Below, piece after piece: positions 1-64,000 of a DNA stretch of 64,000 nt. The stretch covers positions 3,279 through 67,278 of the forward strand of contig DATGWQ010000268.1 in assembly GCA_035299385.1 (NCBI GenBank), in the 5' to 3' direction. How positions within the stretch are numbered: position 1 is the first letter of the stretch; every line of letters starts with the position of its first letter. A model generated the notes under the pieces. It saw only the letters and a program-made list of their open reading frames with translations, did no database searches and was not told where the DNA came from. The position numbers and the translations under genes were made by a program. This DNA is from Bacteroidales bacterium. Lineage in GTDB: Bacteria > Bacteroidota > Bacteroidia > Bacteroidales > VadinHA17.

Positions 1-47
1 ACCGACAGATCTTTCTCAGCTACCTTGCCCAGACTTCAGAATCACCC

Positions 48-1193
48 ATGATGCTGGAAATTGCATCTGCCAAAGGCGTGTTCATGTACGGACCGTCGGG
101 CGAAAAATATATTGATCTTATTTCGGGGGTGTCTGTAAGCAATACCGGACATTGCCATCCCTGTGTAGTCGATGCCGTAAAGAAACAGGCTGAAACATAT
201 TTTCACCTGATGGTGTATGGCGAGATGATCCAGAGCCCCCAGGTCAGGTATGCAGAGCAGCTTGCTCGTATTCTCCCCGACTCTCTCTCAAGCTGTTATT
301 TTGTAAATTCCGGAAGTGAGGCAGTGGAAGGAGCCATGAAGCTTGCAAAAAGATTTACAGGAAGGAGCAGGATCATCTCTTTCAAAAATTCCTATCACGG
401 GAGCACTCACGGTGCCCTGAGCATCCAGGGCAGTGAAAGATTTAAAAATGCATTCCGCCCTCTTCTTCCCGATACTTTGCAGATAGTTTTCGATGAAAAA
501 GCCCTCGGTGCAATTGATGATAAAACAGCATGTGTTGTCATTGAAACTGTTCAGGGTGAAGCAGGGGTGATCGATCCCGGAAAGGCTTTCCTTACAGAAT
601 TGCGAAATAGATGTTCGAAGCACGGCGCACTGCTTGTTATGGATGAGATTCAGACCGGCTTTGGCAGAACCGGCCTAATGTTTGCTTTCGAACGCGCCGG
701 TGTGATACCCGACATTCTTCTGCTTGCAAAATCACTTGGAGGCGGAATGCCGCTTGGTGCATTCATCTCGTCACGGGAGATCATGTCTTCGCTCGCAAAG
801 GACCCGGTACTCGGTCATATTACCACTTTCGGCGGCCATCCCGTATGCTGCGCCGCAGGCCTGGCAGCACTCGAGGTTATTATAAAGGAAAACCTTATCG
901 GAAACTGCAAACTCAGGTCAGCACAGGTGAAGAAACTTCTGCAGCATCATCTCATAAAAGAGATCAGGGGAGAAGGACTGCTCCTTGCAGTGCAGCTTTC
1001 ACATCCCGAATATGTTGCATACTGTGTGAAGCATGCTCCTGAATATGGCATTATTCTTGATTACTTTCTTTTCTGTGAGGATGCCTTCAGGATATCTCCT
1101 CCGCTGGTAATTAACGAGGATGAAATGCGTACAGGATGCAAAATGGTGTTGAAGCTTCTCGATGATGCGTCCGTCAAAGTGAACCTGAAATGA
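48..1193 (+). CDS. class-III PLP-dependent aminotransferase (acetylornithine/GABA aminotransferase family)
   Basis: 381-aa ORF with SGSEAVEGAMKLA, DEIQTGFGRTG and LAKSLGGGMP motifs typical of class-III aminotransferases. The frame stays open upstream to position 3, so the true start may lie off-window. Confidence 0.85.
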   Translation: MMLEIASAKGVFMYGPSGEKYIDLISGVSVSNTGHCHPCVVDAVKKQAETYFHLMVYGEMIQSPQVRYAEQLARILPDSLSSCYFVNSGSEAVEGAMKLAKRFTGRSRIISFKNSYHGSTHGALSIQGSERFKNAFRPLLPDTLQIVFDEKALGAIDDKTACVVIETVQGEAGVIDPGKAFLTELRNRCSKHGALLVMDEIQTGFGRTGLMFAFERAGVIPDILLLAKSLGGGMPLGAFISSREIMSSLAKDPVLGHITTFGGHPVCCAAGLAALEVIIKENLIGNCKLRSAQVKKLLQHHLIKEIRGEGLLLAVQLSHPEYVAYCVKHAPEYGIILDYFLFCEDAFRISPPLVINEDEMRTGCKMVLKLLDDASVKVNLK

Positions 1194-1999
1194 AAAACTT
1201 CACATCATATCTCCTGCTGACTTTTCTCTTTGCAGGGGTTCTGTGCGCACAGGAAAAATATCCTGTTCAGAATGATGTCATAACAGGTTTGTTTTCCAGG
1301 CTGACAGAAAGTACAAATGATCCTGAAAGACAGCAAATCAATGATTCCATAAAGCAATTTGCACGTGAATATGCCGCTTCCGAAACGGTCTTCAGCTTCA
1401 ATTACGATGCACGCTACCTCGGACAGGTAACTTCTCCCGACTCACTTGTGAAGATCATAACCTGGAACCTCCTTCTTGAATCCGGTAAAAACGAATTTTT
1501 CTGTTTTCTTGTGAAGAAAGAAACGAATACGGGGAACAGCATCTCTGAGCTAACCGGTGAATTCAGCGACAAGCCCCTGCTTTCAGATACAACTTACACA
1601 ATTTCCGATTGGTACGGGGCTCTTTATTATGATATTCATCCCTTGCCTGACGGCAAAAAGAACTGCTGGGTCGTTCTTGGGCTCGATTATGGCAGCTCTG
1701 ACATTTCAAGGAAGATAGTCGATGTAATAAGTTTTGAAGACCAAAAGCCTGTTTTTGGGAAAAAAATATTCCGGGATCCTGAGGGATTGAGGTACAGGCA
1801 TGTATTCGAGTACTCTTCACTGGGATCAATGACTCTCCGTTTTGCTTCTGACTCGACAATAGTGTTCGATCATCTCGTGCCAATATCCGCGGATAGGGGG
1901 AAAACATACCTGGGTCCTGACTTCTCTTATGATTCCTATACCTTTTCTGATGGTAAATGGATTTTTAAATTGAATGTTGATGCCAGAAATAAAGAGTAA
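1190..1999 (+). CDS. hypothetical secreted protein
   Basis: 269-aa ORF whose start overlaps the upstream stop (ATGA). N-terminal signal peptide MKNFTSYLLLTFLFAGVLCAQ. No motif I recognise. Confidence 0.6.
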   Translation: MKNFTSYLLLTFLFAGVLCAQEKYPVQNDVITGLFSRLTESTNDPERQQINDSIKQFAREYAASETVFSFNYDARYLGQVTSPDSLVKIITWNLLLESGKNEFFCFLVKKETNTGNSISELTGEFSDKPLLSDTTYTISDWYGALYYDIHPLPDGKKNCWVVLGLDYGSSDISRKIVDVISFEDQKPVFGKKIFRDPEGLRYRHVFEYSSLGSMTLRFASDSTIVFDHLVPISADRGKTYLGPDFSYDSYTFSDGKWIFKLNVDARNKE

Positions 2000-2015
2000 A
2001 TTGTAACTTGGCATT

Positions 2016-2522
2016 ATGGCAAAGGGCATAAAAACTCACTTGTTCCTGCTTGACGACTATCGTTCCTTTACAGGGGATGTCAGGAAAAAATTCAGTGATT
2101 CTTCAAGGTATGCCATTGATTCATTCCAGGCAAAAGATGAGTTCCTGAGAAAGCTCGCGTCCGAAAGGCAATCAAATGCCTGTAAAATAGCTGTACTGGG
2201 AATACATGATCCTAACGGAGCCGACCAGCTCCTTTCCGAATTAAGAAAAGCAGACGCGCATTCAGGTATAATATTCCTTTGTCCGCCTGATAAGATAGAG
2301 GATGCCCGGAAGAATGTGAATCTCAATGTTGATTGCTTCATACCGCTTAACGGCAATGCGATCCTGCGAATCCACAACACAGTTAAAAAACTGTTCAGTG
2401 AGCATTACCTGAATATCTACAGGAAAAGGAGAAACCGGTCGCTGCTTGCCCTGCTTGCTTTTATTATATTAACCGGTTTGGCCATTCTGATTGCATCCCT
2501 GAAGTTTCCTGAATATTTCTAG
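2016..2522 (+). CDS. hypothetical protein: degenerate receiver (REC)-like domain with C-terminal transmembrane anchor
   Basis: 168 aa. The LFLLDDY ... IAVLGIHDPNGADQLLSELRK ... GIIFLCP ... CFIPLNGN layout mimics a CheY-like fold but lacks the conserved Lys-Pro. The C-terminal hydrophobic helix is LLALLAFIILTGLAILIASL. Confidence 0.5.
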   Translation: MAKGIKTHLFLLDDYRSFTGDVRKKFSDSSRYAIDSFQAKDEFLRKLASERQSNACKIAVLGIHDPNGADQLLSELRKADAHSGIIFLCPPDKIEDARKNVNLNVDCFIPLNGNAILRIHNTVKKLFSEHYLNIYRKRRNRSLLALLAFIILTGLAILIASLKFPEYF

Positions 2523-2584
2523 AGTGATTTATGCGAAGAATTCATCCTGGATTCTCACTGAAATTCATTTTCGCTGGATTTTCC

Positions 2585-2626
2585 CTTTGTGTCCTTTGTG
2601 ACTAACTTTGTGTCCTTTGTGGTTAA
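2585..2626. repeat. two tandem 21-nt units CTTTGTGTCCTTTGTGRYTAA upstream of htpG
   Basis: Read directly: unit 1 is 2585-2605 and unit 2 is 2606-2626. Each unit contains the CCTTTGTG sub-repeat. Confidence 0.9.
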
Positions 2627-2724
2627 TTTGTCTGCACAATGACTATTTGTCAGTATTGTCCTGTCGGCACATATTTTGAAACACCTTGCCGGAAAATTCA
2701 TGTTTAACATAAACTAATTCAGAT

Positions 2725-4770
2725 ATGGAAACCGGAAAGATTGGCGTAACGACCGAGAACATTTTCCCTATTATCAAAAAATTCCTCTACTCGGATCATG
2801 AAATATTCCTTAGGGAGCTTATCTCAAATGCTGTCGATGCAACGCAGAAACTGAAAACGCTGGCTTCGGTCGGCGAATACAAAGGTGATCTCAGCGACAC
2901 GCGCATCAGCGTTTCGGTTGACAAGAAGAAGAAAACAATCACTGTCTCGGACCATGGAATAGGCATGACGAAAGACGAGCTGGACAAATACCTGAACCAG
3001 ATCGCTTTTTCAAGCGCTAATGATTTCCTGGAAAAGTATAAGGATCAGATCAATTCGATCATAGGCCATTTCGGGCTTGGGTTTTATTCATCTTTCATGG
3101 TATCGGATAAAGTTGAAGTCGTGACGAAATCATACCTGGAGGGATCGCAGCCTGTTAAGTGGACATGCGATGGAAGCCCCGAGTATACAATTGAAGAAAC
3201 CACAAAGGACACGGTCGGTACCGATGTGATCCTTCATATTGACAAGGAATCGAAAGATTTCCTCGAGGAAAGCAGGATAGAGCAGCTGCTTAAGAAATAC
3301 TGCAAGTTCCTGCCTGTTGAAATCGCATTCGGAAAAGAGCAGGAATGGAAAGATGGAAAGTATGTCGATACCGGCAAGGACAAGATCATAAATAATACGA
3401 AGCCTGCATGGACACTCAAACCTTCGGAGCTTAAGGAAGAGGATTACATGAATTTTTACAGGGAGCTCTATCCTTCCGGCGATGAACCACTCTTCCATAT
3501 TCATCTGAACGTCGATTACCCGTTCAAGCTTACGGGCATATTGTATTTCCCGAAAATCAAAAGCAATATTGAAATCCAGAAGAACAAGATCCAGCTTTAT
3601 TCCAACCAGGTCTTCGTAACGGATTCTGTTGAAGGCATTGTTCCCGAATTCCTTACATTGCTTCATGGAGTTATCGATTCGCCCGATATACCGCTTAATG
3701 TGTCGAGAAGCTACCTTCAGAGCGATCAGAATGTAAAGAAGATCTCAGCCCATATCACAAAGAAAGTAGCAGACAGGCTGAATGATATCTTCAAGAATAC
3801 CCGTGACGATTTCGAAAAGAAATGGGACAACCTTAAGCTGTTCATAGAATATGGAATGCTGACGGAGGAAAAATTCTATGAGAAAGCTGTTAAATTTTTC
3901 CTCCTTAAAAATACCGAAGACAAATATTTCACCTTTGAAGAATACGAAAAGCTTATAAAGGAAAACCAGACTGACAGGAACAAGACGCTCATTTATCTTT
4001 ATACTACGAACAAAACAGATCAGCACTCATATATTGAGAATGCAAGGAATAAAGGTTATGATGTGCTCAATATGGATGGCCAGCTCGATGTGCATTTTAT
4101 AAATCATCAGGAAACAAAACTGAAGGAGTCCAGGTTCGTCAGGGTAGATTCAGATGTTATCGACAAGCTGATACAGAAAGAAGATACGAAGAAATCAAAG
4201 ATGTCGACCGAAGACCAGGAGGATTTAAAGAGCGTATTCTCCGTAAAAGCCAAATCCAAAGACATATATAATGTTACAGTTGAAAACCTTGATGAAAAAG
4301 ACTCACCGGTAATCATCACACAGTCCGAATTCATGCGCAGGATGAAAGAGATGTCGTCGATGGGTGGAGGAATGAACTTTTACGGCGAGATGCCCGACAG
4401 CTACAATGTGGTGCTGAACTCGAATCATCCTCTGATAGTTAAGACAGCTGAGGATATGAAATCCAGCGAGGGTGCAAAGCTTGCTGAAAACGCCATAGAG
4501 AGGAAGAATCTGAAGGAACAGGTTGAATTTCTTGAGAAGGATCATAAGAAGAAGAAACCTGAAGAGGTCAGCCAGGCTGAAAAGGATGATGTGGAAAAAC
4601 TCCGTAAAGAGCTTGATGAAATCGAGAATGCAAGAAAGAATATCCTTGAAGCTTACGGTAGCGGGAATAAGGTAGTGAAGCAGCTTATTGACCTGGCTCT
4701 CCTTGCCAACAACATGCTCAGGGGAGAGGAGTTGAGCACATTTGTGAAGAGAAGCGTGGAGTTGCTGTAA
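2725..4770 (+). CDS. htpG: molecular chaperone HtpG (Hsp90)
   Basis: 681 aa with GHKL ATPase motifs ELISNAVDA, DHGIGMT and GHFGLGFYS. Length and charged linker are typical of bacterial Hsp90. Confidence 0.95.
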   Translation: METGKIGVTTENIFPIIKKFLYSDHEIFLRELISNAVDATQKLKTLASVGEYKGDLSDTRISVSVDKKKKTITVSDHGIGMTKDELDKYLNQIAFSSANDFLEKYKDQINSIIGHFGLGFYSSFMVSDKVEVVTKSYLEGSQPVKWTCDGSPEYTIEETTKDTVGTDVILHIDKESKDFLEESRIEQLLKKYCKFLPVEIAFGKEQEWKDGKYVDTGKDKIINNTKPAWTLKPSELKEEDYMNFYRELYPSGDEPLFHIHLNVDYPFKLTGILYFPKIKSNIEIQKNKIQLYSNQVFVTDSVEGIVPEFLTLLHGVIDSPDIPLNVSRSYLQSDQNVKKISAHITKKVADRLNDIFKNTRDDFEKKWDNLKLFIEYGMLTEEKFYEKAVKFFLLKNTEDKYFTFEEYEKLIKENQTDRNKTLIYLYTTNKTDQHSYIENARNKGYDVLNMDGQLDVHFINHQETKLKESRFVRVDSDVIDKLIQKEDTKKSKMSTEDQEDLKSVFSVKAKSKDIYNVTVENLDEKDSPVIITQSEFMRRMKEMSSMGGGMNFYGEMPDSYNVVLNSNHPLIVKTAEDMKSSEGAKLAENAIERKNLKEQVEFLEKDHKKKKPEEVSQAEKDDVEKLRKELDEIENARKNILEAYGSGNKVVKQLIDLALLANNMLRGEELSTFVKRSVELL

Positions 4771-4797
4771 CCCTTCAGCTGCACAAACTGGGTGGCT

Positions 4798-5319
4798 CTA
4801 CATGATCCTGCCGATCTCCGCCTTTACATAATCGATTGCGGCCCGTGTGGGTTCTTTCTCGAGCTCCATTATTTTTTCGAGGAGCTGCTTGCTCAGAGCC
4901 ATTCCCGGAGAGCTGGCCGGAAGCTTTTCAAATTCAGTGTTGATCAGCTTAATCATGTTGGAGCGTGCATTGCGCACAACTTCCCAGGCCTGGGGACTCA
5001 TGTAAACCTGCTGTGAAAGGTTATGCTCGAATTCACTTCGTATTGTGGACAGCAGTGCAGAATGAAGCTGGGGCGCTGTCATATCGGGCGTGCTTACCCT
5101 TACAAGCAGAGACTCGAGTGATATTCTTTCAAGGAAAAGAACGATCCTCTCATATGCCTGCAACCTGACCGGAGTTATTGTCCTTGAATTCTGAAGTATG
5201 ATCTCCTGCCGTCTCCTGTCCTGGTCGGCTTTAAGAGCGTTCCTCAGAACAAGCCATGCAGTCAGCATTACAAGCAGCGCAGGAATTGTAATTTTAAGAA
5301 TATCATAAAAGGTTTCCAT
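4798..5319 (-). CDS. hypothetical membrane-anchored protein
   Basis: One N-terminal TM helix (ITIPALLVMLTAWLVL), helical remainder. I chose the ATG at 5319 because the track start at 5340 is TTG and lies inside a perfect -7 box at 5338-5345. Confidence 0.6.
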   Translation of the reverse strand: METFYDILKITIPALLVMLTAWLVLRNALKADQDRRRQEIILQNSRTITPVRLQAYERIVLFLERISLESLLVRVSTPDMTAPQLHSALLSTIRSEFEHNLSQQVYMSPQAWEVVRNARSNMIKLINTEFEKLPASSPGMALSKQLLEKIMELEKEPTRAAIDYVKAEIGRIM

Positions 5320-5337
5320 TGTCTGATTTTTACTATA

Positions 5338-5345
5338 CAAAACTA
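5338..5345 (-). promoter_or_regulatory. -7 box TAGTTTTG (TAnnTTTG) for the 4798-5319 gene
   Basis: Perfect match on the minus strand, 19 nt upstream of the ATG at 5319. Confidence 0.45.
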
Positions 5346-5375
5346 CATTTTTTTTGATGAATTTTACTCATAACC

Positions 5376-5456
5376 CATCCCTGCCCTTTGCTCCCTGCTC
5401 CATGCTCCCTGGTCCCTGCCTCTGTGTTCCTCCGTGTTCTCCGTGTCTCCGTGTTT
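5376..5456. repeat. C/T-rich degenerate 7-9-nt repeat tract (CTCCCTG / CTCCGTGTT) followed by T10
   Basis: Sequence is ccatccctgccctttgctccctgctccatgctccctggtccctgcctctgtgttcctccgtgttctccgtgtctccgtg. It lies between two divergent -7 boxes. Confidence 0.85.
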
Positions 5457-5482
5457 TTTTTTCTTTCCTGCTTTTATCTTTT

Positions 5483-5490
5483 TACATTTG
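5483..5490 (+). promoter_or_regulatory. -7 box TACATTTG for the aspartate aminotransferase gene
   Basis: Perfect TAnnTTTG, 28 nt upstream of the ATG at 5518. Confidence 0.5.
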
Positions 5491-5517
5491 TCTTTTATCT
5501 CTTAATACCGCATCACT

Positions 5518-6711
5518 ATGGAATACCTTTCCGACAGGATCAAAACAATGGCAGTGTCCGCCACCCTTGCCATGGCCCAGAAAAGCAGGGAGCTCAAGGC
5601 TAAGGGGTTAGATGTCATCAGCCTGAGCCTTGGGGAGCCGGATTTTAACACACCGGATCACATCAAGGAGGCTGCAAAAAAAGCTATCGACGACAATTAC
5701 TCAAAATATCCTCCCGTTCCGGGTTATAACGATCTGCGTGAAGCAATTTCAGCGAAATTCAAAAAGGAGAACGGTCTTAATTATTCACCTGAGCAGATTA
5801 TCGTGTCCGGCGGTGGCAAGCATTCACTGATCAATGTCATCCTGTCGATAGTGAACCCGGGCGATGAGGTCATAATCCTCGCTCCCTACTGGGTGAGCTA
5901 TTATGACCAGATAAAGCTTGCGGATGGCATACCGGTGGTTGTGGAGGCCAAACTTGACAATGATTTTAAGGTCACACCAGCACAAATTGAAAAGGCAATC
6001 ACCGCGAAGACCAGGCTGGTCATATTCAATTCTCCCTCCAATCCCACGGGAATGGTCTATACCCGCGATGAAATGGAGGCAATCGCAAAGGTTGTTGCGA
6101 AGCATGAAGGTGTTTTTGTGATCTCGGATGAGATCTATGAGCATATCATTTTTGAAGGAAGTCATACAAGCATGGCTTCATTTGATTTTATATTCGACAG
6201 GGTTATAACAGTCAATGGCGTATCAAAGGGATATGCAATGACAGGATGGAGGATAGGGTATATCGGGGCGCCGCTTTGGATTGCTAAGGCATGCAACAAG
6301 CTCCAGGGACAGTTCACATCGGGTGTGTGCTCGATAGCCCAGCGGGCCGCACTGGCTGCCGTGACAGGCGGAAATGAGTCGCAGCAAAAAATGAGGGAAG
6401 CATTCCTGAGGCGCCGTGACCTGGTTTGTGGCCTGCTTCATGACATAAAAGGATTGAAGGTCAGGGTTCCTCAGGGCGCATTCTATGTAATGCCTGATAT
6501 AAGCTATTATCTCGGGAAATCTGATGGCAGCACAACTGTAAAGACCTCGGATGATCTGGCTTTATACCTTCTCGACAAGGCGCAGGTGGCAGTAGTCGGA
6601 GGAGATTCCTTCGGCGCTCCCGATTGTATAAGGATTTCTTACGCCACCTCGGATGAGCTGCTGGTAGAAGCTATTAAGAGAATAAAATTTGCTCTTGAGA
6701 AGTTAAAATAG
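5518..6711 (+). CDS. class-I PLP-dependent aminotransferase (aspartate aminotransferase type)
   Basis: 397 aa with GEPDF, NSPSNPTG and the PLP-lysine context SKGYAMTGWRIGY. A -7 box lies 28 nt upstream. Confidence 0.9.
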   Translation: MEYLSDRIKTMAVSATLAMAQKSRELKAKGLDVISLSLGEPDFNTPDHIKEAAKKAIDDNYSKYPPVPGYNDLREAISAKFKKENGLNYSPEQIIVSGGGKHSLINVILSIVNPGDEVIILAPYWVSYYDQIKLADGIPVVVEAKLDNDFKVTPAQIEKAITAKTRLVIFNSPSNPTGMVYTRDEMEAIAKVVAKHEGVFVISDEIYEHIIFEGSHTSMASFDFIFDRVITVNGVSKGYAMTGWRIGYIGAPLWIAKACNKLQGQFTSGVCSIAQRAALAAVTGGNESQQKMREAFLRRRDLVCGLLHDIKGLKVRVPQGAFYVMPDISYYLGKSDGSTTVKTSDDLALYLLDKAQVAVVGGDSFGAPDCIRISYATSDELLVEAIKRIKFALEKLK

Positions 6712-6714
6712 TTT

Positions 6715-6791
6715 CACAGAGGAGCACAGAGCTACACAGAGTTTTAATTTATTTCTCCGTGACCCTCTGTGTTTCTCTGTGGTTCTCTGTG
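6715..6791. terminator. long repeat-built hairpin, (CACAGAGnnn)x3 / (CTCTGTGnnn)x3, between convergent genes
   Basis: The left arm 6715-6741 is complementary to the right arm 6765-6791, with 23 of 27 positions pairing. The flanks are A/T-rich on both sides. It lies between the aminotransferase stop (6711) and the rbr stop (6803). Confidence 0.6.
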
Positions 6792-6802
6792 TAACTTAAG
6801 CT

Positions 6803-7381
6803 TTAGTAATTAGCTGCCATCAGCTCGAAATAAGCTTCCGGGTGTCCGCATGCGGGGCAGTTCTTAAGCGCCCTGGCTCCAAAATGGATGTACCCGCATT
6901 TCCTGCAATACCAGAAAACTTTCTCACCGCGCTGGAATACTTTGTCCTGCATTACATTTTCAAGCAGCTTGCGATACCTGTCCTCATGGCCCTTCTCTGC
7001 AGCTGCAATTGCTTTGAATGCAGTGGCTATCTGCGGAAATCCCTCACTCTCGGCTATCTTAGCGAATTCAGGGTAAATAAGGGTGCATTCCTCATGTTCG
7101 CCCTCGGCTGCAGCCAGGAGATTGCCTTTTGTAGAATCGGTTTTCCCCGCAGGGTATGTTGCAGTGATCTCAAGCATGCCGCCTTCCAGGAATCTGAAGA
7201 ACCTTTTTGCATGCTGCTGCTCCTGCAGTGCAGTTTCGGTGAAGATTGCGGATATCTGCTCGTACCCTTCCTCCTTTGCAACCTTGGCAGCAAATTCATA
7301 CCTGTTCTTTGCCTGTGATTCACCGGCAAAAGCTTTGAGAAGATTTTTCTCGGTCTGTGTTCCCCTGATGCTTTTTTCCAT
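6803..7381 (-). CDS. rbr: rubrerythrin
   Basis: 192 aa. Ferritin-like diiron domain (GESQAKNRY, EGEHEE) followed by a C-terminal rubredoxin-type CRKCGY...CPACGHP. Confidence 0.95.
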   Translation of the reverse strand: MEKSIRGTQTEKNLLKAFAGESQAKNRYEFAAKVAKEEGYEQISAIFTETALQEQQHAKRFFRFLEGGMLEITATYPAGKTDSTKGNLLAAAEGEHEECTLIYPEFAKIAESEGFPQIATAFKAIAAAEKGHEDRYRKLLENVMQDKVFQRGEKVFWYCRKCGYIHFGARALKNCPACGHPEAYFELMAANY

Positions 7382-7385
7382 ATCG

Positions 7386-7400
7386 GTAATTTTAAAGTAA
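7386..7400. promoter_or_regulatory. AT-rich imperfect palindrome GTAATTTTAAAGTAA in the rbr leader (candidate PerR/Fur-type operator)
   Basis: It lies 5 nt upstream of the rbr start codon and matches the perfect 7-1-7 palindrome upstream of the Fur-family gene at 11 of 15 positions. Confidence 0.3.
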
Positions 7401-7470
7401 TCTGAATGTTAACATGCGAAAATAGTGAATTTCACGCAAAGGAGCAATGATCGCAAACTCGAATTTTCTT

Positions 7471-7526
7471 TACGCTCTACGCTTTACGCTTTACGCTTTA
7501 CGCTCTACGCTCTACGCTCTACGCTA
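7471..7526. repeat. eight tandem heptamers TACGCTY
   Basis: Read directly: TACGCTC, TACGCTT x3, TACGCTC x3, TACGCTA. The array ends 3 nt from the plsY stop codon. Confidence 0.95.
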
Positions 7527-7529
7527 ATC

Positions 7530-8171
7530 TCATGCCTCACGCCTTTTTCGCAGATGGATCAGCTTCGACTCCTCTCCCCTGAAAAGCCTTTTTATGTTCT
7601 TCCTGTGGGTAAAGATTATTGCTATGGCGAGCAGTATTGAGAATATCTTGAAAACCAGTGAAGGTGCACTGAAGATAGTGAACAGGAAAACCGGAAAGGA
7701 CAAACCTGCGATCATAGAAGCAATCGATACTATTCCTGATATAAGGAATATAACCAGGAAAACTCCTATGCTTGTAAGTGTGAGCCACGGCTGCAATGCA
7801 AAGAGAACGCCGAATGCAGTCGCTACTCCCTTGCCTCCTTTAAAACCGGCAAAAACAGGTAAAATGTGCCCTGAAATTGCGATGAGGCCTGCTATGACTT
7901 TCAGATTTATCTCGACTGTACTGCCCGGATCGGCACATTTCAAAAATACCGGAAGCATAGTCGCAAAACATCCTTTTGCAAGGTCGATAAGCAGTACAGG
8001 TATGCCCGTTTTCCAGCCCAGCACCCTTATGGTGTTTGTTGCCCCGGCATTCCCGCTGCCATGCTCACGCACATCAATTTTGTGAAAGATTCTTCCTATC
8101 CAGACTGCTGAGGGTATTGAACCTGCAAGGTAGGCTCCGGCAAAGGCTAATATTACTGTTAAGATATTCAT
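7530..8171 (-). CDS. plsY: acyl-phosphate:glycerol-3-phosphate acyltransferase PlsY
   Basis: 213-aa polytopic membrane ORF with GSIPSA and HGSGNAGATN motifs. Confidence 0.9.
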   Translation of the reverse strand: MNILTVILAFAGAYLAGSIPSAVWIGRIFHKIDVREHGSGNAGATNTIRVLGWKTGIPVLLIDLAKGCFATMLPVFLKCADPGSTVEINLKVIAGLIAISGHILPVFAGFKGGKGVATAFGVLFALQPWLTLTSIGVFLVIFLISGIVSIASMIAGLSFPVFLFTIFSAPSLVFKIFSILLAIAIIFTHRKNIKRLFRGEESKLIHLRKRREA

Positions 8172-8184
8172 TTTTCAATTAAAC

Positions 8185-9804
8185 TCAGATTTTGGGTCCA
8201 TGGTTCACCAGTTGGGCTGTTTCTTTATTTGAAGTGAACTTGCTGAAGTTATTTATGAATTTGAAGGCAAGGTCAGTGGCGGCAATGTGCCATTTGATCC
8301 TGGATTCCCAAACGTTGCCTGGATCCAGCATTTCGGGGTCTATTCCTTCGATCCTGTCCGGGATGCTTAAATTGAAAACAGGCAGCATGGAGAAACCCGA
8401 ATTGTTTATTGAGCCGTCGAGGATAGCATTTATTATCCTCCTTGTTACGTTGATGTCAATCCGGTTCCCTGTTCCGTATGGACCCCGCATCCATCCTGTG
8501 TTGACAAGCCATGCTTCAGCGTTGTTTTCCTTCATCTTCCTTGTAAGCAAGTTCGCATAGGTTATCGGGTCCAGCATGAGGAAAGCAGCGCCGAAACAAG
8601 CTGAGAATGAAGGGAGCGGTTCAATGATCCCTCTCTCGGTACCTGCGATTTTCGCTGTGTAGCCGCTGAGGAAATAATATCTTGTCTGGTCCTCGTCGAG
8701 ACGGCTGACCGGAGGAAGAACCCCGAAAGCATCTGCGGTCAGAAAGATGACTTTCTTTGCAGGACCGGCCCTGGATACAGGTTTTACAATATTCTTTATA
8801 TGATAAATAGGGTAGGAGACTCTTGTGTTTTCTGTCTTTGACTGATCATTGAAATCGATTGTTCCGTCGGACAGCACGACAACATTCTCCAGTAAAGCAT
8901 CGCGTTTTATGGCAGCGTAGATATCCGGCTCATTTTTCCTGCTCAGTTTGATGCATTTTGCGTAGCAGCCACCTTCGAAATTGAATATCCCCTCTTCATC
9001 CCATCCATGCTCATCATCACCTATTAGCGCTCTTTCCGGATCAGTGGACAGTGTTGTCTTACCGGTTCCGGACAACCCGAAAAATATAGCCGTGTCGCCG
9101 TTTTTTCCAACATTGGCAGAGCAGTGCATCGAGGCTATTCCCCTCAGGGGCATGTAATAATTCATTACCGCAAAAATGCCTTTTTTCATTTCACCGCCAT
9201 ACCATGTCCCACCGACAATAAGCATATTCTCGGTAAGGTTGAACATGACAAAATTTTCCGAATTGAGGCCCTGAGCTTTCCAGTCAGGATTGATGCATTT
9301 TGAAGCCATCAGGACCACGAAATTGGGTTTGAACTCCTCCAGCTCTTCCGGTTCGGGCCGTATAAACATATTCTTCACGAAATGCGCCTGCCATGCAACT
9401 TCCATCACAAACCTGACATTCAGCCTCGTGTTTTTGTTTGCGCCGCAGAAGCAATCGACCACGTACAGCTTCCTGCCTGAAAGATGACCCGTGGCCAGGT
9501 CCTTGCAGTGCTTCCATATTCCGGGAGTCAGTTTTTTGTTATCTGATACAACCGCCCTCTCGGATCTCCACCAGATCGTGTCCCTGGTTTTTTCATCAAA
9601 AACGACATATTTGTCTTTGGGCGATCTGCCTGTGAAGATCCCCGTATCGATCGCTATTGCACCATTTTTAGTAATAACTCCCCTTTCGGTTTTCTCCAGC
9701 CCCGGTTTGGTCTCTTCGGCAAACAGCGTATTGTATGAAGGCTGATAAAGCAGCTCCGTCACATCATTTATACCGTATTCACTCAGGTCTTTAGAGGTGA
9801 TCAT
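8185..9804 (-). CDS. pckA: phosphoenolpyruvate carboxykinase (ATP)
   Basis: 539 aa with kinase-1a motif [13 protein letters not shown] and the overall ATP-PEPCK pattern. It starts 13 nt downstream of... precedes plsY by a 13-nt gap on the minus strand. Confidence 0.95.
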
Positions 9805-9840
9805 GTCAGCTATTTACTTACAATTTACAAAATAAATGTC

Positions 9841-9883
9841 AAAAAAAGAAGAATAATAAAGGGCATCCCTGAGAGATGCCCTT
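9841..9883 (-). terminator. rho-independent terminator of ppdK
   Basis: Stem AAGGGCATC (9859-9867) / GATGCCCTT (9875-9883) with a 7-nt loop. On the minus strand it is followed by TATTATTCTTCTTTTTTT. Confidence 0.75.
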
Positions 9884-9901
9884 CAAAAATATAAAATCAG
9901 A

Positions 9902-12628
9902 TTATTTTCCGTATTTGACTGATGACTGTGCTGCAGCAAGTCTTGCAATCGGAACCCTGAAAGGTGAGCAGCTTACGTAGGTAAGTCCTGTTTTGAAGCA
10001 GAACTCGACTGAAGCGGGATCTCCTCCCTGTTCACCGCAGATGCCTACTTTCAGGTCGCTCCTTGTGGAACGGCCTTTCTGAACTGCCATCTGGATGAGC
10101 TGGCCGATTCCATCCTGATCTATTGTCTGGAAAGGATCTGCAGTAAGTATCTTCTTATCGAGGTAATCATTCATGAAAGCGCCTGTATCATCGCGGCTGA
10201 ACCCGAATCCCATCTGTGTAAGGTCGTTCGTACCGAATGAGAAGAACTCGGCGGTCTTTGACATCCTGTCTGCAAGCAGGCATGCGCGCGGGATCTCGAT
10301 CATTGTTCCGTATTTGTAATCGATGCTCTTCACGCCGAATTTCTGGCATACTTCACCATAAACTCTGTCAACGATCTTCTTTGTGAAATCAAGCTCTGCA
10401 ACATCGCATGTAACAGGAACCATGATTTCCGGATGAGGCTGTTTGCCTTCCTTGATAAGCTCAACAGTCGATTCGAAGATTGCCCTTATCTGCATTTCAG
10501 AAATTTCCGGATAGGTTATGCCGAGGCGAACTCCGCGATGACCCATCATCGGGTTCGATTCATGAAGACCTTCGCCGCGTTTTGCAACATCCTCGGGTTT
10601 GATGCCGAGAGCTTTTGCGAGTTCGGCCTGTTTTTCAGCGCCCTGTGGAACAAATTCATGAAGGGGCGGGTCGAGAAGCCTGAATGTTACGGGAAGACCG
10701 TCCATTGCAGCAAGGGTTGCTTTCATATCTTTCTTCACAAAGTTGAAGAGCTCATCAAGAGCTTTGCGTCTTTCTTCTACATTTGCGCTGAGGATCATTT
10801 TACGAAGCAGGAACAGGGGCTGTTCCGAGCCTTTTCCGTAGAACATGTGCTCGGTACGGAAGAGACCGATACCCTCTGCACCGAAACTTCTTGCTATGGC
10901 AGCATCATCGGGAGTGTCTGCATTGGTGCGCACACCCATCTTCCTGTATTTGTCAACGATGCTCATGAACTCCCTGAACCTTGGGTTTTCTGATGCATCC
11001 ATAAGCTTGAGAGAGCCCTGGTAAACATTACCCCTGGTGCCGTTGAGTGTAAGGACGTCGCCTTCCTTTATCACGACGCTGGAACCGGAGACCTTTGCTG
11101 TCTTTGAAGCAGCATCAACATGAAGCTGTCCTGCACCGACTATACAGCATTTACCCCATCCGCGGGCAACAAGTGCTGCGTGGGATGTCATGCCACCGCG
11201 TGCCGTAAGGATACCGGTCGCAGCGCGCATGCCTTCAACATCCTCAGGGTTGGTCTCTTCGCGGAGAAGAATTACTTTTTCACCTTTGCGCGACCATGCC
11301 ACTGCATCCTCGGCTGTGAAAACAACTTTTCCGACAGCTGCTCCGGGTCCTGCGGGAAGACCTTTTACTATCGGGTTGACTTTCTTTTCTTCATTGGGAT
11401 CACAGATCGGGTGAAGGAGTTCGTCGAGCTGAACCGGGTCAACGCGCATAACTGCTGTCTTCTCATCGATCAGTTTTTCATGAAGCATGTCCATAGCCAT
11501 GTTGAGGGCGGCTGTACCTGTCCTCTTTCCTGCGCGGCACTGAAGCATGTAAAGTGTACCTTCCTGGATTGTGAATTCGATGTCGAGCATGTCGTGGAAC
11601 GATTTCTCGAGGATGTTCCTGATCTCTACGAGTTCCTTGTAGGTCTTTGGCATAGCCTCCTGCATGCTGTGCAGATGCTTATTTTGCTCGTTCTTTGTCT
11701 CATCGTTAAGGGGGCTCGGTGTGCGGATACCTGCAACAACGTCCTCACCCTGTGCGTTTACCAGCCATTCTCCGTAGAACAGGTTCTCGCCGGTAGCGGG
11801 GTTACGTGTGAAGGCAACACCCGTTGCAGATGTGTCACCCATATTTCCGAATACCATCGCCTGTACGTTAACAGCTGTTCCCCAATCATCGGGAATTCCT
11901 TCGATACGACGGTATGAAACTGCTTTTTTACCATTCCAGCTTTTGAATACTGCCTTGATACCACCTTCAAGCTGTTCTTTTGCATCATCGGGGAAAGGTT
12001 TGCCAAGGGCTTTCTTTATTATTTTCTTGAATTCCTCGCCAAGGAACTTAAGCTCATCGGCATTGATATCTGTGTCTGATTTGTAGCCTTTTTCTTTTTT
12101 AAACTCATCAAGTCTTTCATCAAGAAGCTTGCGGATACCTTTTCCTTCGGCAGGAGGAAGGTCCTCTGCTTTTTCCATAACCACGTCGGCATACATCATT
12201 ATGAGGCGGCGGTATGAATCCCACACGAACCTCGGATTGTTTGTTTTCTTCAGGAAACCCGGGATGGTTGCAGTGCTGAGTCCGATATTGAGCACAGTGT
12301 CCATCATGCCGGGCATTGACTTCCGGGCGCCTGAGCGGCATGAAACCAGGAGTGCATTCTCCGGATCACCATATTTCATACCCATTGTTTCCTCGGTCTT
12401 TTTCATCGCAGCCCACACTTCAGGCATGAGATCAGGATGCAGTTTCTCATTGTTCCTGTAATATTCCATACAAGCCTCTGTTGTGATGGTGAATCCTGCA
12501 GGGACTGGCAGCGCCAGAAGACACATCTCGGCAAGGTTGGCACCTTTTCCACCGAGAAGGTTTTTCATGTCGGCTTTACCCTCTGCGCTTTTCTTTCCAA
12601 AGGAATAAACTCTTTTAACGTTTGACAT
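9902..12628 (-). CDS. ppdK: pyruvate, phosphate dikinase
   Basis: 908 aa. Phosphohistidine swivel motif GGMTSHAALVARGWG, N-terminal ATP-grasp and C-terminal PEP-utilising barrel (ICGEQGGDP). Confidence 0.97.
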   Translation of the reverse strand: MSNVKRVYSFGKKSAEGKADMKNLLGGKGANLAEMCLLALPVPAGFTITTEACMEYYRNNEKLHPDLMPEVWAAMKKTEETMGMKYGDPENALLVSCRSGARKSMPGMMDTVLNIGLSTATIPGFLKKTNNPRFVWDSYRRLIMMYADVVMEKAEDLPPAEGKGIRKLLDERLDEFKKEKGYKSDTDINADELKFLGEEFKKIIKKALGKPFPDDAKEQLEGGIKAVFKSWNGKKAVSYRRIEGIPDDWGTAVNVQAMVFGNMGDTSATGVAFTRNPATGENLFYGEWLVNAQGEDVVAGIRTPSPLNDETKNEQNKHLHSMQEAMPKTYKELVEIRNILEKSFHDMLDIEFTIQEGTLYMLQCRAGKRTGTAALNMAMDMLHEKLIDEKTAVMRVDPVQLDELLHPICDPNEEKKVNPIVKGLPAGPGAAVGKVVFTAEDAVAWSRKGEKVILLREETNPEDVEGMRAATGILTARGGMTSHAALVARGWGKCCIVGAGQLHVDAASKTAKVSGSSVVIKEGDVLTLNGTRGNVYQGSLKLMDASENPRFREFMSIVDKYRKMGVRTNADTPDDAAIARSFGAEGIGLFRTEHMFYGKGSEQPLFLLRKMILSANVEERRKALDELFNFVKKDMKATLAAMDGLPVTFRLLDPPLHEFVPQGAEKQAELAKALGIKPEDVAKRGEGLHESNPMMGHRGVRLGITYPEISEMQIRAIFESTVELIKEGKQPHPEIMVPVTCDVAELDFTKKIVDRVYGEVCQKFGVKSIDYKYGTMIEIPRACLLADRMSKTAEFFSFGTNDLTQMGFGFSRDDTGAFMNDYLDKKILTADPFQTIDQDGIGQLIQMAVQKGRSTRSDLKVGICGEQGGDPASVEFCFKTGLTYVSCSPFRVPIARLAAAQSSVKYGK

Positions 12629-12678
12629 AGTTTATTGATTTTGATAAGTTTAAAATATTGATTTTGCAAAATAAGTCG

Positions 12679-12686
12679 CAAAGTTA
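12679..12686 (-). promoter_or_regulatory. -7 box TAACTTTG for ppdK
   Basis: Perfect TAnnTTTG on the minus strand, 51 nt upstream of the ATG at 12628. Confidence 0.45.
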
Positions 12687-12716
12687 GTATTTTTTTGAAA
12701 TAATTTTTATCAATTA

Positions 12717-12937
12717 ATCAGGAAGACGGAAGTCCGAAAACGGAAGACGGAAATTTACTGTCACCAAGGCGCAAAGACACAAAGGTTAACCAGGATACTC
12801 TGCTTTACTTTGGTGTTTCTTGGTGCCTTGGTGTCTTGGTGGCAAAATGTCATCAGGAAGACGGAAGTCCGAAGACGTAAGACGTAAGACGGAAGACGCA
12901 AAGACACAAAGGTTTACCAGGATGCTCTTTGTGTAAC
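12717..12937. repeat. two tandem copies (~130-nt period) of a composite element: GGAAGAC-type heptamer array + CACAAAGG/CTTGGTG hairpin
   Basis: ATCAGGAAGACGGAAGTCCGAA is identical at 12717-12738 and 12852-12873. GCAAAGACACAAAGGTTWACCAGGATRCTCT occurs at 12771-12801 and 12898-12928. CACCAAGG (12762-12769) pairs with CCTTGGTG (12826-12833), and ACACAAAG (12904-12911) pairs with CTTTGTGT (12927-12934). Confidence 0.9.
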
Positions 12938-12965
12938 TTAGCGCCTTAACGGCAATTTTTTAGAC

Positions 12966-13892
12966 TTAATCAGATTCTGATCTGGGATGGAACATATTTA
13001 TCTGGTCCCTGAGGAATGTCCTGTCGATATGGGTATAAATTTCCGTTGTCAGAATTGATTCGTGCCCGAGCATCTCCTGTACCGCCCTGAGATCGGCCCC
13101 TGCCTGTACAAGATGTGTTGCGAATGAATGCCTGAAGGTGTGCGGATGGATGTTCTTCTTTATCCCCGCTCTTTCTGCAAGCTCCTTTATTATATGGAAT
13201 ATCATTGCACGGGTCAGCTTACGCCCCCTTCGATTCAGAAAAATGATGTTCTCATCGTGAATGACCGGAAGCAAATTCCTGATCTTCTTGTAATTGTTGA
13301 TCTCTTTGAGCGCCGTTTTCCCCACAGGCACAAGCCTTTGCTTGCTCCCTTTCCCTGTCACAATTATATAATGCTCTTCTTCATGAAGATCAGTTAGGCG
13401 GAGATTGACAACCTCCGAAACCCTCAGTCCGCAACCGTAAAGTGTTTCAATGATTGCTTTGTTCCTGTGTCCCTCGGGTCTGCTCAGATCGATGCTCCGG
13501 ACAATATTATCGATCTCTTCGACGGAAAGCACATCGGGCAGCTTAAATCCGATCTTCGGTGACTCGATAAGTGATGACGGATTTTCATTTATTTCACCTT
13601 CAATCAGCAGAAACCTGAAAAAAGCCCTTATTCCTGAGAGGGTCCTCGACTGTGTACGGGTATTCGTGGAGCTTCCTGCAAACCACACAATGAAATCCCT
13701 GAGATCCTGGTAAGTAACCTGAACAGGAGATGTATCACGTTTTTTGTCAATGAAAAATGATTCAAGCTTCTGCACATCGCCGAGGTATGCTTCGATGCTG
13801 TTTTCAGACAGTGATTTCTCAAGCCTGAGATAATTTGTGAAATCCCTGAACGATTGCTTCCAGGTAAGGCTCATGAATTCGGAAATATTCAT
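12966..13892 (-). CDS. xerD: tyrosine site-specific recombinase XerD/XerC type
   Basis: Catalytic motifs GLRVSE, RHSFATHL and LGHESILTTEIYTH. The track start at 14063 is rejected because it overlaps aroQ and reads through a repeat hairpin. The ATG at 13892 (or 13874) gives about 305 aa. Confidence 0.85.
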   Translation of the reverse strand: MNISEFMSLTWKQSFRDFTNYLRLEKSLSENSIEAYLGDVQKLESFFIDKKRDTSPVQVTYQDLRDFIVWFAGSSTNTRTQSRTLSGIRAFFRFLLIEGEINENPSSLIESPKIGFKLPDVLSVEEIDNIVRSIDLSRPEGHRNKAIIETLYGCGLRVSEVVNLRLTDLHEEEHYIIVTGKGSKQRLVPVGKTALKEINNYKKIRNLLPVIHDENIIFLNRRGRKLTRAMIFHIIKELAERAGIKKNIHPHTFRHSFATHLVQAGADLRAVQEMLGHESILTTEIYTHIDRTFLRDQINMFHPRSESD

Positions 13893-13905
13893 GTAAATAT
13901 ACATT

Positions 13906-13974
13906 TTCCTTTGTGTTCCTTTGTGCAAGGTCAACATGAAGGACACGAAGGTCTGTTCGAAGGGCACAAGGGGA
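13906..13974. repeat. imperfect hairpin built from TTCCTTTGTG repeats and their complements
   Basis: (TTCCTTTGTG)x2 at 13906-13925 faces GAAGGACACGAAGG and GGGCACAAGGGGA at 13939-13974. It lies between divergent xerD and aroQ. Confidence 0.7.
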
Positions 13975-14046
13975 CAATAATCATATATCATTTTTTTGGT
14001 TAACTTTACTTCACAGGCCATAACCTTTTTTGCTGCTGACATATCT

Positions 14047-14478
14047 ATGAAAATCACGGTCATAAACGGTCCTAATCTTAACCTTCTCGGTAAACGGGAG
14101 CCGGAGAAATACGGAAAAATGACATTCGGCGATTATTTTGAGATTTTGAAATCGCGTTTTCCTGATGTCAGTTTCAGCTATTTTCAATCAAATGTTGAAG
14201 GAGAGCTGATAAATGTAATCCAGCAAGCTGGCTTTGTTGAGGATGGCATAATACTCAATGCCGGAGGCTATACCCACACCTCTGTTGCCATTGCCGATGC
14301 AATTGCTTCAGTCAAAGCCCCGGTTATCGAAGTGCACATTACCAACATCGCATCACGCGAGGAATTCCGTCACACAAGCATTATTGGCAGGAGCTGTGCA
14401 GGAAGCATCACCGGCTTCGGGCTCGACAGCTACAGGCTCGCTGTTGAGGCCTTGAAAGAAAAAGTTAAAAACAGGTAG
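14047..14478 (+). CDS. aroQ: type II 3-dehydroquinate dehydratase
   Basis: MKITVINGPNLNLLGKREPEKYG, GGYTHTSVA and EVHITNIASREEFRH motifs. ATG at 14047 chosen; 143 aa. Confidence 0.9.
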   Translation: MKITVINGPNLNLLGKREPEKYGKMTFGDYFEILKSRFPDVSFSYFQSNVEGELINVIQQAGFVEDGIILNAGGYTHTSVAIADAIASVKAPVIEVHITNIASREEFRHTSIIGRSCAGSITGFGLDSYRLAVEALKEKVKNR

Positions 14479-14487
14479 AAATCATAC

Positions 14488-15918
14488 ATGATAAGAAAAA
14501 GAACAAAGATCGTTGCCACCATTTCTGACAAGAACTGTTCAGTTCAGTTCCTGAAGGATCTTTATGAGGCAGGCATGAATGTTGTCAGGATCAATTCTGC
14601 TCACTGCAGCATTGATGGCGCCCTGAAGATCATGAAAAACGTGAGGGAAGTGTCTTCCCAGATAGCTTTGCTTATTGATACTAAAGGTCCTGAAATCAGG
14701 ACAACAGAATGCGATACGCCCCTCCAGCTGAAAAAAGGCAACAGGATAAGCATTATCGGTGACCCTGACAGGAAGACGACCCATGAGGCGATCTGCGTTA
14801 CTTACAGGAATTTCGCATCAGATGTGCCACCTGATTCCACAATCCTTATGGATGACGGCGAGCTCAAGCTCACTGTCCTGAGCAGGATTGGCAGCTCACT
14901 CGAATGCTCGATCGACAACGACGCAGTCCTGGGATCGAAAAAAAGCGTGAATGTCCCGGCTGCTAAGATCAAGCTTCCTTCCCTCACTGACAAGGACAGG
15001 CGATATCTTGAGATGGCTGCCAAAAATGATATCGATTTCATAGCCCATTCCTTCGTGAGGTCAAAGCAGGATGTTCTTGATGTCAAGGCTGAACTCGCCA
15101 GGTACAGCAGCGATATAAAGGTGATCGCCAAAATTGAAAATGAAGAAGGTGTCGAGAACCTAGACGAAATACTTGAGGAAGCCTACGGCATTATGATAGC
15201 ACGGGGTGATCTTGCAATCGAGGTGCCCTATGAAAAGATACCCGGGCTTCAGAAAATGATGATAAACAGGTGCATCATTTCCAGGAAGCCTGTGATAGTT
15301 GCCACACAGATGCTCCATTCAATGATCACCAGCCCCCGTCCGACAAGGGCAGAGGTGAGCGATGTTGCCAATGCAATCTATTCCCAGACTGATGCCATAA
15401 TGCTCAGCGGTGAAACTGCCAGTGGAAAGTTCCCTGTCGAAGCTGTTCAGGCTATGACGAGAATAGCCGTGGAAGCAGAGAAAAACAAGGAAAAGTTCCT
15501 CGATATACCTTATCTTAATGTAACCGGGGAGATCTCTGCTTACCTTTCCAAGGTCGCCGTAAAAACAGCCTTCAGGATAGGTGCCAAAGGGGTTATTGCT
15601 GATACTGCGGGAGGGAGAACGATCAGGGACATGGCTTCGTACAGGGGAATTAACCTGATACTCGCCCAGTGCTATTCAGAACGTACAATGAGGGAACTCG
15701 CCCTGTCATACGGTGTTTATGCAAGCTACCAGGTAAAGAAGAAATCAGTGGATGAATTCATTCATATAGCCCTCAAGAATCTTGTGAAGACTCATGATAT
15801 GAAAGATGATGACATTATTGTGGTCCTTGCGGGCAATTTCTCGAACGGAGCAGGATTTTCGTTCATTGAAGTAGGCACGGTACAGTACCTGAAGGACAGG
15901 GTAAGTGTTAAAGATTGA
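14488..15918 (+). CDS. pyk: pyruvate kinase
   Basis: 476 aa with TKIVATI, LIDTKGPEIRT, MIARGDLAIEVP and MLSGETASGKFP motifs. It starts 9 nt after aroQ. Confidence 0.95.
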   Translation: MIRKRTKIVATISDKNCSVQFLKDLYEAGMNVVRINSAHCSIDGALKIMKNVREVSSQIALLIDTKGPEIRTTECDTPLQLKKGNRISIIGDPDRKTTHEAICVTYRNFASDVPPDSTILMDDGELKLTVLSRIGSSLECSIDNDAVLGSKKSVNVPAAKIKLPSLTDKDRRYLEMAAKNDIDFIAHSFVRSKQDVLDVKAELARYSSDIKVIAKIENEEGVENLDEILEEAYGIMIARGDLAIEVPYEKIPGLQKMMINRCIISRKPVIVATQMLHSMITSPRPTRAEVSDVANAIYSQTDAIMLSGETASGKFPVEAVQAMTRIAVEAEKNKEKFLDIPYLNVTGEISAYLSKVAVKTAFRIGAKGVIADTAGGRTIRDMASYRGINLILAQCYSERTMRELALSYGVYASYQVKKKSVDEFIHIALKNLVKTHDMKDDDIIVVLAGNFSNGAGFSFIEVGTVQYLKDRVSVKD

Positions 15919-15988
15919 AAAAGAGGTCGTCTGAATGACTTTCAGGCATCATTTTTGTTGATTTATTTTAACCTTTAAATGAACTAAG

Positions 15989-16471
15989 TTGTTCCGGGTA
16001 CTGTTCTTGATATGGTTTTCAGTTCATCCCGTACATGTATCTCTAACAAGCCTGGATTACATTGCGGAAACAAATAATTTCAAAGGTTTTGTCAGGATAT
16101 ATCTTGACGATTTCCTGCTGGACAGCAAAAAGACAGGATATGAAATAGACCAGGAAAAACTGGTGGCCGGGGAAAAATCCTCGGTCGAGATGCTTGAAAA
16201 ATATCTTAATGAGAAGCTTGTTGTCACTGTCGACGACAAAACAGTAAAGGCAAAGCTTAAAGATGTTGAAGTTGCATTGGAACAGAATGAAGTAAATATC
16301 AATTTGTCATTCAGCAATGGCAAAAATCCCGAAAGAGTTACAATAAAGAATTTTATAATGACCGAACTTTACCAGGATCAGGCTAACATGACCATATTAA
16401 AAGTTCAGGATTTTGAGCAGGGTGTAAAGATGACACCTGAAATGACTGAAAGCACGTTTAAAATTAAATGA
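15989..16471 (+). CDS. hypothetical small protein (HPVHVS-motif family)
   Basis: 160 aa, TTG start, hydrophobic N-terminus then HPVHVSLTSLDY. Its stop overlaps the next gene (ATGA). Family assignment is uncertain. Confidence 0.5.
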   Translation: MFRVLFLIWFSVHPVHVSLTSLDYIAETNNFKGFVRIYLDDFLLDSKKTGYEIDQEKLVAGEKSSVEMLEKYLNEKLVVTVDDKTVKAKLKDVEVALEQNEVNINLSFSNGKNPERVTIKNFIMTELYQDQANMTILKVQDFEQGVKMTPEMTESTFKIK

Positions 16472-19062
16472 AAGTGAAGAGTTCTATTAAAAGGAGATTT
16501 ATTCTGCTTCCTATGGCATTGCTTGTGTTCCATACGGTCAATGCCACGCATAACAGGGCAGGCGAGATTACATATGTGCAGAAATCGGATCTTACCTATG
16601 AGATAACACTTACAACCTTTACCTATACCCTGAGCTTTGCCGACAGGCCAACGTTGGAAATGGAATGGGGTGACGGTACTGTTTCAACAGCACAAAGAGT
16701 GCAGATGGTGCTGCTTCCAAATCAATACAGGAAGAATGTGTACATTATTGATCACACATTCCCCGGACCGGGAGTATACAAGATTGTTATGCAGGATCCA
16801 AACAGGAACCAGGGAGTGAAGAATATTCCGAATTCAGTCAACGTTGTTTTCTCGATCTCGACTATTCTCACGGTCAACCCTGCTCTCGGAAGGAACAGTA
16901 CGCCGGTGTTGCTTAATCCTCCTTACGACAAGGCAGCCTTCGGTCATATCTTCATTCATAATCCTGCTGCATTCGATCCCGATGGCGACAGCCTGTCTTA
17001 CAAGCTTACAGTCTGTACGAGAGAGGACGGGAAGCCCATCGAAAACTATACACTTCCCCCTGCAACGCATTCGATAAGGGTCGATTCAATCAGCGGAGAT
17101 CTTATCTGGGATACCCCGGCGGATACGGGCAAATTCAATGTTGCCATGGAAATACAGGAATGGAGGAACAAGAAAAAGATCGGGGTTGTTGTGCGGGACA
17201 TGCAGATCGAAGTATACAACACAAACAATAAACCGCCTGTCAATGCAGGCCTCAGAAACTACTGCGTGGAAGTTGGCAAACCGGTTGATTTTATCTTTTC
17301 GGCCACTGATCCCAACCAGGATAGCATCAGGCTCCGCGTAACATCCGGAGTTTTCGATATTGCCAATTGCAAGGCTACCTTCAGAGATTCTGTCAGGAAC
17401 AAAGGCTTTTCCAGCGGAAGGTTCCGGTGGGTGCCTTGTCATGAAGCTGTCAGGAACCAGCCATATGATGTAATCTTCAAATCGGAGGACAACGAAGATA
17501 TACAGCTTGCTGACATTGACAATATAGACATTAAAGTGCTCGGACCGCCTCCCAACCTGAAAACCGCAATTCCGGAGGGCAAGACAATCCGGCTGAGCTG
17601 GGACAATTATGGAACGGATTATATAGCCGGGTTCAGCATCTACAGGAGGGAAGGCACTTTCAACCTTGTGATGGACTCATGCACCTCCGGACTTCCGCAG
17701 AACTCGGGTTACGTCAAGGTAGGCTACATTGCCGGAAGCAATACCACCAGTTTCATAGACTCTGATAACGGTAACGGGCTGCAATATGGGCGGGAATTCT
17801 CCTACAGGATAGTGGCTGTTTATCCGAACGGAACGGAAAGCAAGCCTTCAAATGAGATACGATCAAATCTCATATCCGGCGTTCCTGTCATCACACAGGT
17901 AAGCGTCTCAACCACAGGTTCATCCAATGGAGCTATTCATCTTGCATGGCTTAAGCCGGCAGATTCAATACCGCCGCCATACAAGTACAGGATATTCAGG
18001 GCACCCGGGATTTCCGGTGACCAGTATCAGCTGATAAAGGAGCAAACAGATACAACCATGGTCGACAGCCTTCTGAATACACAGACCACCGGTTACCTTT
18101 ACAGGATCGAACTGATAAACAGCACCACCAACCAGCAGATCGGGGAACCGTCATACGCGTCATCCATATATGTAACAGCGCTCCCGGGCGACAGGAAGGC
18201 AAGGTTCGTAGTGAGCAGGAATGTACCATGGATTAATGCACACTATGACTTTTTCAGGTTTAATCCGGCAACCTCGCGATGGGATTCTGTCGGTACCACC
18301 ACACAGCTGAATTTTGTCAATACCGGTCTTGAAAACGGAAAGGAATATTGCTATTACGTCCGGTCTGTAGGCAATTATCCTTCAGCCTTTCTCCCGAAAA
18401 ACCTGGTAAACTACTCCGAAAGGATATGTGTGACTCCGGTCGATAATGAAGCTCCCTGCATACCCGCGCTGAATGTAACAAGCCAGTGCGACAGCCTTTA
18501 TAATATTCTTACCTGGACATTGCCTGATTCTCTTTGTATTGATGATGTGGCAGGCTACAGGGTATATTATAAGCTTACCAATGAGGAAAATCTGAACATG
18601 CTTACCGATATTCAGGATAAAAACACGAAAATGTACAGGCATTCACCTGGTGAGATTATTTCAGGATGTTATGCAGTGACAACATATGATATTAACGGCA
18701 ATGAATCATTTAAGTCGGTAATGGTGTGCATCGATTCGTGCGATTTTTATGAAATACCGAATGTTTTTACACCGAACGGAGATAACATTAACGACAGGCT
18801 GATTGCCAAGACTTCCGGTCTTGTGGAGTCTGTTAATTTCAAGCTCTATAACAGGAACGGCATGCTGATTTTCAGTACCGAAGATCCGAGATTGGACTGG
18901 GATGGGACCTATAAGGGTAATATTGTTACGCCAGGTGTTTATTTCTATTCATGTGACGTATTCGAAAGAAGAATAACGGGTATCGAGCAGTTCCATCTTT
19001 CCGGGTTCGTCCATGTAATTACCGAAAAGGGTTCGAAGCTGCAACCGCCTGTCACTAAATAG
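16468..19062 (+). CDS. large secreted protein with T9SS type-B (gliding-motility-associated) C-terminal sorting domain
   Basis: 864 aa with a signal peptide and N-terminal HNRAGEITY motif. The C-terminus PNVFTPNGDNINDRL...DWDGTYKG...PGVYFY is diagnostic of the type-B CTD. Confidence 0.8.
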   Translation: MKVKSSIKRRFILLPMALLVFHTVNATHNRAGEITYVQKSDLTYEITLTTFTYTLSFADRPTLEMEWGDGTVSTAQRVQMVLLPNQYRKNVYIIDHTFPGPGVYKIVMQDPNRNQGVKNIPNSVNVVFSISTILTVNPALGRNSTPVLLNPPYDKAAFGHIFIHNPAAFDPDGDSLSYKLTVCTREDGKPIENYTLPPATHSIRVDSISGDLIWDTPADTGKFNVAMEIQEWRNKKKIGVVVRDMQIEVYNTNNKPPVNAGLRNYCVEVGKPVDFIFSATDPNQDSIRLRVTSGVFDIANCKATFRDSVRNKGFSSGRFRWVPCHEAVRNQPYDVIFKSEDNEDIQLADIDNIDIKVLGPPPNLKTAIPEGKTIRLSWDNYGTDYIAGFSIYRREGTFNLVMDSCTSGLPQNSGYVKVGYIAGSNTTSFIDSDNGNGLQYGREFSYRIVAVYPNGTESKPSNEIRSNLISGVPVITQVSVSTTGSSNGAIHLAWLKPADSIPPPYKYRIFRAPGISGDQYQLIKEQTDTTMVDSLLNTQTTGYLYRIELINSTTNQQIGEPSYASSIYVTALPGDRKARFVVSRNVPWINAHYDFFRFNPATSRWDSVGTTTQLNFVNTGLENGKEYCYYVRSVGNYPSAFLPKNLVNYSERICVTPVDNEAPCIPALNVTSQCDSLYNILTWTLPDSLCIDDVAGYRVYYKLTNEENLNMLTDIQDKNTKMYRHSPGEIISGCYAVTTYDINGNESFKSVMVCIDSCDFYEIPNVFTPNGDNINDRLIAKTSGLVESVNFKLYNRNGMLIFSTEDPRLDWDGTYKGNIVTPGVYFYSCDVFERRITGIEQFHLSGFVHVITEKGSKLQPPVTK

Positions 19063-19068
19063 AATGCG

Positions 19069-20271
19069 ATGAAGAAGTTGACAATATTGATATTTTCAGT
19101 TATTTTTTCAGTTGCCCTTTACGGCCAGGAGGTTGCCGATCAGCTGCTCAGCGCAAAAGCTCTGATATCGCGCGGCGAAACTGAAAAAGCAATCTCCATG
19201 CTGGGTAGTGCAATTTCCGGACAGCCTGATTACAGGCTGTATCTTCAGCGAGCCGAAGCTTATTTGATGGCAGGCGACTACTCTGGTGCGTTAAGCGATT
19301 ATAATGAAGCTAATAATCTGAACTCCGGCTCCGGAGAATATGGTCTTTCAAGAATTTATGCATTGAAAGGCGATGTTGAAACATCATTATACCACCTCGA
19401 GAGGAATATAGGTTCAAACTGGAAGAAGAGCGAAAAAGACATTATGCTCGATCCTGCCTTCGGTGCAGTCGAGAATAAAGCAGGCTGGAAATCTTTCTGG
19501 AAAAAGGAAAGGTATACAGAGCTGGAGAGAAAAATTTCAGAGGTGGAATTTTATGCTTCTTCGGCCAGGCCTGATGAGGCAAAAGCGATTTCAGACGAGC
19601 TGAAAGCCGGCTATCCTGACAATGATGCTGTTTCTTATGCGGAAGCTCTTTATTACAATTCAGCACATAAACCCTCCGAAGCAATCAGAAGCATTACCCC
19701 GTTGATCGGAAAATATCCCGGTAATGAAAAATACCTGCGTGTGCTGGCGAAAGCTCAGGAAGAAACCGCGAATTCCGCCGGACTTACCGACACATATTCC
19801 AGGATGCTTGATTCCGGCGTAACCGATGCCGGGGTTCTTCTGAAAAGGGCAATGGCTTACAGGAAAACAGGGGAAAACGATAAAGCCCTGGCAGATATTC
19901 AGAAATATCTTTCATTTTATCCTTCCGATATGAATGCACTGAGCATGCAGGGTAAGACAATGGCGGCTTCAGGAGATAACCTCCGGGCCCTCGAGCTGTT
20001 TTCAAGGAATCTCAGCCTTCATCCCGAGGACCCTCAATGCTATATCGACAGGGCTGATTCATATTTTGTCTCCCGGACATGGGACAGGGCAATTGATGAT
20101 TACAGCATGTCACTCGACCTTAAACCAGGTAATCCTGAAGCATGGCTGAACAAGGGAATTGCCCTGCTTAACACTGCCAGGAAGCAGGAAGCCTGCCATG
20201 ATTTCAGGAAGGCGCTGAGCCTCGGTAACAAGAAAGCCTCGGAATATATTTCGAGGAACTGTATTAAGTAG
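19069..20271 (+). CDS. tetratricopeptide-repeat protein, secreted
   Basis: 400 aa with a signal peptide and multiple 34-aa TPR-like units (AEAYLMAGDYSGALSDYNEA, RAMAYRKTGENDKALADIQK, and others). Confidence 0.8.
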   Translation: MKKLTILIFSVIFSVALYGQEVADQLLSAKALISRGETEKAISMLGSAISGQPDYRLYLQRAEAYLMAGDYSGALSDYNEANNLNSGSGEYGLSRIYALKGDVETSLYHLERNIGSNWKKSEKDIMLDPAFGAVENKAGWKSFWKKERYTELERKISEVEFYASSARPDEAKAISDELKAGYPDNDAVSYAEALYYNSAHKPSEAIRSITPLIGKYPGNEKYLRVLAKAQEETANSAGLTDTYSRMLDSGVTDAGVLLKRAMAYRKTGENDKALADIQKYLSFYPSDMNALSMQGKTMAASGDNLRALELFSRNLSLHPEDPQCYIDRADSYFVSRTWDRAIDDYSMSLDLKPGNPEAWLNKGIALLNTARKQEACHDFRKALSLGNKKASEYISRNCIK

Positions 20272-20280
20272 TCTCATGTA

Positions 20281-20380
20281 CTCACCCCCAAGCCCCCTCT
20301 CTACTTCGTAAAGAGGGGGCTTGTGTTTTGGTGGCATCCCCCACTTTGCGTTATGCAGAGAGGGGGAACGAGGGGGTGAG
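20281..20380. other. nested C5/G5 stem structure between convergent genes
   Basis: The outer pair is CTCACCCCC (20281-20289) with GGGGGTGAG (20372-20380). One inner hairpin is GCCCCCTCT/AGAGGGGGC (20292-20320). A second is TCCCCC/GGGGGA (20337-20367). Confidence 0.6.
20292..20329 (+). terminator. rho-independent terminator after the TPR gene
   Basis: 9-bp GC-rich stem with an 11-nt loop, followed by TTGTGTTTT. Confidence 0.7.
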
Positions 20381-20395
20381 TTCGTGTGAGCACGG

Positions 20396-23245
20396 TTATC
20401 TTATATTATTCCTGATCCTGTCGAACAGGTCGTGAGGCTTGAAGGGCTTCAGCACATAATCATTTATATTCAGGTTCTCGATCTTGTCGTGGCTTTCCGA
20501 CATTATGGCTGCAGTAAGGGCGACAATAGGGATGTTCCTCAGCTTATCGTCAGATGAGTTTCTGATTATCCTTGTCGCTTCAATTCCATCCAGGACCGGC
20601 ATATGAAGATCCATCAGGATGAGATCAAATTCTTCTTTCTTAAGGATGTCAAGTGCAATTTGTCCGTTTTCGGCATGGGTGACCTGCACTCCCCAGTTTG
20701 TAAGGAACTTGTTGGCAACAAAGAAGTTTACCTTATTGTCTTCGGCGACAAGGATCTTTTTGCCTTCGAGTCCCGAATAGTTTTCAGGTACATCTGTTAT
20801 TTTCTGAATAGTTCCTTTCTCAGGAATTGTAAATGTAAGCGCAAAGCGGAATGTCGATCCCTTTCCAGGTTCACTGTCAAGCTCGATCTTCCCGCCCTGG
20901 AGCTCAATAAGCTTTTTGCATATGGCCAGACCAAGCCCTGTTCCACCGAAATGCCTTGTTGTATCAGGTGATGCCTGTGTAAAGCTTTCAAAGATCATCT
21001 CCTGCTTGTCTTTGGGTATTCCTATACCCGTATCAGCCACCGCAAATTCAATTGTTGACTGGCCCGGCGTTCTGACCAGCTCCCTGATGAAAACCCTGAT
21101 TCCACCAGTGTTGGTGAATTTCAGGGCATTGGACAGGAGATTTGAAAGTATCTGGTTCAGCCTTACTGAATCTCCTATCACCTCGCCGGGCAATATTCCC
21201 TGCTTTACTATATCGAAATCGAGGTTTTTTGCCCTGGACCTGAAGGAATAAGCTCTCATGATCTCCCCAAGGAAATTACCCAGGTTGAACTGCATCTGCT
21301 CGAAGACTATCTTCCCCGATTCCATCTTGTTGTAATCGAGCACATCGTTTACAAGGGTAAGGAGATGATTTCCGGAAAATTTCAGTGTATTTATGAAATC
21401 CATCTGGTCATCGCGCGGATTCCCCTGCAAAAGAAGATTGGTGATCCCGATAACTTCATTGAGAGGTGTCCTAATCTCATGGCTCATTGTTGACATGAAC
21501 TGCTGCTTCGACTGTGCAGCTTCCTCGGCTTTCTGTCGTTCATGTATGAGATTGTCCAGCATCATCCTGCGCTGGATGGTCATTGCAATCTGGTTTGCAA
21601 TGAACTCCATTATATACAGATCATCCTGGATGAACTTATCCTCGTCATTGTAATCCTGCAGGCACATAACCCCGATGATGTTCCCGTCGACCTTCAGCGG
21701 CACGCCCATCCATACGCGGCATGGTGTTCCGATAAGCTCTATATCGCCCGATTCCTCCAGGAGCTTAAGGTCGTTGTCCTTCAGCAATACCGATTTTTTC
21801 TGTTTGATTACCCAGCCGGTTATTGTGTTTTTTGTTGGTATCTCATAAAAGCTGTCTTTCTCATCAGAGAAAAAAGGGAGTGAAAGAGTGTCTTTTGTTT
21901 TATCGTAAAGTGCGATGAAGAAGTTGTTCGTGTCCCATATCTTGCTGAGTTCACGTACGATGATCGGGTAAATCTCCTGGATATCGTATTGTGCAAGTGC
22001 AGCGTTCGAGATGTTATATAATATCTCCTGCAACAGCTGGTTTTTTCTTTCGATTGTAATGTCACGGTAAACGCCAAGGTGAGCTACAGTCACATCATTG
22101 ATGACGATTGCACTTGCAACAAGCGAGACATTTATTGTCTTTCCGTCCTTGCACTTCCGGATGGTCTGCCTTACCTCTTTCCTGTTCATTTCGGCGAGAT
22201 TGTCGATAATCTCAGCCTCTTCCTTAAGGTCATCGGGAACGATAAGGTCATTGATGTTCCTGTTCACAGCCTCTTCTGCAGTAAACCCGAAAAGGGTTGT
22301 GAATTCCCTGTTTATCATCGTCACAATGCCGGTAGAATTAGTAATGACTATTGCAGCAGGTATTGAATTATAGGTATGTTCGAGAAAAGCCTTTTCCCTT
22401 ATTATCTGGCTCTCGTACTCCTTTTGCCTGGTGACGTCAGTAAGAACACCTTTGTAACTGACTATTCTGTCATTATGGAATGTTGCAAATGAATGGGTTA
22501 CCACAGGAACAGGCGTCCCGTCCTTTTTTAGGCAGATATACTCATGGCTCGAAACCTGGCCGGCGCTTTTCAGCGATTTCAGGTTTTCAATCATCTGCTT
22601 GTAATTATTTGGGAAAAGATCTCTTATATACAGGCCCCTTGAGATATCATCCTTTGAAAAGCCGAAAAACTTCAGGCCCATCTTATTCCCGTACCGTACC
22701 CTGCCATTGAGATCAACTTCATATATCATTTCAGGAAGCATCTCGGCGAATTTTTCGAAGATGGCCCCCTGCATTTTCAGGTCATCGGTGATTTTTTGCT
22801 GTGTTCCCGGTTCCCATGTTATCACGATGTTACCCGAAGAGAGGGGAAAGCCCATGTAATAACCTTCCGCATCTTCATTCGTTTCAGAAACTGAGAGTTT
22901 GTGCGCGTCACCGGTAATCCTGATATGGTCAAGAAGCTCATTCAGCTTCACCCTTCGTGAAAGTGGCGTCTGATCGAGGTATTTTCCCACCACCTCATTC
23001 CTGTTTATGAACTCGATCTGCTCGGCCCTGCGGTTGATGTCTTTGATGAATGGCCTGTTTTTGTGTCCGTAGCTGAAAAGCGCAAGATAGTGGCTGACCG
23101 TTCCAAAGATCTCCATCATTACATTCTCGCTTTCTGACGGGGAACGAAGCTTTGTAAATCCGTTTTTTGCATACAGCTCCTTTAACTCCTCTTCAAGATG
23201 CCTGTTTCTTTTTAACAGTTCTTCATATTGCTCTTTCAGGTCCAT
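20396..23245 (-). CDS. cytoplasmic hybrid sensor histidine kinase/response regulator (PAS-PAS-GAF-HisKA-HATPase-REC)
   Basis: 949 aa with no TM segment. H-box MSHEIRTPLN, G-boxes DTGIGIP and GGTGLGLAICK, and a C-terminal receiver ILVAEDN...LILMDLHMPVLDG...LKPF. Confidence 0.9.
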   Translation of the reverse strand: MDLKEQYEELLKRNRHLEEELKELYAKNGFTKLRSPSESENVMMEIFGTVSHYLALFSYGHKNRPFIKDINRRAEQIEFINRNEVVGKYLDQTPLSRRVKLNELLDHIRITGDAHKLSVSETNEDAEGYYMGFPLSSGNIVITWEPGTQQKITDDLKMQGAIFEKFAEMLPEMIYEVDLNGRVRYGNKMGLKFFGFSKDDISRGLYIRDLFPNNYKQMIENLKSLKSAGQVSSHEYICLKKDGTPVPVVTHSFATFHNDRIVSYKGVLTDVTRQKEYESQIIREKAFLEHTYNSIPAAIVITNSTGIVTMINREFTTLFGFTAEEAVNRNINDLIVPDDLKEEAEIIDNLAEMNRKEVRQTIRKCKDGKTINVSLVASAIVINDVTVAHLGVYRDITIERKNQLLQEILYNISNAALAQYDIQEIYPIIVRELSKIWDTNNFFIALYDKTKDTLSLPFFSDEKDSFYEIPTKNTITGWVIKQKKSVLLKDNDLKLLEESGDIELIGTPCRVWMGVPLKVDGNIIGVMCLQDYNDEDKFIQDDLYIMEFIANQIAMTIQRRMMLDNLIHERQKAEEAAQSKQQFMSTMSHEIRTPLNEVIGITNLLLQGNPRDDQMDFINTLKFSGNHLLTLVNDVLDYNKMESGKIVFEQMQFNLGNFLGEIMRAYSFRSRAKNLDFDIVKQGILPGEVIGDSVRLNQILSNLLSNALKFTNTGGIRVFIRELVRTPGQSTIEFAVADTGIGIPKDKQEMIFESFTQASPDTTRHFGGTGLGLAICKKLIELQGGKIELDSEPGKGSTFRFALTFTIPEKGTIQKITDVPENYSGLEGKKILVAEDNKVNFFVANKFLTNWGVQVTHAENGQIALDILKKEEFDLILMDLHMPVLDGIEATRIIRNSSDDKLRNIPIVALTAAIMSESHDKIENLNINDYVLKPFKPHDLFDRIRNNIR

Positions 23246-23276
23246 TTCAGGGTCAGGATAGTCGTGCCTAAATTAT

Positions 23277-23942
23277 TTATTCTTTTTTCTTTTTATCACG
23301 CGGAAGCACATTTTTCCTGTAATAATTGCAGATATTCTTCAAACCGCACTCACCGCAGAGGGGGTTACGCGATTTGCATATGTACCTGCCATGAAGAATG
23401 AGCCAGTGATGGGCATTATGCATCATTGAAGGAGCTATATGTTCCGAGAGCTGTTTTTCAACTTCGAAAGGTGTGCGGGCATTCCTCACCAGTCCTATCC
23501 TGTTCGCCACCCTGAACACATGAGTGTCCACAGCTATCACGGGCTTGTCATAAACCACGCTTGCAATCACATTGGCAGTTTTCCTGCCGACACCGGGGAG
23601 ACGCTGCAATTCCTCCGGTTCTGAGGGAACCCTGCCTTTGAACTCGGATACAAGCATCCTCGACATGGCTACGAGGTGCCTCGATTTATTGTTAGGATAT
23701 GAACATGACCTGATGTACTCAAATATATCCCTGGGTTCTGCTTTTGACATTGCCAGGGCATCCGGATATTTATCGAGCAGCGCAGGGGTGATCATGTTCA
23801 CGCGCTTGTCCGTGCACTGTGCCGAAAGGATCACGGAAACAATCAGCCCGAACGGATCTGTATACTCCAGCTCGGTGGACACATCAGGCCTGCTTTTCAT
23901 GAAGTACTCCCAGGTCTGTTCGTATTTTTCCCTTAATGTCAT
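23277..23942 (-). CDS. nth: endonuclease III
   Basis: 221 aa with HhH-GPD motif LPGVGRKTANV and the 4Fe-4S ladder CKSRNPLCGECGLKNIC. Confidence 0.93.
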   Translation of the reverse strand: MTLREKYEQTWEYFMKSRPDVSTELEYTDPFGLIVSVILSAQCTDKRVNMITPALLDKYPDALAMSKAEPRDIFEYIRSCSYPNNKSRHLVAMSRMLVSEFKGRVPSEPEELQRLPGVGRKTANVIASVVYDKPVIAVDTHVFRVANRIGLVRNARTPFEVEKQLSEHIAPSMMHNAHHWLILHGRYICKSRNPLCGECGLKNICNYYRKNVLPRDKKKKE

Positions 23943-23979
23943 CGATGAAAATAAAACAGGGCTTTAAGGTAACACTTTT

Positions 23980-23987
23980 TATCTTTG
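23980..23987 (+). promoter_or_regulatory. -7 box TATCTTTG for the ABC-F gene
   Basis: Perfect TAnnTTTG, 21 nt upstream of the ATG at 24008. Confidence 0.5.
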
Positions 23988-24007
23988 CATAAAATTAAGT
24001 CATTGTC

Positions 24008-25867
24008 ATGATAAGCTACCTGCAGGCTGAAAATATAAGTCGAAGAATAGGCGACAATCTCCTTTTTGAAGGAATCAGCCTCAATATCAACAAGGACGAC
24101 AAGGTAGCAATAGTTGCCGTGAACGGGGCAGGCAAGACATCGCTCCTTGATATTATTTCGGGAAAAGAAGCTCCCGACAGTGGCTTCCTGACCCTTAGGC
24201 GCGGATTGAAAATTGCTTACCTGGAACAATCCCCGGTGCTTGACGATTCCAACCGCATATTAGATGAACTGTTTTCAGCAGGAGGTGAGATTGCTGGCCT
24301 TGTAAGGGAATATGAAGAATGCCTGATTTCAGGATCTCCTGCCCGACTCCAGTCGCTGATCCAGAAAATGGATGATTTGAAAGCCTGGGATTACGAGGTG
24401 GCTGTAAAACAGATTTTGTTCCGGTTGAGGCTGACTGATCTTCACGAAAAGATAGGAAATCTCTCCGGCGGGCAGAAAAAGAGGGTGGCCCTGGCTAAAA
24501 TCCTTGCAGAGGAAGCTGACCTGATCATACTGGATGAACCTACCAACCACCTGGATCTTGATATGATAGAATGGCTCGAGGATTATCTTATTAAGTCGAA
24601 CAGGACCATTCTGATGGTGACACATGACCGGTATTTTCTCGACAGGATATGCAATGTGATACTTGAGCTTGATAATAAGGTGCTCTTCAGGTATGACGGC
24701 AATTATGAATACTTTCTTGAGAAGAAGGAAGAGAGGGAATATTCTGACAGGATGAACACTGAAAAAGCGAGGAACCTTCTCAGGACAGAGCTCGACTGGA
24801 TGAGGAGGATGCCAAAGGCGCGCCGTCATAAGGCAAAATCGCGTATCGATTCATTCTATGAGCTGAAGGAAAAAGCCGCAGGAAGACCCGGGGAAAAGAG
24901 CATCAATATAAATGTGAATGTTTCGCGGCTTGGCAAGAAGATACTCGAACTGAAGAACATTGATAAATCATACGGAGATAAAGTTCTGCTGAAAGATTTC
25001 ACATACAGTTTCAGCAGGTTCGAGAAAGCGGGGATCGTGGGACCGAACGGTTCGGGAAAAACCACACTGCTCGACATTGTAACCGGGGCAAAGCAACCCG
25101 ACAGCGGTACAGTGGAGAAAGGGGAAACAATTGTTTTCGGTTATTACAGGCAGGAAGGCATCAGCTTTGATGCCGAAATGACTGTGATTGACGCGGTAAA
25201 TGAAATTGCCGAAAAGGTGACAATCGGGAAAGGGAATACTCTTTCAGCAGGTCAGTTTCTTACATATTTTCTGTTTCCGCCTGACCGGCAGCGCACTTTT
25301 ATCAGGAAGTTGTCGGGAGGTGAAAAAAGGCGGCTTTACCTCTGCACTGTTCTTATGAGAAATCCCAATTTTCTCATTCTCGATGAACCCACCAACGACC
25401 TTGACATACTTACTCTCAACGTGCTGGAAGAATACCTGGCAGATTTCCCAGGGTGCGCCATTGTTGTCTCACACGACCGCTATTTTATGGATAAAGTTGT
25501 CGGGCATATTTTTGAATACAGGGGAAACGGGAACATCAAGGATTTCCCGGGCAATTATACGCAGCTCAGGGAGTACCAGGATGAAAATGAAAAAACCGGC
25601 ATTGAAGAAAAGAGATCCATTCCTGTTCCCAGGGAAAATCCTGTAAAAGGGAAAAAACCGGGGCTTACATTTAAGGAGAAGAAAGAGCTGGAACTGCTTA
25701 CCTCGGAAATTGAAAAGCTTGAAGCCGAAAAAAGAGAAATTGAATCTGAAATGAGCAGTGGAAAGAGTTCACCGGATGACCTGTATAAACTTTCCCTCAG
25801 GCATGGTGAGGTTATCAGGGAACTCGATGAAAGAGAGCTCAGATGGCTGGAATTAAGCGACAAATAA
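24008..25867 (+). CDS. ABC-F family ATPase (Uup/YheS-like, no membrane domain)
   Basis: 619 aa with two cassettes (GAGKTSLL/LSGGQKKR and GSGKTTLL/LSGGEKRR) and a C-terminal coiled coil. Confidence 0.9.
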   Translation: MISYLQAENISRRIGDNLLFEGISLNINKDDKVAIVAVNGAGKTSLLDIISGKEAPDSGFLTLRRGLKIAYLEQSPVLDDSNRILDELFSAGGEIAGLVREYEECLISGSPARLQSLIQKMDDLKAWDYEVAVKQILFRLRLTDLHEKIGNLSGGQKKRVALAKILAEEADLIILDEPTNHLDLDMIEWLEDYLIKSNRTILMVTHDRYFLDRICNVILELDNKVLFRYDGNYEYFLEKKEEREYSDRMNTEKARNLLRTELDWMRRMPKARRHKAKSRIDSFYELKEKAAGRPGEKSININVNVSRLGKKILELKNIDKSYGDKVLLKDFTYSFSRFEKAGIVGPNGSGKTTLLDIVTGAKQPDSGTVEKGETIVFGYYRQEGISFDAEMTVIDAVNEIAEKVTIGKGNTLSAGQFLTYFLFPPDRQRTFIRKLSGGEKRRLYLCTVLMRNPNFLILDEPTNDLDILTLNVLEEYLADFPGCAIVVSHDRYFMDKVVGHIFEYRGNGNIKDFPGNYTQLREYQDENEKTGIEEKRSIPVPRENPVKGKKPGLTFKEKKELELLTSEIEKLEAEKREIESEMSSGKSSPDDLYKLSLRHGEVIRELDERELRWLELSDK

Positions 25868-25895
25868 TTATCTTTATCACAGTAATGATCTGATC

Positions 25896-26936
25896 TTGGA
25901 AAAGATACTCATAGACAATCTGAACCCTGCATCCGAAATAAGGGTAGGGGATAGCTGGAAGGCTGTTTCAGAACTGATTCCTGACAGCGATGTCTTCATT
26001 GTAACCGATGAGAATGTCAACCGGATCTACGGTGATTACTTTCCAGATTTTCCTTTGATGGTCATTCCTGAAGGTGAGAAAAGCAAGAAGCTTGGGATGA
26101 TCGAACAAATATCAGCGGAAATGCTGAACAAAGACATTGACCGCTCGGGCTTTATCCTTGCAATAGGTGGTGGTGTTGTCTGCGACCTGGCAGGTTTTCT
26201 TGCAGCCGTTTACATGAGGGGCATACGATGCGGCTATGTCTCCACCACCCTGCTCGCACAGGTGGATGCAAGCACCGGTGGGAAAAACGGAGTTAACCTG
26301 GGCACATTTAAGAACATCCTGGGAACAATACGGCAGCCCGAATTTGTCATCTGCGATCCTTCAATGCTGCTGACTCTTCCAATGGAAGAATATCTTTCCG
26401 GTCTTGCCGAATTAATTAAAACTGCCATTATCGGCGACAGGGAGCTGTTTGATCTTATCGAGCAGCATCATGAAGACATAATGAAGAAGAATACCGATCT
26501 GCTTGAGATACTTGTTGCACGGGCTGTCAGGTTCAAAGCATCGGTTGTTTCTGAGGATGAACGCGAGAAAGGCATCAGGAGGATACTTAATTTCGGACAT
26601 ACATTCGGGCATGCGATTGAGCTTGAAAAATCCATCAAGCACGGCTTTGCAGTCGCTGCAGGAATGGAAATGGCTATCCGTTTTTCTGCAACGAAAGGCT
26701 ATTGCAGTGAGGCTGATGCTGAAAGAATGATCTCAATGCTGAAAAGATTCGGTCTCGATAAAAAACATAATGTCCTGGCTTCCAGGATTAAAGAGCTTGT
26801 CATGCACGACAAGAAAAGGACAGGGGACAACATTGATTTTATTTTCACAAGAGGTATCGGGAATGCATTTTATGAGAAAGTGAGCGAACCTGAGCTCATG
26901 GATTTTTATGGCAAATACGTTAATAACCAGTTGTAA
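25896..26936 (+). CDS. aroB: 3-dehydroquinate synthase
   Basis: 346 aa with GGGVVCDLAGFLA, DASTGGKNGVN and FGHTFGHAIE motifs. TTG start at 25896. The stop overlaps the aroC start by 1 nt. Confidence 0.88.
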   Translation: MEKILIDNLNPASEIRVGDSWKAVSELIPDSDVFIVTDENVNRIYGDYFPDFPLMVIPEGEKSKKLGMIEQISAEMLNKDIDRSGFILAIGGGVVCDLAGFLAAVYMRGIRCGYVSTTLLAQVDASTGGKNGVNLGTFKNILGTIRQPEFVICDPSMLLTLPMEEYLSGLAELIKTAIIGDRELFDLIEQHHEDIMKKNTDLLEILVARAVRFKASVVSEDEREKGIRRILNFGHTFGHAIELEKSIKHGFAVAAGMEMAIRFSATKGYCSEADAERMISMLKRFGLDKKHNVLASRIKELVMHDKKRTGDNIDFIFTRGIGNAFYEKVSEPELMDFYGKYVNNQL

Positions 26937-27919
26937 TGAATTCATTCGGGACTGTTTTCAGGGTATCTGTATTCGGTGAGTCTCACGGCCCATCAATCGG
27001 TGTTACAGTTGATGGTATCCCGGCTGGAATTCCTGTTTTAGCAGAAGACTTCGTGCCGGACCTTAAGAGAAGGCAAAGCGGAAGCAGGGGTACTACCCCG
27101 AGGGTTGAAGCCGACCTTCCGGAAATACTAAGTGGTGTCTTCAACGGATACAGCACAGGTGCTCCTCTCACTCTTATGACACGCAACAGCAATAAGATCT
27201 CATCTGATTACGAACAGTTCAGGAATGTCCCTCGTCCGGGTCATGCTGACTTTGTAGCCGGTATGAAATACAAGGGTTTTGCTGACATGAGAGGCAGCGG
27301 CCATTTTTCGGGAAGGGTGACCTGGGGAGTTGTATCTGCAGGAGTGATTGCAAAAAAGATACTTGCTGGTTCCGGGTTCAGTGCAAGGCTCATCGAGGCC
27401 GGAGGATCACCGGATATTGAGAAGGCTGTTGAAAAAGCTATTCAATCCAATGACAGCATTGGCGGAATCATTGAATGCACCGTTAAAAATCCTCCCGCCG
27501 GATCAGGTGAACCTTTCTTTTATTCTGTTGAATCCGTAATATCCCATATCGTCTTCTCAATCCCTGCGATAAAGGGAATCGAATTCGGATCAGGTTTTGC
27601 TGCAGCATCGATGACCGGCTCGCGGCATAACGACGCATTCACAGGACCGGACGGCAAAACAGCTACCAACAATGCAGGCGGAATAAATGGCGGCATTGCC
27701 AACGGAAACGAGATTGTGTTCAGGGTTGCGGTAAAGCCTACCTCCTCCACCGGCACCGAGCAGGAGACATTCGATTTCTCGAAAGGCACTATGACAAAGC
27801 TTGTTGTGAAGGGAAGGCACGATGCCTGCATCGCCCTCAGAATGCCTGTAATTATTGAAGCTGCTGCAGCCATTGCGCTTGCAGATCTGTTTCTCATTAA
27901 TAGGGGAATAAATAACTAA
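26936..27919 (+). CDS. aroC: chorismate synthase
   Basis: 327 aa with FRVSVFGESHGPSIGVTVDG, RPGHADF and GRHDACI motifs. Confidence 0.92.
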   Translation: MNSFGTVFRVSVFGESHGPSIGVTVDGIPAGIPVLAEDFVPDLKRRQSGSRGTTPRVEADLPEILSGVFNGYSTGAPLTLMTRNSNKISSDYEQFRNVPRPGHADFVAGMKYKGFADMRGSGHFSGRVTWGVVSAGVIAKKILAGSGFSARLIEAGGSPDIEKAVEKAIQSNDSIGGIIECTVKNPPAGSGEPFFYSVESVISHIVFSIPAIKGIEFGSGFAAASMTGSRHNDAFTGPDGKTATNNAGGINGGIANGNEIVFRVAVKPTSSTGTEQETFDFSKGTMTKLVVKGRHDACIALRMPVIIEAAAAIALADLFLINRGINN

Positions 27920-27928
27920 GCCAGTTGT

Positions 27929-27946
27929 CGTTGGCTTAAGCCAACG
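27929..27946. terminator. 18-nt perfect palindrome CGTTGGCTTAAGCCAACG between convergent aroC and tilS
   Basis: 7-bp stem with a TTAA loop, in the 38-nt gap between two stop codons. There is no clear U-tract. Confidence 0.45.
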
Positions 27947-27957
27947 GCAATAGTGAT

Positions 27958-29274
27958 TCAGCTTTTCAGGATCAGAATTCTCTTTGTTTCATCTGTCACC
28001 TTAAACCTGTCATCTATCCTGTCTCCCACAATCCACATGATCCTGCCGTCTGATTCAAGCACTAGCATTTTTTCCTTTTCCGGAAGAGAGTACTTTTTAT
28101 CAGTGAAGTAATCGCTCAGCTTTTTTCTCCCCTTCATGCCGAAAGGGTGGAAGTAATCGCCTTCCTTCCATTTCCTTAAGATCACAGGGTAAATTATTTT
28201 ATCGGCATCGAGGCATGCAATTGATCGTTCCCGGCGGATTTCTTCGATCCCGGATCTATCCGACAATTCCACAGAAGCGAAGTTATTCTGAAAACCGGTG
28301 ATCCCATCGATAACAACTTCACTGTAAGATTCAGATCCTGAGGCTCTTGTAATGATGAGGCTCTCCCTGTCCTTTATCACCCTGTGTGTCTCGGAGAACA
28401 ACTGTCCTCCTGTTTGTCCTGAAATCACGTTAAGGACATCGTTCATCACCTTATTTGTGAATCCGTATGGCCTGAACAGCTCAAACATGATCGTTTTATT
28501 GCCGGTAAATTCCTGTAACGCATTGATATTGACAACAGTTGTTTCATCCATGGTCGTTAAAACCTTAGTCCTGACCTCGTCCATTAACTGCCCGACGATA
28601 CCGTTCAGACCGGAAAACCTTTCAGCCGTTTCAGCCAATGTGTGTTCAATTGAAGGATTTATGTCCTTCAACACAGGTATTACGAGGTGACGTATTTTGT
28701 TCCTCGAATATTTTGTGTCAGAATTTGACCTGTCTTCCCTGAAAGTAACCGAATGCAGCTTTTGATACTCGACGATTTTTTCGCGGGTGGCGAAAAGGAG
28801 CGGGCGTATGATCATTCCCGAGACCGGCTTCATGCCTGAAAGTCCTGCGAGACCTGTTCCCCTGGTGAGGTTGAGCAACAGTGTTTCGATATTATCGTTC
28901 AGGTTATGTGCAACGGCAATGTGATCATAATTATTCCGGGACCTGATTTCCTCAAACCAGTTGTACCTCAGGTCGCGCGCAGCCATCTGTATGGAAATTC
29001 CTTTGCTTTGTGCGTAGGATTGCGTGTCGAACCTGACTGAATATAAAGGAATATCATGATCCGTGCAGAAACCTCTTACAAGTTCCTCATCTCCGTCAGA
29101 CTCTTCACCCCTGAGTGAGAAATTGCAGTGAGCTATTCCTGAACGGTAAGGTAAATGAAGAAAAAGGTGTGACATCACCATCGAGTCTATGCCACCGCTC
29201 ACGGCGAGCAGTACCTGCCCGCCGGTGGTGATCATATGGTTTTCCTCAATAAACCTGTAAATGCCTGCCAGCAT
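27958..29274 (-). CDS. tilS: tRNA(Ile)-lysidine synthase
   Basis: 438 aa with PP-loop LLAVSGGIDSMV and AHNLNDNIETLLLNL, plus a C-terminal TilS substrate-binding-type domain. Confidence 0.9.
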   Translation of the reverse strand: MLAGIYRFIEENHMITTGGQVLLAVSGGIDSMVMSHLFLHLPYRSGIAHCNFSLRGEESDGDEELVRGFCTDHDIPLYSVRFDTQSYAQSKGISIQMAARDLRYNWFEEIRSRNNYDHIAVAHNLNDNIETLLLNLTRGTGLAGLSGMKPVSGMIIRPLLFATREKIVEYQKLHSVTFREDRSNSDTKYSRNKIRHLVIPVLKDINPSIEHTLAETAERFSGLNGIVGQLMDEVRTKVLTTMDETTVVNINALQEFTGNKTIMFELFRPYGFTNKVMNDVLNVISGQTGGQLFSETHRVIKDRESLIITRASGSESYSEVVIDGITGFQNNFASVELSDRSGIEEIRRERSIACLDADKIIYPVILRKWKEGDYFHPFGMKGRKKLSDYFTDKKYSLPEKEKMLVLESDGRIMWIVGDRIDDRFKVTDETKRILILKS

Positions 29275-29310
29275 ATCGATATAATGATATGCAAAAATAT
29301 GAAAATGAAA

Positions 29311-29868
29311 TTACCTTTTACCTTTCTGCCTTTCCTTCTTCCTTTTCCTTCCTGCCGAAGTTACCATCCAGGCAAAGACGAATGTGGTAACCAGGACTGT
29401 CACAGCTGTTTTTGCGAGGAATTGTTTCTTGTTGTACTTCAGCTCCGCTTTAAGTCCCCTCTCGCGGAATATGTTCGGGAATTTGAGTCTTTTGAAATCA
29501 TGGAGGAATCCTTCCCATATGTTGACCCTGTCCGCGAATATGAGAGGCAGCCAGTGTCCGAAGCTTGATTCGCTGTACCTGAAAGCGAGCCTCCTTATTA
29601 ATCCGCTCAACCCTGACGGAGGAGTGGATGTTCCAAAGACAGATGATACTGAAGGCCGTTCATTTGAATGCAGCACTTCAATATCCTCCGGCTGCTGTTT
29701 GGGCTTTTTGTAGTTTAGTCTCTTGTGATCATCACCTGTATAATCCTTTATGGGGTAAGTGGGCTCATTCTCCGGATCCGCATCAATTCCCCATCCCTTG
29801 ATATGACTGTACTTTTCTTGTTCTTCCGTTCTTTCTTCAGTCACTGTTTTCTTCGTCGTAGTTTCCAT
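29311..29868 (-). CDS. hypothetical tail-anchored membrane protein
   Basis: 185 aa. Charged N-terminal region, single C-terminal TM (AVTVLVTTFVFAWMV) and a polybasic tail. It starts 11 nt downstream of the dehydrogenase gene. Confidence 0.55.
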   Translation of the reverse strand: METTTKKTVTEERTEEQEKYSHIKGWGIDADPENEPTYPIKDYTGDDHKRLNYKKPKQQPEDIEVLHSNERPSVSSVFGTSTPPSGLSGLIRRLAFRYSESSFGHWLPLIFADRVNIWEGFLHDFKRLKFPNIFRERGLKAELKYNKKQFLAKTAVTVLVTTFVFAWMVTSAGRKRKKERQKGKR

Positions 29869-29879
29869 ATTGGCCTGTT

Positions 29880-31031
29880 TTAAAATGAAGTCTCGGGAAT
29901 AAGTACCGGCTTAATCATGTTGTCCAGCTTTCTTGAGAACATCCTGTAAGCCTCTGATATTTCTCTCAATGGTATTCTGTGTGTGATAAGCGCCTTCGGG
30001 TTCAGCACACCGTCCATTACATGCTGGATGAGCTTCGGAAGCATCTTTGCGACAGAAGCTTGTGCTGCCCTGATCGTAAGACCTTTGTTCACAATGTTGC
30101 CAAGAGGGACGAGATTAGCCGTAGGACCATAGACTCCGACAATGGAGACGATCCCTCCCTTTTTAACAGAATTGATTGCCCACTGAAGGGCAACTGATGA
30201 GCCTGCAAGCAGCTTCAGCTTCTTTCCCTGGAGAGTCTGCATTATGCTTCCGCTTGCGTCTCCTCCGACGGCATCTATTACAACATCGGCTCCGTACCAG
30301 TCTGTGGTTTTTTTCAGGAATAGGACCGGGTCGTCCATTTCCTTGAAGTTATAGGCCTCGCACTGTGCATAATTGCGTGCAAATTCGAGCCTGTAATTCA
30401 GATGATCTATTATAATTACACGTCCGGCGCCAAACAGCCAGGAGCATCTTGCAGCCATTATCCCTACGGGTCCTGCGCCGAAAACAACCACAGTATCGCC
30501 TTTCTTTATCCCGCCCATTTCAGCTGCCTGGTAACCAGTGGGAACCACATCAGTCAGGAGCACGGCATCGTCATAGTCCATTCCTTCGGGAATGATTACC
30601 GGGCCCACATCCGCAAAGGGGACCCTTACATATTCAGCCTGGCCGCCATCATAGCCCCCTGCCATATGTGAATACCCGAATGTTCCTCCCATTGCAGTGG
30701 ATTCCGGATTTGTTTCATGACAGGCGCTGAAGAGCCCCTGCTTGCAGAAAGAGCATTGACCGCATGCAATATTGAACGGAACAATAATCTTGTCACCCCG
30801 TTTCAGTTTCTGAACGGATTCGCCGATTTCTTCCACTACCCCGATGAACTCGTGTCCAAACGTCATACCCACATGTGTATCCGGAACCATTCCGTGATAA
30901 AGATGAAGGTCTGAACCGCAGATGCAGGAACGTATCACTCTTACTATTGCGTCATTCGGATGAAGTATTTCAGGATAAGGTTTCTCATCAATACGGACCC
31001 GGAACGGGCCACGATAATTCATAGCTAACAT
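29880..31031 (-). CDS. zinc-dependent alcohol/formaldehyde dehydrogenase family protein
   Basis: GHEFIGVVEEIG (catalytic Zn), structural-Zn cluster CGQCSFCKQGLFSAC and Rossmann GAGPVG. I prefer the ATG at 31031 (or 31022) over the track start at 31079. Confidence 0.85.
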   Translation of the reverse strand: MLAMNYRGPFRVRIDEKPYPEILHPNDAIVRVIRSCICGSDLHLYHGMVPDTHVGMTFGHEFIGVVEEIGESVQKLKRGDKIIVPFNIACGQCSFCKQGLFSACHETNPESTAMGGTFGYSHMAGGYDGGQAEYVRVPFADVGPVIIPEGMDYDDAVLLTDVVPTGYQAAEMGGIKKGDTVVVFGAGPVGIMAARCSWLFGAGRVIIIDHLNYRLEFARNYAQCEAYNFKEMDDPVLFLKKTTDWYGADVVIDAVGGDASGSIMQTLQGKKLKLLAGSSVALQWAINSVKKGGIVSIVGVYGPTANLVPLGNIVNKGLTIRAAQASVAKMLPKLIQHVMDGVLNPKALITHRIPLREISEAYRMFSRKLDNMIKPVLIPETSF

Positions 31032-31110
31032 AGTTTTTAGATTTTTAGATTTAAGACTAAACCCTAAGACAACCACCAAATGAATCTGATTAGCAGAATC
31101 TTATATAATG

Positions 31111-31132
31111 ACAAAACCAGAAATGGTTTTGT
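31111..31132 (-). terminator. hairpin ACAAAACCA-GAAA-TGGTTTTGT downstream of the Omp85-like gene
   Basis: 9-bp perfect stem 4 nt after the stop at 31136. The downstream sequence on the minus strand is A/T-rich but not a clean U-run. Confidence 0.4.
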
Positions 31133-31135
31133 TCA

Positions 31136-33028
31136 TCACCTGTAAGGGATTAAGGAAGGCGGTCCTGACTCGAAGTTGTCAAATCTCGTGGGCTGCTGAC
31201 CCGTAACAGTCAGGTAATTTATACGTGAATATAATGGCGGGTCAGGAAAGAATCCCAGCCTGAGCTGAAATGTGTTGAAAACAAGATTGTTGTTGCGCAC
31301 TCTTATGCCGACACCTATCCCTGAAAGGTAATTTCCATGTGATAATACCTGGTTAGTTCCTGCTATGTATGAAAAGTCTGCAAAGCCGAAAAAGGCAAAC
31401 CTGAAACCGTAAATGTTCAGCGGACTGAATACCACCGTCTCAAGATTTAATGTTAGACGCTGTGTCCCCTTTATGGAGTCGTTTCTGAATCCGGAAAAGC
31501 CGTTATCCTCGATGTAGGTCAGTTTCTCGTCAGCATTCCTGTCAAAGCCCCTCGTATAATCCAAGTTTACAAAGTTCCTTATCATGCTGCCCGCAACAGG
31601 AATGAGATTCGTAAAATACTTAAACCTTGTATAAATAATACCCTGTTCCGTTCCGGGGCTCAGATATGATCCGAGGCCCGCTGCTGAATATAAGTAACCG
31701 GCCCGCGGGAACATTCCTGAAACCGAGAGTTCCGAGCCTGCATAATTCCTTGTTTTGAATTCATTCAGTTCCCTTCCCATGGTAACTTTTGCAACACCTC
31801 CGTATGGTATATCCTCTGTTCTCCCGTACTCATAAATGAGATTTGCCCTGTAGTAACGTTGTCTTGAAAGCGCCACTGATCCAAGGAAAAGCCTGTATTT
31901 CTGAAGCGAATGATAGGAATCCGGAGTTATCGACGGCCTCTGAAGTACATTGTTGTTTGTATATCTTGCACTCAGAACCAGTCGTGTAACATTCTCCCTG
32001 TCCAGGAGAAAAGATCTTCCTATCCAGTAGTCCTGGAGATTATACCGGAGTGGTTCGGGCACTTTAAGTGTATCGAGTGCATTAAATTTGTAAACATGCT
32101 CCACTGAGACACCTCCTGCATATTTCGTCTCGGAGCTTACGAATTTCCTGCTGAGGCGGATTCCGTATGAATCTTCCTCAAGATCATCATTATAAAACAT
32201 GTTCAGGTTCACAAATGAGCTTCCGAGATTGTCGATCAGGTAATGGATCCCGAAACCGGGAGAATTGGGTTTCTCACTGTCAAAAGGAACATTGATCCCA
32301 AGGTCATGTCCGAGGCCGAAAATATTATTGTCAAAGGCTGAGATTCTGCCGCTTTTCAGTCCTGAAGGCTCAAGATCACCGCCGAGTGAATAAACATCCT
32401 TCGTGATCACAATAACATCAACTTCGTTATTGCCAAGAGGAATTATTTTAATCCTGGCATCCTCGATATAAGGAAGGTCGCGGAGAAGCTTTTCATTTTC
32501 GCTGAGGAGAATGGGGGAAAGGGTGTCACCTGTCGAAAACAGAAGGTTTTTCCTGATGATGGATTCACTTGTGTTTATATGGGTCCTGTTAAGAAATTTC
32601 TGGCTCCTGTATGGTTCGTAATAATCCGGATTATTTATGTTCGATCCGAAAACAGGCAACCTGTTTACCCCGATATTCCTTATTTTCCTTCCTGAGAACT
32701 CGTCATATACAGCTTCACTTCTGGTATCTGTAACGGAATTGCTGCCTTTCCCGGGAGAAATTACAATAATTTCGTACAGCTTCCTTGTTATACTTCTTCT
32801 TAAAGCTTTTTCCTTGAGAGAATCGAGCAGTATCTCATGTTTTGTCCGGATCAGGTCACCTGAGGATATCAGGAGCATTCCCTGGATATAATGTCCGACA
32901 AGCGAAAAATTTTTCAAATCAGGATTCCTGACCGGCATTGGAGGTTTATCCTGGGGATATGCAGCAGAGCAAATCACCAGGCACATCAACAGAAAATATT
33001 TATATCTTCTGTATTCCGGCCGGTCCAT
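31136..33028 (-). CDS. Omp85/BamA-family outer-membrane protein (POTRA + beta-barrel)
   Basis: 630 aa with a signal peptide. POTRA-like segment IRNIGVNRL...IIRKNLLFSTGDTL...DVIVITKDV, then a long alternating-hydrophobic barrel region. Confidence 0.6.
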   Translation of the reverse strand: MDRPEYRRYKYFLLMCLVICSAAYPQDKPPMPVRNPDLKNFSLVGHYIQGMLLISSGDLIRTKHEILLDSLKEKALRRSITRKLYEIIVISPGKGSNSVTDTRSEAVYDEFSGRKIRNIGVNRLPVFGSNINNPDYYEPYRSQKFLNRTHINTSESIIRKNLLFSTGDTLSPILLSENEKLLRDLPYIEDARIKIIPLGNNEVDVIVITKDVYSLGGDLEPSGLKSGRISAFDNNIFGLGHDLGINVPFDSEKPNSPGFGIHYLIDNLGSSFVNLNMFYNDDLEEDSYGIRLSRKFVSSETKYAGGVSVEHVYKFNALDTLKVPEPLRYNLQDYWIGRSFLLDRENVTRLVLSARYTNNNVLQRPSITPDSYHSLQKYRLFLGSVALSRQRYYRANLIYEYGRTEDIPYGGVAKVTMGRELNEFKTRNYAGSELSVSGMFPRAGYLYSAAGLGSYLSPGTEQGIIYTRFKYFTNLIPVAGSMIRNFVNLDYTRGFDRNADEKLTYIEDNGFSGFRNDSIKGTQRLTLNLETVVFSPLNIYGFRFAFFGFADFSYIAGTNQVLSHGNYLSGIGVGIRVRNNNLVFNTFQLRLGFFPDPPLYSRINYLTVTGQQPTRFDNFESGPPSLIPYR

Positions 33029-33043
33029 CAGGTCCGTGTTTGG

Positions 33044-33739
33044 TTATCTGCCATTCAGGACGTCATCAGAATTAAACTGGAATCCGAGCCTTTTTCCGGT
33101 AACTACTTTTGAATGCTGGATTTTGGCTTCAGCCTGTCCGACAGAAGCAATCTTCACTGTGTCGTAAGGAGGAACCAGGAGATCAAACTCCATTGCATAC
33201 TGGATTGCAGTGGAAATTATTGTCTGCAGTGACTGTTTTGAGATCTCTTCACTTCCGTAATTTGTGAACAGCATACCCATTTGCCTTTTGCCTTCAACGA
33301 AGTATTGTTTCTCATGATTGATGAAAATCCTGGCTATAAGATACCCAAGGTCATCCACACGCGAATATCTGAATGAATCAGCAAGAAAGTTGTAAATGTT
33401 GATTATCCCCGAATAGGCATTAAATTTATTTTTCTGGATATAAGCCGTTTTCCATGCGGGATGTTCCCTGTCGAACTGGAATATATTCGAATGCATGCTG
33501 AACAGGAGAATGTCACCTGCCACTTTAATCTGGGCATCGAAATTGCTTCTGTCGGTATACTCAAGCTTTATCCTTGAATCGGTACCCTCAAGACTCGAGT
33601 TCACATCCTTTGCCATCGACTTCAGAACATCCTTGATGATCACGAATGAATCAAGGGTGTTGTCATAGACTTTTTGCTTGAGCAGGGATTTCTCTTTCAA
33701 CGTGGCAATGATTGCCATTTTTTTGTCGTCAAGCTGCAT
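33044..33739 (-). CDS. hypothetical cytoplasmic protein
   Basis: 231 aa with no signal peptide and no recognised motif. It lies between proS and the Omp85-like gene on the same strand. Confidence 0.55.
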   Translation of the reverse strand: MQLDDKKMAIIATLKEKSLLKQKVYDNTLDSFVIIKDVLKSMAKDVNSSLEGTDSRIKLEYTDRSNFDAQIKVAGDILLFSMHSNIFQFDREHPAWKTAYIQKNKFNAYSGIINIYNFLADSFRYSRVDDLGYLIARIFINHEKQYFVEGKRQMGMLFTNYGSEEISKQSLQTIISTAIQYAMEFDLLVPPYDTVKIASVGQAEAKIQHSKVVTGKRLGFQFNSDDVLNGR

Positions 33740-33796
33740 GGAGATCAGTTTTAGGTAATAAAGCTGTAAATATCTGAAAAAAAGAAACCGGATGTA

Positions 33797-35269
33797 CTAA
33801 TATGACCTCGCAAAAAGAACCCTTTTGCGTGATGGCTTTCCTGAATAGATGCATTTCCCTTCCTCCTCCGGACTGTCAAAAGGTATGCACCTGATGGTTG
33901 CTTTGGTCTCCTCCTTTATCTTTTCCTCGGTTTCGGCTGTACCATCCCAATGGGCCATAATGAAGCCTCCGGGCTGGTCAAGCACTTTCACAAAATCATC
34001 CCAGGTATCAACATAAAAGGTGTTTTCCTGCCTGAATTTCAAAGCTTTGTTATAGATCTCCTTCTGAATGTCCTCGAGCAGGTCTTTTACAATAAGAGCG
34101 ACTTTTTCAAGCGGGTAAATTTCTTTCTTAAGAGTATCGCGCCTGGCAATTTCAACTGTTTTGTTCTCAATATCACGCGGTCCTATTGCGATCCTTACAG
34201 GGACACCCTTAAGTTCGTAATCCGCAAATTTCCAGCCGGGGGTATTGGTGTCGCGATCGTCGTATTTTACTGATATGCCAATAGACTCAAGATCTTTCTT
34301 TATTCCTGCAGCGACCTCTGAAATCACAGACAGCTGCTCGATTTTCCTGAATATCGGAATTATGACTACCTGGATCGGTGCAAGCTTAGGAGGAAGTACC
34401 AGGCCATTATTATCCGAATGTGCCATTATAAGAGCTCCTATCAATCTTGTTGAAACACCCCATGATGTTGCCCATACGTATTCAAGTTTTCCGGTCTTAT
34501 CAGTAAACTGAACATCGAAAGCCTTTGCAAAATTTTGCCCCAGGAAATGGCTCGTTCCTGCCTGTAATGCTTTCCCGTCCTGCATCAGGGCCTCAATTGC
34601 ATAGGTGTCAAGCGCTCCCGCAAATCTTTCGTTTTCAGACTTGAAGCCTTTGATGACAGGAAGTGCCATTGAGTTCTCAGCAAAATCTGCATAAACATTT
34701 ATCATCTTCTGAGTTTCCTCCTGGGCCTCCTCTTTAGTGGCATGAGCGGTATGACCTTCCTGCCAGAGAAATTCGGCAGTTCGCAAAAAGAGCCTTGTCC
34801 TCATTTCCCATCTGACCACATTTGCCCATTGATTGATGAGTATTGGAAGATCCCTGTATGAATGTATCCAGCTCTTGTACGAATTCCAGATTATTGTCTC
34901 GGATGTCGGACGTATTATTAATTCCTCCTCCAGCTTTGACTCGGGGTCCACCATCACACCACCCTTCCCGTCATTTTTCAGCCTGTAGTGAGTTACAACG
35001 GCACATTCCTTGGCAAAACCCTCTACGTGAGCTGCTTCCTTGCTGAAAAAGGATTTCGGGATGAACAGGGGAAAATATGCATTCACATGGCCAGTTTCCT
35101 TGAATAACTTGTCTAGTCCGGCCTGGATCTTTTCCCATATGGCATAACCATAGGGTTTTATGACCATGCAACCCCTCACAGCAGAATTCTCTGCCAGGTC
35201 GGCCTTTATTACGAGATCGTTATACCATTGTGAATAATTTTCCTCCCTGTTTGTTAAAAACTTAGCCAT
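33797..35269 (-). CDS. proS: proline--tRNA ligase (archaeal/eukaryote-like type)
   Basis: 490 aa. The N-terminus [36 protein letters not shown], class-II aaRS motifs and a C-terminal Zn-like domain are typical of Bacteroidota ProRS. Confidence 0.95.
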
Positions 35270-35394
35270 TTTTCTGGTACGGTATTTGTTTATTTTGTAT
35301 TAAAAAATATAGATTGCAAAAAAAAAGGTATCCAAATAAGACCGTAAAAATAAAAAAAGTTCTGTATTTTGTTAAAAAGAAAGGTAGGTTCACC

Positions 35395-36489
35395 ATGAAA
35401 GCCAGATTGTACTCAGTCATTTTGTTTTTCTTAATGATTGCCGGATCTCCGGCCGTCTCGCAGCCTGCCGGTATAGTGGTTAACAATTATTACAGCGTAA
35501 ATGATTACCACTTTGCATCCAGGATCAACAGGTTCCACCGATCCTACTCTGAATTCAGCTATTATTCTCCTGTCTTCACTGACGAGTACTGGTACAGCTA
35601 CAGGCCGTACAGCTGGGGTGTCAGCATCTACGGAGGAGGTGGATTCGGATACGGATTTTCTTACGGCTACCCGGTTAATTATGGCTACGCCGGCGGTTAC
35701 TATGATCCATACTTTGGATATTCCTACTACTGGGGTTATCAGCCTGTTTATTACAGCTGGATAACTCCGATTGTCAATTACGGAAGCTGGAACAATCATG
35801 GTTACCGGTACGGTGACAGAGGGTATTACAGCAACAGGAATGTATATAATGTCACAAACAATTATTACAATTCATCTCCTTCATATTCACGAAGGTATGT
35901 CGAATCAGGGACCAGCAGTGCTTCAAGAAGGGAATCTTCAGCTGCAGGCAGTAACAACAGCAGAATAAACATCAACAACGACGGGGGGAGAAATGCTGCA
36001 AACGGGAACGGGCGCTATACAGGCAGTCGCACCAATATAAGCCGCAGAAATGGGGGGAATAACGGGAATAACAGGAATAGTGCAAACACAGGAAATAGCA
36101 ACAACAGGAATAACGCAAACCATTATGGAAATGTTAACAATGATGGAAATACGCCTGCTGTGAATAATCCTGATAATAACCGTAACAACAATAACAGGAA
36201 TAACAATTATGATCCGGGAAAAAACAATAACCGCGGAAATAACAGTAGCAACCAGGGGAGCACACGGTCCGACAGAGCAGTAAGAAGCAATTCGACTGGG
36301 AGCAGTCCGGCCATCCAGTCAAAACCAGCCCCATCATCAGTTTCGAGGTCATCTTCTTCCCGGTCTTCAGCTTCATCTTCACCAGCAAAATCATCAACAA
36401 CATCAACAAAATCATCTTCAACATCAACAAAATCATCGTCAACGTCGCGGACAACTTCATCATCAGCCGGAACATCACGAAGAAAATAA
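35395..36489 (+). CDS. secreted low-complexity protein (Tyr/Gly-rich core, Asn-rich tract, Ser/Thr tail)
   Basis: ATG at 35395 gives the signal peptide MKARLYSVILFFLMIAGSPAVSQ. Tyr accounts for 14 of 38 residues in GYGFSYGYPVNYGYAGGYYDPYFGYSYYWGYQPVYYSW. An NNRNNNNRNNN tract follows, then STKSSSTSTKSSS repeats. Confidence 0.65.
   Translation: MKARLYSVILFFLMIAGSPAVSQPAGIVVNNYYSVNDYHFASRINRFHRSYSEFSYYSPVFTDEYWYSYRPYSWGVSIYGGGGFGYGFSYGYPVNYGYAGGYYDPYFGYSYYWGYQPVYYSWITPIVNYGSWNNHGYRYGDRGYYSNRNVYNVTNNYYNSSPSYSRRYVESGTSSASRRESSAAGSNNSRININNDGGRNAANGNGRYTGSRTNISRRNGGNNGNNRNSANTGNSNNRNNANHYGNVNNDGNTPAVNNPDNNRNNNNRNNNYDPGKNNNRGNNSSNQGSTRSDRAVRSNSTGSSPAIQSKPAPSSVSRSSSSRSSASSSPAKSSTTSTKSSSTSTKSSSTSRTTSSSAGTSRRK
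36388..36450 (+). repeat. three in-frame 21-nt tandem repeats inside the first low-complexity gene
   Basis: The units are AAATCATCAACAACATCAACA, AAATCATCTTCAACATCAACA and AAATCATCGTCAACGTCGCGG. They encode K-S-S-x-T-S-T units. Confidence 0.9.
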
Positions 36490-36568
36490 AATCAGTTGAT
36501 TCTTAAAAGAAAGTTAAAATTCTCATCCATTTGGTATAGTATTTGATGAAAAATAAAAAACGAGGGGA

Positions 36569-37993
36569 ATGAAAATGAAAAGATTATCTTACATATCGCT
36601 TGCTACTCTTCTCACTTTAGGCGCCTGCAATTCGCGCCTGTACACGGGAGTCGAGTACGATGATGTCTACTTCAGCTCCAAGGATCAGCCTGTAGCCAGG
36701 GTAGACAGGGGTGCCGCTGATCAGCAATATTCATCAGACAATTACTACGATAATATATATGCTGCAGATACTCTTGTATCAGAGGAGTATTCAAATGCTG
36801 TTGACCTGGACAACCAGGCAGCCAGTAATAACGGTTACGAATATTACGATGATTTCGGATATTCATATGCCGGAAGACTGAGAAGGTTCTACGGAAATTA
36901 TTTTGATCCTTACTGGAGAGATCCTTTCTACAGCTATGGTTATCCGTTCGGATATGGTATGGGATATCCGTACAGCTACGGTTTTGGATACCCGTACAGC
37001 TATTGGGATCCCTACTATGGATATGACTACTACAATCCATACTTCGGTTACGGTTACGGACCATCTTACGGTTTCGGATATGGTTATGGCATGTATTCGG
37101 GCTTCTACGGCGGCTGGGGTGGTTACTACGGCGGATATTACGGCGGTGGATGGCCTTATGGGGGCGGCTACGGAAGAATATACGACGACCGCAACAGCGT
37201 GGCTTATGGCAGGAGGGAAAGGCCGAGTACTCTTTCATCCAGGTGGAATTCCGGAACAGGCATAACCGGATCAGCAAGAAGAGACACCTACTCAGGCACA
37301 ACTTCCACTGCATCGAGAAGAACAGGAACTCCTTCTTCACCGGCATCTGCCAGCTCCAGGAGGGATAACGCTACTGTATCAGCAAGGCAGACAGACAGGA
37401 CACAGGTTGACAGGACCATTCAGAGCCAGTCAAAAGGTTCCGTAAATTCAACATCAAGAAGTGCATCTTCAAGGCCTGAATACAACAGCTCAGGCAGATC
37501 ATATACTCCAAGCTACAACAACCCGCGCATGCCCACACGTCCTTCCTATAATAACAGCAGGGCAGTTGAAAACTCAGGTGTGCGGTCGCGCGAAGACAAT
37601 AATCAGCCGGTAATGCGCAGCCCCTCGAGCCAGCCTTCAAACCAGGGGACTTACCAGGCTCCTTCGAGAAGGTCAGAATCGTCGTCCTCATACTCAGCTC
37701 CCGCAAGCCGCTCCAACACATACAGGAGCGTTGAACCCTCAAGAAGCTCCAGGTCTGCTGACGTATACAGGAGCCCGAGCTATTCTGCCCCGGCTTCAAG
37801 AAGCTATTCACCATCCAATAGCGGAAGCTCTTACTCAGGTGGGAGCAGCAGATCATACAGCAGCGGATCCTCCTATAGCGGTGGTTCAAGCAGTGGCGGA
37901 TCATCTTACAGCGGAGGCGGATCTTCGGGCAGCTCATCAGGTGGCTCATCAAGATCATCCTCGTCAGGCGGTTCTTCTTCAGGAAGGCGATAA
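36569..37993 (+). CDS. lipoprotein with Tyr/Gly/Pro-rich core and long Ser/Arg-rich tail
   Basis: Lipobox LLTLGAC. Core GYPFGYGMGYPYSYGFGYPYSYWDPYYGYDYYNPYFGYGYG...GGWGGYYGGYYGGGW. About 250 aa of S/R/P/T tail with a duplicated SYSAPASRS and GSSYSGGSS repeats. Confidence 0.65.
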   Translation: MKMKRLSYISLATLLTLGACNSRLYTGVEYDDVYFSSKDQPVARVDRGAADQQYSSDNYYDNIYAADTLVSEEYSNAVDLDNQAASNNGYEYYDDFGYSYAGRLRRFYGNYFDPYWRDPFYSYGYPFGYGMGYPYSYGFGYPYSYWDPYYGYDYYNPYFGYGYGPSYGFGYGYGMYSGFYGGWGGYYGGYYGGGWPYGGGYGRIYDDRNSVAYGRRERPSTLSSRWNSGTGITGSARRDTYSGTTSTASRRTGTPSSPASASSRRDNATVSARQTDRTQVDRTIQSQSKGSVNSTSRSASSRPEYNSSGRSYTPSYNNPRMPTRPSYNNSRAVENSGVRSREDNNQPVMRSPSSQPSNQGTYQAPSRRSESSSSYSAPASRSNTYRSVEPSRSSRSADVYRSPSYSAPASRSYSPSNSGSSYSGGSSRSYSSGSSYSGGSSSGGSSYSGGGSSGSSSGGSSRSSSSGGSSSGRR

Positions 37994-38042
37994 AGCTGTA
38001 ATATCCTCTGATTGAGGGAAATTCTAACAAAAAAATCAAATT

Positions 38043-39524
38043 ATGAAAAGGATCAGTTTCGTAATATTAACCTTCCTTTGTGCTTCCGCAGGCATATTCG
38101 CCCAGAATGTGGATGATGCACTGCGGTATTCACAGATATTTTACGGTGGCACTTCGAGGTTTACTTCCATGGGAGGTGCGTTCACTGCGATAGGAGGAGA
38201 TATCTCATCCCTCAGCCAGAACCCGGCAGGGCTGGGAGTATTCAGATCATCTGAAATAAGCATCAGCCCGCAACTATCCCATACAAAAACAGATGCCGGA
38301 TTTTTCGGAAGATCCTCCAACTACGTGTATAATTTTGGCCTTAACCAGGCAGGCATCGTCAGCAACCTCATCTCAAATGCAAGCGGCCTGATTTCTTTAA
38401 ATGCCGGTTATTCCTTCAATAAGACCAATAACCTGAACCAGTCCGTAAGAATACAGGGAATAAATACGGGAAGCTCAATGGCGGATTACTGGGCCCGCTC
38501 AAGCCAGGGCACACACTATAAAGACCTTCTTGACGCAGCCGGAATAGCATATGATGCCTGGGTGATTGACACAATAACAGGCTCGGGAGGCAGATCATAC
38601 GGCACGGTATTCAATAATTATGGTGACAACCCTCCTTCAGTCTACGGACAGAATGTTCGCAGGCTTATTACCGATGAGGGCTTTACCGGTGAACATGCTC
38701 TTTCGATAGGTGGAAACTATGAAAACAAAATATATTTCGGTGCGACACTTGGCATCAACAAAATAAAGTACACAGGCCATTTTGAACATCTCGAATCAAC
38801 AGATGCAGCGCTGCCTTCCGAATTTAAGAACTTTACATACACAGATCATTTTGAGAACAGCGGAACAGGTTATTCAATAAAGATCGGTGCCATATTCCGC
38901 CCGGTTGAAATGCTGCGACTGGGAATTGCATTCCATTCGCCGACCTGGTATAAGATCAATGAGTATTTCTATGAAGATATCTCCTCAAATTTCACAGGTG
39001 GAGGCAAATACAATTTCTCAGTAGACCCGCAAAGATACCAGTATGCCCTTGCAACTCCTTTCAGGGTCCTGGCGGGTGCAGCCGTTCAGATCGGTAAAAT
39101 GGGACTGCTGAGCGCTGATTACGAATTTGTCGATTACAGCACTGCAAGATTCTCCGAAACGGGAGACGGTTATGATTACAGCGAAAAGAACGACATTATT
39201 AAGAGTACTCTCAAGCCAGTTAATAATTTGAGGTTTGGAGGAGAGCTCAGGCTTGACAAGCTGTATCTGCGCGGTGGTTACGGATATTATGGCAAGGCAT
39301 TCCGCAGCGGTGAGGACAACCAGGATCTTCAGTATAACGCCATATCTGCGGGTATAGGTTTCCGTGAACAGAGGGTATCTGTTGATTTTGGCTTCACCAA
39401 CTTTAACTACAAACAGAAATACGTGCTTTATCCTCTCGATGTAAATGCCAGTTCCGGCATTGCAGGGCTTACTACCGACAGGAACATGTTTACCCTTACC
39501 GTAGGGTATAAGTTTGGTTATTGA
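38043..39524 (+). CDS. FadL/TodX/PorV-like outer-membrane beta-barrel protein
   Basis: 493 aa with a signal peptide. N-terminal hatch-like motif RFTSMGGAFTAIGGDISSLSQNPAGLG and C-terminal aromatic end YKFGY. Confidence 0.7.
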   Translation: MKRISFVILTFLCASAGIFAQNVDDALRYSQIFYGGTSRFTSMGGAFTAIGGDISSLSQNPAGLGVFRSSEISISPQLSHTKTDAGFFGRSSNYVYNFGLNQAGIVSNLISNASGLISLNAGYSFNKTNNLNQSVRIQGINTGSSMADYWARSSQGTHYKDLLDAAGIAYDAWVIDTITGSGGRSYGTVFNNYGDNPPSVYGQNVRRLITDEGFTGEHALSIGGNYENKIYFGATLGINKIKYTGHFEHLESTDAALPSEFKNFTYTDHFENSGTGYSIKIGAIFRPVEMLRLGIAFHSPTWYKINEYFYEDISSNFTGGGKYNFSVDPQRYQYALATPFRVLAGAAVQIGKMGLLSADYEFVDYSTARFSETGDGYDYSEKNDIIKSTLKPVNNLRFGGELRLDKLYLRGGYGYYGKAFRSGEDNQDLQYNAISAGIGFREQRVSVDFGFTNFNYKQKYVLYPLDVNASSGIAGLTTDRNMFTLTVGYKFGY

Positions 39525-39547
39525 TTTTTCTGAATATTGTTATAAAG

Positions 39548-39578
39548 TCCCCTTGCTGGTGCAGTGAGGGGATTTTTT
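39548..39578 (+). terminator. rho-independent terminator closing the 35395-39524 operon
   Basis: Stem TCCCCT (39548-39553) / AGGGGA (39567-39572) followed by TTTTTT (39573-39578). Confidence 0.7.
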
Positions 39579-40178
39579 CTACAAATATCCACCCGCTTCA
39601 GGTCCCATATTAAATATGAGATCTATTATGCTCAGGTTGGAAGTGAATTCATTTCCGAAAACCTGGAGATATCTTCTGTTTATGAACTCCTGACGTTTTT
39701 CAGGAGTGAGGCTGTATCGAAAGTCATTCGTCTGCCGGACTTCAGGAGCATATTCTGTTGTATTGCTGATCTCCCTTTCAATTTTCAGCATCCTTAACAC
39801 CTTCCTGAGCAATAAATCGTTAAGATCGAAAAGGCATTCATGCTTCCAGAGTATGATTTGTTCCAACTCCTCAAAGTAAAAATCAAAAAATGGTGAATTG
39901 CCGTAAGCCGCCCTGATTGCCCTCAGGTGGACCTGCTGCCATCTTTTAGAATAGTCAATGCGAACTTCACGTATGGGGACTTTTCTCCTGCTTCCTTCAT
40001 AGACCGGGACCGGGAGTAACAGCGGCCCGCCGGATGAAAGGATATAACAGCGGTTCCTGTAGGTCTGCTTGATATAATTCTCTTTGGCTTCAATCAGGAC
40101 TGCCCGGGAACTTTTTATTAATGAAAAATACTGGACCGGCGGCAGGTATGCTGTTGAAAGGAGTATTTTCTCCTGCAT
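39579..40178 (-). CDS. WbqC-like family protein
   Basis: 199 aa. The N-terminal pattern LSTAYLPPVQYF...ENYIKQTYRNRC is one I associate with the WbqC-like family. It starts 5 nt after the larB stop on the same strand. Confidence 0.7.
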   Translation of the reverse strand: MQEKILLSTAYLPPVQYFSLIKSSRAVLIEAKENYIKQTYRNRCYILSSGGPLLLPVPVYEGSRRKVPIREVRIDYSKRWQQVHLRAIRAAYGNSPFFDFYFEELEQIILWKHECLFDLNDLLLRKVLRMLKIEREISNTTEYAPEVRQTNDFRYSLTPEKRQEFINRRYLQVFGNEFTSNLSIIDLIFNMGPEAGGYL

Positions 40179-40183
40179 CTGGG

Positions 40184-40933
40184 TTATTTCATTTTATTGA
40201 TCATGCTTGCGCTGAAGCCTGCGCCAAAGCCGTTATCGATATTCACGACAGTCACGCCTGCAGAACAGCTGGTCAGCATGGCAAGCAAAGCTGAAATCCC
40301 TCCGAAATTTGCACCGTAACCAACGCTTGTCGGCACCGCAATCACAGGTTTGTCAACAAGGCCACCGACAACGCTTGCAAGGGCTCCTTCCATGCCTGCA
40401 ATAACAACAATTACCCTGCATTGCCTTATTTCGGCGAGCTTGTCAACGAGCCGGTGAATACCTGCAACTCCCGCATCATAGATCCTGAGAACGTTGTTGC
40501 CCAGCAGCTCTGCTGTTATCGCTGCTTCCTCTGCCACGGGCATGTCGGATGTGCCGGCAGTGATAACTGCAATTCTTGTTTCCGGGCAATCAGGCTTTTT
40601 CTTCTGGACAGCTATGATCCGTGCAACAGGGTAATATACAGCATCAGCTGCGATCTCTTTTACAGCTTCAAACATCGTGTTGTCTGCGCGTGTGCCGATC
40701 ACATTATTTTCCCTCGTGATCATCACCCGGAATATCTCCCTGACCTGCGCAACAGTTTTGCCTGCACAGTAAACAATTTCAGGGTAACCTGTACGAATCT
40801 CGCGATGGTGATCAATCTTGGCAAACCCAAGATCGCTGTACGGGAAATTCTTCAGTATTTCGAGTGCATCGTTTACGCTCCTTTTGCCGTCCCTGACATC
40901 TGACAGCAGTTTTTCAACTTCTTTGATATTCAT
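40184..40933 (-). CDS. larB: nickel-pincer cofactor biosynthesis protein LarB (NaAD carboxylase/hydrolase, PurE-like)
   Basis: 249 aa with FAKIDHHREIRTGYPEIVYCAGKT and a PurE-like C-terminal half ITAGTSDMPVAEEA...AGMEGALASVVGG. Confidence 0.88.
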   Translation of the reverse strand: MNIKEVEKLLSDVRDGKRSVNDALEILKNFPYSDLGFAKIDHHREIRTGYPEIVYCAGKTVAQVREIFRVMITRENNVIGTRADNTMFEAVKEIAADAVYYPVARIIAVQKKKPDCPETRIAVITAGTSDMPVAEEAAITAELLGNNVLRIYDAGVAGIHRLVDKLAEIRQCRVIVVIAGMEGALASVVGGLVDKPVIAVPTSVGYGANFGGISALLAMLTSCSAGVTVVNIDNGFGAGFSASMINKMK

Positions 40934-41733
40934 GAGTCGTGGTTTTGAGGGTTCAGGCTTCCTGTCCTGTAGCCTTCAAGGTCCAAAGATATATACCTGA
41001 ACCCTGATTTCTTCATTCCCGTGATTATCTGTTCCCTGATTTCCTTCTGCATTATTCTTTCCAGGTACCCGGGAGTGCATTCTATGCGTGCAACATCGCC
41101 ATGCATTCTGACCCTGGTGCCCGGGAATCCGAGCTCAAAGAACAGGTTCTCTGCAGCTTCGATCATCCTTAGCATTGATTCGCTTATGACCGTATTATAA
41201 GGTATCCTTGTAAGCAGGCAAGCCATAGCCGGGCGGTCCCAGGTGCTCAGACCAGCCTGTTTGCTGAACTGCCTTATTTCAGCTTTGGTTAGTCCCGCTT
41301 CCAGTAGTGGGCTTCGAATTCCAAGTTCATTGAGAGCTTTCAATCCAGGTCTGAACTCACCTGTGTCATCGGCGTTTGTTCCGTCAGCTACATACCTGAG
41401 GTTGTTCTTTTTTCCAAAATCAATGAGATCTGTAAACAAGTTCTTCTTGCACAGGTAACATCTTTGCGGGGGATTGTTCCTGATCATTTCAGGGAATTCG
41501 ATATCTATGATCGTATGCTTAATCCCGTGCCGGGAAGTGAATTCAACTGCATCTGATATCTCTCTCACAGGCGTATAAGCTGTTCTGATCGTAGCTGCGA
41601 TGACCTCGATCTTTTTAAGCGAATGTGCCCTTTGAAGCAGGAAAGTGCTGTCGACCCCGCCTGAAAACGCCAGGACAAATGAGCCAAGATCAGCCAGTAT
41701 CCTGTCCAGCCTTTTTGATTTTTCCTCTATCAT
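40930..41733 (-). CDS. larE: ATP-dependent sulfur transferase LarE (PP-loop)
   Basis: 267 aa with PP-loop AFSGGVDS and Cys residues at RCYLCK and MACLL. It overlaps larB by 4 nt. Confidence 0.88.
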   Translation of the reverse strand: MIEEKSKRLDRILADLGSFVLAFSGGVDSTFLLQRAHSLKKIEVIAATIRTAYTPVREISDAVEFTSRHGIKHTIIDIEFPEMIRNNPPQRCYLCKKNLFTDLIDFGKKNNLRYVADGTNADDTGEFRPGLKALNELGIRSPLLEAGLTKAEIRQFSKQAGLSTWDRPAMACLLTRIPYNTVISESMLRMIEAAENLFFELGFPGTRVRMHGDVARIECTPGYLERIMQKEIREQIITGMKKSGFRYISLDLEGYRTGSLNPQNHDS

Positions 41734-41736
41734 TCG

Positions 41737-42912
41737 TCAACCTTTTCCCGTTAACCGTGACATTATCCTGGAATACACCTCCTTGAGAGGTATCCCTTTT
41801 TCGTCGGCGATCCTTTTGCAATCGTCGTACTCGGGTTTAAATGATACCTCTTTCCCTTCATGGAACGATCTCTTGACACTCACCTTGCCAAATTCGGTTT
41901 CTATTGTTTCAAATTTCCTTTCAAGAGTATCCTTTTTGAAAACAAATGTCCTTATTCCAAGCGTGGTTGATTCAGAGAAGATTACCTTTTTCAATGCATC
42001 CGTCAAACCTGTTTCACATATTACTTTAAGCATGATGCCCGGCCTGCCTTTTTTCATGATGATGTTTGACAGAAAAACATCTGCAGCGCCTGCTGCAAAC
42101 AATCTCGAGGACAGGTGATCGAAAAATTCAGGGTTCATGTCATCGATGTTGCATTCGAGCATCACAGCATCATGCCCCTTATCGGCCTGTCCGGCAGGTT
42201 CACAGAGAAATACCCTGAGAAGATTCGGAATATCGGGATTCTGTTTCTGACCTACGCCATAGCCTGTCCTGATCACTTTCAGTTGACGGCCATTGCTGAA
42301 GTCCGTTCCAAGTGTTGCAACAATGGCAGCTCCTGTGGGCGTCGTTGCCTCAAAATTCACACCTCCCTGCCTCACAGGTAACCCGCTTATGATTTCCGCT
42401 GTTGCAGGGGCAGGCACTGGAAGTTTTCCATGCTCGCATTTCACGAAACCGCTTCCCAGTTCCACGAAAGGGACATACACTTCATCCACACCCAGCTCAT
42501 TGAAGCATATTGCCGCGCCAACAACATCGATAATAGAGTCAATGGCTCCAACTTCATGAAAATGGACTTGATCGACTGGAATACCATGGACCTTCGCTTC
42601 AGCTACTGCAATTTTGCTGAAAATCTTAAGGCTCAGCTCTTTAGTCCTGTCATCAAGGGATGATGAATTTACAATATTCTCAATATCAGACAGATGCCTG
42701 TGCGCGTGCTCATGCCTCGTCTGCTTCACAGTTACCTTTGTGCCGGAGATGCCATGCCTCTGGTCTCTTTCTGCTAACAGTTCCCATCCTTCCAGGTTAA
42801 GCTTGCCGAGTTCGCCTGTGAGCCAGGTTTTTTCGATTCCCAGGTCGATCATTGCACCCAGGTTCATATCTCCGCTGATCCCGGAAAAGCAGTCATAATG
42901 AAGTATTTTCAT
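41737..42912 (-). CDS. larC: nickel insertion protein LarC (P2TMN nickel chelatase)
   Basis: 391 aa, N-terminus MKILHYDCFSGISGDMNLGAMIDLG, single unfused-frame ORF. It ends 3 nt upstream of larE. Confidence 0.9.
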   Translation of the reverse strand: MKILHYDCFSGISGDMNLGAMIDLGIEKTWLTGELGKLNLEGWELLAERDQRHGISGTKVTVKQTRHEHAHRHLSDIENIVNSSSLDDRTKELSLKIFSKIAVAEAKVHGIPVDQVHFHEVGAIDSIIDVVGAAICFNELGVDEVYVPFVELGSGFVKCEHGKLPVPAPATAEIISGLPVRQGGVNFEATTPTGAAIVATLGTDFSNGRQLKVIRTGYGVGQKQNPDIPNLLRVFLCEPAGQADKGHDAVMLECNIDDMNPEFFDHLSSRLFAAGAADVFLSNIIMKKGRPGIMLKVICETGLTDALKKVIFSESTTLGIRTFVFKKDTLERKFETIETEFGKVSVKRSFHEGKEVSFKPEYDDCKRIADEKGIPLKEVYSRIMSRLTGKG

Positions 42913-43051
42913 GTCAATAGAAAAATTCAGATATCAATTTCGAACCGAGCCACGAAGATACTATTTACGATCCGATACTTAATAATAATAAAAAAAATCG
43001 TATTTTCGGCGCTTGTCCGGTCGTGGGTTAACACCTGAAAAATCACATAAA

Positions 43052-43972
43052 ATGAAAAGAAGAGATTTTCTTAAAACTTCACTCGGAGGCAGCATTGCAG
43101 CAGGAGCTGCATTGAAGCTGGGCGGTTACGGGAAAATGTGGAAATCAGAAGCAGCTTACGCCAAATATGATATGGTTGCTGTTATGGGGGGAAACCCTGA
43201 TGCCATGTTCGATCTTGGTATTCAGGAATTAGGCGGGATGGGAGCATTTGTGACGAAAGGCCAGAAAGTCCTCATAAAACCAAATATCGGGTGGGATGTG
43301 ATCCCGGAGCTCGCTTCCAATACCAATCCTGCCCTTGTAAAAAGAATTATCGAACATTGTTTCAAAGCAGGTGCCAAAGAGGTGTATGTCTTCGATCATA
43401 CCATCGATAACTGGATTAACTGCTACAAAAATTCCGGCATAGAGAAAGCAGCAAAAAGCGCCGGAGCTAAAGTTGTACCCGGCCATTCGGAAAATTATTA
43501 TCACGAAATATCCATCCCCGGAGGCGTACAGCTTCAGAAAGCAAAAGTGCATGAGCTTCTGCTCGAAACTGACGTATTCATCAATGTGCCGATTCTGAAA
43601 GATCATAATTCCACCAGGATGACCGCTTCCCTGAAGAATATGATGGGGGTTATCTGGGACAGGGGATACTGGCATTCGAACAACCTTGACCAGTGCATAG
43701 CCGATTATGCATTATACGAGAAAAAACCGGCGCTGAACATTATCGACTGTTATAATGTAAAGGTGAAGCATGGACCACAGGGTGTTTCAAAGGAAGACAA
43801 TGTACTTATGAAATCCCAGATAATCTCCACCGACTGGGTTGCCGCAGACACAGCCGCTGCAAGAATGCTCAAGGTCCCTGTAGAAAAAATAGGATATATT
43901 CCCATAGCTCATAAAATGGGCCTCGGAAACATGAATATAGACGGTCTGAATATTAAAAGGATAAAAATGTAG
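43052..43972 (+). CDS. Tat-exported DUF362-family protein
   Basis: The ATG at 43052 gives the twin-arginine signal MKRRDFLKTSLGGSIAAGAA. VLIKPNIGW and ILKDHNSTRMTASLKNMMG motifs match my recollection of DUF362. The track start at 43013 is TTG. Confidence 0.75.
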   Translation: MKRRDFLKTSLGGSIAAGAALKLGGYGKMWKSEAAYAKYDMVAVMGGNPDAMFDLGIQELGGMGAFVTKGQKVLIKPNIGWDVIPELASNTNPALVKRIIEHCFKAGAKEVYVFDHTIDNWINCYKNSGIEKAAKSAGAKVVPGHSENYYHEISIPGGVQLQKAKVHELLLETDVFINVPILKDHNSTRMTASLKNMMGVIWDRGYWHSNNLDQCIADYALYEKKPALNIIDCYNVKVKHGPQGVSKEDNVLMKSQIISTDWVAADTAAARMLKVPVEKIGYIPIAHKMGLGNMNIDGLNIKRIKM

Positions 43973-43976
43973 CCTG

Positions 43977-45542
43977 ATGAAATCACATCAGCTGAGGACT
44001 TTGCGTATCATCATCGCAGGATTATTTTTTATCAGTGTTTTCTTTGTTTTTGCTGATTTCAGATCATTAATCCCGGCAAAATATACTGAACTCCTTCTCT
44101 CGCTGCAGTTCATCCCTTCTGCACTGAAGTTTTTCAATGCAGGCACTCTCGTTGCAGGAGGATTCATAACCGTAATGGTCCTCACAGTCTTTACGGGACG
44201 TACTTACTGCTCCTTCCTTTGTCCGCTGGGGATCGGACAGGATATCTTCAGCCGGATCGGGGGCAAATTCCGCAGGAAATTCCGCCGGTACGGATACAAG
44301 CGGCCACATACGGTTCTGCGGTACATCATACTTGCCGCAACACTTGTGGTAACAATGGTATGGGGTATCTACATGCTTACGCTTCTTGATCCCTACAGTG
44401 TTTTCGGCAGGTTCATGACCTTTCTTGCAAAACCTGCTGTAATATGGATAAATAATATTTTTGCAGGGCTTCTTGGCAGATTCGACATCTATACACTCAG
44501 CCATACACCGGTGAAACCATTTGCACTGGTGATGTACACGCTGCCGGTTGCCTTTTTCCTCCTGGTAGGAGCGATGTCGCTGACAAAAGGAAGATTCTAC
44601 TGCAACACAATTTGTCCTGTCGGCACTTTTCTCGGACTGCTTTCCAAAGTATCGATCCTGAGGATTAAAATGAACGAGTCCGCATGCACAAGGTGCGGAC
44701 GCTGCTCGATGCGTTGCAAATCATCATGTATCGATTTTCTCAGGCACGATGTTGACGTTTCCAGGTGCGTGGGCTGCTTCAACTGTATCAATGAATGTCA
44801 CGAACATGCCATCTCGTATGGAATTGTGAACCTGAAGAAGAAAGATAAAGCCGGACACGTCACAGACGAAAGCAGGAGGAAAGCTATAGCAGGATCAATC
44901 CTGTTTCTGCTGGGAATACGACAGGCGGCTGCACAGGAAACGAAAGCGCCCAAGCCAAAAAAGCCGTCGACTGTAAAGGAAGAAAAAACTAATCCTGTCT
45001 GTCCACCTGGTAGCGGCTCCATTGCTGATCTGAATAAAAAATGCACCGCCTGTTCGCTTTGTATCAATGCCTGTCCGAACGGTGTGCTTCAACCGGCTTT
45101 TAAAGAATATGGGTATACAGGCCTGATGCAACCGGTAATGAATTACCATAAAAGCTTCTGTACTTACAAATGCAGTATCTGCACTGAAGTATGTCCCACT
45201 GATGCACTGAAGCCACTGGTGCTTGAAGCAAAACAGCTTACCCAGCTTGGGAAAGTGAAATTCATCAGGGACAACTGTGTTGTTAAGACTGAGAAGACTG
45301 CCTGCGGCGCCTGCTCAGAGAGCTGCCCGACCAAAGCTGTGTACATGGTTCCCTTTGAAGGCAACCTGCTGATCCCTGAGACAAACGACGAAATATGCAT
45401 AGGGTGCGGGCATTGTGAGTATGCATGTCCGATGGTGCCCTACAAGGCAATTTACGTTGACGGGAATGCCATACATACGGCTGCCAAAAAGCCCGAAAAC
45501 GAGAAAGCAGATATAGAGACTCCAGTCGATTTCCCATTCTAA
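43977..45542 (+). CDS. NapH/NosR/MauN-like integral-membrane polyferredoxin
   Basis: 521 aa with several TM helices carrying two CX3CP motifs (CSFLCP, CNTICP). It also has six CxxCxxCxxxC(P) cluster motifs, for example CTACSLCINACP and CIGCGHCEYACP. Confidence 0.8.
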   Translation: MKSHQLRTLRIIIAGLFFISVFFVFADFRSLIPAKYTELLLSLQFIPSALKFFNAGTLVAGGFITVMVLTVFTGRTYCSFLCPLGIGQDIFSRIGGKFRRKFRRYGYKRPHTVLRYIILAATLVVTMVWGIYMLTLLDPYSVFGRFMTFLAKPAVIWINNIFAGLLGRFDIYTLSHTPVKPFALVMYTLPVAFFLLVGAMSLTKGRFYCNTICPVGTFLGLLSKVSILRIKMNESACTRCGRCSMRCKSSCIDFLRHDVDVSRCVGCFNCINECHEHAISYGIVNLKKKDKAGHVTDESRRKAIAGSILFLLGIRQAAAQETKAPKPKKPSTVKEEKTNPVCPPGSGSIADLNKKCTACSLCINACPNGVLQPAFKEYGYTGLMQPVMNYHKSFCTYKCSICTEVCPTDALKPLVLEAKQLTQLGKVKFIRDNCVVKTEKTACGACSESCPTKAVYMVPFEGNLLIPETNDEICIGCGHCEYACPMVPYKAIYVDGNAIHTAAKKPENEKADIETPVDFPF

Positions 45543-45552
45543 ATCTTAACAA

Positions 45553-45969
45553 ATGAATCCAACTCACATTGAGCATATCGGAATAGCTGTAAGCGATCTT
45601 GATGCGGCGGTAAAACTCTACGAAAAGATCCTGGGCACAACATGTTACAATATCGAGGAGGTTGCCGATCAGAAGGTGAGAACCGCATTCTTCAGGGTAG
45701 GGGAGACCAAGATCGAACTTCTGCAGTCAACTGATCCTGAGGGCCCTATAGGTAAATTCATAGAGAAAAAAGGGGAAGGTATTCACCATATTGCTTTTGC
45801 AGTGAGGGACATTGAAAGCCAGCTCGTTGAAGCTTCGTCCAGGGATATCAGGCTCATCGATCTTACTCCAAGAAAGGGTGCAGAAGGCCTCGACATTGCA
45901 TTCCTTCATCCAAAATCCACCGGCGGTGTTCTTGTGGAGCTTTGCGAGAACAAAAAGGGAAATTCCTGA
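45553..45969 (+). CDS. mce: methylmalonyl-CoA epimerase (VOC/glyoxalase fold)
   Basis: 138 aa with IEHIGIAVSDLDAAVKLY...KIELLQ...GEGIHHIAFAV...GGVLVEL. Confidence 0.85.
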   Translation: MNPTHIEHIGIAVSDLDAAVKLYEKILGTTCYNIEEVADQKVRTAFFRVGETKIELLQSTDPEGPIGKFIEKKGEGIHHIAFAVRDIESQLVEASSRDIRLIDLTPRKGAEGLDIAFLHPKSTGGVLVELCENKKGNS

Positions 45970-45977
45970 AAAATCAT

Positions 45978-45985
45978 TAGATTTG
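45978..45985 (+). promoter_or_regulatory. -7 box TAGATTTG for citDE
   Basis: Perfect TAnnTTTG, 26 nt upstream of the ATG at 46011 and just after the mce stop. Confidence 0.45.
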
Positions 45986-46010
45986 TATCTGAACCAATCT
46001 GTTGCCGGTA

Positions 46011-47237
46011 ATGAACAGTCCTGTTGCAGTTGCAGGCAATTGCGGACCAAAGGTCAGATCAGATTGCGAGATGACTCTTGCGATCGAATCAGATGGAGGT
46101 ATATCGATAACACTTTCATCCAAAGTCGAGTCTCTTTATGGCAGTTCCATCAGGCAGCTTGCCAGTGAGACCCTGGATTTCTATGGCATAAAGCATGCAT
46201 CTGTCAGCATTATTGATTCCGGGGCACTTCCTTTTGTGATAAGTGCAAGGCTGGAAGCCGCTGTTAAAAAATTAACAGGAGACACCCGTGATTACCTCCC
46301 GGAATTCAGGAACAGGGACCTTCCTGCAAGCAAGAGGGAAAGAATGAGATTTTCCAGGCTCTATCTTCCCGGGAATACCCCATCTCTTATGATAAATGCA
46401 GGATTGCATTCAGCTGACGGCCTGATCCTCGATCTTGAGGATTCGGTTGCACCCGGAAAGAAAGACGAAGCCCGGGTTCTTGTGCGCAATGCATTGAGGC
46501 AGCTTGATTTTTATGGCGCTGAAAGGATGGTGCGAATAAACCAGGGTGAAACGGGCATAAAGGATCTTGAAGCGGTAATTCCGCAAAATATTAATCTTGT
46601 TGTCATTCCCAAATGCGAGAATGCAGGCCAGGTGCTGGATGTACGTTCTGTGATCAGTTCAGTTAAGAAAAAATCGGGGATAGAGGGTGAAGTGTTTCTC
46701 ATGCCCGTCATTGAAACAGCCATCGGGGTCGAAAATGCTTTCGGCATTTCAACCTCATCCCAGGATGTGGTTGCTGTTGCAATCGGACTTGAAGATTACA
46801 CAGCCGATCTGGGCGTGCAAAGGACCGCAGAAGGACTTGAATCATTTTACGCCAGGACCCGGATAATCAACGCCGCCAGGGCTGCGGGAATACAGCCTAT
46901 CGATTCCGTATTTTCCGATATCGGGGACCTTGATGCTTTGAAGAACAACGTGAAAATTTCCAAATCACTTGGTTTTGAGGGAATGGGTTGCATCCACCCC
47001 CGCCAGGTAGAAGTGATACGCCAGGGTTTTGCACCTTCAGCTGATGAAACGGAAAAAGCAAAAAAGATAATACTGGCTTTTGACGAAGCGGTCAGGTGCG
47101 GTTCAGGCGTCATTGCATTTGGTTCAAAAATGATCGATGCCCCGGTGGTCGCGCGTGCACACAGAACGGTTTCACAGGCTGTCAGCCTCGGTTTTCTTCC
47201 GGTAAACTGGAAGGAAGCAGAAGCAGGTTCTTTATAA
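46011..47237 (+). CDS. fused citrate lyase acyl-carrier protein (CitD) and citryl-CoA lyase beta subunit (CitE)
   Basis: The N-terminal ~95 aa (MNSPVAVAGNCGPKVRSDCEMTL...) align by eye to CitD (E. coli MKINQPAVAGTLESGDVMI). After a linker, RFSRLYLPGNTPSLM...LILDLEDSVAP matches the CitE/HpcH family. ATG at 46011 is preferred to the TTG at 46002. Confidence 0.8.
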   Translation: MNSPVAVAGNCGPKVRSDCEMTLAIESDGGISITLSSKVESLYGSSIRQLASETLDFYGIKHASVSIIDSGALPFVISARLEAAVKKLTGDTRDYLPEFRNRDLPASKRERMRFSRLYLPGNTPSLMINAGLHSADGLILDLEDSVAPGKKDEARVLVRNALRQLDFYGAERMVRINQGETGIKDLEAVIPQNINLVVIPKCENAGQVLDVRSVISSVKKKSGIEGEVFLMPVIETAIGVENAFGISTSSQDVVAVAIGLEDYTADLGVQRTAEGLESFYARTRIINAARAAGIQPIDSVFSDIGDLDALKNNVKISKSLGFEGMGCIHPRQVEVIRQGFAPSADETEKAKKIILAFDEAVRCGSGVIAFGSKMIDAPVVARAHRTVSQAVSLGFLPVNWKEAEAGSL

Positions 47238-47248
47238 AACATTAAGTT

Positions 47249-48805
47249 ATGTCGTCAGATACTGTGATTAATGCAGCCGGAAGGCATGTTCCGCTTCAAC
47301 TGAACGGGCAGCCTGCCGTGCCATTCAAGGGTGTGGGGATGCACAAACCCGCCGGGCTGAAACATGCTCCGCCTGTCCCTTCATGTTCTGATTACCCTGC
47401 CGACGGCAATAAGGTGGTAAGCAGCCTTGAAGAGGCTTTGAAATTATGCGGAATCAGGGACGGCATGACAATCTCGACGCATCATCATCTGAGGGATGGC
47501 GATCTTATAAGCAATAAGGTTTTCGAAATCGCCTCATCGATGGGCCTCAGGGATCTCGTCTGGTTTCCGTCAGCTTCATTCCCCTGCAATGACGTCGTAA
47601 TCAAATATCTTGAGGACGGGACAATTAACCGCATAGAGGGAAGCATGAACGGGCCGATCGGAAGATTTGTATCAGAAGGGAAGATGAAAGGCACCGCAGT
47701 TCTGAGGTCTCACGGCGGAAGGGTGCAGGCAATCCAGGACGGGGAATTGAAGATCGACATTGCAGTACTTGCTGCACCATGTGCTGATTCATTCGGAAAT
47801 GCCAGGGGTACAGGAGGAAAGTCAGCCTGCGGTGTTCTTGGATATGCCAAGGCCGATTCTATGTACGCCGACAAGGTGATCGTTGTAACTGATAACCTGG
47901 TCGACCTGCCGTGTTTTCCTATGGAAATTGAAGGGAATTATGTCGATTATGTGGTTGTTGTCGACAAAATAGGGCTCCCGGAAAAAATTGTTTCAGGCAC
48001 TACCGAGATAACAAAAAGTCCTGACCGGCTGCTTATTGCCAGGCTCACAGCCATGTTCCTCGAGAAGTCGGGCATTCTTAAGGATGGTGTAAGAATGCAG
48101 GCGGGTGCGGGTGGAATATCACTGGCAATTGCAGTATTTATCCAGGATATGCTCAGGGAAAAAGGCTGGAAATCGTCATTCGGTTTTGGCGGCAGCACAA
48201 AGTATATGGTCGGGATGCTGGAAGAGGGGTTGATGGGGTACATCCTCGATGCACAGGCATTCGACCTTGAGGCAGTGAGCTCTGTTGCAAGGAATGAAAA
48301 TCATGTGCCGTACCCGGTTTTCAATGCATACAATTATCATTCAAAGGGCAACCTCACCAGCATGATGGACATCATGATACTTGGTGCAACGGAGATCGAT
48401 CTCGATTTTAACGGGAATGTGGTCACTCATTCTGACGGGTACCTGCTGCACGGCATAGGCGGCTGGCAGAATTGCCTTCATGCACGGAATGTTATTGTCC
48501 CGCTTCCCTTATTCCGTGACCGGATACCAGTTATCGTCGACAGGGTGACAACACTCTGCGGACCTGGTGAAATGATCGATGTGGTGATCACAGAAAGAGG
48601 AATTGCGATCAATCCGCTCCGCACCGACCTTATCGAAAGCGTGAAAAGGAGCGGTTTGCCACTGAGGACTATCCGGGAGCTTAAGGATGAAGCTGAAAGG
48701 ATCTGCGGAAAGCCTGAAAAGCCGCGGCTCGAAGAAGATATTGTTGCAGCCGTGAAGTGGGTTGATGGAACCGTAATCGATGTGGTCAGGAGAATAAAGA
48801 AGTGA
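47249..48805 (+). CDS. citF: citrate lyase alpha subunit (citrate CoA-transferase)
   Basis: 518 aa with the HHHLRDGD motif and the size and architecture of CitF. It starts 11 nt after citDE. Confidence 0.85.
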
Positions 48806-48969
48806 TGAAAAAATACAAATGCGTCGTTTGCGGGTATATCTATGATCCCGATACGGGTGAGCCCGAATCAGGCATTCCTCCCGGCGTTCCTTTCGAAGAT
48901 CTTCCTGATGATTACCTTTGCCCGGTGTGCGGTGCTGGTAAAAATGAATTTATGGAAACTGATTTCTGA
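48805..48969 (+). CDS. rubredoxin
   Basis: Not in the ORF track because it is under 60 aa. My translation is [54 protein letters not shown], with the canonical CxxCG...CPxCG. The ATG overlaps the citF stop (TGATG). Confidence 0.85.
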
Positions 48970-48973
48970 CCTG

Positions 48974-50437
48974 TTATTTTTCAACCGGCATGTTCCGTAC
49001 CACATCAGTCAGCAGATCCCAGAACATCTGGGCAGTTACAATTTCAACTTTTTCTTCCGGCGTATGCGCGCCCTTGATCGTCGGACCAAAGGAAATCATA
49101 TCTATATTATTGATTTTCTTGTATATCAGGCCACATTCAAGTCCTGCATGTATCGCTCTCACGAGGGGTTCTTTCCCGAAAAGTTTTTTATAGGAGTTTT
49201 TTGTGATCGAGAGTATTTCGGAATTAAGGTCCGGTTTCCAGCCCGGGTACCCCGACGAATGTGTCACGCTCGCACCTGCCAGCTTCATGCAGGATTCTAC
49301 CATGGAGGCAGCGTTGTGCTTCGATGATTCGACCGAGCTTCTCTGCGTTGTAATTATGCTGATGACGTTATTTCGCTCAAATTTGGCAGATGCCAGGTTG
49401 GTCGAAGTCTCGACAAGGTCATCCATCTCCTTCGACCAGGCAATAACTCCGTGAGGGCAGCAGCTGAGAAGGCTTATAAACCTGTTCTGTGATTCCCTGT
49501 CCATGACGGAAGAGGGGAGAGGAACTTTTTTCCAGGAAAGATTGAGATGCTTTTCCATATCGCCGAACTCGGCAGCCAGTGTTGCAGACAGCTCAGAGAT
49601 CAGTTTAACGGCATGTTCAAGATCTTCGGGGTGAAGGACAATTGTTGAAAATGCTTCCCTTGGAATTGCGTTTCTCAGGTTTCCGCCGTCGAATGATGCA
49701 ACTGATATTTCCCTTTCATTCGAAATGTTCAGGAGCAAACGGTTCATTATCTTGACGGCATTCCCGTATCCCTTATGTATCTCATCGCCGGAATGGCCGC
49801 CATGAAGGCCGGTAAGGGAAATTTGAATTGCAGCCATATTCCTCCCGGCAGGAACACTCTCATATTTCATTTCACCAACCGTGTCAAGTCCTCCTGCGCA
49901 TCCGATGAAAAGTATTCCTTCATCCTCTGAATCAAGATTCACAAGTGTTCTTCCTGAGAAAAAATCTGAATTAAGGTTTATTGCGCCGGTCATGCCGGAT
50001 TCCTCATCGACTGTGAACAGGCATTCTATCTTTCCGGCCTTGAGGCTTTTGTCCGTCAGGATCGCAAGCTGGGCTGCTATTCCGATGCCGTCATCAGCGC
50101 CAAGAGTCGTTCCGCTGGCAGTTACCCAACCGCCTTTTACTGCAGGTATTATGGGATCGGTATTCCAGTTGTGCGGATGATCTGCATTTTTCTCGCCCAC
50201 CATGTCCATATGACTCTGGAGAACAATGGTCTTACTGTTCTCCATCCCCGGCGATGCTTTCCTTACTATCAAAATATTGCCAACTTCATCCTCCTTAGAT
50301 TCAAAGTTGTTCTCACGGGCAAAATTCATGAGGTACCGCCTGATTTTGACTTCATTTTTTGATAACCTGGGGATACTGCATATCTCTTCAAAATAATGCC
50401 AGAGGGAATAAGGAGCAAGCTGGTTTAAAACATCCAT
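48974..50437 (-). CDS. pepD: aminoacyl-histidine dipeptidase (PepD, M20 family)
   Basis: PYSLWHYFEEICSIPRLSKNE, HMDMV, GADDGIG and DEESGMTGA motifs. I chose the ATG at 50437 because a -7 box at 50467-50474 lies inside the longer track ORF. Confidence 0.85.
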   Translation of the reverse strand: MDVLNQLAPYSLWHYFEEICSIPRLSKNEVKIRRYLMNFARENNFESKEDEVGNILIVRKASPGMENSKTIVLQSHMDMVGEKNADHPHNWNTDPIIPAVKGGWVTASGTTLGADDGIGIAAQLAILTDKSLKAGKIECLFTVDEESGMTGAINLNSDFFSGRTLVNLDSEDEGILFIGCAGGLDTVGEMKYESVPAGRNMAAIQISLTGLHGGHSGDEIHKGYGNAVKIMNRLLLNISNEREISVASFDGGNLRNAIPREAFSTIVLHPEDLEHAVKLISELSATLAAEFGDMEKHLNLSWKKVPLPSSVMDRESQNRFISLLSCCPHGVIAWSKEMDDLVETSTNLASAKFERNNVISIITTQRSSVESSKHNAASMVESCMKLAGASVTHSSGYPGWKPDLNSEILSITKNSYKKLFGKEPLVRAIHAGLECGLIYKKINNIDMISFGPTIKGAHTPEEKVEIVTAQMFWDLLTDVVRNMPVEK

Positions 50438-50466
50438 TTTTTTTTCAGGATTTTTTGAAAGTGGAG

Positions 50467-50474
50467 CAAAAATA
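50467..50474 (-). promoter_or_regulatory. -7 box TATTTTTG for pepD
   Basis: Perfect match on the minus strand, 30 nt upstream of the ATG at 50437. Confidence 0.45.
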
Positions 50475-50580
50475 GTATTTTTTTTCATTTTTGACCCTGA
50501 TTGTTAATTATACACTCAAAACAATTGAGCGGGAAATTCCTACATTTACATATAAACAAATTATCAACAGAAAAGAGCAT

Positions 50581-51774
50581 ATGGCTAAACATAAAATCGT
50601 CGTTCTCCCCGGTGATGGTATCGGAGCAATTGTGATGAAAGAGGCAATAAGAGTGCTTGATGCCTCCGGATTTGATGCTGAATACATATATGGCGATATC
50701 GGATGGAAGTTCTGGTGCACGGAAGGAAATGCATTGCCGGACCGCACGGTTAAACTCATTGAAAAGCACAGGATAGCTCTTTTCGGAGCAATAACATCCA
50801 AACCGAATGACGAAGCAAAAGCCGAGCTCGATCCGGAGCTTAAAGATAAAGGCTTCAGCTACTCAAGTCCGATTGTGGCACTGAGGCAGCATTTCAACCT
50901 GGATATATGCGTAAGACCATGCAGGTCATATAAGGGCAACCCGCTTAATTTTGTCAGGAGGGGAAAAGGAAATACGATAGATGAGCCCCTTGTGGATGTT
51001 GTAATATTCAGGCAGAATACGGAATGCCTTTATTCCGGTGTTGAATGGACAAACCCGCCGTCAAACGTTTATGATGCACTGATGACCCACCCGAAATTCG
51101 TTCAGAATTTCGGCAATGTTCCCGTGAATGAACTTTCAATCTCAGCAAGGATCTTCACTAAAAAGGCCACTAAAAGGATTCTTGAGGCAGCATTTGAGTT
51201 TGCCGTGAAGAACCATTATAAATCTGTAACGGTCTGCGAAAAGCCCAATGTCATACGCGAGACTTCAGGGATGATGTGGAAACTTGCGAAGGAGACCCAG
51301 GCATCATACCCCGGAATAAAGCTTGTCAATACAAACATAGATGCACAAATGATGTGGCTCACGAAGAATCCTGAAGATTACGGTGTAATAGTCGCAGGCA
51401 ACATGTTCGGTGATATTGTCTCAGATGGATTCGCCGGGCTTATAGGCGGATTGGGATTTGCATGCAGCGCGCAGTTTTCCTCTGACGGTATAGCAGTCTT
51501 CGAACCGACCCATGGATCGGCGCCCAAATATGCCGACTACAAAATTCCCATAGTAAACCCTGTTGCTATGATCGAATCGGCATGCATGATGCTCGATTAC
51601 ATCGATGAAAAGAAGATTGCCTCCTCAATAAGGAGATCAATATCTTCGGTGATTGCCGAAGGCAGGGTACGCACTTATGATATGATGAGAATGGCCGGCA
51701 GGCCCGATGTCCTCAGGAACGGTGCTGCCTCCACTCCGGAGATGACAGATGCAATAATTGCAGGATTGAAATAA
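50581..51774 (+). CDS. isocitrate/isopropylmalate dehydrogenase family protein (IDH-like)
   Basis: The ATG at 50581 gives MAKHKIVVLPGDGIG. ALRQHFNLDICVRPCRSY and VIFRQNTECLYSGVEW resemble the prokaryotic IDH motifs. Substrate is not assignable by eye. Confidence 0.8.
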   Translation: MAKHKIVVLPGDGIGAIVMKEAIRVLDASGFDAEYIYGDIGWKFWCTEGNALPDRTVKLIEKHRIALFGAITSKPNDEAKAELDPELKDKGFSYSSPIVALRQHFNLDICVRPCRSYKGNPLNFVRRGKGNTIDEPLVDVVIFRQNTECLYSGVEWTNPPSNVYDALMTHPKFVQNFGNVPVNELSISARIFTKKATKRILEAAFEFAVKNHYKSVTVCEKPNVIRETSGMMWKLAKETQASYPGIKLVNTNIDAQMMWLTKNPEDYGVIVAGNMFGDIVSDGFAGLIGGLGFACSAQFSSDGIAVFEPTHGSAPKYADYKIPIVNPVAMIESACMMLDYIDEKKIASSIRRSISSVIAEGRVRTYDMMRMAGRPDVLRNGAASTPEMTDAIIAGLK

Positions 51775-51781
51775 TGCCTTT

Positions 51782-52333
51782 ATGAATATGTTAATTCAGA
51801 AGCTCTGGCCTGAGCTGGGATGGATCAATAACCAGGAACTCCGCGAAAGCACAGCCCATACCTGGGAGCTCGCACTTGAAAAAAGCGTCCTGACTGCTGA
51901 TGATCTTGACAGGATACCGTTTACGCTCCTCTGCGGACCCGGTATGAATGTCAGCTTCATGGCCCACAAGAGGTGCGTGGTCCATCTTGCCAGGGTTTGC
52001 GGGGAGAAGATGAATGAGTTTTTCAGGGATCAGCTTCCCGTAAACATGGATGTGCTCATATCAGGAGCTATTCTTGCCGATGTCGGGAAACTGCTTGAAT
52101 ATGAATTGGATGAAGAAGGCAAAGCAGTACAGGGTAAGTACGGAAAATACCTCAGGCATCCTTTTTCGGGTGTCTCCCTTGCAGAACAATGCGGTATCCC
52201 GCCGGAGGTATGTCATATCATTGCCGCTCATGCAGGCGAAGGTGATCTTATTAAGAGGTCCACAGAGGCATACATCGTGCACCATGCGGATTTCATGGCA
52301 TTCGAGCCATTCAGAAACCGGCTGGTGATCTAA
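51782..52333 (+). CDS. HD-domain protein (putative metal-dependent phosphohydrolase)
   Basis: 183 aa with His/Asp-containing helices (HKRCVVHLARV, ILADVGK, IAAHAGEGD, HHADF). It starts 8 nt after the dehydrogenase gene. Confidence 0.5.
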   Translation: MNMLIQKLWPELGWINNQELRESTAHTWELALEKSVLTADDLDRIPFTLLCGPGMNVSFMAHKRCVVHLARVCGEKMNEFFRDQLPVNMDVLISGAILADVGKLLEYELDEEGKAVQGKYGKYLRHPFSGVSLAEQCGIPPEVCHIIAAHAGEGDLIKRSTEAYIVHHADFMAFEPFRNRLVI

Positions 52334-52343
52334 TGATATTTTT

Positions 52344-52371
52344 ACGCTCAACGCTCAATGCTCAACGCACC
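52344..52371. repeat. four tandem heptamers ACGCTCA (ACGCTCA, ACGCTCA, ATGCTCA, ACGCACC)
   Basis: Read directly. It fills the 39-nt gap between the convergent HD-domain gene (stop at 52333) and the acyl-CoA synthetase gene (stop at 52373). Confidence 0.9.
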
Positions 52372-52372
52372 C

Positions 52373-54286
52373 CTACCCCAGCTTCATTTTCTGGACCTGT
52401 TCGATATTTCTCTCGTTGGTAACGGCCTTCGCATCAGGGGTATACAGGTATTCAATGAGGTCCTGGTACTTATCCATGATCTTTCCCCTCACGATTTTCA
52501 AGCTGGAATTCATCAATCCATTGTCTTCATTGAAACCTTCTTCAAGAATTCCGATAGCAACAGGAAGCCACCTTTGAGGGAACATATTTCCGTATTTGCC
52601 ATTTGTGCGGTACTCATTTACCTCATTTTCGATCAGGTTTATAACTGCCCTGACGCCTTCATCTGAATCTGCCGTCAGGTTCTTCTCCTCGAGATAGATT
52701 TTCAGGGCATGCTGGTTCGGAACGACCAGGGCAACTGTATACGGGCGCTGATTATTGTACAACATGCACTGATCTACGTACTTTGATTGTTCCGAAATTG
52801 CTTCCTCAATGCTTTCAGGACTGAATTTTTCACCATCATCAGCAATCAGAAGGCTTTTGAATCTGCCAAGCACATACAGGAATCCGTCTGAATCCATGTA
52901 ACCCATGTCGCCCGTATGCAGCCAGCCGTCCTTTACAGCTTCCTTTGTGGCATTTTCATTTTTCCAGTAGCCATACATTACATTTTCGCCCCTGATAACG
53001 ATCTCTCCTTTCTGTCCGGCAGGCAGCTCTTTCCCGTCTTCATCCAGTATCTTGAGATCCATGTTGTTGACTAAAGCACCGGAGGATCCCAGCTTATGCC
53101 TGCTTGCGGAATTTGAAGAGATTACCGGTGAAGCTTCACTGAGCCCGTATCCCTGGTACATCGGTATGCCCAGGGCATAAAAGAATCTCTGAAGCTCAAT
53201 GTCGAGCAATGCCCCGCCCCCTATGAAGAAGTCGAGCTCACCTCCGAAAACCTCGCGTATCTTGCTGAAGAGAATACGGTCGAACAGGTCAAGAGCCGGT
53301 TTCATGAATTTTTGCACGCCCTGTCCCTTGTTATATCCTTCCTTATTATAAGCGTATGCAATTTTGAGGGCCCGGTTAAACAGCATCTCAGTCGGAACTC
53401 CCTTCTCCTTTATACCCTTCTCGATGTTCTTCCTGAAGTTCTTCGCAATTGCGGGAACGCTCATCAGGAGGTTTGGCTTGATCTCCTTGAGGCAACCGGG
53501 AAGATTCCTGAGTGTTTCGATCGGGGTCTTGCCGGTTTTTACAGAGGCAATGCTCGCACCTTTTCCCATGAAGGCAAAAATGCCGCAGGTATGACCAAAT
53601 GAATGGTCCCAGGGAAGGATCAGCAGAGTCTTATAAAATTGTGGTATGTCAATGAGGCTGTAAGCCTGGTACACGTTAGATACGTAATTTCCGTGGGTGA
53701 GTATTATCCCTTTAGGATCTGCAGTGGTTCCTGAGGTATAGCATATGTTTGCAAAATCGGAAGGCCTTATGCTTTTATAAAGATCTTCGAAATATTCAGC
53801 ATTGAATGGTTTTTCGAGCCATTCCCTTCCAAGCTTCCTCACTTCATTGAAATGAACTTCATTTGGGCCATATTCTTCCTGGGTGTCGAAGTGGACGATC
53901 TTTTCTATTCCGGGGCATTCGGTGATTATTCCGGTCAGCTTCTGAGCCTGTATGGATGAAGCCAGGATCATTCGTGCGCCGGAATGGTTAATCCTGAATT
54001 TTATCTCTTCAGGATTGAGCTTCTGCGAAAGCGGAACATTGACTGCCCCGGCATAAAGAATACCCAGTTCACCGATAACCCAGCTGTTGCGTCCTTCAGA
54101 TATTAAGCTCAGCCTGTCACCCTTTTTGATCCCCAGCCTGATCAGTCCTGCTGCAAATTCATAAACCTGCTTCCTGGTCTCACCGTAAGTCGTCCCTTCG
54201 TATTTGTCATGAGGTTTCTCCCACAGGTACACATTGCTGCTGAACTTCTCGACACTTTCTTCAAAAAACTGGATTAAGGATTTCAT
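52373..54286 (-). CDS. long-chain acyl-CoA synthetase (AMP-forming)
   Basis: 637 aa with AMP-binding motifs YTSGTTADPKG, GYGLSE and TGDMGYMDSDGFLYVLGR. Confidence 0.88.
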   Translation of the reverse strand: MKSLIQFFEESVEKFSSNVYLWEKPHDKYEGTTYGETRKQVYEFAAGLIRLGIKKGDRLSLISEGRNSWVIGELGILYAGAVNVPLSQKLNPEEIKFRINHSGARMILASSIQAQKLTGIITECPGIEKIVHFDTQEEYGPNEVHFNEVRKLGREWLEKPFNAEYFEDLYKSIRPSDFANICYTSGTTADPKGIILTHGNYVSNVYQAYSLIDIPQFYKTLLILPWDHSFGHTCGIFAFMGKGASIASVKTGKTPIETLRNLPGCLKEIKPNLLMSVPAIAKNFRKNIEKGIKEKGVPTEMLFNRALKIAYAYNKEGYNKGQGVQKFMKPALDLFDRILFSKIREVFGGELDFFIGGGALLDIELQRFFYALGIPMYQGYGLSEASPVISSNSASRHKLGSSGALVNNMDLKILDEDGKELPAGQKGEIVIRGENVMYGYWKNENATKEAVKDGWLHTGDMGYMDSDGFLYVLGRFKSLLIADDGEKFSPESIEEAISEQSKYVDQCMLYNNQRPYTVALVVPNQHALKIYLEEKNLTADSDEGVRAVINLIENEVNEYRTNGKYGNMFPQRWLPVAIGILEEGFNEDNGLMNSSLKIVRGKIMDKYQDLIEYLYTPDAKAVTNERNIEQVQKMKLG

Positions 54287-54365
54287 AGGCTTTCTTTATT
54301 GTATACAGTTCAAAATAAAAGCCTAATATACGAAAATCATAATTTGCATAATTTTCAGGATTATG

Positions 54366-54373
54366 TATCTTTG
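54366..54373 (+). promoter_or_regulatory. -7 box TATCTTTG for the SPOR-like gene
   Basis: Perfect TAnnTTTG, 51 nt upstream of the ATG at 54425. Confidence 0.45.
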
Positions 54374-54424
54374 GTAAATAACCTCATTCTGAATAAAAGA
54401 CTAACCTGAAAAAACCTTCTGATT

Positions 54425-54889
54425 ATGAGATTCATAGCTGCAATTATTTTAGTTCTGGCGCTTGCGGGTCTGCCTTCATGCAAATTTTTAAAAAATAATG
54501 TATTCGGGAAAAAGGCACGACTGGCCGCCGAGATGCAGGCAATAAAGGACAGCATCAGGGTTGCCGATTCAATTAAAGCTGCAAATGAAAAGCTTCTTGC
54601 ATTTGAAAGCGCCAGGCAGGATTCGCTCCGGAGAGCAGAGGAAGAAAGGCTTGCTGCGGAAACCAGGTATAACATTATTGTAGGGAGCTTCATTACGCCT
54701 GAATATGCAAAGAGCATGGCAGCGGAATACACCAGCATGGGGTACAGTACACGTCTTATAAAGCCTGCAAACAGTAAATTTGAGCTTGTTGCTGCAGAAG
54801 GTCACAAAAGCCTGAGGAAAGCCATCACAAGACTGGAGCAATTCCGTGATACAGTTCAGCTCGAATCGTGGATTTATGTGAATCAGTGA
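54425..54889 (+). CDS. SPOR-domain lipoprotein (putative)
   Basis: 154 aa with lipobox LAGLPSC. The C-terminus YNIIVGSFITPEYAKSMAAEY...ELVAAEGHKSLRKA resembles a SPOR fold. A -7 box lies at 54366. Confidence 0.5.
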   Translation: MRFIAAIILVLALAGLPSCKFLKNNVFGKKARLAAEMQAIKDSIRVADSIKAANEKLLAFESARQDSLRRAEEERLAAETRYNIIVGSFITPEYAKSMAAEYTSMGYSTRLIKPANSKFELVAAEGHKSLRKAITRLEQFRDTVQLESWIYVNQ

Positions 54890-56148
54890 CGTATTATCGT
54901 CTGTTCCCTGTCGGGGCCCACTGATACCATTGTGATCGGAACTCCGGTCTCCTTCTCGATGAATGCAATGAACTTTTTCAGCTCGGATGGCAGCCTGTCA
55001 TATTTTCTGATGCCTGAGATATCTTCCATCCAACCTTCACTCTCAATGTAAACAGGTTCGATTGCAGTATCTCCGGAGACGGGTATTTCGCTGCATTCAG
55101 AACCATTTACCTTATAAGATACACAGATCTTTACTTTGTCAAATCCCGACATCACATCTGCCTTGGTCATGAAGAGCTGAGTGACACCATTTATCATTAT
55201 CGAATATTTCAATGCAGGAAGGTCAAGCCAGCCGCAGCGGCGGGGGCGTCCTGTTGTAGCACCGAATTCATGACCTGTTTTCCTTAGATTCTCACCGGTC
55301 GCATCATTCAGCTCGGTAGGGAAGGGGCCTGTTCCAACTCTTGTACAATATGCCTTGAAGATGCCGAAGATCTCTCCTATCTTCTTAGGAGAAACGCCAA
55401 GGCCGGTGCATGCTCCTGCGCTGATGGTATTCGATGACGTAACGAAAGGGTATGAGCCAAAATCAACATCGAGTAAAGTGCCCTGTGCGCCCTCGGCAAG
55501 TACCTTTTTACCATTTGAAGATAGGTCGTTGACAAGATATTCCGTATTGATGATCCTGAATTTTTTCATCATCTCGATGCCTTCGAACCATCCTTTCTCG
55601 TATTCGTCCGCATTGAAAGACAGATCATAATTTTTAAGGATCGAGAGGTGCCTCTCCTTTCTTTTCAGGTACATCTCCATGAAGTCAGGCCTGAGGATAT
55701 CGCCGGCACGAAGCCCGTTGCGGCTGGCCTTGTCGGTATAGGCAGGTCCTATTCCTTTGAGAGTGGAACCGATTTTTGTCATGCCTTTCTGGCATTCATA
55801 CGCTGCATCGAGTATCCTGTGCGTGGGAAGGATGAGATTTGCCCTTGTTGAAATAACAAGGCGTTTCGTGAGTTCCTCGACAGGCGGGCCAAGTTCCTCT
55901 ATCTCTTTCCTGAAAACTGAAGGATCGATTACCACCCCGTTGCCTATAAGATTAAGTTTACCGGTATGGAAGATGCCTGAAGGGATGAGATGAAGCACAT
56001 GCTTGACATTATTGAATTCCAGAGAATGCCCGGCATTTGGCCCTCCCTGGAAACGCGCAACCACATCGTATCCGGGGCTTATTGCATCAACAATTTTACC
56101 CTTTCCTTCGTCGCCCCATTGCAGGCCAAGCAGAATGTCAACGTTCAT
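54883..56148 (-). CDS. purA: adenylosuccinate synthase
   Basis: The ATG at 56148 gives MNVDILLGLQWGDEGKGK (P-loop). GIGPAY and GTTGRPRRCGW are also present. A -7 box at 56180-56187 supports this start. Confidence 0.95.
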   Translation of the reverse strand: MNVDILLGLQWGDEGKGKIVDAISPGYDVVARFQGGPNAGHSLEFNNVKHVLHLIPSGIFHTGKLNLIGNGVVIDPSVFRKEIEELGPPVEELTKRLVISTRANLILPTHRILDAAYECQKGMTKIGSTLKGIGPAYTDKASRNGLRAGDILRPDFMEMYLKRKERHLSILKNYDLSFNADEYEKGWFEGIEMMKKFRIINTEYLVNDLSSNGKKVLAEGAQGTLLDVDFGSYPFVTSSNTISAGACTGLGVSPKKIGEIFGIFKAYCTRVGTGPFPTELNDATGENLRKTGHEFGATTGRPRRCGWLDLPALKYSIMINGVTQLFMTKADVMSGFDKVKICVSYKVNGSECSEIPVSGDTAIEPVYIESEGWMEDISGIRKYDRLPSELKKFIAFIEKETGVPITMVSVGPDREQTIIRH

Positions 56149-56179
56149 ATATGCTACCGTATGAAATCGTTGCAAGGTA

Positions 56180-56187
56180 CAAATTTA
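56180..56187 (-). promoter_or_regulatory. -7 box TAAATTTG for purA
   Basis: Perfect match on the minus strand, 32 nt upstream of the ATG at 56148. Confidence 0.5.
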
Positions 56188-56290
56188 TTTTACCCTGAAA
56201 AAGACATCATCAACATTGTTAAAAAAACATAATTGGAGATAAAAAAAAGAGGTTTGTTTTAGATTTTCTTGATTTTTTAAATTTTAGGTT

Positions 56291-56298
56291 TAAATTTG
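56291..56298 (+). promoter_or_regulatory. -7 box TAAATTTG for the DUF3575-like gene
   Basis: Perfect match, 46 nt upstream of the ATG at 56344. It is the same octamer as the divergent purA box. Confidence 0.45.
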
Positions 56299-56343
56299 TT
56301 TTAACAGTTAATGAAAGTCATGTTAAACCTTAAACTTAGAATT

Positions 56344-56886
56344 ATGAAAAAACTTTTACTCCTGATTGTCGCTGTCTCTTTACTGATGCCTGTCAGAGCA
56401 CAGGAAACTTCAAGTGAAAAGAATGTACTTAAAGTGAATACTCTTGCAATATTCCTCGGTACAGGATCAATTTTCTATGAGAGGGCATTTTCTGAAAGTA
56501 TGTCCGGACAGCTTGGCGTGGGTTATCTTAATTATGGCAAGGGCGGTGACAGGTTCAGCGGCCTGTTCCTTACTCCCGAAGTAAGATTTTATCCGAAGAA
56601 AAATGCAATCGATGGAATGTATCTTGCTCCTTATCTGAGATATAATAAGCTGACAGCTAAGGCAGAAGATGCCGGAAAGGGCAGTGTATCCTCAATGGGT
56701 GGTGGTCTTGCATTCGGGCGCCAGTGGGTTACAAACTCGGGCTTTACAATGGACCTTTTCTTCGGTGGCCATTATATGAAGGCTTCTGTAAAAGCCGAGG
56801 ATGAGACAGGTACATCAACTGTAGATGCCGGTTTATTCGATGGTTTCGGATTCAGGATCGGCTTTGCTCTCGGTTTCGCATTCTGA
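56344..56886 (+). CDS. small outer-membrane beta-barrel protein (DUF3575-like)
   Basis: The ATG at 56344 gives the signal peptide MKKLLLLIVAVSLLMPVRAQ. Alternating strands end in GFALGFAF. Family assignment is tentative. Confidence 0.6.
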   Translation: MKKLLLLIVAVSLLMPVRAQETSSEKNVLKVNTLAIFLGTGSIFYERAFSESMSGQLGVGYLNYGKGGDRFSGLFLTPEVRFYPKKNAIDGMYLAPYLRYNKLTAKAEDAGKGSVSSMGGGLAFGRQWVTNSGFTMDLFFGGHYMKASVKAEDETGTSTVDAGLFDGFGFRIGFALGFAF

Positions 56887-56905
56887 TGAAAATCTTTAAA
56901 AATGA

Positions 56906-56938
56906 AAGAAGGCTGCACAACAGCCTTCTTTTATTTTG
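56906..56938 (+). terminator. rho-independent terminator after the DUF3575-like gene
   Basis: Stem AAGAAGGCTG (56906-56915) / CAGCCTTCTT (56921-56930) with loop CACAA, followed by TTATTTTG. Confidence 0.8.
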
Positions 56939-56940
56939 TA

Positions 56941-56968
56941 CACCTTACGCCTCACACCTGACCTCTCA
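56941..56968. repeat. degenerate heptamer tract CACCTTA CGCCTCA CACCTGA CCTCTCA
   Basis: Period-7 C-rich tract. Its last unit contains the stop codon of the Fur-family gene (56966-56968). Confidence 0.7.
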
Positions 56969-57433
56969 CGCGTTATTACCTTTTTTCCCGTTACCGTTCC
57001 CGTTATAATGTCCATATATATAAAGTGAGTGAAACTGCGGGCTGAAATTATGAAGCTCGCATGCCGTGTTTATGATCTCATGTATCCTGGGATCGCAGAA
57101 TTCAATCACCTTTCCTGTTTCAATATCGATCAGATGATCATGCTGGCCGCACTGGTAAGCCCTCTCGAACTGTGCTATGTTTTTTCCGAACTGGTGCTTT
57201 ATAACAAGGTTGCAGTCAAGCAGCAGCTCGATCGTATTATAGAGCGTAGCCCTGCTTACCCTGTAATTCTTGTTTTTCATGAAGATATAGAGGGACTCGA
57301 TGTCGAAATGGCCCGTCCTTGAATATATCTCATCCAGGATGGCATATCTCTCAGGAGTTTTCCTGTGACCTTTTTTTTCAAGATACTCAGTGAAAATCTT
57401 CTTCACGGTTAATTTCGTATCATCACTAATCAT
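56966..57433 (-). CDS. Fur-family transcriptional regulator lacking the CxxC pairs
   Basis: 155 aa. Winged-helix N-terminus ([11 protein letters not shown]...[13 protein letters not shown]) and a metal-site QHDHLID motif. The usual HLICxxCG and second CxxC are absent. Confidence 0.85.
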
Positions 57434-57440
57434 ATCTGGT

Positions 57441-57455
57441 CTAATTTAAAATTAG
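57441..57455. promoter_or_regulatory. perfect 7-1-7 palindrome CTAATTT-A-AAATTAG (candidate autoregulatory operator of the Fur-family gene)
   Basis: It lies between the -7 box (57458-57465) and the start codon (57433), so it spans the expected transcription start. Confidence 0.45.
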
Positions 57456-57457
57456 CA

Positions 57458-57465
57458 CAAAAATA
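57458..57465 (-). promoter_or_regulatory. -7 box TATTTTTG for the Fur-family gene
   Basis: Perfect match on the minus strand, 25 nt upstream of the ATG at 57433. Confidence 0.5.
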
Positions 57466-57487
57466 TGCATTCCCCTGAATTAAACAA

Positions 57488-59731
57488 TCATTTGGAAAAA
57501 TCCTCGACCCTTTTTACGGATTCAATTCCCTGGATACTTGAAATTTTCATTATCAGGTTGTTGAGGTCACGGGTATGATGTACATAGAGATCGATCGTAC
57601 CTTCGAAAATGGTATCTTTTACGGAGATATTTATATTGGTCATATTGACCTTCAGCTCGGACGAAATAATGTTTGTTATCTCATTTACGAGGCCAATGCG
57701 GTCTATTCCCGTCATGTGAATCCTGGCAAGAAAGGATACCAGCTTGTGTATTGCCCATTTGACGGCAATTATCCGGTTTCCCTCGTTTGACATTATCCTG
57801 ATGGCTACCGGACACTTTGGTTTGTGGATGATAATGGTTCCGTCAGGAGAATGATATCCCGTCACCTCATCACCCGGTATCGGGTTGCAGCATTTTGCAA
57901 TTTCGTACGACTGCTCGGCATTATCCACATTCTCCCTGAGAAGAAAAGGCTGGCTTTTATCGATCGGATCAGCGCCGGCCGGAACAGGTTTCTTTTCCTT
58001 TTTCGAGCCTATCAGCTTAAGTTCCCAGTATTTGATGATATTTTTTGCAGGGTTTCCCTTCCTGGTAATCTTGCCAAGATTCTCCAGGCTTACTCTTCCT
58101 GCGCCTATTGCGGCATAAAAATCATCCCTGTTCTCGTAATCGTATGACTGCAGGATAGTCTTGAGGCTTTCGGAATTGAGCGGTTGTCCTATCTCCTTCA
58201 TCCTGCTGTCGAGCATGTCAATTCCTTTTTGAATGCTGTCACGTGTTTCAGCTCTCAGTGCATTTCTGATGGCATCCCTTGCTTTGGCGGTTTTTACAAA
58301 CGAGAGCCAGTCAATTTCAGGCTTGGCAATTTCTGAAGTTATGATCTCCACCTGGTCGCCGCTCTGCAGGGTTGTGCTGATCGGGCTAAGCTTGTAGTTG
58401 ATCTTGGCACCGATAGACTTGTTGCCGATTTCAGTATGAATTTCATATGCAAAATCGAGAGCAGATGCACCTTTAGGAAGGCTGACGAGCAAGCCTTTCG
58501 GAGTAAAAACCATGATCTCCGACGCAAAAAGATTCATCTTGAACTCATCCAGAAACTCCACTGGGTCTTCCCTCGGGTTCTCGAGCATCACCCTTATCTT
58601 CTTTATCCATTTGTCGAGCTCACTCTCCTGGGTATCATCACCTTTATATTTCCAGTGCGATGCATAGCCTCTTTCAGCGATCTCGTCCATCCGCCTGCTC
58701 CTTATCTGTATCTCTACCCACTGACCCTCCGGCCCCATAACAGTTACGTGCAGAGCTTCATAGCCGTTTGGTTTCGGCCTGCTGACCCAATCCCTGAGCC
58801 TGTCTGGCTTGGGCATGTAAACATCGGTGATAATGGAGTAAATGTTCCAGCATTGTGTTTTCTCGGGAGTACCTTCCTTGGGATCGAAAACAATCCTTAC
58901 TGCAAGAACATCGTATATCTCTTCAAAGGGCACATTCTTGGCCTGCATCTTTTTCCATATTGAAAAGATGGACTTCGGTCTTCCCGAAATGTCGAACCGG
59001 AACCCTGCCTCTGTAAGCCTTTCTATTATAGGAAGTGAAAACTTGTTTATGAGTGCGATATTCTTCTTTTCAGAGTGCCTCAGCTTCGCAACTATCTCAT
59101 CGTATATCTGCGGCTGCCTGAACCTGAAGCTAAGATCCTCAAGCTCGCTTTTTATGGCGAACAGGCCAAGACGGTTTGCAAGCGGGGCATAAAGGAAAAT
59201 TGTCTCACCTGCGATTTTCATCTTCTTGTGCTCGGGCATTGAATCGAGGGTCCTCATATTGTGCAGCCTGTCGGCAATTTTAATGAGTATTACCCTGAGG
59301 TCATCCGACAGGGTGAGGAGCATTTTCCTGAAATTCTCCGCCTGCAATGATGCATTTTCCTTATTATACGTACCAGAGATCTTCGTAAGACCGTCGATCA
59401 GTGAAGCTATTTTTGGCCCGAATTCGCGTTCGACATCCTCAAGAGAATACTCCGTGTCCTCGACAACGTCATGCAGAAGGGCCACAACAATCGATTTTGC
59501 GCCGAGGCCGATTTCCTGGTTTACGATCTTCGCAACAGAAATCGGATGTATTATATAAGGCTCACCCGATTTCCTCCGCATGTTCCAGTGAGCTTCATTG
59601 GCAATATGAAAAGCCTTGTCGATCATCTCCCTGTCACCCTGCTTATTGCAGCGCAGAAGATGATTCACAAGGCTGTCATATTCCTGCTGAATATGCATCC
59701 TGTCCTCCTCGTCAAAAACGTCTTTACCCAT
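57488..59731 (-). CDS. bifunctional RelA/SpoT-homologue (p)ppGpp synthetase/hydrolase
   Basis: 747 aa with HD hydrolase motif LLHDVVEDT, a synthetase domain (YEALHVTV), TGS and a C-terminal ACT domain. Confidence 0.95.
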   Translation of the reverse strand: MGKDVFDEEDRMHIQQEYDSLVNHLLRCNKQGDREMIDKAFHIANEAHWNMRRKSGEPYIIHPISVAKIVNQEIGLGAKSIVVALLHDVVEDTEYSLEDVEREFGPKIASLIDGLTKISGTYNKENASLQAENFRKMLLTLSDDLRVILIKIADRLHNMRTLDSMPEHKKMKIAGETIFLYAPLANRLGLFAIKSELEDLSFRFRQPQIYDEIVAKLRHSEKKNIALINKFSLPIIERLTEAGFRFDISGRPKSIFSIWKKMQAKNVPFEEIYDVLAVRIVFDPKEGTPEKTQCWNIYSIITDVYMPKPDRLRDWVSRPKPNGYEALHVTVMGPEGQWVEIQIRSRRMDEIAERGYASHWKYKGDDTQESELDKWIKKIRVMLENPREDPVEFLDEFKMNLFASEIMVFTPKGLLVSLPKGASALDFAYEIHTEIGNKSIGAKINYKLSPISTTLQSGDQVEIITSEIAKPEIDWLSFVKTAKARDAIRNALRAETRDSIQKGIDMLDSRMKEIGQPLNSESLKTILQSYDYENRDDFYAAIGAGRVSLENLGKITRKGNPAKNIIKYWELKLIGSKKEKKPVPAGADPIDKSQPFLLRENVDNAEQSYEIAKCCNPIPGDEVTGYHSPDGTIIIHKPKCPVAIRIMSNEGNRIIAVKWAIHKLVSFLARIHMTGIDRIGLVNEITNIISSELKVNMTNINISVKDTIFEGTIDLYVHHTRDLNNLIMKISSIQGIESVKRVEDFSK

Positions 59732-59754
59732 GAATTTCTCAGCAAAGCAAGTTA

Positions 59755-59762
59755 CAAATATA
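59755..59762 (-). promoter_or_regulatory. -7 box TATATTTG for the RelA/SpoT gene
   Basis: Perfect match on the minus strand, 24 nt upstream of the ATG at 59731. Confidence 0.5.
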
Positions 59763-59767
59763 AGAAA

Positions 59768-59809
59768 AAGACGGAAGACGGAAGACGGAAGACCGAAGAC
59801 GGAAGACGG
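59768..59809. repeat. six tandem heptamers AAGACGG (one AAGACCG)
   Basis: Read directly. It starts 6 nt from the RelA/SpoT -7 box and is followed by GCACCAGGTACCCGG, which resembles the ACCAGGATRC loop of the 12.8-kb element. Confidence 0.95.
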
Positions 59810-59825
59810 GCACCAGGTACCCGGA

Positions 59826-61295
59826 CTACTTCTTGATTGCTACGGTTCCGGTCTTTGAGATCTTTTTACCTGAAGGAGCTGTAACCCTCAGGGTCCACAG
59901 GTAAACACCCTGGACTGCATCCGATCCATCCCATGATTCATTGAAATCTCCCGATTCGAAGAGTACCTTTCCATCTCTGTCACTTATCACAAGATGGTAT
60001 GCAGAGGGTGTAAATGACATCACAGGTCTGAAAAGATCATTCAGGAGATCGTTATTGGGAGTGAAAAGGTTAGGAACGGTAACTGTCTCCCCTGGAGAGA
60101 AGCATGCCTCAGAAGAAATGCTTTCACCTGCCGAACCGACCGGGTTCTTTTGCCCTGCCCTGACCTGGAAGCACAACTGTCCTGCTGTAAGATCAAAAAC
60201 AATATCCGCCAGCCCTGCTGAGTACGCAGTTGAGGTATCTGTCGATGCAAGGAATCTGTATCCGCTCCCGGTATTGATCATGAGCTCATACTCATGGGAA
60301 TGTGTGCCGGTCACAACCTGGTTCCAGTCAATTTCCAGCTGGTTCCCTGAATTCCGGATCACAGGAAGAATGTTGGATGATACTTCCGAAGTCAGGGCTG
60401 CAAGATCACAGTTATTAATGGCTTTCAGCCTGTAATAATTGATCTTCGTCAGGTCGGCATTCCTGTCAGTGTAGAACACCATGCTTCCCGATGCGCTTAG
60501 TGATGCTACGGTGCTGAACGATGTACCTGCCTTTTCAAGAACGTACCTTGTGATTTCAGAAGAAGGATCTGCTGACCAGGCCAGTTCTATATCTTTATTT
60601 TCATTCACTCTCACATAATCAGTGCTGATCCATGAAGGAGGGTTCTGGAATGATGTAACGATGCAGGTTTTGTTTGAAAACGAAAATGTAGCGTCATCCA
60701 GTGAAGCCCTGATCGCATAGCAATAATTTGCATCAGTGCTGAACGTATTTATTGAGTAGGAATCTGCTATGGCAGGGGTGTCATATTTTGGAATGAGCGG
60801 TCCGCTATTTTCAGAGACAAAAATTGTGTAACCGGTGACTTTCTTCGGAGCATCCTGGTACTTATTCCACATTACGGCGATCTTTGCCCTGCAGGTGTCA
60901 AATGCGGTGCTGCAGAAGATTGTACTGAGGCTATTCGAAAGCTCACTCGGGCATCCGTCTTTGCCGGGGGCAAGGGGAAGCCTGTATGCAGCCACGACAA
61001 ATTTCACAATCTGGTATTTTGTTGCCGAAGTTAAATATGTATAATTCGTTATTGACGGATCTTTGATGGTGTCGACAGATATCCAGCCTGCCGTGGTCTC
61101 GTTGTAAGTATAAACTATATAAGCTGCAATATTGGTTGAAGGGCTTGGATTCCAGGATATATCTATGTTTCCCGTTTCAGGCTGGACCGAAACGAGGGTA
61201 AGGACGGGAGGGAGGGGAACGGTGCAGTTCTCCTGCGAAACAGCAGGAATAGTGAGCATCAGAAAGAGAGCGACTGTTGAGAGACTAAGCCTCAT
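59826..61295 (-). CDS. secreted protein with T9SS type-B C-terminal sorting domain
   Basis: 489 aa with a signal peptide and Ig/FN3-like repeats. The C-terminus is VPNLFTPNNDLLNDLF...WDGSDAVQGVYLW. Confidence 0.8.
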   Translation of the reverse strand: MRLSLSTVALFLMLTIPAVSQENCTVPLPPVLTLVSVQPETGNIDISWNPSPSTNIAAYIVYTYNETTAGWISVDTIKDPSITNYTYLTSATKYQIVKFVVAAYRLPLAPGKDGCPSELSNSLSTIFCSTAFDTCRAKIAVMWNKYQDAPKKVTGYTIFVSENSGPLIPKYDTPAIADSYSINTFSTDANYCYAIRASLDDATFSFSNKTCIVTSFQNPPSWISTDYVRVNENKDIELAWSADPSSEITRYVLEKAGTSFSTVASLSASGSMVFYTDRNADLTKINYYRLKAINNCDLAALTSEVSSNILPVIRNSGNQLEIDWNQVVTGTHSHEYELMINTGSGYRFLASTDTSTAYSAGLADIVFDLTAGQLCFQVRAGQKNPVGSAGESISSEACFSPGETVTVPNLFTPNNDLLNDLFRPVMSFTPSAYHLVISDRDGKVLFESGDFNESWDGSDAVQGVYLWTLRVTAPSGKKISKTGTVAIKK

Positions 61296-62572
61296 TTTGA
61301 ACCGGCAGTTACCTGGTATAACCTGTTGACAGGATAATAAGTATTTGCAAGATGTTTTATTTCATCGGGATCGATTGTCCTGATCTTTTCCGAGAACCTT
61401 TTATAATAACTGAAATCAAGCCCGAAATCAAGAGCGCCCCTGAAAGTTTCTGCCAGTGCAAACGGCCCGTCGAACATCCGGAGCATTTCTCCAAGCATAT
61501 AATTCCTTACGGTCTCAAGCTCGTCCTTTTCGACGAATTCATCCTGGAGCAGGCGTATTTCCCTGTAGATTTCACTGATTGCAGCCTCGAGGTGTTCATT
61601 TCCTGTCTCGGTGGAAATAACCAGGTAACCTGATTTATCCAGCGATGTCACGCCTGACCGGATCCCATAGGTATAGCCTTTCTCTTCACGGATGTTCCTC
61701 ATCAGCCTTGACCCGAAATACCCTCCCAGGATCGCATCGACAACCTTGAGCCCTGTATAATCCGGATGTCTCTTGTTTATTGTTGCCATCCCGATCCGTA
61801 TTGCCGTCTGAACCATGCCGGGCTTATCGACATGTACTTTTCTTTGCCTTCTGCCGCTGAGGACCGGAGCGTTCTCCTCAATGTAGATATGCTTCCCGCT
61901 TATGCCGCCGAAGTACCTGTTCAGAAAAGCGGCCGAATCAGCAGGTATTTTTCCGGCGATGACTATGCTCATGTTTCCGGGCGTATAATTGGCAGCATGA
62001 AAGTCGGCCAGAAGCGGAGTGGATATTTTCCCGAAATCTTCTTCTTCCACCTGGTGCCCATATGGGTGTTTTTTGCCAAAGATCGATTCAAAAAACTGGT
62101 CTATGGCCACGTTCTGCATTTTTGCCCGGTTTATGAGAAACCACTGGAGCCTTTTTTTCAACATTGCATTCAATTCCTCTTTTGGAAAAACCGGGCTAAA
62201 AAGAATTTCAGATGCAAGCTCAATAATTCTTTCAAGATGCCTGTTCAGGCAGAAAAAAATTGCGGAAGCGCGGTCCCTGTCGGCAGAAAAGTGGACGAAA
62301 ACGCCATAATAATCGATCATCCTGTTCAATTCTGAAGCAGAGTAATGCACTGTCCCTTCCCTGAGCATCATGTTTGTAGTTGAAGCAAGAAGAGGCAAAT
62401 ACTCCTTAATATATCCCGCATTGAAAATAAACTCTATCCTTACAAGCTCCTCAGTTCCCGATTCAAGCATGAAAACAGGTACATTGTTATCCAGCCTTAT
62501 CTCAGCAACGTCAGGGATGCTGATGTCGCCTACAGGAAAAAGCGGGGGTTGTATCCTTTTCAGCTTCTCCAT
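61292..62572 (-). CDS. M16-family peptidase, non-catalytic partner subunit
   Basis: 426 aa with an insulinase-like fold pattern but no HxxEH. It overlaps the neighbouring genes by 4 nt and 1 nt. Confidence 0.85.
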   Translation of the reverse strand: MEKLKRIQPPLFPVGDISIPDVAEIRLDNNVPVFMLESGTEELVRIEFIFNAGYIKEYLPLLASTTNMMLREGTVHYSASELNRMIDYYGVFVHFSADRDRASAIFFCLNRHLERIIELASEILFSPVFPKEELNAMLKKRLQWFLINRAKMQNVAIDQFFESIFGKKHPYGHQVEEEDFGKISTPLLADFHAANYTPGNMSIVIAGKIPADSAAFLNRYFGGISGKHIYIEENAPVLSGRRQRKVHVDKPGMVQTAIRIGMATINKRHPDYTGLKVVDAILGGYFGSRLMRNIREEKGYTYGIRSGVTSLDKSGYLVISTETGNEHLEAAISEIYREIRLLQDEFVEKDELETVRNYMLGEMLRMFDGPFALAETFRGALDFGLDFSYYKRFSEKIRTIDPDEIKHLANTYYPVNRLYQVTAGSK

Positions 62573-63819
62573 TATTCTGATCTTAAGGCTCTGTAATATA
62601 ATGTGCTGCAGTTTGAGGGGGAGAGATATCTGTTTGCAGCATCATGGACCATATCTGCAGTGACTTTCCTGTATAGCGCCGTTTCCTGGTTTATCAGGTC
62701 CGGGTTGCCCAGGAGCTCATAGAAGCACAGGTTTATCGCCTTGTTGAGTGCGCTTGTATTCGTGAAGACTGTTGAGGATTCATATTTGTTCTTCACCTTT
62801 TCCAATTCATCAGCGGGAATATCCGGCCCATCCAGAAGCTCGCCAATAACCTCTTCAACAGCCTTTTCTGCCTCTTCAAGCTCAACTCCCTTCATCAGGC
62901 TTCCGTGAAGCATCAGCATCCCGGGATCTATATCGGAAGTTATGTAGGCATTCAGCTCGCTGAAAAGCTTCTTGTCCCTGACAAGCTTCACATACAACCT
63001 CCCTGATTCACCACCTGAGAGAATGTCTGTAAGCAGGTCAAGAGTATGGAAATCCTCATGGAGGCGAGGCGTTGTGTGCCACACTTTGTAAAGGGCATCA
63101 GCAGGCACATTCTTTTCAATAGCAGCTCTTCGCTCTTCAGTCTGAACGGGCTCAGGTGTAATATTCCTTGTGCTTATCTTTCTCCTTTCGACAGGGCCGA
63201 ACCATTTTTCAGAAAGCTCTCTGACGCGGCTTTCGGATATATTTCCTGAAAGGCAGAGAATGGCATTGTTTGGCGCGTAGTGCGAAAAGAAAAATTCCCT
63301 GACCTTCTGCAGATCTGCATTTTCGATATGAAGTATGTCCTTGCCTATCGTCGGCCAGCGATAGGGATGAACTTTGTAAACCATTGGCCGGAGTACGAGT
63401 ATTGCATCTCCGTACGGCTGGTTAAGATACCTTTGCTTGTACTCCTCGATGACGACATTTTTCTGGATGTCAAGATTCTTCCGGGAAAAGCTCAGCTCGA
63501 GCATCCTGTCGGATTCCAGCCAGAAACCTGTCTCAATATTATCAGCAGGAACAGTGAGGTAGTAATTTGTTATGTCATTGCTCGTGAAGGCATTGTTTTC
63601 AGCGCCGACCATCTGGAGGGGTGCATCATAGTCAGGCACGTTCACCGACCCTCCGAACATCAGGTGCTCAAAAAGATGTGCAAAGCCTGTCATCTCAGGA
63701 TCTTCATCCCTCGATCCGACATCATACAGGAGATTCATGCTGACAAGAGGAGTAGACCTGTCCTCGTGAACAAGAATCCGCAATCCGTTATCAAGGGTGA
63801 ATCTGCTGAAATTTATCAT
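62572..63819 (-). CDS. M16-family zinc peptidase (catalytic subunit)
   Basis: 415 aa with the inverted zinc motif HLFEHLMF and downstream ENNAFT. Confidence 0.9.
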   Translation of the reverse strand: MINFSRFTLDNGLRILVHEDRSTPLVSMNLLYDVGSRDEDPEMTGFAHLFEHLMFGGSVNVPDYDAPLQMVGAENNAFTSNDITNYYLTVPADNIETGFWLESDRMLELSFSRKNLDIQKNVVIEEYKQRYLNQPYGDAILVLRPMVYKVHPYRWPTIGKDILHIENADLQKVREFFFSHYAPNNAILCLSGNISESRVRELSEKWFGPVERRKISTRNITPEPVQTEERRAAIEKNVPADALYKVWHTTPRLHEDFHTLDLLTDILSGGESGRLYVKLVRDKKLFSELNAYITSDIDPGMLMLHGSLMKGVELEEAEKAVEEVIGELLDGPDIPADELEKVKNKYESSTVFTNTSALNKAINLCFYELLGNPDLINQETALYRKVTADMVHDAANRYLSPSNCSTLYYRALRSE

Positions 63820-63841
63820 TTGTATCGTGCCGGCATAACGA

Positions 63842-63849
63842 CAAACTTA
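63842..63849 (-). promoter_or_regulatory. -7 box TAAGTTTG for the M16 peptidase operon
   Basis: Perfect match on the minus strand, 23 nt upstream of the ATG at 63819. Confidence 0.45.
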
Positions 63850-63881
63850 ACTAAAAAACACCGAACCTCCTGTATTGTTTT

Positions 63882-63889
63882 TATCTTTG
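63882..63889 (+). promoter_or_regulatory. -7 box TATCTTTG for the partial gene at the window end
   Basis: Perfect match 7 nt upstream of the ATG at 63896, which implies a near-leaderless mRNA or use of the ATG at 63902. Confidence 0.35.
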
Positions 63890-63895
63890 CCGATT

Positions 63896-64000
63896 ATGCC
63901 GATGAATAATTTTTTACAAAAATTCAGAGAAAAATTTCGCCTCAAGACAGACCAGCAGACCCTGATATACTTTCTCAGTCTCGTCATCGGACTGCTCAGC
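63896..64000 (+). CDS. 5' fragment of an unidentified membrane protein
   Basis: 35 codons to the window edge (MPMNNFLQKFREKFRLKTDQQTLIYFLSLVIGLLS). A -7 box lies at 63882-63889. The fragment is too short to name. Confidence 0.3.
   Translation, partial: MPMNNFLQKFREKFRLKTDQQTLIYFLSLVIGLLS

Follow-up and report, generated by a model that had tools for sequence, protein, structure and literature searches.

A lipoprotein gene, X, and the outer-membrane barrel gene immediately downstream of it on the same strand form the conserved core of a real, widespread and uncharacterised outer-membrane module of environmental Bacteroidales. In the 64,000-nucleotide stretch of DNA analysed here (the window), the pair is preceded by gene 1, an accessory duplicate of X. 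We tentatively propose that the barrel and X make up a dedicated complex, in which a sticky disordered layer of the cell envelope would be docked on the barrel.

Locus organisation and coding status

The locus includes gene 1 (35395-36489, 364 aa), gene 2 coding for X (36569-37993, 474 aa) and gene 3 coding for the barrel (38043-39524, 493 aa). All three are on the forward strand, with gaps of 79 nt between genes 1 and 2 and 49 nt between genes 2 and 3. An intrinsic terminator (39544-39578, forward strand), consisting of a 15-bp hairpin followed by U6, is located where the barrel and WbqC-like genes converge. This hairpin was not called by a simple terminator scanner and was found by folding against 200 shuffled sequences, none of which folded equally well (39544-39576, dG -20.5 kcal/mol, z -4.65, UUUUUU downstream). 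The simple scanner found no terminator-like sites in either intergenic gap. An operon-like layout closed by a terminator is supported by these data, in agreement with the earlier note, where three same-strand genes with the same gaps and one terminator had been described.

The reading frames are truly coding, far beyond chance, and are no frame artefact, since conserved motifs are kept in the frames of gene 2 (38 homologues) and gene 1 (35 homologues) and most indels relative to three relatives (62 out of 68) leave the frame intact, their length being divisible by three. A search of 80 related loci with the antisense ORFs gave no match, either for 36672-37346 or for 37371-38039, which was queried from its first ATG (37371-37958).

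Conservation of the X-barrel pair

At least 535 species-representative genomes contain the gene set, and proS is its neighbour in all of them. Of the related GTDB species genomes, 71 have enough flank, and X adjoins the barrel in all of these (71 out of 71); as gene order is kept over the whole 14 kb in this close clade, only distant loci weigh for functional linkage. Other barrel representatives, 31-56% identical to the gene 3 barrel (median 35%), also have X next to the barrel in all eight loci looked up (L084-L090; for L088, which has an assembly gap, the arrangement was read by eye), and the neighbours of these loci differ, except proS. An independent metagenome scan, for which the RFH motif (described below) served as seed, found the barrel in each of the 31 loci whose downstream sequence extended to 3.7 kb or more. 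The linkage of the barrel to a low-complexity gene, a check of which the earlier note had suggested, is therefore kept in close, distant and metagenome loci. Its three-gene unit holds only in part: the linkage of gene 2 and the barrel is conserved, while gene 1 is present in 45 out of 65 related loci and missing from 20. proS stays adjacent in the distant loci too.

Genes 1 and 2 are aligned by hhalign with a probability of 99.5% (E 2.4e-22), and the loci of the other representatives contain a single X uniting features of both, which bears out their suggested paralogy. As distant loci hold one X combining the features of the two genes, gene 1 is an unanchored paralogue that arose by duplication, a copy of X which has lost both lipidation and acidic head.

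Lipoprotein X

Gene 2 has a lipobox, LTLGAC, with Cys20 as the lipidation residue. It is followed by an acidic N-terminal region (aa 21-100, net charge -12), an RF motif with a Tyr/Gly core (aa 101-205; Y 31%, G 29%) which includes NPYFGY at aa 156, and a Ser/Arg tail (aa 206-474; S 33%, R 13%, net +22) with SYSAPASRS at aa 374 and 404 and SGRR at the end. The second ATG (36575) may be the true start of gene 2, as homologues begin with MKAL.

The order of parts in X is fixed: the lipidated Cys with its peptide, an acidic stretch, an aromatic/Gly core, a polycationic Ser/Arg(/Asn) tail and a terminal Arg-Arg. Among 64 homologues the N-terminal region has a median charge of -12 and the tail +23, and the core covers about 96 aa (Y 32%, G 21%). 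The tails are strongly cationic (+17 to +33) and the Arg-Arg C-terminus is conserved. Conserved elements comprise the lipobox, EYDDxYY, DTL, the RF motif, YGRRERPS, YTPSYSNPR..RPSYNNSR and the C-terminal RR.

Two segments are near-invariant. The first one, Cys20 with the peptide C-x-S-x-LYTG-x-EYDD-x-Y (36626-36676, forward strand), is a candidate barrel-docking segment; across 38 homologues C20, D31, D32 and Y34 are invariant, and S22, L24, Y25, G27, E29 and Y30 are conserved in at least 90%. The second, RPEYNSxxRSYTPSYNNPRMPTRPSYNNSR (37472-37561, forward strand; aa 302-331), belongs to the tail and has twelve invariant positions in 38 sequences (Y305, R310, Y312, P314, Y316, P319, R324, P325, Y327, N328, N329 and R331). 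It can still be made out in more distant X proteins, as YTPSYSQPRSNTRPSYN (L090) and YTPSYSRP (L088). The rest of the tail is variable, its length and sequence differing greatly among homologues.

Genes 1 and 2 match no known family, as the earlier note had supposed from their composition, and neither contains a T9SS C-terminal domain or regular repeat units, short slippage repeats being the only ones found. Acidic residues are absent from positions +1 to +6 past the Cys in 62 out of 62 X homologues. With no Asp or Glu within six residues after the Cys, X does not carry the acidic surface-export signal of Bacteroidota lipoproteins, as defined by the published rule (PMC12578637). The proposed secretion of these proteins as an exported surface matrix is not borne out by this result.

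Gene 1, the unanchored paralogue

The gene 1 product has a non-lipidated signal peptide of the SPase I type (aa 1-22) and no recognisable secretion tag besides it. The signal peptide is followed by a Tyr-rich core (aa 23-160, Y 24%) and a tail (aa 161-364; S 25%, N 22%, R 11%, net charge +22) which ends in RRK. DPYFGY is found at aa 104, the stretch GYGFSY...VYYSW contains 14 Tyr in 38 aa, and the N/R tract is as first described; the compositions and motifs quoted earlier for both genes, including LTLGAC and the doubled SYSAPASRS, were correct.

Alignments A3, A4 and A6 together with hhalign define an RFH module (35473-35640, forward strand; NNYY-DY-x-[AS]SRI[NR]RF[HY]...YWY..P..WG.SIY) as the block common to gene 1, gene 2 and the single-copy X of distant relatives. 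In gene 1 it covers approximately aa 27-82 and reads VVNNYY..DYxFASRINRFHRSY..YYSPVFTDEYWYSYRPYSWGVSIYGG, with R43, I44, R46, F47 and H48 invariant across 35 sequences. The AF2 model of gene 1 (pLDDT 43) has no secondary structure beyond the signal peptide, supporting a prediction of disorder. For gene 1, the earlier description as intrinsically disordered agrees with this model; the two proteins are not purely compositional, however, as they keep near-invariant short motifs.

An anchored and an unanchored paralogue recall CsgB and CsgA, and both curli (CsgA/CsgB/CsgG) and Fap (FapC/FapB/FapF) combine paralogous unfolded secreted subunits with an outer-membrane channel. Genes 1 and 2 could accordingly be imagined as the major and nucleator subunits of fibres in an amyloid-like or cross-linked extracellular matrix, exported unfolded via the barrel, which is the furthest-reaching form of the earlier note's idea, dityrosine cross-linking included; the modelled lack of fold in gene 1 and the likeness of the aromatic/Gly segments to amyloid-prone low-complexity segments would fit. 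We nevertheless regard such a fibre as very improbable. Most distant lineages sampled have one X only and gene 1 is missing from many close loci, so that many lineages dispense with the second subunit and the conserved function is not that of a two-subunit fibre. Curli and Fap also have another barrel fold, regular repeats are lacking here, homologues of CsgG, CsgE, CsgF and FapF were not found, nor were peroxidase or oxidase genes in the neighbourhood, and we know of no FadL-family barrel that exports proteins. The dityrosine idea gets no support from the neighbouring genes, and oxidative Tyr cross-linking is unlikely because the host lineage, with its lar genes and polyferredoxins, looks anaerobic.

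The gene 3 barrel

The barrel has a signal peptide (aa 1-20, mature N-terminus Q21), a hatch (aa 21-70) with N60-P61-A62 in the motif MGGAFTAIGG...NPAGL, and a long loop (aa 142-202) between predicted strands 3 and 4, which is conserved among close relatives and presumed to be extracellular. Its AF2 model is of moderate confidence (pLDDT 62, pTM 0.67), with the hatch and the long loop below 50. The best Foldseek matches were BamG (9hiv_F, E 8e-14), TodX, PaFadL, FjBAM (9n2d_B), PgBAM (9hjm_F) and FadL, with TM of about 0.5-0.6 and E of 1e-9 to 1e-13 for the FadL/TodX channels. This supports assignment to the FadL-superfamily outer-membrane beta-barrels, as the earlier note had it. The PorV-likeness also claimed there did not stand: PorV and PorQ of T9SS are FadL-related Bacteroidota barrels that have the GGA...NPAGL hatch motif in common with gene 3, but the match to PorV_fam is weak and N-terminal (28 bits, cut-off 90) and the 50 best fold matches include none to a PorV entry. 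Furthermore, PorV and PorQ bind cargo C-terminal domains of a kind absent from genes 1 and 2.

The family is large (2684 clusters at 50% identity, E<=1e-30), and the hatch is its most conserved block, with an invariant NPA motif. FadL, TodX and TbuX (PF03349) resemble the barrel in fold, in this motif and in the conserved N-terminal plug. The barrel might thus be a genuine uptake channel for hydrophobic or aromatic compounds, with the aromatic-rich X capturing substrate by the SusCD-like logic of Bacteroidota, a barrel plus a binding lipoprotein, which we consider improbable. The structural matches of the model to TodX, FadL and P. aeruginosa FadL are about as good as that to BamG, PF03349 is assigned to many homologues by precomputed annotation, and in F. 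johnsoniae a lipoprotein adjoins a FadL homologue (PMC12045153). However, the barrel itself matches Toluene_X (PF03349, the Pfam FadL family) only weakly, at 25.5 bits, below the 29.7-bit gathering threshold; it has no detectable match among PDB chains by sequence, and a profile of its family fails to pick up FadL, TodX or BamG chains even at E=10. The barrel invariably comes with a disordered lipoprotein, and no substrate-binding lipoprotein is known that resembles an unfolded polycationic protein of 450 aa. Genes for the catabolism of lipids or aromatics and fatty-acid genes are not linked to the barrel in any locus examined.

Possible role of the module

The best structural match of the barrel, BamG of the Bacteroides BAM complex, is a 14-stranded FadL-fold barrel that acts as a scaffold for proteins and not as a transporter; its partner BamH is bound by the lipid anchor and the N-terminal region, BamG2 and BamH2 form an operon, and PorV binds cargo (PMC12578637, PMC12611786). 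BamG-BamH and BamG2-BamH2 (Bt1785-Bt1786; PDB 9hiv, 9hjm, 9n2d) are thus, like our pair, a FadL-fold barrel beside a lipoprotein. The differences are considerable: the gene 3 barrel has no detectable sequence similarity to BamG and exceeds it by about 90 aa, and BamH, a folded lipoprotein of the cell surface, carries an export signal, while X appears unfolded, lacks this signal and has no similarity to BamH. A disordered Tyr/Gly/Asn-rich loop has been described in Bacteroidota BamA (PMC12578637, PMC12611786).

By analogy with BamG-BamH and with PorV and its T9SS cargo, the barrel would be the membrane partner of X, not a fatty-acid importer, and the conserved N-terminal peptide of X would dock on it. 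The strongly conserved hatch fits this reading, but is equally expected of a genuine FadL-type small-molecule channel. The lumen or a lateral opening of the barrel may let unfolded, lipidated X reach the outer face. Going by composition, the remainder of X could stay unfolded and self-associate into a layer, with Tyr and Arg acting as opposing "stickers" and Gly/Ser as spacers, and this layer may, at the outer membrane, bind glycans or polyanions. The gene 1 product, which has no anchor, would presumably co-assemble with X. Tyr-rich segments spaced by Gly/Ser and joined to Arg-rich ones are also found in eukaryotic FUS-family low-complexity/RGG proteins and Gly/Tyr-rich structural proteins, and in the FUS family this composition drives self-association. 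X, in contrast, is bacterial, lipid-anchored and exported, has no homology to these proteins and resembles them in composition only.

The missing acidic export signal argues against ordinary surface exposure of X. It would suit a periplasmic tether or spacer, with X anchored in the inner leaflet of the outer membrane and docked to the barrel from below, its long basic tail reaching into the periplasm and binding peptidoglycan or anionic lipids. The result would be a link between outer membrane and cell wall, or a gel, in a phylum without Braun's lipoprotein, and the gene 1 product, with its SPase I signal only, would be a soluble periplasmic co-polymer. The cationic tails with their conserved Arg-Arg end are consistent with this, and the broad distribution, always by proS, is as expected for envelope housekeeping. 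We still consider such a tether rather unlikely: the greatly variable tail is more typical of exposed proteins, the conserved strand 3-4 loop of the barrel would be left without a partner, and long unfolded chains do not normally escape degradation in the periplasm. As both known protein-binding FadL-type barrels of Bacteroidota take their partners on the outside, and as the long loop is conserved, we lean slightly towards a barrel-docked layer that would face outward rather than the periplasm.

Organisation of the locus and coding status of its frames

The locus comprises three plus-strand genes, gene 1 (35395-36489, 364 aa), gene 2 (36569-37993, 474 aa) and gene 3 (38043-39524, 493 aa), separated by gaps of 79 nt (gene 1/gene 2) and 49 nt (gene 2/gene 3). 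The re-derived ORF coordinates place the three frames and their gaps exactly where the earlier note had them, and all sequence details quoted there were reproduced: the 38 aa GYGFSY...VYYSW stretch with its 14 Tyr residues and the Asn/Arg tract in gene 1; the LTLGAC lipobox, the GYPFGYGMGYPYSY... core and the SYSAPASRS duplication (aa 374 and 404) in gene 2; the DPYFGY and NPYFGY cores of genes 1 and 2, respectively, and GGA...NPAGL in the outer membrane barrel encoded by gene 3. The terminator proposed behind gene 3 is real as well: a 15-bp hairpin (39544-39576, dG -20.5 kcal/mol, z -4.65), which none of 200 shuffles could fold equally well, is followed by U6. A terminator scan found no such site in either intergenic gap. 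The sigma-70 promoter scan of the locus gave 16 sites against 14.9 expected, no clean Bacteroidetes-type promoter motif was seen by eye, and an Rfam scan of the locus returned no match. The upstream border is formed by the divergent prolyl-tRNA synthetase gene proS (33797-35269, minus strand) and the downstream one by a WbqC-like gene convergent with the barrel gene and followed by larB, larE and larC.

A frame artefact, or low-complexity DNA that does not code for protein, can be ruled out for genes 1 and 2. Discrete invariant motifs, going beyond a common composition, align in 38 gene 2 and 35 gene 1 homologues from related genomes; 62 of the 68 gene 2 alignment gaps against three relatives (about 65% nucleotide identity) are multiples of three; and neither of two long ORFs running antisense within gene 2 is matched in any of 80 related loci, where gene 1 is matched in 48, gene 2 in 74 and gene 3 in all 80. 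Judging by these comparisons, the low-complexity frames are true genes. Gene 2 starts with two in-frame ATGs (36569-36577, MKMKRL), and since its homologues begin with MKAL or MKTL, the true start may be the second ATG at 36575.

Slippage or duplication makes the low-complexity regions grow, as shown by short tandem DNA repeats in the gene 1 tail (36386-36443, 21 nt x 2.8) and in the Tyr/Gly core of gene 2 (36937-37002, 24 nt x 2.8). Public gene calls for the homologues are often shortened by frameshifts (protein records P0405, P0442, P0446, P0456, and P0458), and the tails contain runs of N in the assemblies of two related loci, L010 and L088: these low-complexity genes suffer from systematic mis-assembly and under-annotation. 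What appears in public databases to be a separate family of short proteins (100-200 aa) consisting only of the RFH module (the NNYY-DY-SRI-RF(H/Y) motif block of gene 1, common to gene 2) turned out to be frameshift-truncated gene calls. Neither gene 1 nor gene 2 matches a Pfam or NCBIfam model at E<=1, and no named homologue was found for either. The matches to the proteins of the locus all come from Bacteroidales/Bacteroidota MAGs, where their annotation reads "hypothetical protein" or "outer membrane protein transport protein". The finding is real, is no artefact and lies beyond any curated family.

Gene 2 product, the lipoprotein X

Gene 2 codes for a predicted lipoprotein, here called X, a name also used for the gene-2-type lipoproteins of distant relatives. 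Sixty-four homologues share its layout. The predicted signal peptide ends in the L-x-[GAS]-C signature of SPase II substrates, with LGSC, LASC, LSSC or LGAC present in 62 of the 64 proteins and Cys20 invariant. This Cys is directly followed by a near-invariant peptide (C-x-S-x-LYTG-x-EYDD-x-YY with the Cys included) and then by an acidic stretch (median net charge -12) that includes YYDNIYAADTLVS-EY, with D-T-L invariant. Next come the YSYxGRLRRFYGNYFDPYWRDPFY motif, a variable core of 81-113 aa (median Tyr 32%, Gly 21%) and a cationic Ser/Arg tail with a median net charge of +23. Three islands within the tail are conserved, V-x-YGRRERPSTLSSRWN, RPEYNS-x-NRTYTPSYSNPRMSTRPSYNNSR (almost invariant) and YSVPSRRS, and the tail ends with Arg-Arg (GRR in 50 of 64 homologues).

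Surface lipoproteins of Bacteroidota are recognised by an export signal (LES) of at least two acidic residues within six positions after the lipidated Cys (PMC12578637). As no acidic residue occurs at +1 to +6 in any of 62 X homologues (nor just after the Cys of the distant X proteins read), X lacks the lipoprotein export signal according to this rule.

Gene 1 is an accessory paralogue of gene 2

The gene 1 product has an ordinary signal peptide followed by a conserved module, VVNNYYDDYDYYFSSRINRFHRSY-AFDYYSPVFTD-YWYNY-P-SWG-SIYGG, and a second conserved block, YDPY-GSSYYWGYDPFYYN. The Asn/Ser/Arg tail varies in length, so that the proteins range from 268 to 521 aa with a net charge of +11 to +38, and mostly ends in RR, RRR or RRK. 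In an AlphaFold2 model built from a shallow 16-sequence alignment, the chain past the signal peptide is devoid of secondary structure (pLDDT 43 on average), which fits a disordered protein as far as so shallow an alignment can predict one.

Profile-profile comparison of the gene 1 and gene 2 families (probability 99.5%, E 2.4e-22) aligned them from the signal peptides through the NNYY-DY-SR(I/L)-RF block. The distant loci, i.e., those of other barrel representatives 31-56% identical to the window barrel (median 35%), have just one upstream gene, whose product of 451-541 aa merges the features of both: a lipobox, (E)YDD(I/L/V)YY, an acidic stretch, V(I/T)NNYY...DY-Y(A/S)SRIRRF(H/Y)...YWY..P..WG-SIY, then an aromatic core of varying Tyr/Trp/His/Gly mixes and a Ser/Asn/Arg/Pro/Thr tail ending in GRR, RRR or GGR. 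Both the profile match and these single-copy relatives confirm the suggested paralogy. The simplest history compatible with the sequences would be an ancestral X-barrel pair in which X was duplicated in the window lineage, giving rise to the anchored gene 2 and the unanchored gene 1.

Of 65 related loci with sufficient flank, 20 have no gene 1, and proS adjoins gene 2 directly in these. Since these include the three closest relatives (L001-L003) along with L007 and L017, gene 1 has been lost, or gained, repeatedly and must be regarded as accessory. The notion of two secreted proteins thus has to be modified: both frames are real and paralogous, but they represent one core protein and a spare copy.

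The barrel belongs to a distinct family of the FadL superfamily

The Pfam model Toluene_X (PF03349) matched only the C-terminal half of the barrel, with 25.5 bits against a gathering score of 29.7 (E 5.8e-6). The same model is present in the precomputed annotation of many close homologues, and UPF0164 is a further weak Pfam match. The NCBIfam models PorV_fam (NF033709) and PorV2 scored 28.3 bits against a cut-off of 90 and 23.2 against 325, respectively. Searches of PDB chains by sequence, using phmmer and hmmsearch with a 17-sequence family profile, found nothing relevant at E<=10, the BAM entries 9hiv, 9hjm and 9n2d included.

The AlphaFold2 model of the barrel (pLDDT 62, pTM 0.67) is better defined in the strands (70-80) than in the N-terminal 65 residues and the loop 153-201 (below 50). 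In a Foldseek search its top 24 matches were all FadL-family chains (E 8e-14 to 7e-7, TM 0.43-0.64, 10-14% identity). The best one was BamG of the Bacteroides thetaiotaomicron BAM complex (9hiv_F, E 8e-14), accompanied by TodX, P. aeruginosa FadL, the BAM chains 9n2d B of F. johnsoniae and 9hjm F of P. gingivalis, and E. coli FadL; no PorV-containing entry was among the 50 best. The predicted fold is thus of the monomeric FadL/TodX type with about 14 strands, an exact number for which the model is not a reliable source. Fold comparison therefore bears out the FadL half of the "FadL/PorV-like" label given to this barrel by the earlier note, while the PorV half has to be dropped. With TodX and FadL standing beside BAM subunits in this list, the barrel could be a true small-molecule channel and X its accessory lipoprotein, a reading we consider distinctly unlikely.

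Two assignments suggested by the fold matches were rejected. A BamG orthologue would be expected to show sequence relatedness to the barrel, but the likeness is limited to the fold: identity is 12-13%, and the BtBamG, PgBamG and FjBamG sequences went undetected in the PDB searches. As for type 9 secretion (T9SS) cargo served by PorV, the products of genes 1 and 2 differ from such cargo in having no C-terminal sorting domain (their C-termini are Ser/Gly-rich and end with RR), and the PorV models stay far below cut-off. By the tests available, the barrel represents a large family of its own in the FadL superfamily, outside the PorV and BamG families.

The most conserved block of the barrel among 161 representatives is the N-terminal hatch (residues 21-70), with Q21, R28, S30, G36, R39, G51, D53, N60, P61, A62 and G63 each conserved in at least 90%; the NPA residues (N60, P61, A62) are also invariant in 17 sequences. 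By our count, 39 aa separate the mature N-terminus from NPA, against 32 in E. coli FadL. Loop 142-202, rich in invariant residues in the closer clade, is presumably extracellular, since it lies between predicted strands 3 and 4. The predicted signal peptidase I cut leaves an N-terminal Gln both in the barrel (Q21, 38103-38105) and in gene 1 homologues (cut between KA and Q), which fits the Bacteroidetes "Q-rule" of pyroglutamate N-termini. Two tripeptides match D-[ST]-[AILVMT], the general O-glycosylation sequon of Bacteroidota, and are possible glycosylation sites: D67-T68-L69 of gene 2 (36767-36775), invariant in 38 homologues, and D176-T177-I178 of the barrel (38568-38576), where D176 and T177 are invariant in 17 homologues.

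X accompanies the barrel in all loci read

At least 535 GTDB species-representative genomes encode a relative of the barrel, and the best 80 were taken for locus comparison. Among these best 80, 71 loci have an upstream flank of 1.6 kb or more, and in all 71 the gene directly upstream of the barrel is X, typically 77-85 nt away. On its own, this carries little weight, since collinearity in the close clade (80 closest genomes) extends over the whole of 31136-45542. Synteny within this clade was therefore discounted as proof of functional linkage, and eight distant loci were used instead.

A profile search run exhaustively over 1.84 billion cluster representatives returned 6065 proteins at E<=1e-3, of which 2684 reach E<=1e-30; genomic context was read for seven further barrel representatives and two divergent gene 2 homologues. 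An X-type gene precedes the barrel on the same strand in every distant context read. In L088, it was missed by automatic gene calling owing to an assembly gap and is readable in frame. proS stays divergently upstream in the distant loci, while the other neighbours differ (MazG, FG-GAP, TPR, LpxK, peptidase M49, arsenical permease, efflux pump and others). Conversely, a scan of JGI metagenome contigs for the RFH motif gave 31 loci with 3.7 kb or more downstream, all of which contain the barrel, and its 80 best matches included no orphan RFH protein. The partner lipoprotein is thus present in all 110 relatives with readable surroundings (71 genome, 8 distant and 31 metagenome loci). Since the pairing holds in close, distant and metagenome loci, the linkage whose absence would have spoken against the original proposal is conserved.

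All matches come from MAGs or metagenomes. The X-barrel pair appears to belong to the core genes of a large Bacteroidales lineage from sediments, peat, digesters and similar habitats, most of which is uncultured. One contig with a barrel 76% identical to that of the window and with gene 2 and proS in the Bacteroidales arrangement (L001, JBLNAO010000259.1) is labelled as a Chloroflexota MAG; it is probably mis-binned.

Possible role of the X-barrel pair

According to two papers of 2025, the BAM complex of Bacteroidota includes the FadL-fold barrel BamG, to which the surface lipoprotein BamH attaches through its lipid anchor and N-terminal region; BamG2 and BamH2 form a paralogous pair in a putative operon, and BamA of these bacteria has a flexible Tyr/Gly/Asn-rich loop of unknown function (PMC12578637, PMC12611786). 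PorV of the T9SS is the other FadL relative that binds proteins. Given these precedents, a FadL-type barrel with a dedicated lipoprotein is an established arrangement in the phylum, and what is new here is the partner X. The literature found on Tyr-rich or disordered envelope lipoproteins in Bacteroidota is confined to the BamA loop, with nothing on the X family.

By analogy, the barrel would serve as the membrane partner of X, and the invariant peptide beside the lipid anchor of X would be the docking element, as in BamH on BamG. The rest of the chain, some 400 residues, would stay unfolded and act through its composition. A Tyr-rich segment beside an Arg-rich segment with Gly/Ser spacers, as in X, is what drives self-association in FUS-type proteins. 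The X tail (+20 to +30) would be expected to bind polyanions, for example the phosphates of LPS, the carboxylates of peptidoglycan, capsule or nucleic acid. A sticky disordered layer docked on the barrel is our tentative reading, quite possible if a little short of probable, and the evidence on its facing side points both ways. The missing export signal points to the periplasmic side for a layer of X; the PorV/BamG precedent, the barrel loop conserved in close relatives and the hypervariable tails point to an outward-facing one. Besides, only a fully unfolded cargo could plausibly thread a 14-strand barrel. A specifically periplasmic tether, which the former would favour and the latter would not, seems rather unlikely to us.

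The barrel may also act as a conduit. The X chain would then pass through the barrel lumen and its acyl chains through the lateral opening, after which the Tyr-rich/Arg-rich sticker-spacer proteins would form a condensate-like coat. That a FadL-fold barrel is both conduit and anchor for a wholly unfolded lipoprotein, yielding such an outer membrane coat in many anaerobic Bacteroidales, is in our opinion improbable. If true, it would mean a new job for the FadL fold, a surface route independent of the lipoprotein export signal and the first bacterial envelope counterpart of FUS-type low-complexity assemblies.

Beyond a role as lipid channels, FadL-type barrels of Bacteroidota have recently proved to be scaffolds that bind proteins (PorV in the T9SS, BamG in BAM), and the window locus defines a third large family (2684 clusters at 50% identity, E<=1e-30). 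Its partner X is of a type undescribed before: lipid-anchored, apparently structureless, with a core of about 30% Tyr and a strongly cationic tail. This composition and the strict pairing with a barrel would surprise an envelope biologist, the function being proposed by analogy. If X and the barrel form a docked complex, it would offer a tractable disordered, possibly self-associating core envelope protein and might throw light on lipoprotein movement across or along the outer membrane in Bacteroidota; were the barrel just a transporter beside an odd neighbour, the interest would be modest.

Neighbouring genes

The WbqC-like gene, larB, larE and larC, and the genes past them lie at 39579-42912 (minus strand) and 43052-45542 (plus strand). 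Convergence of the WbqC-like gene with the barrel is seen in 73 of 80 close loci; it adjoins the barrel in most of the distant loci read, being upstream in L085 and absent from L084, L089 and L090. The lar genes serve nickel-pincer cofactor synthesis, with no larA nearby. Past them are a DUF362-like gene, whose homologues in L083 and L088 carry PF04015 while the window protein matches the NCBIfam Npun_F2552 family, and a polyferredoxin gene. Taken as a group, these genes suggest an anaerobic host.

This gene content bears on the idea of a curli-like fibre or dityrosine matrix, which we regard as very improbable. Gene 1 is dispensable, no oxidase or peroxidase genes are among the neighbours, and the gene content looks anaerobic. 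Compared with curli and Fap, genes 1 and 2 have no repeat units (short slippage repeats only), the barrel has the FadL fold rather than that of CsgG or FapF, and no Csg or Fap families were found in the neighbourhood.

Upstream, a 630-aa predicted outer membrane protein (31136-33028, minus strand) belongs to no Pfam family. A weak match to the BamA model TIGR03303 (E 3e-5, residues 152-253) suggests that it may be a divergent Omp85-type protein; in 59 of 80 related genomes, its gene and the locus are collinear. The gene immediately downstream of proS (33044-33739, minus strand) encodes a 231-aa protein without a Pfam or NCBIfam family. Genes for proteins of 228-237 aa, with no Pfam match on record, hold the same position in the more distant loci L081, L085, L086, L088, and L089, which, by position and size alone, suggests a conserved proS-linked gene.

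Follow-up and report, generated by a model that had tools for sequence, protein, structure and literature searches.

A DUF362 protein with a twin-arginine signal encoded beside nickel-pincer biosynthesis genes is a candidate for a quinone-linked enzyme

The genes for the synthesis of the nickel-pincer nucleotide (NPN), larC, larE and larB, lie in a Bacteroidales genome next to a gene encoding a DUF362 protein that is related in fold to LarA and bears a family-conserved twin-arginine signal, and this gene is followed by the gene of a polyferredoxin. With lar genes beside a putatively exported relative of LarA and its iron-sulfur membrane partner, the pair can be put forward as a testable candidate for a nickel-pincer enzyme of a new kind, linked to the respiratory chain. 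We favour, at roughly even chances, the reading that DUF362 is loaded with the nickel-pincer cofactor, exported by Tat, and acts with the polyferredoxin as a dehydrogenase or reductase connected to menaquinone.

Gene organization and the NPN biosynthesis genes

The window, i.e. the whole stretch of DNA that was analysed, comprises 64 kb of a 149,296-bp contig that belongs to an incomplete Bacteroidales MAG. On the minus strand larC (41737-42912), larE (40930-41733), larB (40184-40933) and a WbqC-family gene (39579-40178; PF08889, E 3e-39) follow one another with a gap of 3 nt, an overlap of 4 nt and a gap of 5 nt, and on the plus strand the DUF362 gene (43052-43972; 306 aa) is separated by 4 nt from the polyferredoxin gene (43977-45542); this layout and its spacings are those given in a preliminary description of the region. 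The DUF362 reading frame starts at the ATG at 43052, a start shared with homologues of 306 aa, and NCBI names the two divergent products as DUF362 (HLP74255.1) and LarC (HLP74254.1). The 139 nt between them (42913-43051) presumably hold promoters or an operator; two blocks of this region, AATATACTATTTACRATC and AAAAAAAATYGTATTTTCGG, are conserved among relatives, and an Rfam search of it gave no match.

In profile searches the three lar products exceeded the cut-offs of their equivalog models. LarB scored 297 bits with NF033503 (cut-off 175), LarE 298 bits with TIGR00268 (cut-off 150), and LarC 217 bits with TIGR00299 and 146 bits with NF052512, both above the cut-offs, as well as 491 bits with PF01969; the LarC1 and LarC2 models are both matched, fused in a single protein. 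LarB is a NaAD carboxylase/hydrolase, LarE an ATP-dependent sulfur transferase, and LarC a CTP-dependent nickel-inserting cyclometallase. The larE product contains a CxxC pair and the counterpart of the sacrificial cysteine, which makes the [4Fe-4S] type probable; variants of this type have been described (PMC11796402). It has also been reported that larBCE occur without larA in about 15% of genomes, and further NPN users are therefore expected (PMC11796402).

The claim that the 64 kb contain no LarA is correct in the strict sense: when the L. plantarum protein (its sequence validated against PDB 5HUQ) was used as query against the window in phmmer and tblastn, the best E value was 0.74, and Pfam scans of the 30 window proteins revealed no Lar_N, LarA_C, aldo-keto reductase or ornithine cyclodeaminase domain. 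The claim has to be qualified in that the DUF362 protein itself appears to belong to the LarA superfamily.

The DUF362 protein and its relation to LarA

The protein matches PF04015 with 156.5 bits (cut-off 24), and its AlphaFold model has a pLDDT of 93.9, with low values for residues 11-40. The preliminary description had proposed to compare the 43052-43972 product structurally with LarA, and this comparison pointed to the LarA family only: the 19 Foldseek matches in the PDB at E ≤ 1e-3 are all LarA-family structures, with probability 1.0, TM-scores of at most 0.53 and 250-284 aligned columns. The Pfam DUF362 model matches residues 82-245 of true LarA (E ~1e-5; 26 bits, above its own threshold of 24 bits). 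DUF362 and the LarA N-terminal domain are both placed in Pfam clan CL0471, and work in the LarA field has set DUF362 outside the family, using it as an outgroup (PMC11770544). An HMM of the Tat-DUF362 subfamily built in this work gave ~0 bits against LarA, and the Pfam scan of the protein showed no match to Lar_N or LarA_C. Judging from the model and the profiles, the protein is best described as a distant, truncated and exported member of the LarA superfamily, and not as an unrelated fold.

The preliminary description had considered the motifs ILKDH and SLKNMMG as possible cofactor tethers. They fall in a candidate cofactor-binding segment, residues 174-208 (43571-43675, plus strand), with the sequence DVFINVPILKDH185...SLK195NMMG...WH208. 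The His-x9-Lys-x12-His motif formed by H185, K195 and H208 is invariant in 165 of 165 orthologues. The placement of its first two residues relative to LarA comes from weak profile-profile alignment, given that three hhalign runs coincided in setting H185 on LarA H174 and K195 on LarA K184 with non-significant E values of 0.14-0.32. No firm alignment equates His208 with LarA His200.

In LarA, the LarA_C domain helps to form the active site and supplies substrate-binding residues. DUF362 is devoid of this domain, an observation that counts against our main reading. This, together with the constant pairing with the polyferredoxin, could suit a protein that binds NPN or a precursor and is non-catalytic, i.e. 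a carrier, a storage protein, or a maturation factor for the polyferredoxin or another exported enzyme. We consider such a role improbable, given that K76, N78, T91, D115, Y125, N178, K183, R204, D232 and D266 are also strictly conserved, a set of polar residues that looks like an active site, and that no conserved acceptor enzyme was found nearby.

The putative Tat signal peptide spans approximately residues 1-38 (43052-43165, plus strand) and includes RRDFLK, a hydrophobic region and A-Y-A before Lys39. Although the N-terminus MKRRDFLK scores 16.3 with the Pfam TAT_signal model, below its threshold of 22.7, the proposal that it is a twin-arginine signal is borne out by conservation: among the 161 orthologues with a covered N-terminus, 160-161 keep R3, R4 and F6, and these residues are at least 90% conserved among 64 representatives at 32-50% identity. 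A Tat motif throughout a family in which no cofactor motif can be recognised fits the loading of a cofactor in the cytoplasm.

The polyferredoxin and the conservation of the neighbourhood

The N-terminal part of the polyferredoxin matches NapH/MauN and the C-terminal part NapG/NapF, with NCBIfam NapH/NapG scores below the equivalog cut-offs. Along the protein there are four transmembrane helices, two CX3CP motifs (after TM2 and TM4), two [4Fe-4S] motifs, a Tat motif with a fifth transmembrane segment (TMD5), and four further [4Fe-4S] motifs. The two CX3CP motifs were described before; the six CxxCxxCxxxC(P) motifs described with them are reached only if two variants (CxxxCxxCxxxCP and CxxCxxxCP) are added to the four canonical CxxCxxCxxxC motifs. 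The internal Tat motif, S-R300-R301-K, with TMD5 and a Lys-rich stretch after it (44871-44936, plus strand), was recognised by conservation and hydropathy: R301 is at least 95% conserved in 73 homologues, with a consensus resembling [ST][RK]RxF[ILV], and TMD5 is weakly hydrophobic, its KD hydropathy remaining below the threshold of 1.6 that TM1-4 pass. The label NapH/NosR-like falls short of this architecture: as read from its sequence, the protein fuses NapH to NapG and carries a conserved twin-arginine motif in its interior. In the predicted topology the first two [4Fe-4S] motifs should be cytoplasmic and the last four periplasmic. Dual Sec/Tat targeting of this class of polytopic polyferredoxin has been shown experimentally for a protein of the delta proteobacterium MLMS-1 (eLife 2017, PMC5449189), and with a Tat-exported DUF362, both this protein and the four-cluster domain should reside in the periplasm.

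In 68 of 69 informative loci the DUF362 gene lies next to that of the polyferredoxin. Such a constant pairing would imply net electron transfer, not the internal, self-cancelling redox of racemisation by LarA. In the clade of the window, lar genes adjoin the pair in 24 of 24 informative loci, and they are also found beside it in L047, L075 and L152. When the loci were searched starting from LarC, the pair was within 6 kb in all six from Bacteroidales, with differing outer flanks. In a Competibacteraceae locus (L035), the genes for DUF362, the polyferredoxin, LarC, LarE and LarB lie on one strand with a gap of 6 nt before larC, and L073 has a similar arrangement. The adjacency thus occurs in two different gene orders and two phyla, and with the LarA-family fold and the invariant residues it lends partial, computational support to the earlier proposal of a Tat-exported candidate NPN enzyme that the polyferredoxin connects to the membrane. 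Against this proposal, the surroundings of orthologues below 62% identity are mostly devoid of lar genes: of their 45 informative loci, 41 have none within ~10 kb. These orthologues, from Ignavibacteriota, Prolixibacteraceae, Desulfobacterales, Chitinophagaceae and other groups, keep the His/Lys/His motif unchanged.

These distant loci fit a periplasmic quinone-linked redox module that works without NPN, in which the His/Lys/His site binds another ligand or metal, the lar genes are neighbours by inherited synteny, and NPN serves an enzyme encoded elsewhere, e.g. a LarA homologue, an NphT-like aldo-keto reductase or an ornithine cyclodeaminase. There is room for such users, since the window covers only part of its contig and of an incomplete MAG; the residue-level alignment with LarA, as mentioned above, is not significant; and three syntenic Bacteroidales loci (L034, L044 and L054) keep the WbqC gene facing DUF362 but have no lar genes in the space between. 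It may be that the Bacteroidales loci all inherited one arrangement, and in that case only about two independent events are left. Nevertheless, the lar genes do disperse around genomes, as indicated by the absence of larE from several lar-DUF362 clusters (L162, L169 and the P0437 locus), and the Bacteroidales core persists despite its changing flanks. In addition, inherited synteny does not readily account for the co-directional Competibacteraceae cluster, NPN enzymes are the only structural matches of the fold, and a Tat signal without another cofactor motif would need explaining. We therefore hold this alternative to be possible but rather unlikely.

The WbqC gene, which shares the strand of larB and begins 5 nt beyond it, is present in the same 24 of 24 loci of the window's clade, and its product, co-transcribed with larB, might be the NPN user or a cofactor modifier, DUF362 being unrelated to NPN. 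This is very improbable: the gene is missing from three lar-DUF362 clusters (L164, L165 and the Competibacteraceae locus), it stands beside DUF362 without lar genes in the three syntenic loci just mentioned and occurs without them in L093 too, and elsewhere members of the family accompany DegT aminotransferases in polysaccharide loci (PMC10434189). Structure gives no support either, as the single-sequence AlphaFold model has a pLDDT of only 36.6 and no match was found among PDB sequences. WbqC was discarded as a consistently linked component, and it is probably an inherited syntenic neighbour, not an obligate part of the system.

Proposed function and comparison with known systems

Under the main reading, LarB, LarE and LarC would make NPN in the cytoplasm, where it would be installed in the neighbouring DUF362 protein, with Lys195 and/or His208 as candidate ligands. 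The protein would then cross the membrane folded and loaded by the Tat pathway, which in this proposal is the reason for its twin-arginine signal, and would dock in the periplasm on the NapG-like domain with four [4Fe-4S] motifs, itself translocated by Tat by means of TMD5 and the internal RR motif. This electron wire would reach the menaquinone pool by way of the four-helix module resembling NapH and its two cytoplasmic-side clusters. DUF362 might abstract hydride from, or deliver it to, a periplasmic substrate; the analogy with LarA and NphT points to secondary alcohols, 2-hydroxy acids or sugars. LarA gives the hydride back, and DUF362 would not; two electrons would enter the iron-sulfur chain, and the result would be a net oxidation or reduction coupled to quinone. 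We know of no NPN enzyme that is exported or that passes electrons to iron-sulfur clusters, and this counts against the proposal.

NphT, a hydride transferase that depends on NPN and belongs to the aldo-keto reductase superfamily, was discovered as an NPN user through its adjacency to lar genes (Nat Chem 2026, PMC13524815). That study, deliberately restricted to proteins without LarA homology, does not mention DUF362 in its main text; it took a conserved His/Lys motif as an indicator of NPN binding, and DUF362 has such a motif. In contrast to the DUF362 protein, NphT is a cytoplasmic TIM barrel without an iron-sulfur partner (PMC13524815).

With the LarA superfamily (Lar_N/DUF2088 plus LarA_C; PDB 5HUQ, 2YJG, 9EID, 6D6Z and 9Q3J) the DUF362 protein has in common the fold class, the Pfam clan, a conserved His...Lys pair at the place of His174/Lys184 according to the weak alignment, and a gene adjoining larBCE. 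It differs from LarA in size (~265 aa for the mature protein versus ~420 aa), in its lack of Lar_N and LarA_C matches, in the Tat signal that should direct it to the periplasm, and in its polyferredoxin partner.

The polyferredoxin shares with the MLMS-1 protein and with NapGH the four-helix NapH module, two CX3CP motifs and two cytoplasmic [4Fe-4S] motifs (PMC5449189). As in the MLMS-1 protein, for which dual Sec/Tat targeting was established by experiment and not, as here, predicted from sequence, a twin-arginine motif precedes TMD5, which is weakly hydrophobic and has positive charges after it, and the C-terminal NapG-like domain has four cluster motifs (PMC5449189). The partner in the present case is the DUF362 protein, whereas NapGH serves a nitrate or nitrous-oxide reductase system.

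Gene organization around the lar operon

The region under study belongs to a 149 kb contig of a Bacteroidales MAG. On the minus strand, larC (41737-42912), larE (40930-41733) and larB (40184-40933) are followed by a gene of the WbqC family (39579-40178; Pfam PF08889), with a 3-nt gap between larC and larE, a 4-nt overlap between larE and larB, and a 5-nt gap between larB and the WbqC-family gene. A divergent intergenic region of 139 nt (42913-43051) lies between larC and a plus-strand gene that encodes a DUF362 protein (Pfam PF04015; 43052-43972) of 306 residues including its predicted signal peptide, and 4 nt after this gene starts the one encoding a polyferredoxin of 521 residues (43977-45542, plus strand). 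Gene order, orientation and spacing in the ORF map agree exactly with those claimed in the preliminary description. The identities that it gave to the three enzymes of nickel-pincer nucleotide (NPN) biosynthesis are also borne out, given that all of them exceed the cut-offs of the NCBIfam equivalog HMMs: LarB scores 297 bits (cut-off 175), LarE 298 bits (cut-off 150), and the LarC1 and LarC2 models give 217 and 146 bits (cut-offs 90 and 50). The LarE of the window carries a CxxC pair (RCYLCK) and a Cys matching the sacrificial cysteine (AMACLL), which suggests from these residues that it is of the catalytic [4Fe-4S] type and not of the single-turnover type of L. plantarum.

Two blocks of the intergenic region, AATATACTATTTACRATC and AAAAAAAATYGTATTTTCGG, are kept among relatives and may represent a shared operator or Bacteroidetes-type promoters. 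Neither a riboswitch nor any other Rfam family was detected across 38000-47000, which includes this region, and the scans for sigma-70 promoters and terminators gave background levels only.

The WbqC assignment is clear (135.5 bits against a gathering score of 21.3), and its linkage to the lar and DUF362 genes is not consistent: the gene is not in the lar-DUF362 clusters of the comparison loci L164, L165 and L035, and L034, L044, L054 and L093 have it beside DUF362 but contain no adjoining lar genes. A single-sequence AlphaFold model of this protein was unusable (pLDDT 36.6), no PDB sequence matched it, and the literature searched gave nothing informative on it. At lower coordinates than the WbqC-family gene, next to a FadL/TodX-like outer-membrane protein (38043-39524), there are two long ORFs (35314-36489 and 36569-37993) with a high content of Tyr, Gly, Ser and Asn, with signal-peptide- or lipoprotein-like N-termini and with no Pfam match; relatives keep both ORFs upstream of the outer-membrane protein and WbqC. 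On the other side, the polyferredoxin gene is succeeded after 10 nt by a gene for methylmalonyl-CoA epimerase, and then come a CitD-CitE fusion and CitF (45553-48805), with no CitC, CitG or CitX nearby; in some relatives methylmalonyl-CoA decarboxylase-like genes are located between the epimerase and CitDE. The epimerase and citrate lyase genes were rejected as parts of the system, because their position after the polyferredoxin is confined to the clade of the window, i.e. the loci whose DUF362 protein is at least 62% identical to that of the window.

The DUF362 protein and its relation to LarA

The DUF362 protein matches PF04015 with 156.5 bits (gathering score 24) over the whole 200-position profile. 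Its family is very large, with more than 6,800 matches to the protein, the best 120 at 80-91% identity, a range that spans many Bacteroidales MAGs and denotes an unusually high conservation; at the 50% cluster level there are 327 representatives with E ≤ 1e-30. The AlphaFold model obtained with an alignment of 64 diverse representatives has a pLDDT of 93.9. The preliminary description had proposed comparing this product with LarA, the nickel-dependent lactate racemase, at the level of structures and of the DUF2088 profile. A Foldseek search of the PDB returned 19 matches with E ≤ 1e-3, every one of the LarA family (including 6C1W, 5HUQ, 9EIA, 9Q3J, 4NAR, 2YJG, 7S91 and 6D6Z), with probability 1.0, TM-scores of 0.31-0.53 over 250-284 columns and about 12% identity; according to the model, then, the fold of the protein is of the LarA type. 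The Lar_N profile (PF09861), which true LarA matches with about 250 bits, found nothing in the DUF362 protein even when E ≤ 10 was allowed, nor did LarA_C (PF21113), and the protein has 306 residues compared with about 420 in LarA.

The relationship is visible from the opposite direction, since the Pfam DUF362 HMM matches residues 82-245 of bona fide LarA with E of about 1e-5, above its own gathering threshold. Three true LarA proteins of the comparison set (P0275-P0277) score about 26 bits against the threshold of 24, and for this reason they bear a precomputed DUF362 annotation. DUF362 and DUF2088 are placed in the same Pfam clan, CL0471, and DUF362 served as an outgroup in work on LarA (PMC11770544). 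An HMM built from the Tat-motif DUF362 subfamily gives LarA scores of about 0 bits, and sequence searches of the PDB with the DUF362 protein and with its profile returned no match.

These results bear on the claim that the lar operon has no LarA. With the L. plantarum sequence as query, validated against PDB 5HUQ, LarA was not found in the window by phmmer or tblastn (best E 0.74), and it was also not found in the approximately 9 kb past the 3' end of the window; in 30 proteins of the window that were scanned, Pfam detected neither Lar_N nor LarA_C, nor any domain of aldo-keto reductases or ornithine cyclodeaminases. The claim holds in the strict sense only, because the fold and the Pfam evidence tie DUF362 to the LarA superfamily: what lies beside the lar operon is a remote member of this superfamily, shorter than LarA and lacking LarA_C.

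In LarA, Lys184 is the NPN tether, His200 is a nickel ligand, and His108 and His174 are catalytic. Among 165 DUF362 orthologues H185, K195 and H208 are invariant, and K76, N78, T91, D115, Y125, N178, K183, R204, D232 and D266 are each kept in 164-165 of them; the motifs ILKDH and SLKNMMG, flagged early on as possible cofactor tethers, contain H185 and K195, respectively. The hhalign comparison had three variants, with a single LarA, with 24 close LarAs, or with a set enlarged by LarA of Tt and Ip as transcribed from alignments in the PDB; the LarA homologues retrieved with LarA as query were all at least 77% identical, a low diversity for profile building. In the three runs DVFINVPILKDH185...K195 was placed on DLLISEGFIESH174...K184 of LarA, with E of 0.14-0.32, not significant in any of them, and His200 and His108 received no assigned partner. 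Given these E-values, the equivalence of H185 with H174 and of K195 with K184 is only suggestive.

The protein matches NCBIfam NF052623, the cyanobacterial "Npun_F2552 family" (E 3.7e-16), which means that DUF362-like proteins also occur in cyanobacteria; these organisms have been reported as NPN makers without LarA (PMC11796402), and the literature searched held nothing on Npun_F2552. Gut metagenomes contain fusions of DUF362 domains with dockerins and with carbohydrate-binding modules of the CBM9 type (PMC5742341), and these fusions point to extracellular, carbohydrate-associated roles for other DUF362 branches.

Predicted export and the polyferredoxin

The N-terminus of the DUF362 protein shows the motif KRRDFLK, whose R3, R4 and F6 are kept in 160-161 of 161 orthologues, followed by a hydrophobic region and an AxA cleavage site. 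The Tat signal that had been read from this sequence is sustained by the near-universal motif, but its score with the Pfam TAT_signal model (16.3) is below the threshold of 22.7. We predict from these features that the protein is a periplasmic Tat substrate. No cofactor motif of its own was found in it, and the combination fits with the loading of a cofactor in the cytoplasm before export.

The polyferredoxin has transmembrane helices at residues 8-26, 55-73, 117-135 and 182-200, with loop charges that obey the positive-inside rule. CX3CP motifs are present at 78 and 209, after the second and fourth helices, CxxCxxCxxxC motifs at 237 and 264 would bind two [4Fe-4S] clusters on the cytoplasmic side of the predicted topology, and the C-terminal part holds four further Cys cluster motifs. 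An internal twin-arginine motif, SRRK, occurs in residues 299-320 (44871-44936, plus strand); its consensus is of the [ST][RK]RxF type, and R301 is conserved in at least 95% of 73 homologues. The fifth transmembrane segment (TMD5), which comes after the motif, is weakly hydrophobic, below the hydropathy threshold, and is followed by a KPKKP stretch. In the NapH-NapG fusion class the joint Sec and Tat insertion of the MLMS-1 protein, whose NapG-like domain is periplasmic, was shown experimentally, and the criteria for dual targeting come from the same study (PMC5449189). On the basis of the internal twin-arginine motif, TMD5 and the lysines, we assign the polyferredoxin to this dual Sec/Tat class as a putative NapH-NapG fusion; it falls below the NCBIfam equivalog cut-offs for NapH proper (86-94 bits, cut-offs 213-234) and NapG proper (42-44 bits, cut-offs 179-269). 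From the Tat motif of the DUF362 protein and the fit of the polyferredoxin to the class of MLMS-1, we predict for both the DUF362 protein and the four-cluster domain a periplasmic location and a link to the quinone pool.

Distribution of the gene pair and its possible role

Of 160 DUF362-anchored loci collected from genomes and metagenomes, 69 were informative by their flanking sequence, and in 68 of these the polyferredoxin follows DUF362. Each of the 24 informative loci of the window's clade has adjacent lar genes, and so do just 4 of the 45 more distant ones (below 62% identity); L047, L075 and L152, which did not reach the flank criterion, show the adjacency as well. A search seeded with LarC gave six loci in Bacteroidales, and in all six both genes of the pair lie no more than 6 kb away (five directly divergent, one with a 5-kb insertion between them), with differing outer flanks and with LarE sometimes missing from the cluster; at two Clostridia LarC loci DUF362 was not found. 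A second arrangement occurs in Competibacteraceae (Gammaproteobacteria): in L035 DUF362, polyferredoxin, LarC, LarE and LarB all run in one direction, a gap of 6 nt preceding larC, and in L073 LarC comes directly after the polyferredoxin. This last locus belongs to a single Competibacteraceae MAG; here the two genes of the pair are separated by an inserted gene for a Uma2-family endonuclease (L073:7876-8475), and behind larC there is a gene of the FGE-sulfatase family. A metagenome scan seeded with the Competibacteraceae DUF362 gave no additional co-directional clusters. The lar genes have thus been linked to the pair formed by DUF362 and the polyferredoxin through about two independent arrangements.

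We consider that the best explanation, to which we give about even chances, is an exported, NPN-loaded DUF362 protein wired to menaquinone by the polyferredoxin. The DUF362 protein would be a Tat-exported member of the LarA superfamily that carries NPN, and it would exchange electrons with menaquinone via the dual Sec/Tat NapHG-type polyferredoxin. The proposal of the preliminary description that DUF362 is a candidate NPN-dependent redox enzyme is supported in part: it is favored by the fold, the invariant residues and the lar adjacency, and it is weakened by the non-significant hhalign result and by the distant loci, most of which have no lar gene within about 10 kb. According to the main rival, which we regard as less likely, the pair has no need of NPN and the lar adjacency is inherited synteny; most orthologues outside the Bacteroidales and Competibacteraceae lineages, with no lar gene within about 10 kb and an identical motif, speak for it. 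Nine loci without lar genes (L030, L039, L040, L042, L043, L058, L061, L065 and L071), from Ignavibacteriota, Melioribacter and others, have divergently upstream of DUF362 a gene for a multi-pass membrane protein of about 170 residues with no Pfam match (e.g. L043:9385-9939, minus strand).

About 15% of genomes have larBCE and no larA (PMC11796402). NphT, an NPN user other than LarA, was discovered in 2026 through its adjacency to lar genes, in a study focused on proteins without LarA homology whose main text does not include DUF362 (PMC13524815). A report of 2025 describes an ornithine cyclodeaminase that works with NPAD, a related nickel-pincer cofactor, and no paper linking DUF362 to NPN was found in the literature searched. 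If the Tat-exported DUF362 proteins are a branch of nickel-pincer enzymes, part of the genomes with larBCE and no larA would be accounted for, and the proposal may extend to cyanobacteria, via the DUF362-like Npun_F2552 family, and to those DUF362 domains that are joined with modules of the ferredoxin, CBM9 or dockerin kind. It can be tested with the existing LarBCE co-expression system and a mass shift of +450 Da. Its confirmation would give a DUF family of several thousand proteins a function and would bring the chemistry of the nickel-pincer cofactor into respiration, as net redox catalysis.

It is reportedly an explicit statement of the field that many genomes make the nickel-pincer cofactor without a known user; a predicted exported LarA-like protein beside larBCE in two phyla, with its iron-sulfur wire, is a concrete candidate. 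To our knowledge, the known nickel-pincer enzymes are all cytoplasmic, i.e. the LarA racemases and epimerases, the hydride shuttle NphT, and the ornithine cyclodeaminase with its related cofactor, and we know of none that hands electrons to an external electron-transfer chain. It is possible, and we propose it tentatively, at somewhat under even chances, that the Tat-exported DUF362 proteins constitute a second large nickel-pincer branch, the first outside the cytoplasm, and the first respiratory NPN dehydrogenases or reductases, which would feed the electrons of the abstracted hydride into an iron-sulfur wire and into the pool of quinones.
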